Program-made: the position numbers and the translations under genes
Shown here: positions 1 through 10,987 of the stretch, one piece after another
Position numbering within the stretch: position 1 is the first letter of the stretch
Layout of the letters: the number at the start of each line of letters is the position of its first letter
From: Octopus sinensis
Taxonomy: Eukaryota
Length of the DNA: 10,987 nucleotides
Assembly: GCF_006345805.1 (NCBI RefSeq)
Contig: NW_021827185.1
Coordinates: 1 to 10,987, forward strand
Direction: 5' to 3'
Notes under the pieces: model-generated
Database searches by the model: none
Seen by the model: the letters and a program-made list of their open reading frames with translations, nothing else
Told to the model about the DNA's origin: nothing

Positions 1-50
1 TTTTGTTCGTCCTTCGTGTATTCACGTTATTTATTTATGTAAAGGTTTAT

Positions 51-197
51 TATCTATCATCTATCTATCTATCTATCTATCTATCTATATATCTATCTAT
101 CTATATATATCTATCTATCTATCTATCTATGTAGTCGTCGCTGTCTGTCTTCTGTCTGTCTGTCAATCTATCCGTCCGTCCGTCCGTCCGTCCGTCC

Positions 198-244
<47 letters not shown>

Positions 245-253
245 CGTCCGACC

Positions 254-320
<67 letters not shown>

Positions 321-415
321 CACGTATCTGTCTGCCTGCATGCACACACGCACGCACACACACCTACACACACACACACGCGCGCGCACACACATACACC
401 CCCCCACACACACAC
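51..415. repeat. Compound microsatellite (TCTA)n/(TCTG)n/(TCCG)n followed by a (CA)n-rich tract
   Basis: Directly visible tetranucleotide and dinucleotide runs; explains ORF 200..475. Confidence 0.95.
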
Positions 416-416
416 G

Positions 417-545
417 AGTGCCTGCGTAAAATTGCAGTCTTCCGAATTCTACACCAAAGACATTGTTGTGGCTAGAAAATACTCGCCCAAAATGACGTTC
501 CCTTGCAAATCGAAGTCTTAATCACAAAGCGATAACTGAACCTAT
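417..545 (-). mobile_element. Possible highly decayed CORE-type SINE relic
   Basis: AGAAAATACTCGCCCAAAATG (~474-494) resembles the reverse complement of the CORE motif (AGAAGACACTTGCCCAAGGTG as I recall it); flanks only loosely similar. Confidence 0.3.
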
Positions 546-610
546 CAATAAATTTTACTTTGAATTAAGACAAAGACAATTAAATTCAACAGCGACGATT
601 ATGCAACAAT

Positions 611-611
611 A

Positions 612-676
<65 letters not shown>

Positions 677-699
677 AACTGCTACTGCTGCTGCTGCTG
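611..699. repeat. (CTA)n to (CTG)n trinucleotide microsatellite
   Basis: Directly visible. Confidence 0.95.
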
Positions 700-723
700 G
701 TGGCGAAGGGTCATTAAGATAAT

Positions 724-818
724 CCTTTCTGCTGGAAACACAAGGCCGGAATTTGAACTCAGAACGTAAAGGCAGACAAAATACCGCTGAGCATTTCGCC
801 CGACGTGCTAACGTTTCT
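724..818 (-). mobile_element. Internally deleted, 5'-truncated tRNA-derived SINE (tail type B)
   Basis: The tail remnant CCTTTCTGCTGGAAACACAAGGC joins directly to CGGAATTTGAACTCAGAAC (reverse-complement B box); the central domain seen in the other copies is missing. Confidence 0.85.
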
Positions 819-1050
819 TATTTCTTCATTTCCCACAAGGGGCTAAAGCTAGAAGGGACAAACCAGGACAGACAAACGGATTAAGCCGATTACATCGACC
901 CCAATGCGTAACTGGTACTTAATTTATCGTGCCCGAAAGGATGAAAGCAAAGTCGACCTTGGCGGAATTTGAACTCAGAACGTAACGGCAGACGAAATAC
1001 CACTAAGCATTTCGCCCGGCGTGCTAATCTTTCTGCCAGCTCGCCGCCTT
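819..1050 (-). mobile_element. Full-length tRNA-derived SINE with Nin/Deu-like central domain (tail type A)
   Basis: The minus strand reads GGCGGCGAGCTGGCAGAA (A box) ... GAGTTCAAATTCC (B box) ... GGTCGACTTTGCTTTCATCCTTTCGGG ... TAAGTACCAGTT. It is a close reverse-complement match to the copy at 8948-9176. Confidence 0.92.
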
Positions 1051-1055
1051 GAAGA

Positions 1056-1268
1056 AATATTCTTTTCTATTCTAGGCACAAGGCTCGAAATTTTTGGGGA
1101 GGGAGCCAGTCGATTAGATCGACCGCAGTACGCAACTGGTACTTAATGTATCGACCCCGAAAGGATGAAAGGAAAACTTAACCTCGGCTGCATTTGAACT
1201 CAGAACGTAATGACAGATCGCTAAGCATTTCGCCCGGCGTGCTAACGATTCTGCCAGATCGCCGCCTT
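1056..1268 (-). mobile_element. tRNA-derived SINE, same head and core, tail type B
   Basis: Same A/B boxes and CCTTTCATCCTTTCGGGGTCGAT core; the tail reads CTCCCCAAAAATTTCGAGCCTTGTGCCTAGAATAGAAAAG. Confidence 0.92.
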
Positions 1269-1431
1269 AAAGGTCATTAAAATAATAAAAAGCGGGTTAT
1301 TTAAATCTTCCCGGTCTGCTCCAAATGAAAATGTGATGGGGGCAGGGGGGGCAGGGGTGGTCAACGCTTTGGTGTCAGTTGAAGACTGTGTTTACAGAGT
1401 CAGATTTGGAAATAAATAAACAAGACCATAC

Positions 1432-1432
<1 letters not shown>

Positions 1433-1465
<33 letters not shown>

Positions 1466-1660
1466 CACAACACACACACACACATACACACGCATACACA
1501 GTGCGTGTATATGCGTATGTGTGAGTGTGTATGTATATATTATATATTTATGTATACATACTCACACACACATACACACACATATATGTACACATGTGTG
1601 TGTGTGTGTATATATATGTGTATATATATATGTCTTTACACATATGCGTATACATACGTG
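1433..1660. repeat. Mixed (CA)n/(TG)n/(TA)n low-complexity tract
   Basis: Directly visible. Confidence 0.9.
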
Positions 1661-1697
1661 AATGTAGGTAGACGTACACACAAATATTTAGAAAGGA

Positions 1698-1728
1698 GAA
1701 GAAGAAGAAGAAGAAGAAGAAGAAGAAG

Positions 1729-1757
<29 letters not shown>
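1698..1757. repeat. (GAA)n microsatellite
   Basis: About 20 GAA units with one interruption. Confidence 0.95.
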
Positions 1758-1760
<3 letters not shown>

Positions 1761-2127
1761 ACAGAAATTAAAAGACTAATTTTTAAAAAAAATGTGAGAA
1801 TTAAAACCGCAGTTTCGGTTTATTATCTTTAAGAAGTATATTTGGAACGGTTCTGTGGAATTGGTTAAATCTGAAGTAAAACGACGCCAAAGCTATAAAC
1901 AACAACAGCAGCAGCAGCACTAGCAGCAACAGTGACAAAAACAACAACATTAACAAGAAGAACAAATCTACTTTCTGCATTTAAATGTTATTAAGGAGAA
2001 TTTGGAGAACGTGTGTGTGTGTATGTGTGTGTGTGCGTGCGCGTGTGTGTATGTGTGGAATATTATTAGCAAAACTAAAGAGTATATGTAATGAAACTAG
2101 AGCACTAATACGAACATTAAATGACAG

Positions 2128-2138
2128 CAATAATAATA

Positions 2139-2201
<63 letters not shown>

Positions 2202-2256
2202 ATGATGATGATGATAATAATAATAATATTAACAATAATGATAAAAACAACAAGAT

Positions 2257-2305
<49 letters not shown>

Positions 2306-2325
2306 CAACAACAACAACAACAACA
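2128..2325. repeat. Compound (AAT)n/(GAT)n/(AAT)n/(AAC)n microsatellite
   Basis: Directly visible; explains the poly-D/N/M/I/L ORFs. Confidence 0.95.
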
Positions 2326-3233
2326 AGAAGAGAGCAACAAGATGTTGACAAAGCCCTTACCCATCAATGGTTAATGGCTTCTGGCTTAAAATCAGAAACA
2401 GAAGGGTTTATCATAGCAGCCCAAGATCAATGCCTACCTACAAGAAACTACCAAGCAAACATATTAAAGAACGGCAGGTGCCCAACATGTCGTGTATGTC
2501 GACAACAAAATGAAACCATTGATCATGTTGTCTCCAAGTGCAGTCTTCTTGCACCTACAGAGTATCTCAACAGGCATGATAGAGCAGCACAATATATTCA
2601 CTGGTAATTTGCAAAAACCTGGACCTGTCCCATGATAAAAAACTGGTAGGAACACAAACCACCTCCATTGCTTGAAAATGGTCACATCTCACTCCTCTGG
2701 AATTTCACCATTCAAACTGACAGAAGGATAGATGCGAATAGGCCAGACATTATATTGAAGGACTTCAGACAAAAATCATGCCTCCTTATTGATATGACTA
2801 TCCCAATCGATATAAATCTATCGGTCAAGACCTACCAAAAACCGAGGAAGTGTAAAGATCTTGAAATAGAAATTGGCAAATGTGGAACCTGAAAACTAAA
2901 ACAAGACCTGTTATCATAGGCGCCCTAGGAATGATAGCAAAAGGGGCTGATTTCTACCTAGCTCAGATACCAGGTAACCCCAAAATGGCAGAAATTCAAA
3001 AGATGGTGCTCATAGGAACTACCCATATCCAACGTAAAATAGTGTCTATATAATCTCAAATTTTAAAACAAACTCATAATTTTCTTATGTTTCCTTAAAC
3101 ATTCTCTAGAACAATACGTATAAAACCAAATATATGACACCCTAGGCATAACACCAACATGAACTTCTAACTTGTTGTTTCTGGGTGAGACTTGGAGCCA
3201 GCTTGTACAGATACAAAGCAAAAGTCAAACATA
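2326..3233 (+). mobile_element. 5'-truncated non-LTR retrotransposon of the R4/Dong clade (RLE type) with 3' UTR
   Basis: Encodes a CCHC zinc knuckle, RHD motif and PD..D restriction-like endonuclease. It starts right after (TAA)n/(CAA)n and ends in TAATAATAATA (3234-3244). Confidence 0.88.
2329..3053 (+). pseudogene. Disrupted C-terminus of an RLE retrotransposon ORF (zinc knuckle plus restriction-like endonuclease)
   Basis: Reconstructed as ...LKSETEGFIIAAQDQCLPTRNY...CRVCRQQNETIDHVVSKC...YLNRHD...LLWNFTIQTDRRIDANRPDIIL...LLIDMTIP...DLEIEIGK/MWNLKTKTRPVIIGALG...TTHIQRKIVSI*. Frameshifts near 2605, 2640 and 2879; in-frame TAG at 2647. Confidence 0.9.
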
Positions 3234-3244
3234 TAATAATAATA

Positions 3245-3436
3245 CTTTCCACTGTAGGAACAAGGTCTGAAATTTTGGGGGAGGCGTAAGTCGATGACAT
3301 CGACTCCAGTACTCAACTGGTACTTAATTTATTGACACGAAAGGATGAAAGACAAAGTCGACTCCGGCGGAATTTGAACTCAGAACCGTTAAGCATTTCG
3401 CCTGGCGTGCTAACGTTTCTGCCAGCTCTCCGTCTT
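3245..3436 (-). mobile_element. tRNA-derived SINE, tail type B, short deletion in the head
   Basis: Same B box (GGAATTTGAACTC) and GAAAGGATGAAAG core; the tail matches the 1056 copy. Confidence 0.9.
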
Positions 3437-3439
3437 AAA

Positions 3440-3550
3440 AGCAGCAACGTTAATAACAACTGTTATTGCAACAATAACAACTGTTATTGCAACAATAACA
3501 ACAGCAGCAGCAGCAGCAGCAGCAGAAACAGCAGCAGCAACAACAACAGT
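3440..3550. repeat. CAA/CAG-rich microsatellite with a duplicated 21-mer AATAACAACTGTTATTGCAAC
   Basis: Directly visible. Confidence 0.85.
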
Positions 3551-3756
3551 CTGTAAAAACCAAAAAGGTAAACATTAAAAACCAATCCCACAATTGGATA
3601 AAAATTTTCTTTGTTTCATTTCCTTTCTCTCCCCCACCGCGCTCTCTCTCTCCCTCTCTCTGCCTGGGTCTCTTTATTTTTCTGTCTTTCTCTGTGTCTC
3701 TTACCATATCATCAATCCCGTTAAGTGGTTAAATAGACTAGTTAAGTAAGAAACGC

Positions 3757-4293
3757 GGGAGTCATACGACAAGCGTTGTCATGGTGATTCTAATGAGAAA
3801 AGTAGGAAGTGACATCACAAACGTTCTGATGTTAAATCGTGTCAGAATCACTGGGAGTCAGATCACAACCGTTTCATCGTGACTCTTGTCAAAAATATTG
3901 GAAGTCACAACATAAAAACATATAAAAATCGAGTCGTGACCATTGTTAGGTCTACAAAGAGTTACGTCACAACGTTTTGTTATTATTCCTGTCCGAAACA
4001 CAGTGAGTTACCTTACAAACGTACATTCGACGACTCCTGTCAGAAACACCGAATCGACATCACAAGCGTTCTTTTGGTGACTCCTGTCAGAATCAATGGG
4101 AGTCACAGCAGAAAGGTTCACGTCATAAACTCTTGTCGGTAGGGTGGGGGAACTGTGACTTTTATCACAAATATTATTACGGTGACAGCTGTTAGAAAGA
4201 CTACGGGTCACACCAGAAACACTCTCATGGTGACTCCAATCAGAATCATCACATATGGGAGTCACATCACAAATGTTCTGACAACGACTCCCA
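3757..4293. repeat. Diverged ~48-bp tandem array (~11 units), each unit an imperfect palindrome
   Basis: Consensus about GGGAGTCACATCACAAACGTTCTGATGGTGACTCCTGTCAGAATCACT, recurring near 3757, 3805, 3853, 3900, 3958, 4003, 4050, 4098, 4204 and 4257. Confidence 0.8.
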
Positions 4294-4435
4294 GTTGATG
4301 TAGTACTGCATAAACTATGTCTGGGCAAATAAAAAATAAAATGTGACGGGATGGTCACAACTAGATTGTTTGCTTGATCAGACTGAACAAAATTAAACAT
4401 CAACTGCATTTGTTCTGTTTTCAGTTGTCTGTACC

Positions 4436-4965
4436 ATGGCACTATAATTCAATGTTACTATGACACGGTTGCCTGGACAATAAAATTCAATGTTGCAAGG
4501 ACATTATAATTCAATGTTGCTTGGACACTGTTACCAGGAAACGATAACTTAACGTTGCTAGGACATCCTTGATAGGACATTATCTTTCAATGTTTCTATG
4601 ACACCATCGTTTAATATAGCTATGACGGTGTAATTCAATGTCTCTAGAACACTGTTGCTAGGACATTATTTTTCAATGTTGCTGAGGACACATCATTCTT
4701 TGTAACTGCAACACTGCCATCTGGCTTAATTCAATGTTGCTACAACACTGTAACTGAATGTTGTCAGGACATTATTGGTAAGGTATTTTGCTAGGATACT
4801 ATCGAAGTTACTGTGATACTATACTCTGTAATGCTGTAACACTATCATTTTTATGATGTTATGACGCTATAAATTCAACGTTACTTGAAGATTATCTTTC
4901 AATTTTGCTACAACACTATCATTTAATGTTGCCAAGACTCAATCTTTCAATGCTGCTAGGAGACA
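4436..4965. repeat. Diverged minisatellite of interleaved 24-bp and 14-bp units
   Basis: Long unit AGGACATTATAATTCAATGTTGCT and short unit AGGACACTGTTGCT; more than 20 units in total. Confidence 0.85.
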
Positions 4966-5804
4966 CTCCTCCATTATAAGCTGGTGTTCCATTTGACGAT
5001 GGAATTAAAAAACATCTATAACCAATTTGGAGAATGGCGTTTTGACAGACAAAAGTCTGGTACAGCCCATGATCCGCCTTTACAGAAGTGTATACATCTA
5101 ACGATATACATCTTAGATATAAACTTATAATATTTTATTACAGCGGTCATAACACCAGCACTGTAGTCTGAATGGACTTGAAACGAATTAAAGTAAAATA
5201 AAGTGAACTGATATCAAATAAAATAAAAACGATATGAGGAATAGTAATGGTCGCTCAGTAAGATACAAGCAATGATAAGACGCGCGGATAATATTGCTAA
5301 TACGTTATATTCTATCCATTGGTTGCAGACGATGGCGGGAGCGCGACTGAGTTTGGGCGGTAAAACAATCTTCGAAAGATATAGATGTGTGTTTGTTTAG
5401 AGTATTTTGTGAATACACTCAGCCATGCGTATGGGTACTTGCAAATATGTACATACATATACACACATACACCACCCAATCACTCGGATGCGTGTGCACA
5501 CATGCGCATGCGTCATGCATATACACTCATACGCATAGGCATATGGACGCTATACGCTAACACATATGTATATACATTATACAATCATTTTATTTTTTTC
5601 TGTGAATACTCTTTCCTTATGTAAGCAGCTGCATGCGTGCGTGTGTGTGTGTGTGAAGTTATATACAAAAATAGCTGAACATTAAATTCAAGTATCGGTA
5701 GGGACTTTTTTTTTATCGAGTACTATATTAATTGTCTTTATATTTACAAGGAAAACGTTGACAGTAGCTCCGAAGTTGCAGCTTTACACAAACACTCCCC
5801 ACAC

Positions 5805-5841
5805 GCACGTACACACACATATATATATATATATGTGTGCG

Positions 5842-5875
<34 letters not shown>
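5805..5875. repeat. (CA)n/(TA)n microsatellite
   Basis: Directly visible. Confidence 0.95.
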
Positions 5876-5879
<4 letters not shown>

Positions 5880-6040
5880 TAATCCAAACATGAAAACACA
5901 AAGAGAAAACACGACAACGCGAGGACGTGGAACAAATATAGTACTATTGGACGCTCAGGAAGGAAGGGAAGAAGGAGGGTTTATGTTTCGAGCGGAGCTC
6001 TTCGTCAGAAACATAGGAAAAGGAAAGATCAAGAGAAGGG
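5876..6040 (-). mobile_element. Putative Penelope-like element terminal fragment (pLTR)
   Basis: Contains a hammerhead-like motif, TTCCTGAGCG and a T-rich tail ending at (TA)n; same layout as the units at 6375-6683 and 10625-10987. Confidence 0.7.
5979..6012 (-). ncRNA. Minimal type I hammerhead ribozyme-like motif 1 (stem III and cleavage site degenerate)
   Basis: Minus strand GTTT-CTGACGA-A-GAGC-TCC-GCTC-GAAAC-AT-AAAC: CUGANGA and GAAA cores, stem II GAGC/GCUC, stem I GUUU/AAAC. Confidence 0.7.
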
Positions 6041-6044
6041 ATAT

Positions 6045-6372
6045 ACACACACCAACTAATACATACTAATACGTACTAATACATACTAGTACATACTAAT
6101 ACTTACACCAACCCTATACATACACACGTCCAGACCCCGCATACGCACTTATACTCTCTCACACACACACACACATACCTATACATACCAATACGTACTA
6201 ATACATACTAATACATACTAATACATACACCAACCCCATACATACGCATGTCCAGACCAATCTTACGCACTAATACTCCTCATACACACACCACACACAC
6301 ACACACACCCTTATACATACTAATACATACACCCACCCTATACATACACACATCCAACCCTCCCACGCACTT
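6045..6372. repeat. About 130-bp unit repeated ~2.5 times, with internal 10-bp TACTAATACA repeats and CA tracts
   Basis: Variants of CCCTATACATACACACGTCCAGACC...TACGCAC near 6112, 6235 and 6336. Confidence 0.8.
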
Positions 6373-6374
6373 TT

Positions 6375-6683
6375 AGCTGGTCCCTCAACCCATTTATCAC
6401 CCTATTTCTCCCCTTATTTCGCTCTCGCATCTCATGTTTGATCTTTGACCTCTGGCCGAAATCAGATCGCCATGTTGATTCGTTAGCTACTGCACGCATT
6501 TTTTTTTTCTCCTCCTTCTGTCTGTGTTTTTTTCTCTCTCTGTGTATCTTTCTGTTGAAGAGCGTAGGCTCGAAACGTTAAAGACTTGTTTTATTTATAT
6601 TTCCTGAGCGCCATACTAATACAATTGTTCGTTTGTTTTCCACCTGCCTTCGTCTTTTGTTTATTTTCATAAAGCTTCCCGTT
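6375..6683 (+). mobile_element. Putative Penelope-like element terminal fragment (pLTR)
   Basis: Pyrimidine tract, hammerhead-like motif, TTCCTGAGCG (6601-6610) and a T-rich tail ending at (TA)n. The 5' boundary is uncertain. Confidence 0.7.
6547..6584 (+). ncRNA. Minimal type I hammerhead ribozyme-like motif 2 (A6U core variant)
   Basis: TCTTT-CTGTTGA-A-GAGC-GTAG-GCTC-GAAAC-GTT-AAAGA: 5-bp stem I, 4-bp stem II, palindromic AACGTT in place of stem III, predicted GUU cleavage after 6579. Confidence 0.75.
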
Positions 6684-6730
6684 ATATATATATATATATA
6701 CATACACACATATATAAATATATTTATTAT
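6683..6730. repeat. (TA)n-rich microsatellite
   Basis: Directly visible. Confidence 0.9.
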
Positions 6731-6899
6731 AATAAGGGCTAGGCAAAAGAATTTGCTTCACCACACACCGAACTTTAGAAATAGCCGCCAAAGAATCTAG
6801 TTATTTCTTTACTGTAAGAAAACACTCCCAGACATATATACTCAAACAACAATCACGTAGGCAGAGAAAGAAATAACGAATTCACCCAGAATTTGATTA

Positions 6900-6984
6900 A
6901 CTGGGACGCGTTTCGAAATTAGATAGATATGAAAAATGCAAGAAACACATTTCCATTCTAATCACTTTTCTCTTCAAGCACAGT
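6900..6984 (-). ncRNA. Hammerhead ribozyme-like motif 3 with long stem II
   Basis: Minus strand ACTGTG-CTTGAAGA-[GAA..ATTAGA-ATGGAAATG..CATTTTTCAT..TCTAAT-TTC]-GAAAC-GC-GTC-CCAGT. Palindromic ACGCGT at stem III, GUC triplet, imperfect stem I. Confidence 0.6.
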
Positions 6985-7222
6985 ATTTCAATATATTCTA
7001 ATTGGTAGCACTGAAAGAACTGAACATACCTATCTAACTCCGTAACATCAGACAAATTATATCCATGACCAGTATCGCCGAATTCAAAACATGCGAATGA
7101 GGTCCCGCATTCTCCCCCGTCCACCCACGTATGTTGTCAAGCAAAAATTCTACAGAAAAAAACTGTAGTTTATTATCAGGGAGAGAATTGTATTGTCAAT
7201 AATAATAATAAAGGTCATAACT

Positions 7223-7850
7223 GGTGCTTTTGTGTCTGAAAGAAGTGTTAGAGAAAAAGAGAGAAGGAAAGGAAGGAGAGAAAGAAGAAAAAATTTGTTG
7301 ATGTCTTTGCAGCTGGTCAGTTTGTCAATAACAATCAATTCTTGGCTTTTACCAATGGTAAATCCAGCTGGTCATTCCAAGGGGAGCCAAAAAGTCACTT
7401 TTCAAAAAATTGTCTGGATTTCCTTTTTATCATTGTCTTGTGAGAGGGGTGTGTGTGTATGTGCGTGTGTATGTGTGTGTGTGTGTGGGTGTCTGTGTAT
7501 CTGAAAGAAGTGTTAAATGGGAAAGGGGAATGAAAGGAAGGGGGAGGAGAGAAAGGAGAAAAAATGTGTTTATATTTGTGCAACTGGTCAGTCTTTCAAT
7601 AGTAAATGATTTTTGGCTTTTAGAAATTGGCAAACTCAGCTGGCCACTTCAAAGGGGGTAAAATATCACTTTTCAAAAGATTGTCTGGATTTATTTTTAT
7701 CATTGTTTTGTGTGTGTGTGTGTGTGCGTGTGTGTGTGTGGGTGCCTGTGTATCTGGAAGGAATGTCGCTGGAGAAAGGAAGAAAGAATAAAGAGGGGAA
7801 GAAGAAATAATTATGTTGACAATTTATACCACTGTTCAGTTCTTTCAATT
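7223..7850. repeat. Tandem duplication of a ~255-265-bp unit (~2.4 copies) containing a GA-rich tract and (GT)n
   Basis: CTGAAAGAAGTGTTA at 7236 and 7501, CTGGAAGGAATGT at 7754; shared TCACTTTT..ATTGTCTGGATTT..TTATCATTGT. Confidence 0.9.
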
Positions 7851-7937
7851 CAATGTTTGATTCCTGTGCTGATATGGATTAGAGAATCTGGATGTATGAT
7901 TGTTTTTATTTATGTATATGTACATATGTGTAGTACT

Positions 7938-7950
7938 GTTGTGTGTGTGT

Positions 7951-7986
<36 letters not shown>

Positions 7987-7993
7987 TGTGTGT
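7938..7993. repeat. (GT)n microsatellite
   Basis: Directly visible. Confidence 0.95.
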
Positions 7994-8055
7994 TTAATAC
8001 AATTTACTTTACAAATTTGGTCCTTCATCTAGTACAACTTATTATAGAAATATTT

Positions 8056-8254
8056 TCAGCCATTCAATTTGAGGGAGAACTTTGTTATGAAGTATTTTTC
8101 CATATTCCTCCTGAATGAGGTGTCATTCTTTGGACATTTGTAGAAGGGGAAGATCTTAAATTTTCCTTCTCCACATGTATCTAGGTGTTTACTCAGTGGA
8201 ATCTTGCGCAGTTCCTCCTGTCGAGCATGTTGTCAGTAAATTCTGGCTAGTTGG
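8056..8254 (-). pseudogene. C-terminal fragment of a Penelope-like element GIY-YIG endonuclease
   Basis: My translation (absent from the ORF track) is QLARIY*QHARQEELRKIPLSKHLDTCGEGKFKIFPFYKCPKNDTSFRRNMEKYFITKFSLKLNG*. It shows the pattern PLSxH..C, the catalytic E in RRNME, then YFI and a terminal LN. The GIY-YIG motif itself is lost. Confidence 0.78.
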
Positions 8255-8489
8255 CATATATATATATATGCTATGTAACATTCAGTCTGCTAAAATGAAT
8301 CCATAAACACATATAATATCCAAGGATATATTTTTTCCCCTCTATAGATCATATGCTCAGGTCATATAAATATAAATTTGATATTTACTTAATATATACT
8401 GAGTACTGAAACAGCTGTAAGTGAAGATGATTAATTTGCTGTCAATAACAAAAAAATTAACTCCCTAATCTCCATTTTCGTTTTCTTCT

Positions 8490-8491
<2 letters not shown>

Positions 8492-8521
<30 letters not shown>

Positions 8522-8578
8522 CATACATACATACATACATGCATGCATGCATACATACATACATACATACTACATACA

Positions 8579-8612
<34 letters not shown>

Positions 8613-8665
8613 CATGCATACATATGTATGTATGTATATATATGTTTATATATGTATGTATACAC
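8492..8665. repeat. (TACA)n/(TATG)n microsatellite
   Basis: Directly visible. Confidence 0.95.
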
Positions 8666-8907
8666 GCGCTTGAAAACGCGTTGCCTAACTGTTAGTGTGT
8701 TAGAAATCGAATCGCAAGTTCGTTGCTCCAACCCAGTCAATTGAAAATGAGAACAGCAAGGGTTGAGGGAGAGGGGTATTGTTGAACCTTGCGACAGACT
8801 GGATGAATTATTGCATTGTCGGCTACTTGTGCACAATGAAAACCAAGGTAAGCTCTGACCTAATAAATCTACATATACATACATTTATGAATATATACAC
8901 ATACACG

Positions 8908-9410
8908 TGGTACATTTGGTACCTAAGGGACAACGGTATAAACAATCGCGAGCTGGCAGAATCGTTAGCACGTCGGGCGAAATGCTTAGCGGTATTTCGT
9001 CTGCCGTTACGTTGTGAGTTCAAATTCCGCCGAGGTCAACTTTGCCTTTCATCCTTTCGGGGTCGATAAATTAAGTACCAGTTATGCACTGGGGTCGATG
9101 TAATCGACTTAATACCTATGTCTGTCCATGTTTGTCCCCTCTATGTTTAGCCTCTTGTGGGTAATAAAAAAATAGATATAAACAATCGCACCATCATATG
9201 GCGCATTTTAGTTGAAGCAACTGCATATATTGGACCGGTAACAAGATGTAGTCTGAGCGTAATCCAAGCACTGCACATCCTGTCTGCAACTAACACCCCA
9301 AACTCAAGAGAGTTGACCCTTGACTCCTTGCTCACATGCGGAAAAATTCAGTTTAAAATATTTAAACATACTCTTCCCCGCAGACGAACTCCATCTACAT
9401 ATAGAACAGT
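8908..9410 (+). pseudogene. C-terminal fragment of a second type of Penelope-like GIY-YIG endonuclease, split by a SINE
   Basis: After removing the 240-bp insert the frame reads WYIWYLRDNGINNRTIIWRILVEATAYIGPVTRCSLSVIQALHILSATNTPNSRELT, then (+1 frameshift) PCSHAEKFSLKY. This fits the YIWxLK..I.W.IL..A.Y...CxLC..E...I..LNxRxE...CRH..KF pattern as I recall it. Confidence 0.7.
8948..9176 (+). mobile_element. tRNA-derived SINE (tail type A) with target-site duplication
   Basis: A box TGGCAGAATCG (8954), B box GTTCAAATTCC (9018), core CTTTGCCTTTCATCCTTTCGGGGTCGATAAATTAAGTACCAG; flanked by TATAAACAATCGC at 8937-8949 and 9177-9189. Confidence 0.95.
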
Positions 9411-9710
9411 ACTAATCTCGAAGATGAATTTCTAATCAAAGGCATCCCGTCTTCATCCTTACCATAATAACCACTGCCCACTCCAACATTATCCTAACCC
9501 CCACTGTCATTATAACCCCCAGCCCAATTTTTCAATGTCTTTATTATTATCACCTCTATCACCTCTTTCGGAACTGCCGTACGTAATAGCACATATAAAC
9601 TTTACATAACTAAGGACGTTATCCCTTCAGCGGTATAACTATATCAGCCATCAATCACTATTTATACTATATCTGTTAGTCATCTCTATCGTTACTTGCG
9701 TTCAGTACTT

Positions 9711-9892
9711 TTATTACCCACACCTTTTCGAAGGCGGAGGTATTGTTCTCAGTCGTGTTTGTTACTTTGTTCGTGGACAAGATATCTCAAGAACCGCTGA
9801 ATGGATTCGGATGAAACTTTGGCCTCGTGACTGGCACGGACTGATTAGATTTTGGGATCGATCTGGTACCGGACAAGGATTCTTGATTATTT
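9711..9892 (+). mobile_element. Terminal fragment of a non-autonomous Helentron-associated (HINE/DINE-1-like) element
   Basis: Starts in a T run with TTATTACC, then the hairpin TACCCACACCTT-TTCG-AAGGCGGAGGTA, a GTTT-rich stretch, ATATCTCAAGAACCGCTGAATGGATTCGGATGAAACTT and ATTAGATTTTGGG. These motifs are familiar from this element class. Confidence 0.6.
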
Positions 9893-10624
9893 GTTATATC
9901 TACTTTACATGAAGTATTACAACCATACGTTCACTTTCAAGTCTTTCTCTGATTATCTCTCTTGTTATTATTGCTATCATCTGATATTGTATCCTCATAT
10001 AATCTCCCCATTTGATTTTTTACTTTTGATATTCCTCGCTTTCTTTTGCCCAATCTTAATTTACTTATTTGACTTGTATTTTATCTAAATTTCTTTTTTA
10101 GTCTTTAAATCCCTTCCGTTTTACTACATTTTTTTAATGTTTTCCCCGTTTTTTCTGTTTTTCTTTTATAATCATTATAATTTTTATGAACTCTTAAACA
10201 ATATCTGTACATTCTCATGTTCCCCGTTATCTTTTCATAATTTTTTTTCAGATTTTTCTAATCATTTTTCCCAATATATTTTTTCAACATTTTTTCATCT
10301 TTTTTCTTATAATGTTCCTTATAATTTTATTTATATTCCCACCATTAGTTGTCCACTCCCCCACACCATTTTGACTTCATTCTTATCTTATTCTATTTAT
10401 GACTATTTGTTAAGGCTTTGTATTAATGACCAATCCTCGAAAATGACCCCATTTATTATGTTTTCATATCCTTCAATAATTTTCAAAACTTTATTCATAC
10501 CCCTCTCAATTTTCACGTGTCCCCAAAATTTTCTTGTATTGTTATATATTTTGCCAATTATTCTCCTATTTAGGCCATTATTCTGCTGCTATCAAGCTTG
10601 GCTGTCATGCTATCGTATATATAT

Positions 10625-10987
10625 GGTGCAAGAATTAGAAAACAACATGAAGACGACGTAAAGAAAATTACAAAAGAACCAGAGTGTTTTAGATTTACGC
10701 TCAGGAAAATAGAATAGAAAGAAAAGTTTTTAACGTTTCGAGCATACGCTCTTCTACAGAAAGAAAAGACGAAGAAAGAAGAACAAGCGTGTCTCAATTA
10801 GAGAGTCACTGCATGCTGAAATGACCGGAAGAGGAAGGATTTGCTAGTGTTGTGAGTGACAAGGCGTACTTTTGGAAACCTGGCATATGTGTGTGTGAGT
10901 AAAAGCGTGTGTCTGTATAAAGATGATGTGTGCATGTATATCTTTCTGCTTATGCACGTGTATACGTGTGTATGTACGAGCGCGTGT
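10625..10987 (-). mobile_element. Putative Penelope-like element terminal fragment (pLTR), may extend beyond the window
   Basis: Hammerhead-like motif, TTCCTGAGCG (10698-10707, minus strand) and a T-rich tail ending at the short TA run 10616-10624. Confidence 0.65.
10727..10764 (-). ncRNA. Minimal type I hammerhead ribozyme-like motif 4 (A6U core variant)
   Basis: Minus strand TCTTT-CTGTAGA-A-GAGC-GTAT-GCTC-GAAAC-GTT-AAAAA; the same fold as 6547-6584 with one stem I mismatch. Confidence 0.72.

Follow-up and report, generated by a model that had tools for sequence, protein, structure and literature searches.

A hammerhead variant with U at core position 6 in the terminal repeats of an octopus Penelope-like element

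The locus described here raises the question of whether hammerhead motifs with U in place of the normally invariant A at core position 6 are decayed remnants or inherited variants, and what such a variant might do. We analysed 10,987 nucleotides of Octopus sinensis DNA (contig NW_021827185.1), and this whole stretch is referred to below as the window.

Hammerhead motifs in the window and the elements that carry them

A descriptor consisting of CTGNNGA, an optional extra base, a stem II of at least 3 bp and GAAA had exactly three matches on the two strands of the window, and these sequences lay where the sequence-only reading had placed them. The same generic descriptor gave a mean of 0.13 matches in 300 local shuffles of the window, and the mean was 0.013 when a stem II of at least 4 bp and GAAAC were required. 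Rfam reported no hammerhead in the window down to E = 5. Each of the three motifs is a minimal type I hammerhead and lies at the 3' end of its own insertion of a Penelope-like element (PLE), all three insertions being 5'-truncated:

5877 to 6041, minus strand: 3' end of the A6/UCC family, 5'-truncated, ending in (TA)n.
5979 to 6012, minus strand: motif 1, a decayed canonical-core minimal hammerhead of the UCC-loop sister family, with A6 at 6005 and a broken palindrome.
6043 to 6683, plus strand: 5'-truncated insertion from the youngest of the U6 PLE subfamilies, consisting of the 3' end with its 3' UTR and terminal repeat and ending in (TA)n.
6547 to 6584, plus strand: motif 2, an intact U6 minimal hammerhead with stem I CUUU/AAAG, stem II GAGC/GCUC and loop GUAG; C3 is at 6552, U6 at 6555, the extra A (9b) at 6559 and the ACGU palindrome at 6575-6578, and the cut is predicted to fall between 6579 and 6580.
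10616 to 10830, minus strand: 3' end of an old U6 PLE subfamily, delimited in its 3' part only.
10727 to 10764, minus strand: motif 3, a U6 minimal hammerhead of the old subfamily, with U6 (at 10756) followed by A7, loop GUAU and a stem I that contains a C.A mismatch; the cut is predicted to fall between 10732 and 10731.

Of the three, motif 2 alone is intact. Motif 1 belongs to a sister family with an ordinary A6 core and has decayed; relative to the family sequence GAAACGTTAAACC, G16.2 is changed to A and one base is lost. Its insertion is 83-90% identical to A6 copies, falls in an A6/UCC cluster and lies head to head with the U6 insertion that starts at 6043. The latter is 95% identical over 694 nt to a copy (L004) located 3' of a GIY-YIG ORF, and most of the best relatives of the insertion at 10616 to 10830 are only 69-79% identical to it. 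The flanks had been described as poorly alignable, but TCCTGAGCG is common to all three about 20-25 nt past the cut site, together with a similar tail. The observation that two copies carry U6 held, whereas the proposal that AACGUU forms their stem III did not. AACGUU would need an A14-U17 pair, yet A17 is present in 35 of 60 copies, and the catalytic stem III is instead the 4-nt palindrome ACGU.

The suspected link to PLEs was borne out, with GIY-YIG ORFs ending about 560-870 bp 5' of the U6 motif. This motif is found in both terminal repeats of 4.1-4.5 kb elements with reverse transcriptase (RT) and GIY-YIG domains, and two hammerheads 4.1-4.5 kb apart flank the ORFs in five of the ten regions examined. 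Profile searches placed RVT_1 above its cut-off (E = 2.7e-8 and 7.8e-8) and GIY-YIG below the curated cut-off (E = 0.0013), with a GIY-YIG stretch visible in the frame of one locus (L133). The carrier is an endonuclease-bearing PLE, with RT followed by a C-terminal GIY-YIG and with direct pLTRs that each hold a hammerhead. Its conserved ORF starts several hundred bases downstream of the motif, the linker between RT and endonuclease follows CX4CXXC (CSRPRCRTC), and element copies end in (TA)n. The linker and the (TA)n targets appear Neptune-like; a CX2-5CXXC linker is also described for Nematis (PMC8557442).

An additional A behind A9 and a palindromic stem III without a loop have already been published for PLEs, and U6 is what is new. 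The minimal hammerheads of metazoan PLEs described by Cervera and De la Pena (2014, PMC4209133) are likewise type I motifs in both terminal repeats, with a 4-bp helix I, an extra base between 9 and 10.1, G10.1-C11.1, a loopless palindromic helix III and a U-rich upstream flank. The A6 sister family closely resembles their Acropora Neptune example (CUGACGAA GGGC UAAC GCUC, CGUC). All 56 representatives given in that paper have A6, and U3-A8 is the sole core variant it describes, whereas U6 is fixed clade-wide here. The PLE dimer hammerheads of Lünse, Weinberg and Breaker (2017, as related in PMC6765202) likewise combine a diminished palindromic stem III with dimer cleavage. A natural pyrimidine at position 6 was reported for Bcep176 (Perreault 2011, PMC3088659; Naghdi 2020, PMC7151607), and a lower activity in Mg2+ is expected here as well; however, Bcep176 is a single phage sequence with C6, whereas the present motif has U6, is of the minimal dimer type and exists in about 15,000 exact copies and many subfamilies. 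The account of the Anolis Poseidon element PAc (Frangieh 2024, PMC11167929) is alike in that the hammerhead sits about 100 nt in from the 3' end of insertions, that targets are AT-rich and that ends are not evident at the cut site. PAc has its start codon inside the motif, unlike the element described here with its distant ORF, Neptune-like linker and U6. By title and abstract, no natural U6 hammerhead was found among the 20 of 56 literature matches listed, although the variants of Lünse 2017 and supplementary lists may include some.

Inheritance and conservation of U6

The genome held 24,325 exact matches to CTGNNGAAGAGC-N3-5-GCTCGAAAC, and the reversed control none. In the GUAG-loop family, U6 was present in 14,893 genome copies versus 562 with another base (96% of 15,455), and in 60 of 60 flank-anchored copies keeping the whole motif. 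The non-U6 copies were scattered among U6 clusters with no cluster of their own, and their bases (C 67, A 24 and G 9 in the 100 listed among the 562 matches) suggest decay. U6 was the majority state in seven flank-defined subfamilies and in the old GUAU family of motif 3. Loop length tracked the core: among the first 100 of the 24,325 matches, the loop was 4 nt long in each of the 74 U6 copies and 3 nt long in each of the 26 A6 copies. U6 is family-wide rather than sporadic in A6 families, and the suggestion that A6U is a heritable variant and not decay was upheld by the counts. So was the suggestion that standard searches would miss it, since CUGANGA descriptors such as that given in PMC8557442 exclude U6. 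Because the sister family and every one of the 56 published metazoan representatives have A6, the change from A6 to U probably happened once.

A search for other U6 families with a different stem II gave 45 matches (control 4), and most of the 30 loci inspected either belonged to the same clade, as old or decayed members, or were spurious matches in stem II of unrelated A6 motifs. None of 34 metagenome matches had stem I or II and all were rejected. A C6-majority cluster of three copies in finer clustering was an artefact of 30 loci having been picked as non-U6. Contigs of four other organism labels cover the motif, in a table that is blind to the known N7/H17 differences and hence to position 6.

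N7 and H17 are the positions left free by hammerhead chemistry, while C3 and U16.1 are essential in a hammerhead. Subfamilies differ within the 36-nt motif at N7, at H17 and at one loop base, and nowhere else. With a column counted as polymorphic when its minor letter reached at least 10%, the flank-anchored sample had 0 of 29 such columns among the hammerhead-constrained positions, 2 of 7 among the free ones (N7 and H17) and 21 of 56 in the flank (Fisher p = 4e-5, for columns that are not independent). All four letters occur as subfamily majorities at N7, and U, A or C but never G at H17; the counts in the 60 flank-anchored copies were U36/A11/C9/G4 and A35/U24/C1/G0, respectively, and a C17 subfamily exists. 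In the same copies, C3 U4 G5 and G8 A9 were kept in 58-60 of 60 at each position, with a C3-G8 pair possible, and G12 A13 A14 and A15.1-U16.1 in 59-60. The extra base 9b, G10.1-C11.1 and the palindromic 15.2/16.2 were present as well. Since the A at position 6 seen in the family of motif 1 is absent from the U6 clade, the latter is a variant rather than a canonical member of the minimal hammerheads. Loop II and base 9b are nearly invariant, for which catalysis alone does not account. Relatives about 25-30% diverged still carry the motif. The covariation proposed for stem I (GUUU/AAAC versus CUUU/AAAG) is real, but it represents a single compensatory pair between two families. Covariation of stem II within the U6 family was weak: GGGC/GCCC occurs in 10 genome copies whose nearest neighbours lie outside this set, and both stems are changed in one locus (L292).

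Predicted rod fold and traces of cleavage

Folding predictions for the U6 motif favoured a rod made of stem I, a helix of U4-G5-U6 with A15.1-C15.2-G16.2, a tandem G.A loop and stem II. This rod was the predicted minimum-energy fold for six of the seven U6 copies tried. The predicted probability of the G5-C15.2 pair was 0.98 in motif 2, with the youngest and most abundant subfamily (U7) strongest, and 0.00-0.66 for natural A6 copies; in a C7/C17 copy the rod was not favoured (P = 0.13). By nearest-neighbour energies, two rod monomers of motif 2 were at -20.4 kcal/mol versus -12.9 for the double hammerhead. The energy model is crude, since the double hammerhead was scored at or above two monomers for six of six A6 copies also. 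C3 and U16.1 are unpaired in the rod, yet they are invariant between subfamilies.

A cleavage footprint at 5' ends was not found, as 37 of 39 distinct 5' repeats keep the whole hammerhead. One of the two exceptions, the full-length copy L026, has its start 2 nt past the cut site, and the other starts about 25 nt later. Genome copies starting at the cut site gave 83 matches, of which 30 are (TA)n junctions and 29 come from intact motifs with a single-base indel, and a control 7 nt upstream gave 13; the upstream motif was absent in 21 of 30 cut-site-start loci inspected. The cut site, unlike the control, is a TA step, and in the flank-anchored sample TA junctions were at least as common at the TA of loop II. 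The counts of cut-site starts were rejected as evidence of cleavage because they are confounded by TA-step junctions.

Possible roles of the U6 motif

We propose, with a probability of roughly 0.6, that the U6 motif is an attenuated ribozyme in which cleavage after H17 occurs only as a double hammerhead, probably with the help of the element's protein. It is a minimal type I hammerhead of PLE terminal repeats, in a lineage where U has become fixed at position 6. In the free monomer, U6 is predicted to pair with A15.1, next to U4.G16.2 and G5-C15.2, such that the ACGU palindrome is hidden and the ribozyme is off. If the rod were opened, for example by the ORF protein, two repeats of a tandem transcript could pair through ACGU/ACGU, and this pairing would lead to slow cleavage. 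Most transcripts would remain uncut, as new insertions need them to be, given a 3' end situated some 100 nt beyond the cut site. There are precedents for both features. The natural A6C hammerhead is reported to have low but real activity with rescue by Mn2+ (PMC3088659, PMC7151607). The Anolis PLE hammerhead is reported to cut only with the PLE protein, and uncut RNA to be the main insertion substrate (PMC11167929). Against activity, changes of A6 are damaging, the rate of the A6C hammerhead in 0.3 mM Mg2+ having fallen from 0.3 to 3.6e-6 per min; U6 favours the predicted inactive rod, and no cleavage footprint was found in the genome. In a pairwise scan, the CUGA-turn mutant described as keeping activity was only the C-G swap (PMC9901934).

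An alternative that we consider unlikely is a catalytically dead hammerhead that U6 turned into a rod hairpin, preserved by selection because the element's protein binds it, for packaging or for placing the internal start of reverse transcription. The rod is the predicted minimum-energy fold, most strongly in the U7 subfamily; loop II and 9b hardly vary; the 39 distinct 5' repeats lack the footprint; and insertion of the Anolis element in vitro was reported to be unaffected by hammerhead mutants (PMC11167929). Even the freedom of N7 and H17 could be explained, as both are likewise unpaired or mismatched in the rod. However, C3 and U16.1 share the internal loop of H17 and never change between subfamilies. 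N7 needs at least three changes and H17 at least two (four and three states, respectively), and by our arithmetic all five would fall on N7/H17 with a chance of about 3% if the four positions were equally free. Moreover, no subfamily has G as its state at position 17, although a G there would stabilise the rod by pairing with C3, and the C7/C17 copy does not favour the rod.

It is very improbable that the change to U6 was driven by an overlapping signal, in which the long upstream pyrimidine tract and the core AG serve as a 3' splice site or promoter element, U6 lengthens the tract and the hammerhead survives in unspliced RNA only. All families do have a pyrimidine-rich tract 5' of the motif, the sequence of A7 subfamilies, ...CUUUCUGUAG, makes a good acceptor, and a D. 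virilis element is described with an intron end in helix I (PMC4209133). Yet the A6 families have the same tract, the most abundant subfamily is U7 and lacks that AG, and no spliced-looking junction was seen by eye among 39 5' repeats or 90 flank-anchored copies. The motif might finally be a neutral passenger, copied without selection after one master copy lost A6; copy number alone reflects amplification and not function, and Naiad elements are described as having spread without canonical hammerheads (PMC8557442). This idea we find scarcely credible, and it is largely refuted by the constancy of the motif between subfamilies that differ in 21 of 56 flank columns, and by its presence in relatives about 25-30% diverged.

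An extension of the attenuated-ribozyme reading, which we offer tentatively and hold to be doubtful, is that a CUGUNGA hammerhead serves an entire retroelement clade of long standing and recent activity, with U6 as an off switch that hides the palindrome and with protein or a metal other than Mg2+ as the on switch. If so, a natural ribozyme under selection would tolerate variation at position 6, and every CUGANGA search would have overlooked large families of eukaryotic hammerheads. The retention of hammerheads by PLEs is itself a puzzle, given their poor cutting in vitro and their being dispensable for insertion in the sole reconstituted system. The octopus genome offers a natural matched pair of A6 and U6 sister lineages, together with subfamilies that differ only at N7/H17. 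If the U6 motif cuts, a textbook invariant has been relaxed under natural selection and CUGANGA searches undercount eukaryotic hammerheads. If it does not, selection can retain a hammerhead sequence for a non-catalytic job.

Hammerheads of the window and their carrier elements

Direct reading of the sequence confirmed the positions and features that the sequence-only reading had assigned to three minimal type I hammerheads. A generic minimal-hammerhead descriptor matched these three and nothing else in the window (local shuffles, mean 0.13, n = 300). An Rfam search of the window gave no hammerhead match. The window, animal DNA with many repeats, comes from a genome of 2.72 Gb and contains the following features.

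740-1050, 1060-1270 and 3245-3440, plus strand: SINE-like repeat of ~300 bp, several copies
2330-3230, plus strand: non-LTR retrotransposon, presumably R4/Dong-like, of which a disrupted 3' portion is present (zf-RVT zinc knuckle under the cut-off; on visual inspection, a motif of a restriction-like endonuclease)
3760-4290, plus strand: degenerate tandem repeat, units similar to HDV/CPEB3-type ribozymes (Rfam CPEB3)
4420-4970 and 7215-7800: degenerate tandem repeats, spacings 24/38 bp and about 240-250 bp
5979-6012, minus strand: motif 1
6547-6584, plus strand: motif 2
8945-9175, minus strand: further copy of the SINE-like repeat
9900-10620: AT-rich stretch with strong strand skew and a 190-codon plus-strand frame without a stop
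10727-10764, minus strand: motif 3

The CPEB3 match at 4087-4166 scored 30.1 bits, under the cut-off of 35, with a weaker match at 3842-3910; the repeat may consist of HDV-like ribozymes in tandem. The AT-rich stretch does not belong to the element that carries motif 3; matches to that element end at ~10616.

Motif 2 belongs to the youngest subfamily with uracil at the normally invariant core position A6 (U6). Its surroundings (6043-6731) are 95% identical to another locus, L004, where the same sequence lies 3' of a GIY-YIG reading frame. Motif 3 represents a subfamily that is old and combines U6-A7 with a GUAU loop; its best relatives are mostly 69-79% identical, and U6 is kept in 16 of 22 scored copies, the window copy included (25 loci read). 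Motif 1 derives from the A6 type and has decayed. Based on these relatives and on the element structure around the motifs, we conclude that the window holds three independent 3' ends, each 5'-truncated. An A6 and a U6 fragment adjoin head to head at 6041/6043, and A6 copies also lie near full-length U6 elements at L133 and L134; such neighbors probably reflect common (TA)n targets.

The assignment of the motifs to terminal repeats of Penelope-like elements (PLEs) was borne out, as paired U6 motifs 4.1-4.5 kb apart flank long frames in 5 of 10 further regions. One locus (L026) has the full-length layout, irrespective of intactness: RT, endonuclease, 3' UTR, U6 motif and (TA)n end. Frames of 841 and 975 aa gave RVT_1 matches above cut-off, and one frame has a CX4CXXC linker followed by a GIY-YIG stretch, as described for Neptune and Nematis elements (PMC8557442). 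A single A6 copy, with a UUU-type loop and not of the UCC family, has an upstream endonuclease remnant (40-52% identity).

Inheritance of the U6 core

The genome search proposed earlier, with CTGNNGAAGAGC-N3-5-GCTCGAAAC, returned 24,325 exact matches and none for the reversed control. Among the first 100 matches listed, loop II was 4 nt long in each of the 74 U6 copies and 3 nt long in each of the 26 A6 copies. When the loop was restricted to GUAG, 14,893 copies had U6 versus 562 with another base; the 100 of the latter that were listed had C (67), A (24) and G (9), as expected for decay from U. When copies were grouped on the downstream flank alone, these exceptions sat within U6 clusters. 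The nearest neighbors of 28 non-U6 rows were U6 (18), C6 (9) and A6 (1) in a sample enriched with 30 chosen non-U6 loci. A looser A6 pattern gave 6,250 matches, the majority from the UCC-loop sister family. The abundance of U6 with GUAG and the nesting of its exceptions uphold the proposal that U6 is a heritable core variant and not random decay.

To sample independently of the core sequence, we took 90 of the first 100 listed of 17,835 matches to the downstream flank motif. Twenty without an ungapped motif (truncated or deleted) and ten truncated or gapped on the 5' side were excluded, leaving 60. Position 6 was U in 66, A in 2 and G in 2 before the second filter (n = 70), and U in 60/60 of the final sample. 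Grouping by flank gave seven clusters whose loop has 4 nt, and U6 was the majority in every one (N7/H17 states U/U or U/A, A/A, G/U, C/A, C/C, U/A), so U6 is not a sporadic state of A6 families. Within the motif, a minor letter reached at least 10% only at N7 (U36, A11, C9, G4) and H17 (A35, U24, C1). Polymorphic columns numbered 0/29 in constrained positions versus 21/56 in the flank (p = 4e-5), with the reservation that columns depend on one another and that low complexity may have raised the flank count. Loop II and the extra base after A9 (9b) are close to invariant, which points to extra constraint. Covariation in stem II, a check suggested in the same reading, gave a weak signal among genome copies.

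In a flank-only tree, one well-supported branch divides the 4-nt-loop group from the A6 group. Because A6 is present in 56/56 published metazoan representatives (PMC4209133), a single A to U change would be the simplest reading of this tree, which has no outgroup. No natural U6 hammerhead was found in the literature compared, and its novelty is provisional because the largest survey of these motifs (Lünse 2017) lies outside that comparison. A term search of a recent octopus repeat annotation (PMC13282606) gave no mention of ribozymes.

Folding and cleavage of the U6 motif

An extra base after A9, a G10.1-C11.1 pair and a loopless palindrome are already known for PLE hammerheads, which cleave weakly as dimers (PMC4209133). 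Changes at A6 are expected to impair cleavage. A6C lowers the Mg2+ rate by orders of magnitude with rescue by Mn2+ (PMC7151607; PMC3088659), and a pairwise mutant scan found the CUGA turn without rescue, except for a C-G swap (PMC9901934). With U6, the predicted fold pairs U4-G5-U6(-U7) to (A14-)A15.1-C15.2-G16.2, giving a rod in which the palindrome is hidden. The predicted probability of G5-C15.2 was 0.98 for motif 2, 0.13-0.98 for seven U6 copies and 0.00-0.66 for six natural A6 copies.

5' ends did not pile up at the cut site, and the whole motif was kept in 37 of 39 5' repeats. The genome-wide count of copies beginning at the cut site was not usable as a footprint, as TA microhomology confounds it. 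At one locus (L393-L395), the unit of a 56-bp tandem repeat begins at the predicted cut site. Short tandem units with a U6 hammerhead in each occur at L126:5163-6692 (four, ~510 bp apart), L030:4865-5093 (two, 228 bp apart) and L130:5994-6472 (two, 478 bp apart); these look like retrozyme arrays, and dimers could form in cis.

The predicted rod might be conserved as a dead motif that binds protein without catalysis, but we consider this the less likely reading. C3 and U16.1 are loose in the rod yet essential to catalysis, and they never vary while their neighbors N7 and H17 do, and G17 is the state of no subfamily; this observation is the deciding one. For an Anolis PLE hammerhead, PMC11167929 describes cleavage that requires the element's protein and uncut RNA as the main insertion substrate. 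The predicted rod and this protein dependence lead us to prefer, with a probability of about 0.6, that the U6 motif is a slow double hammerhead opened by protein. The U6 monomer would fold into the rod and mask its palindrome, and the protein may then open the rod for slow cleavage as a double hammerhead.

Follow-up and report, generated by a model that had tools for sequence, protein, structure and literature searches.

In the 10,987 nucleotides of Octopus sinensis DNA analysed here (contig NW_021827185.1, referred to as the window) the same ten-nucleotide word, TTCCTGAGCG, follows three hammerhead-like ribozyme motifs, and the question is whether this word acts on the ribozymes or is there for something else. 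The initial annotation of the window had proposed that it pairs with the ribozyme's own GCUCGAA(A) and so works as an anti-hammerhead switch. In a scan of the window the word was found exactly where it had been placed, at 5952-5961 (minus strand), 6601-6610 (plus strand) and 10698-10707 (minus strand), in each case downstream of a hammerhead-like motif, and the complementarity to GCUCGAA(A) can be drawn in each of the three copies. The spacing of 21 to 24 nt which had been given holds for the second copy (21 nt from the predicted cleavage triplet) and the third (24 nt), the first having 20 nt. With one mismatch allowed the window contains 4 matches, where 0.21 are expected and a number reached in 0 of 200 shuffles, a test which overstates the surprise since the three copies are repeats related by descent. 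Good alignment between the copies, designated A, B and C, is limited to the ribozyme and the 10-mer.

Copy B (6047-6693, plus strand) is by alignment a 5'-truncated 3' end (pLTR) of family I of a Neptune-type Penelope-like retroelement (PLE) and over 657 nt shares 93% identity with the 3' terminus of a near full-length element contained in L049. Its minimal type I hammerhead-like motif, assigned from sequence and alignment to 6547-6584 (plus strand), consists of stem I UCUUU/AAAGA, the core CUGUUGA with U at position 6, an extra A, stem II GAGC-GUAG-GCUC, GAAAC and the triplet GUU. The 10-mer runs into a conserved tail element, GAGCG-N-TAATA (6606-6621, plus strand), about 76 nt before the junction with a (TA)n microsatellite (6682-6700, plus strand), which is the presumed start of reverse transcription; at this position tandem copies go on into the body of the element with TTATATATTA. 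Head-to-head with copy B lies copy A (5876-6042, minus strand), a short 3' fragment matching family II copies, with a minimal hammerhead at 5978-6013 (minus strand) which has the intact core CUGACGA, stem II GAGC-UCC-GCUC, a decayed triplet AUA, and ACAU in place of the ACGU palindrome of helix III. Copy C (10622-10790, minus strand, limits approximate) is a divergent copy with a CUGU core, matched by the family I profile at 10766-10683 with 61.7 bits; its hammerhead-like motif (10727-10764, minus strand) has the core CUGUAGA, again with U at position 6, and stem II GAGC-GUAU-GCUC. The three minimal hammerheads of the initial annotation are thus present as motifs, with the qualification that copies B (6552-6579) and C (10732-10759) read CUGU-N-GA with U replacing the conserved A6 and that helix III is altered in copy A. 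Rfam detected no hammerhead in the window at E values up to 1, and single-strand folds were no better than those of shuffles (z 0.6, -0.7 and -1.4).

The elements behind these fragments are abundant. In the 2.72 Gb genome GAAGAGCNNNNGCTCGAAAC has 21,889 exact matches (control 1), and exact hammerhead-like cores number more than 31,000, made up of 18,641 CTGTNGA and 12,941 CYGANGA cores. The PLE copies end in (TA)n at the 3' side and are truncated at the 5' side. In L049 two hammerhead-carrying pLTRs (2261-2824 and 6643-7196), 96% identical to each other, enclose frameshifted ORF pieces with DKG, YIDD, a CX4CX2C linker (CSRPRCRTC) and GIY-YIG; the latter was found by Pfam with an E value of 5e-4 and 20.6 bits, just below the cut-off of 22.6, and these frameshifted pieces gave no Pfam RT match. 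In L211, L212 and L215, homology to RT/EN is found upstream of the family II copies, and the ORFs of families I and II are about 69% identical at the DNA level. The regions upstream of copies from two further lineages, G1 and G2, yielded no RT match in 18 of 20 cases and a single weak match in each of the other two. Neptune-type PLEs are described as having RT, linker, GIY-YIG and pLTRs, and the octopus elements resemble this clade in the DKG RT, the CX2-5CxxC linker (which also occurs in Nematis), the C-terminal GIY-YIG, the partial-tandem pLTRs, the (TA)n targets and the 5'-truncated copies (PMC8557442). The host fits a Neptune-type PLE, an assignment made by element features, and the PLE origin suggested for the window copies is borne out by the parent element in L049 with its RT, GIY-YIG and two pLTRs.

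A non-LTR retrozyme, that is, short non-coding tandem units with a hammerhead, was considered as host and rejected, the copies being dispersed 3' fragments of coding elements. Separately, the tail-to-body junction was seen to recur at a spacing of about 480-510 nt at two places (G000:C8:39642773-39644231 and G000:C5:121298334-121299378), which suggests short, retrozyme-like tandem arrays of the pLTR region. Head-to-head PLE neighbours within 1.5 kb of each other belong to different families in five of six cases (such as 5876-6693 of the window, L048:7095-7880 and L127:1440-2170) and tandem neighbours in 5 of 18, which fits with the same (TA)n targets having been used repeatedly; two head-to-head junctions inspected for a shared insertion event have TA repeats or other sequence between the copies.

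The ribozyme fits the minimal type I hammerhead described for PLEs (PMC4209133), with stems I and II and a palindromic helix III, and differs from that description in a stem II of 4 bp and in the U6 of family I. The U at position 6 was found in all 30 sampled family I copies (one of them flank-derived) and defines the 18,641 exact cores of the genome; at position 7 the subfamilies vary freely (T 12, C 8, A 7, G 3; n=30). The canonical core CUGANGA is accordingly departed from at position 6 in family I and in window copies B and C; all 30 family II copies, which were selected for it, have CUGANGA, GAAA and an NUH triplet. Stems I and II are kept in family I despite U6, and stem I reaches at least 4 bp in 19 of 27 copies in family I and 14 of 29 in family II. 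Slow cleavage is described for a natural A6C variant, which agrees with earlier mutagenesis of position 6 (PMC3088659), and by extension from C to U the U6 copies may cleave poorly as well. Either the family I ribozyme cleaves with help or its fold is kept for another use. When 30 of 151 matches to the tail-to-body (tandem) junction were followed, 28 read through the hammerhead, one started 2 nt past the triplet and one inside the tail; a pile-up of 5' ends at the cleavage site, hinted at by L209, was therefore rejected, with one case among these 30 of 151.

For the conservation of the tail, 150 copies were selected on the ribozyme alone: the first 30 GAAGAGCNNNNGCTCGAAAC matches, the first 30 CYGANGA matches, and 90 others from the first 100 listed among 466 matches with a stem II not starting with GA. 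Their tails formed 53 clusters, 42 of which were single-copy, and the aligned groups comprised families I (36 copies) and II (33) and lineages G1 (14), G2 (14), G3 (15) and G4 (3), with 35 copies ungrouped; five members of G1 and four of G2 were assigned by eye, a step that biases these two groups towards having the motif. Among the ribozyme-selected copies the exact 10-mer was present in 16 of 30 in family I and 20 of 30 in family II, and in 0 of 13 in G1 and 0 of 14 in G2. Its TTCCT half is conserved in neither G1 nor G2; the conserved portion is its 3' half together with a TAATA that follows 4-5 nt later. The majority tails of families I and II, G1 and G2 share just two purine-rich 5-mers, AGCGT and TAATA, which stand in the same order, 4-5 nt apart, in all four lineages. 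Such a pair was found in 0 of 5,000 shuffles, a test which ignores the descent of the copies, and one shared purine-rich 5-mer alone in 160 of 2,000. The longest word common to the tails of families I and II (11 nt), which was the best pairwise result, was reached by 18 of 300 shuffles and is not significant. Within the families the advantage of the 10-mer over the 15 nt that follow it is only modest (decile means of 8.5 versus 7.7 in family I and 8.9 versus 8.1 in family II). The claim that the word is conserved beyond its neighbours consequently stands between lineages and is only slightly true within families I and II. The motif is absent from lineages G3 (n=15) and G4 (n=3). As judged from these alignments, the 3' tail of the PLE carries a conserved AGCGY-N4-5-TAATA element, of which the 10-mer forms the 5' part.

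This element lies downstream of the minimal hammerhead and upstream of the (TA)n junction, and has been kept in four lineages with diverged tails and stem II. From AGCG to the junction the median distance is 76 nt in family I (n=20) and 77 nt in family II (n=25), window copies A, B and C having 80, 76 and 77 nt. In the Poseidon element of the anole, reverse transcription starts internally in the tail of the RNA, and a template from +20 to +172 of the ORF, 3' of the start of the hammerhead, was needed; its authors hypothesise a protein-binding motif within this interval (PMC11167929). The Poseidon hammerhead requires protein for cleavage, and its catalytic mutants show normal insertion (PMC11167929). 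As the octopus motif lies in the interval matching the Poseidon template and 76 or 77 nt before (TA)n, a recognition element is the explanation favoured here, and the element may well be read as sequence by the PLE RT-endonuclease, positioning reverse transcription about 76 nt downstream. This possibility had been named in the initial annotation as the alternative to a switch. The PLE protein would bind the uncleaved pLTR RNA at the tail element, or the same sequence in DNA, and would nick the (TA)n target; cDNA would start at the internal AU-rich site, and copying back through the hammerhead would leave 5'-truncated copies like the three of the window. The match of the tail to GCUC would then be incidental: as the outer G and C of stem II are fixed, the two inner letters would agree by chance in about one case in 16 by our estimate.

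The likeness to Poseidon extends to 3' ends of copies at a fixed distance downstream of the hammerhead, to an uncut ribozyme which is read through, and to an AT-rich target (PMC11167929), though Poseidon belongs to another clade and its binding site is not mapped to a motif. In Poseidon the region lies in the ORF and reverse transcription starts in an AC-rich stem-loop (PMC11167929), whereas in the octopus elements it belongs to the 5' UTR, the tails have no predicted stem-loop in common, and the start is a match to the (TA)n target. The spacing argument is weakened by the finding that the distance of the motif to the 3' end is no tighter than that to the hammerhead (standard deviations of 3.2 versus 3.1 in family I and 6.3 versus 2.4 in family II) and that it is scattered from 36 to 117 nt in G1 and G2, where it is undefined in 12 of 27 copies. 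The offset of the motif from the hammerhead ranges from 21 to 34 nt across lineages. The purpose of the PLE hammerhead and the choice of an internal start site by the protein are named as open questions (PMC8557442, PMC11167929), and a word kept across lineages about 76 nt from the 3' end offers a ready target for mutagenesis. As a ribozyme switch the finding would be weak, its setting being an ordinary high-copy retroelement. No description of the tail motif, the U6 core or these elements was found in the literature searched, which covered few subscription journals.

One rival reading applies to family II, where A6 is intact. A hairpin limited to this lineage, in which the tail, already present, would pair as CGCUCG:UGAGCG and open stem II, would keep the RNA uncut for reverse transcription, a need from which family I would be spared by U6; we regard this as rather unlikely. 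In the folding predictions, which concern a marginal 4-bp stem II that is unstable with or without the tail, the alternative helix has a median probability of 0.51 in family II (30 of 30 copies folded) and exceeds stem II in 16 of 30 copies, compared with medians of 0.009 in family I (28 of 30 folded) and 0 in G1 (12 of 13) and G2 (14 of 14), where some placements of the motif are doubtful. When the 10-mer was deleted in silico, stem II gained more than 0.2 in 13 of 30 copies of family II and in 0 of 28 of family I (control deletion 3 and 2, respectively), so that the effect on folding expected by the initial annotation appears in family II and not in family I. RNAalifold likewise places the alternative helix, in the 6-bp register, in the consensus of family II only, and the nucleotide preceding GCUC is a pairing partner for the last G in 29 of 30 family II as against 2 of 30 family I copies. 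For the window copies the predicted probabilities of the alternative helix and of stem II are 0.51 and 0.17 in copy A, 0.64 and 0.05 in copy C, and 0.025 and 0.71 in copy B; in copies A and C the alternative helix becomes more probable with the emergence of the 10-mer. Against the hairpin, two-sided compensation is lacking, the tail predates or outlasts the complementary stem in G1 and G2, the pyrimidine before the stem is also found in these two lineages, and the minimal stem II is predicted to be unstable regardless of the tail. Cleavage by minimal hammerheads, moreover, is poor to begin with and depends on dimers or protein (PMC4209133, PMC11167929), so a brake may be unnecessary.

A combined scenario, to which we give little credence, is that families I and II, the two most abundant PLE lineages, muted their hammerheads separately, the one by U6 with the fold kept, the other by a stem II which lets the older tail fold back. 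Were this so, muting would favour spread, as uncut RNA is the substrate of insertion, and what would maintain the hammerhead fold is its use as a scaffold for protein binding instead of as a catalyst. That a U6-core lineage numbers more than 18,000 copies suggests that spread may not depend on efficient cleavage.

The element might also have no function of its own and be a purine island surviving by shared ancestry in low-complexity pyrimidine tails which diverge faster and slip. All copies are homologous, the flanks are rich in U and C and prone to slippage, and neighbouring blocks are about equally well kept within families, with pairwise longest-word tests that are not significant. The word pair, however, has been kept despite the divergence of the family I and II ORFs and two changed pairs in stem II, and its absence from all 5,000 shuffles points the same way, although shuffles include no model of descent. 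We consider an element without function fairly improbable.

Considerably less probable is a splicing signal, with CUAAU as branch point followed by a pyrimidine tract, serving a 5' UTR intron of the tandem unit that follows. CTAAT agrees with the yUnAy branch-point consensus and is present in families I, G1 and G2, and the tails are rich in pyrimidines, with AG absent in 14 of 25 and 22 of 26 copies; the Penelope pLTR, which retains a 5' UTR intron, provides a precedent (PMC2377424). On the other side, no acceptor is conserved, an AG at about +54 being limited to one subfamily of family I, the majority of family II reads CCAATAAT, and AGCG would be left unexplained. Contigs of four sequencing runs presumed to be RNA contained no GT..AG joint, which speaks neither for nor against splicing; such contigs cannot show ends.

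A general anti-hammerhead switch in all copies, in the originally proposed 8-bp register with a CU bulge, is very unlikely. The pairing can be drawn in all three window copies and is predicted in A and C, but the hairpin is predicted as a feature of family II only, and no base-pairing partner common to families I and II, G1 and G2 emerged from RNAalifold and pairing checks. The tail also does not covary with stem II. Stem II itself covaries between lineages (GAGC/GCTC, GGAC/GTCC and GGAT/ATCC), and the GGAC/GUCC of G1 and G2 amounts to two compensated pairs relative to GAGC/GCUC; their tails nevertheless still read AAGCG and GAGCG, and single G2 copies have GGGCG and GGACG (one in ten each). 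In the whole genome the uncompensated T(G/A)AGCGT comes within 15-45 nt after (G/A)TCCGAAACGT in 54 cases (control 2) and the compensated T(G/A)GACGT in 3 cases (control 13). Two of the 54 contain a nested GCTC core and are to be discounted, and some of the others, whose stems were not seen, are probably point mutants of family I or II. Among 49 copies ending in CC-GAAAC with a CGTCAANCTAA tail, many of them family I mutants, GGG precedes CGTCAA in one and GGA in none. A two-sided compensatory change of stem II and tail was thus found nowhere in the sampled lineages or the genome-wide counts, and the covariation by which the initial annotation had proposed to judge the switch turned out against it. 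The TTCCT half is moreover not conserved in G1 and G2. Alternative folds silence viroid and satellite hammerheads, and the octopus elements resemble these in that a nearby complementary segment could open the core; they differ in the lack of covariation and in an alternative predicted in one lineage only. Regulation of hammerheads through dimers has also been described (PMC4209133). Equally remote is a DPE-like core-promoter element of the pLTR acting in DNA, for which Penelope with its internal TATA-less promoter and downstream element RGACGTGY is a precedent (PMC2377424), as the tail word is unlike RGACGTGY and its offset from the hammerhead varies between lineages.

Two further candidates were rejected. 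The tail GCGU standing in for the helix III palindrome in cis had median probabilities of 0.000-0.028 (0.95 in one G1 copy), and a second cleavage site at the tail GUY would have a stem I of at least 4 bp in only 1 of 76 copies. A metagenome scan gave one match, in an apparent bacterial gene without a hammerhead core, which was taken as chance.

Several other features of the window were noted. Upstream of the hammerhead, the pLTR of copy B contains imperfect tandem repeats of ACTAATACAT at 6055-6330 (plus strand), which include the TAATA half and are also present in L049. The CPEB3 (HDV-like) ribozyme model of Rfam matches 4087-4166 (plus strand) with 30.1 bits and an E value of 9e-5, below the gathering score of 35, and the match lies within a degenerate array of hairpin-like units of 40-50 nt from about 3750 to 4290. 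Broken ORF pieces with a CCHC-like motif and an RPDII motif occupy 2340-3230 (plus strand) and presumably resemble the C-terminal region of non-LTR retrotransposons that encode a restriction-like endonuclease. A degenerate minisatellite with 24- and 38-nt spacing extends over 4422-4970 (plus strand), and copies of a SINE-like repeat, 66-91% alike, are found at 740-1270 and 3255-3440 (plus strand) and at 8948-9174 (minus strand).
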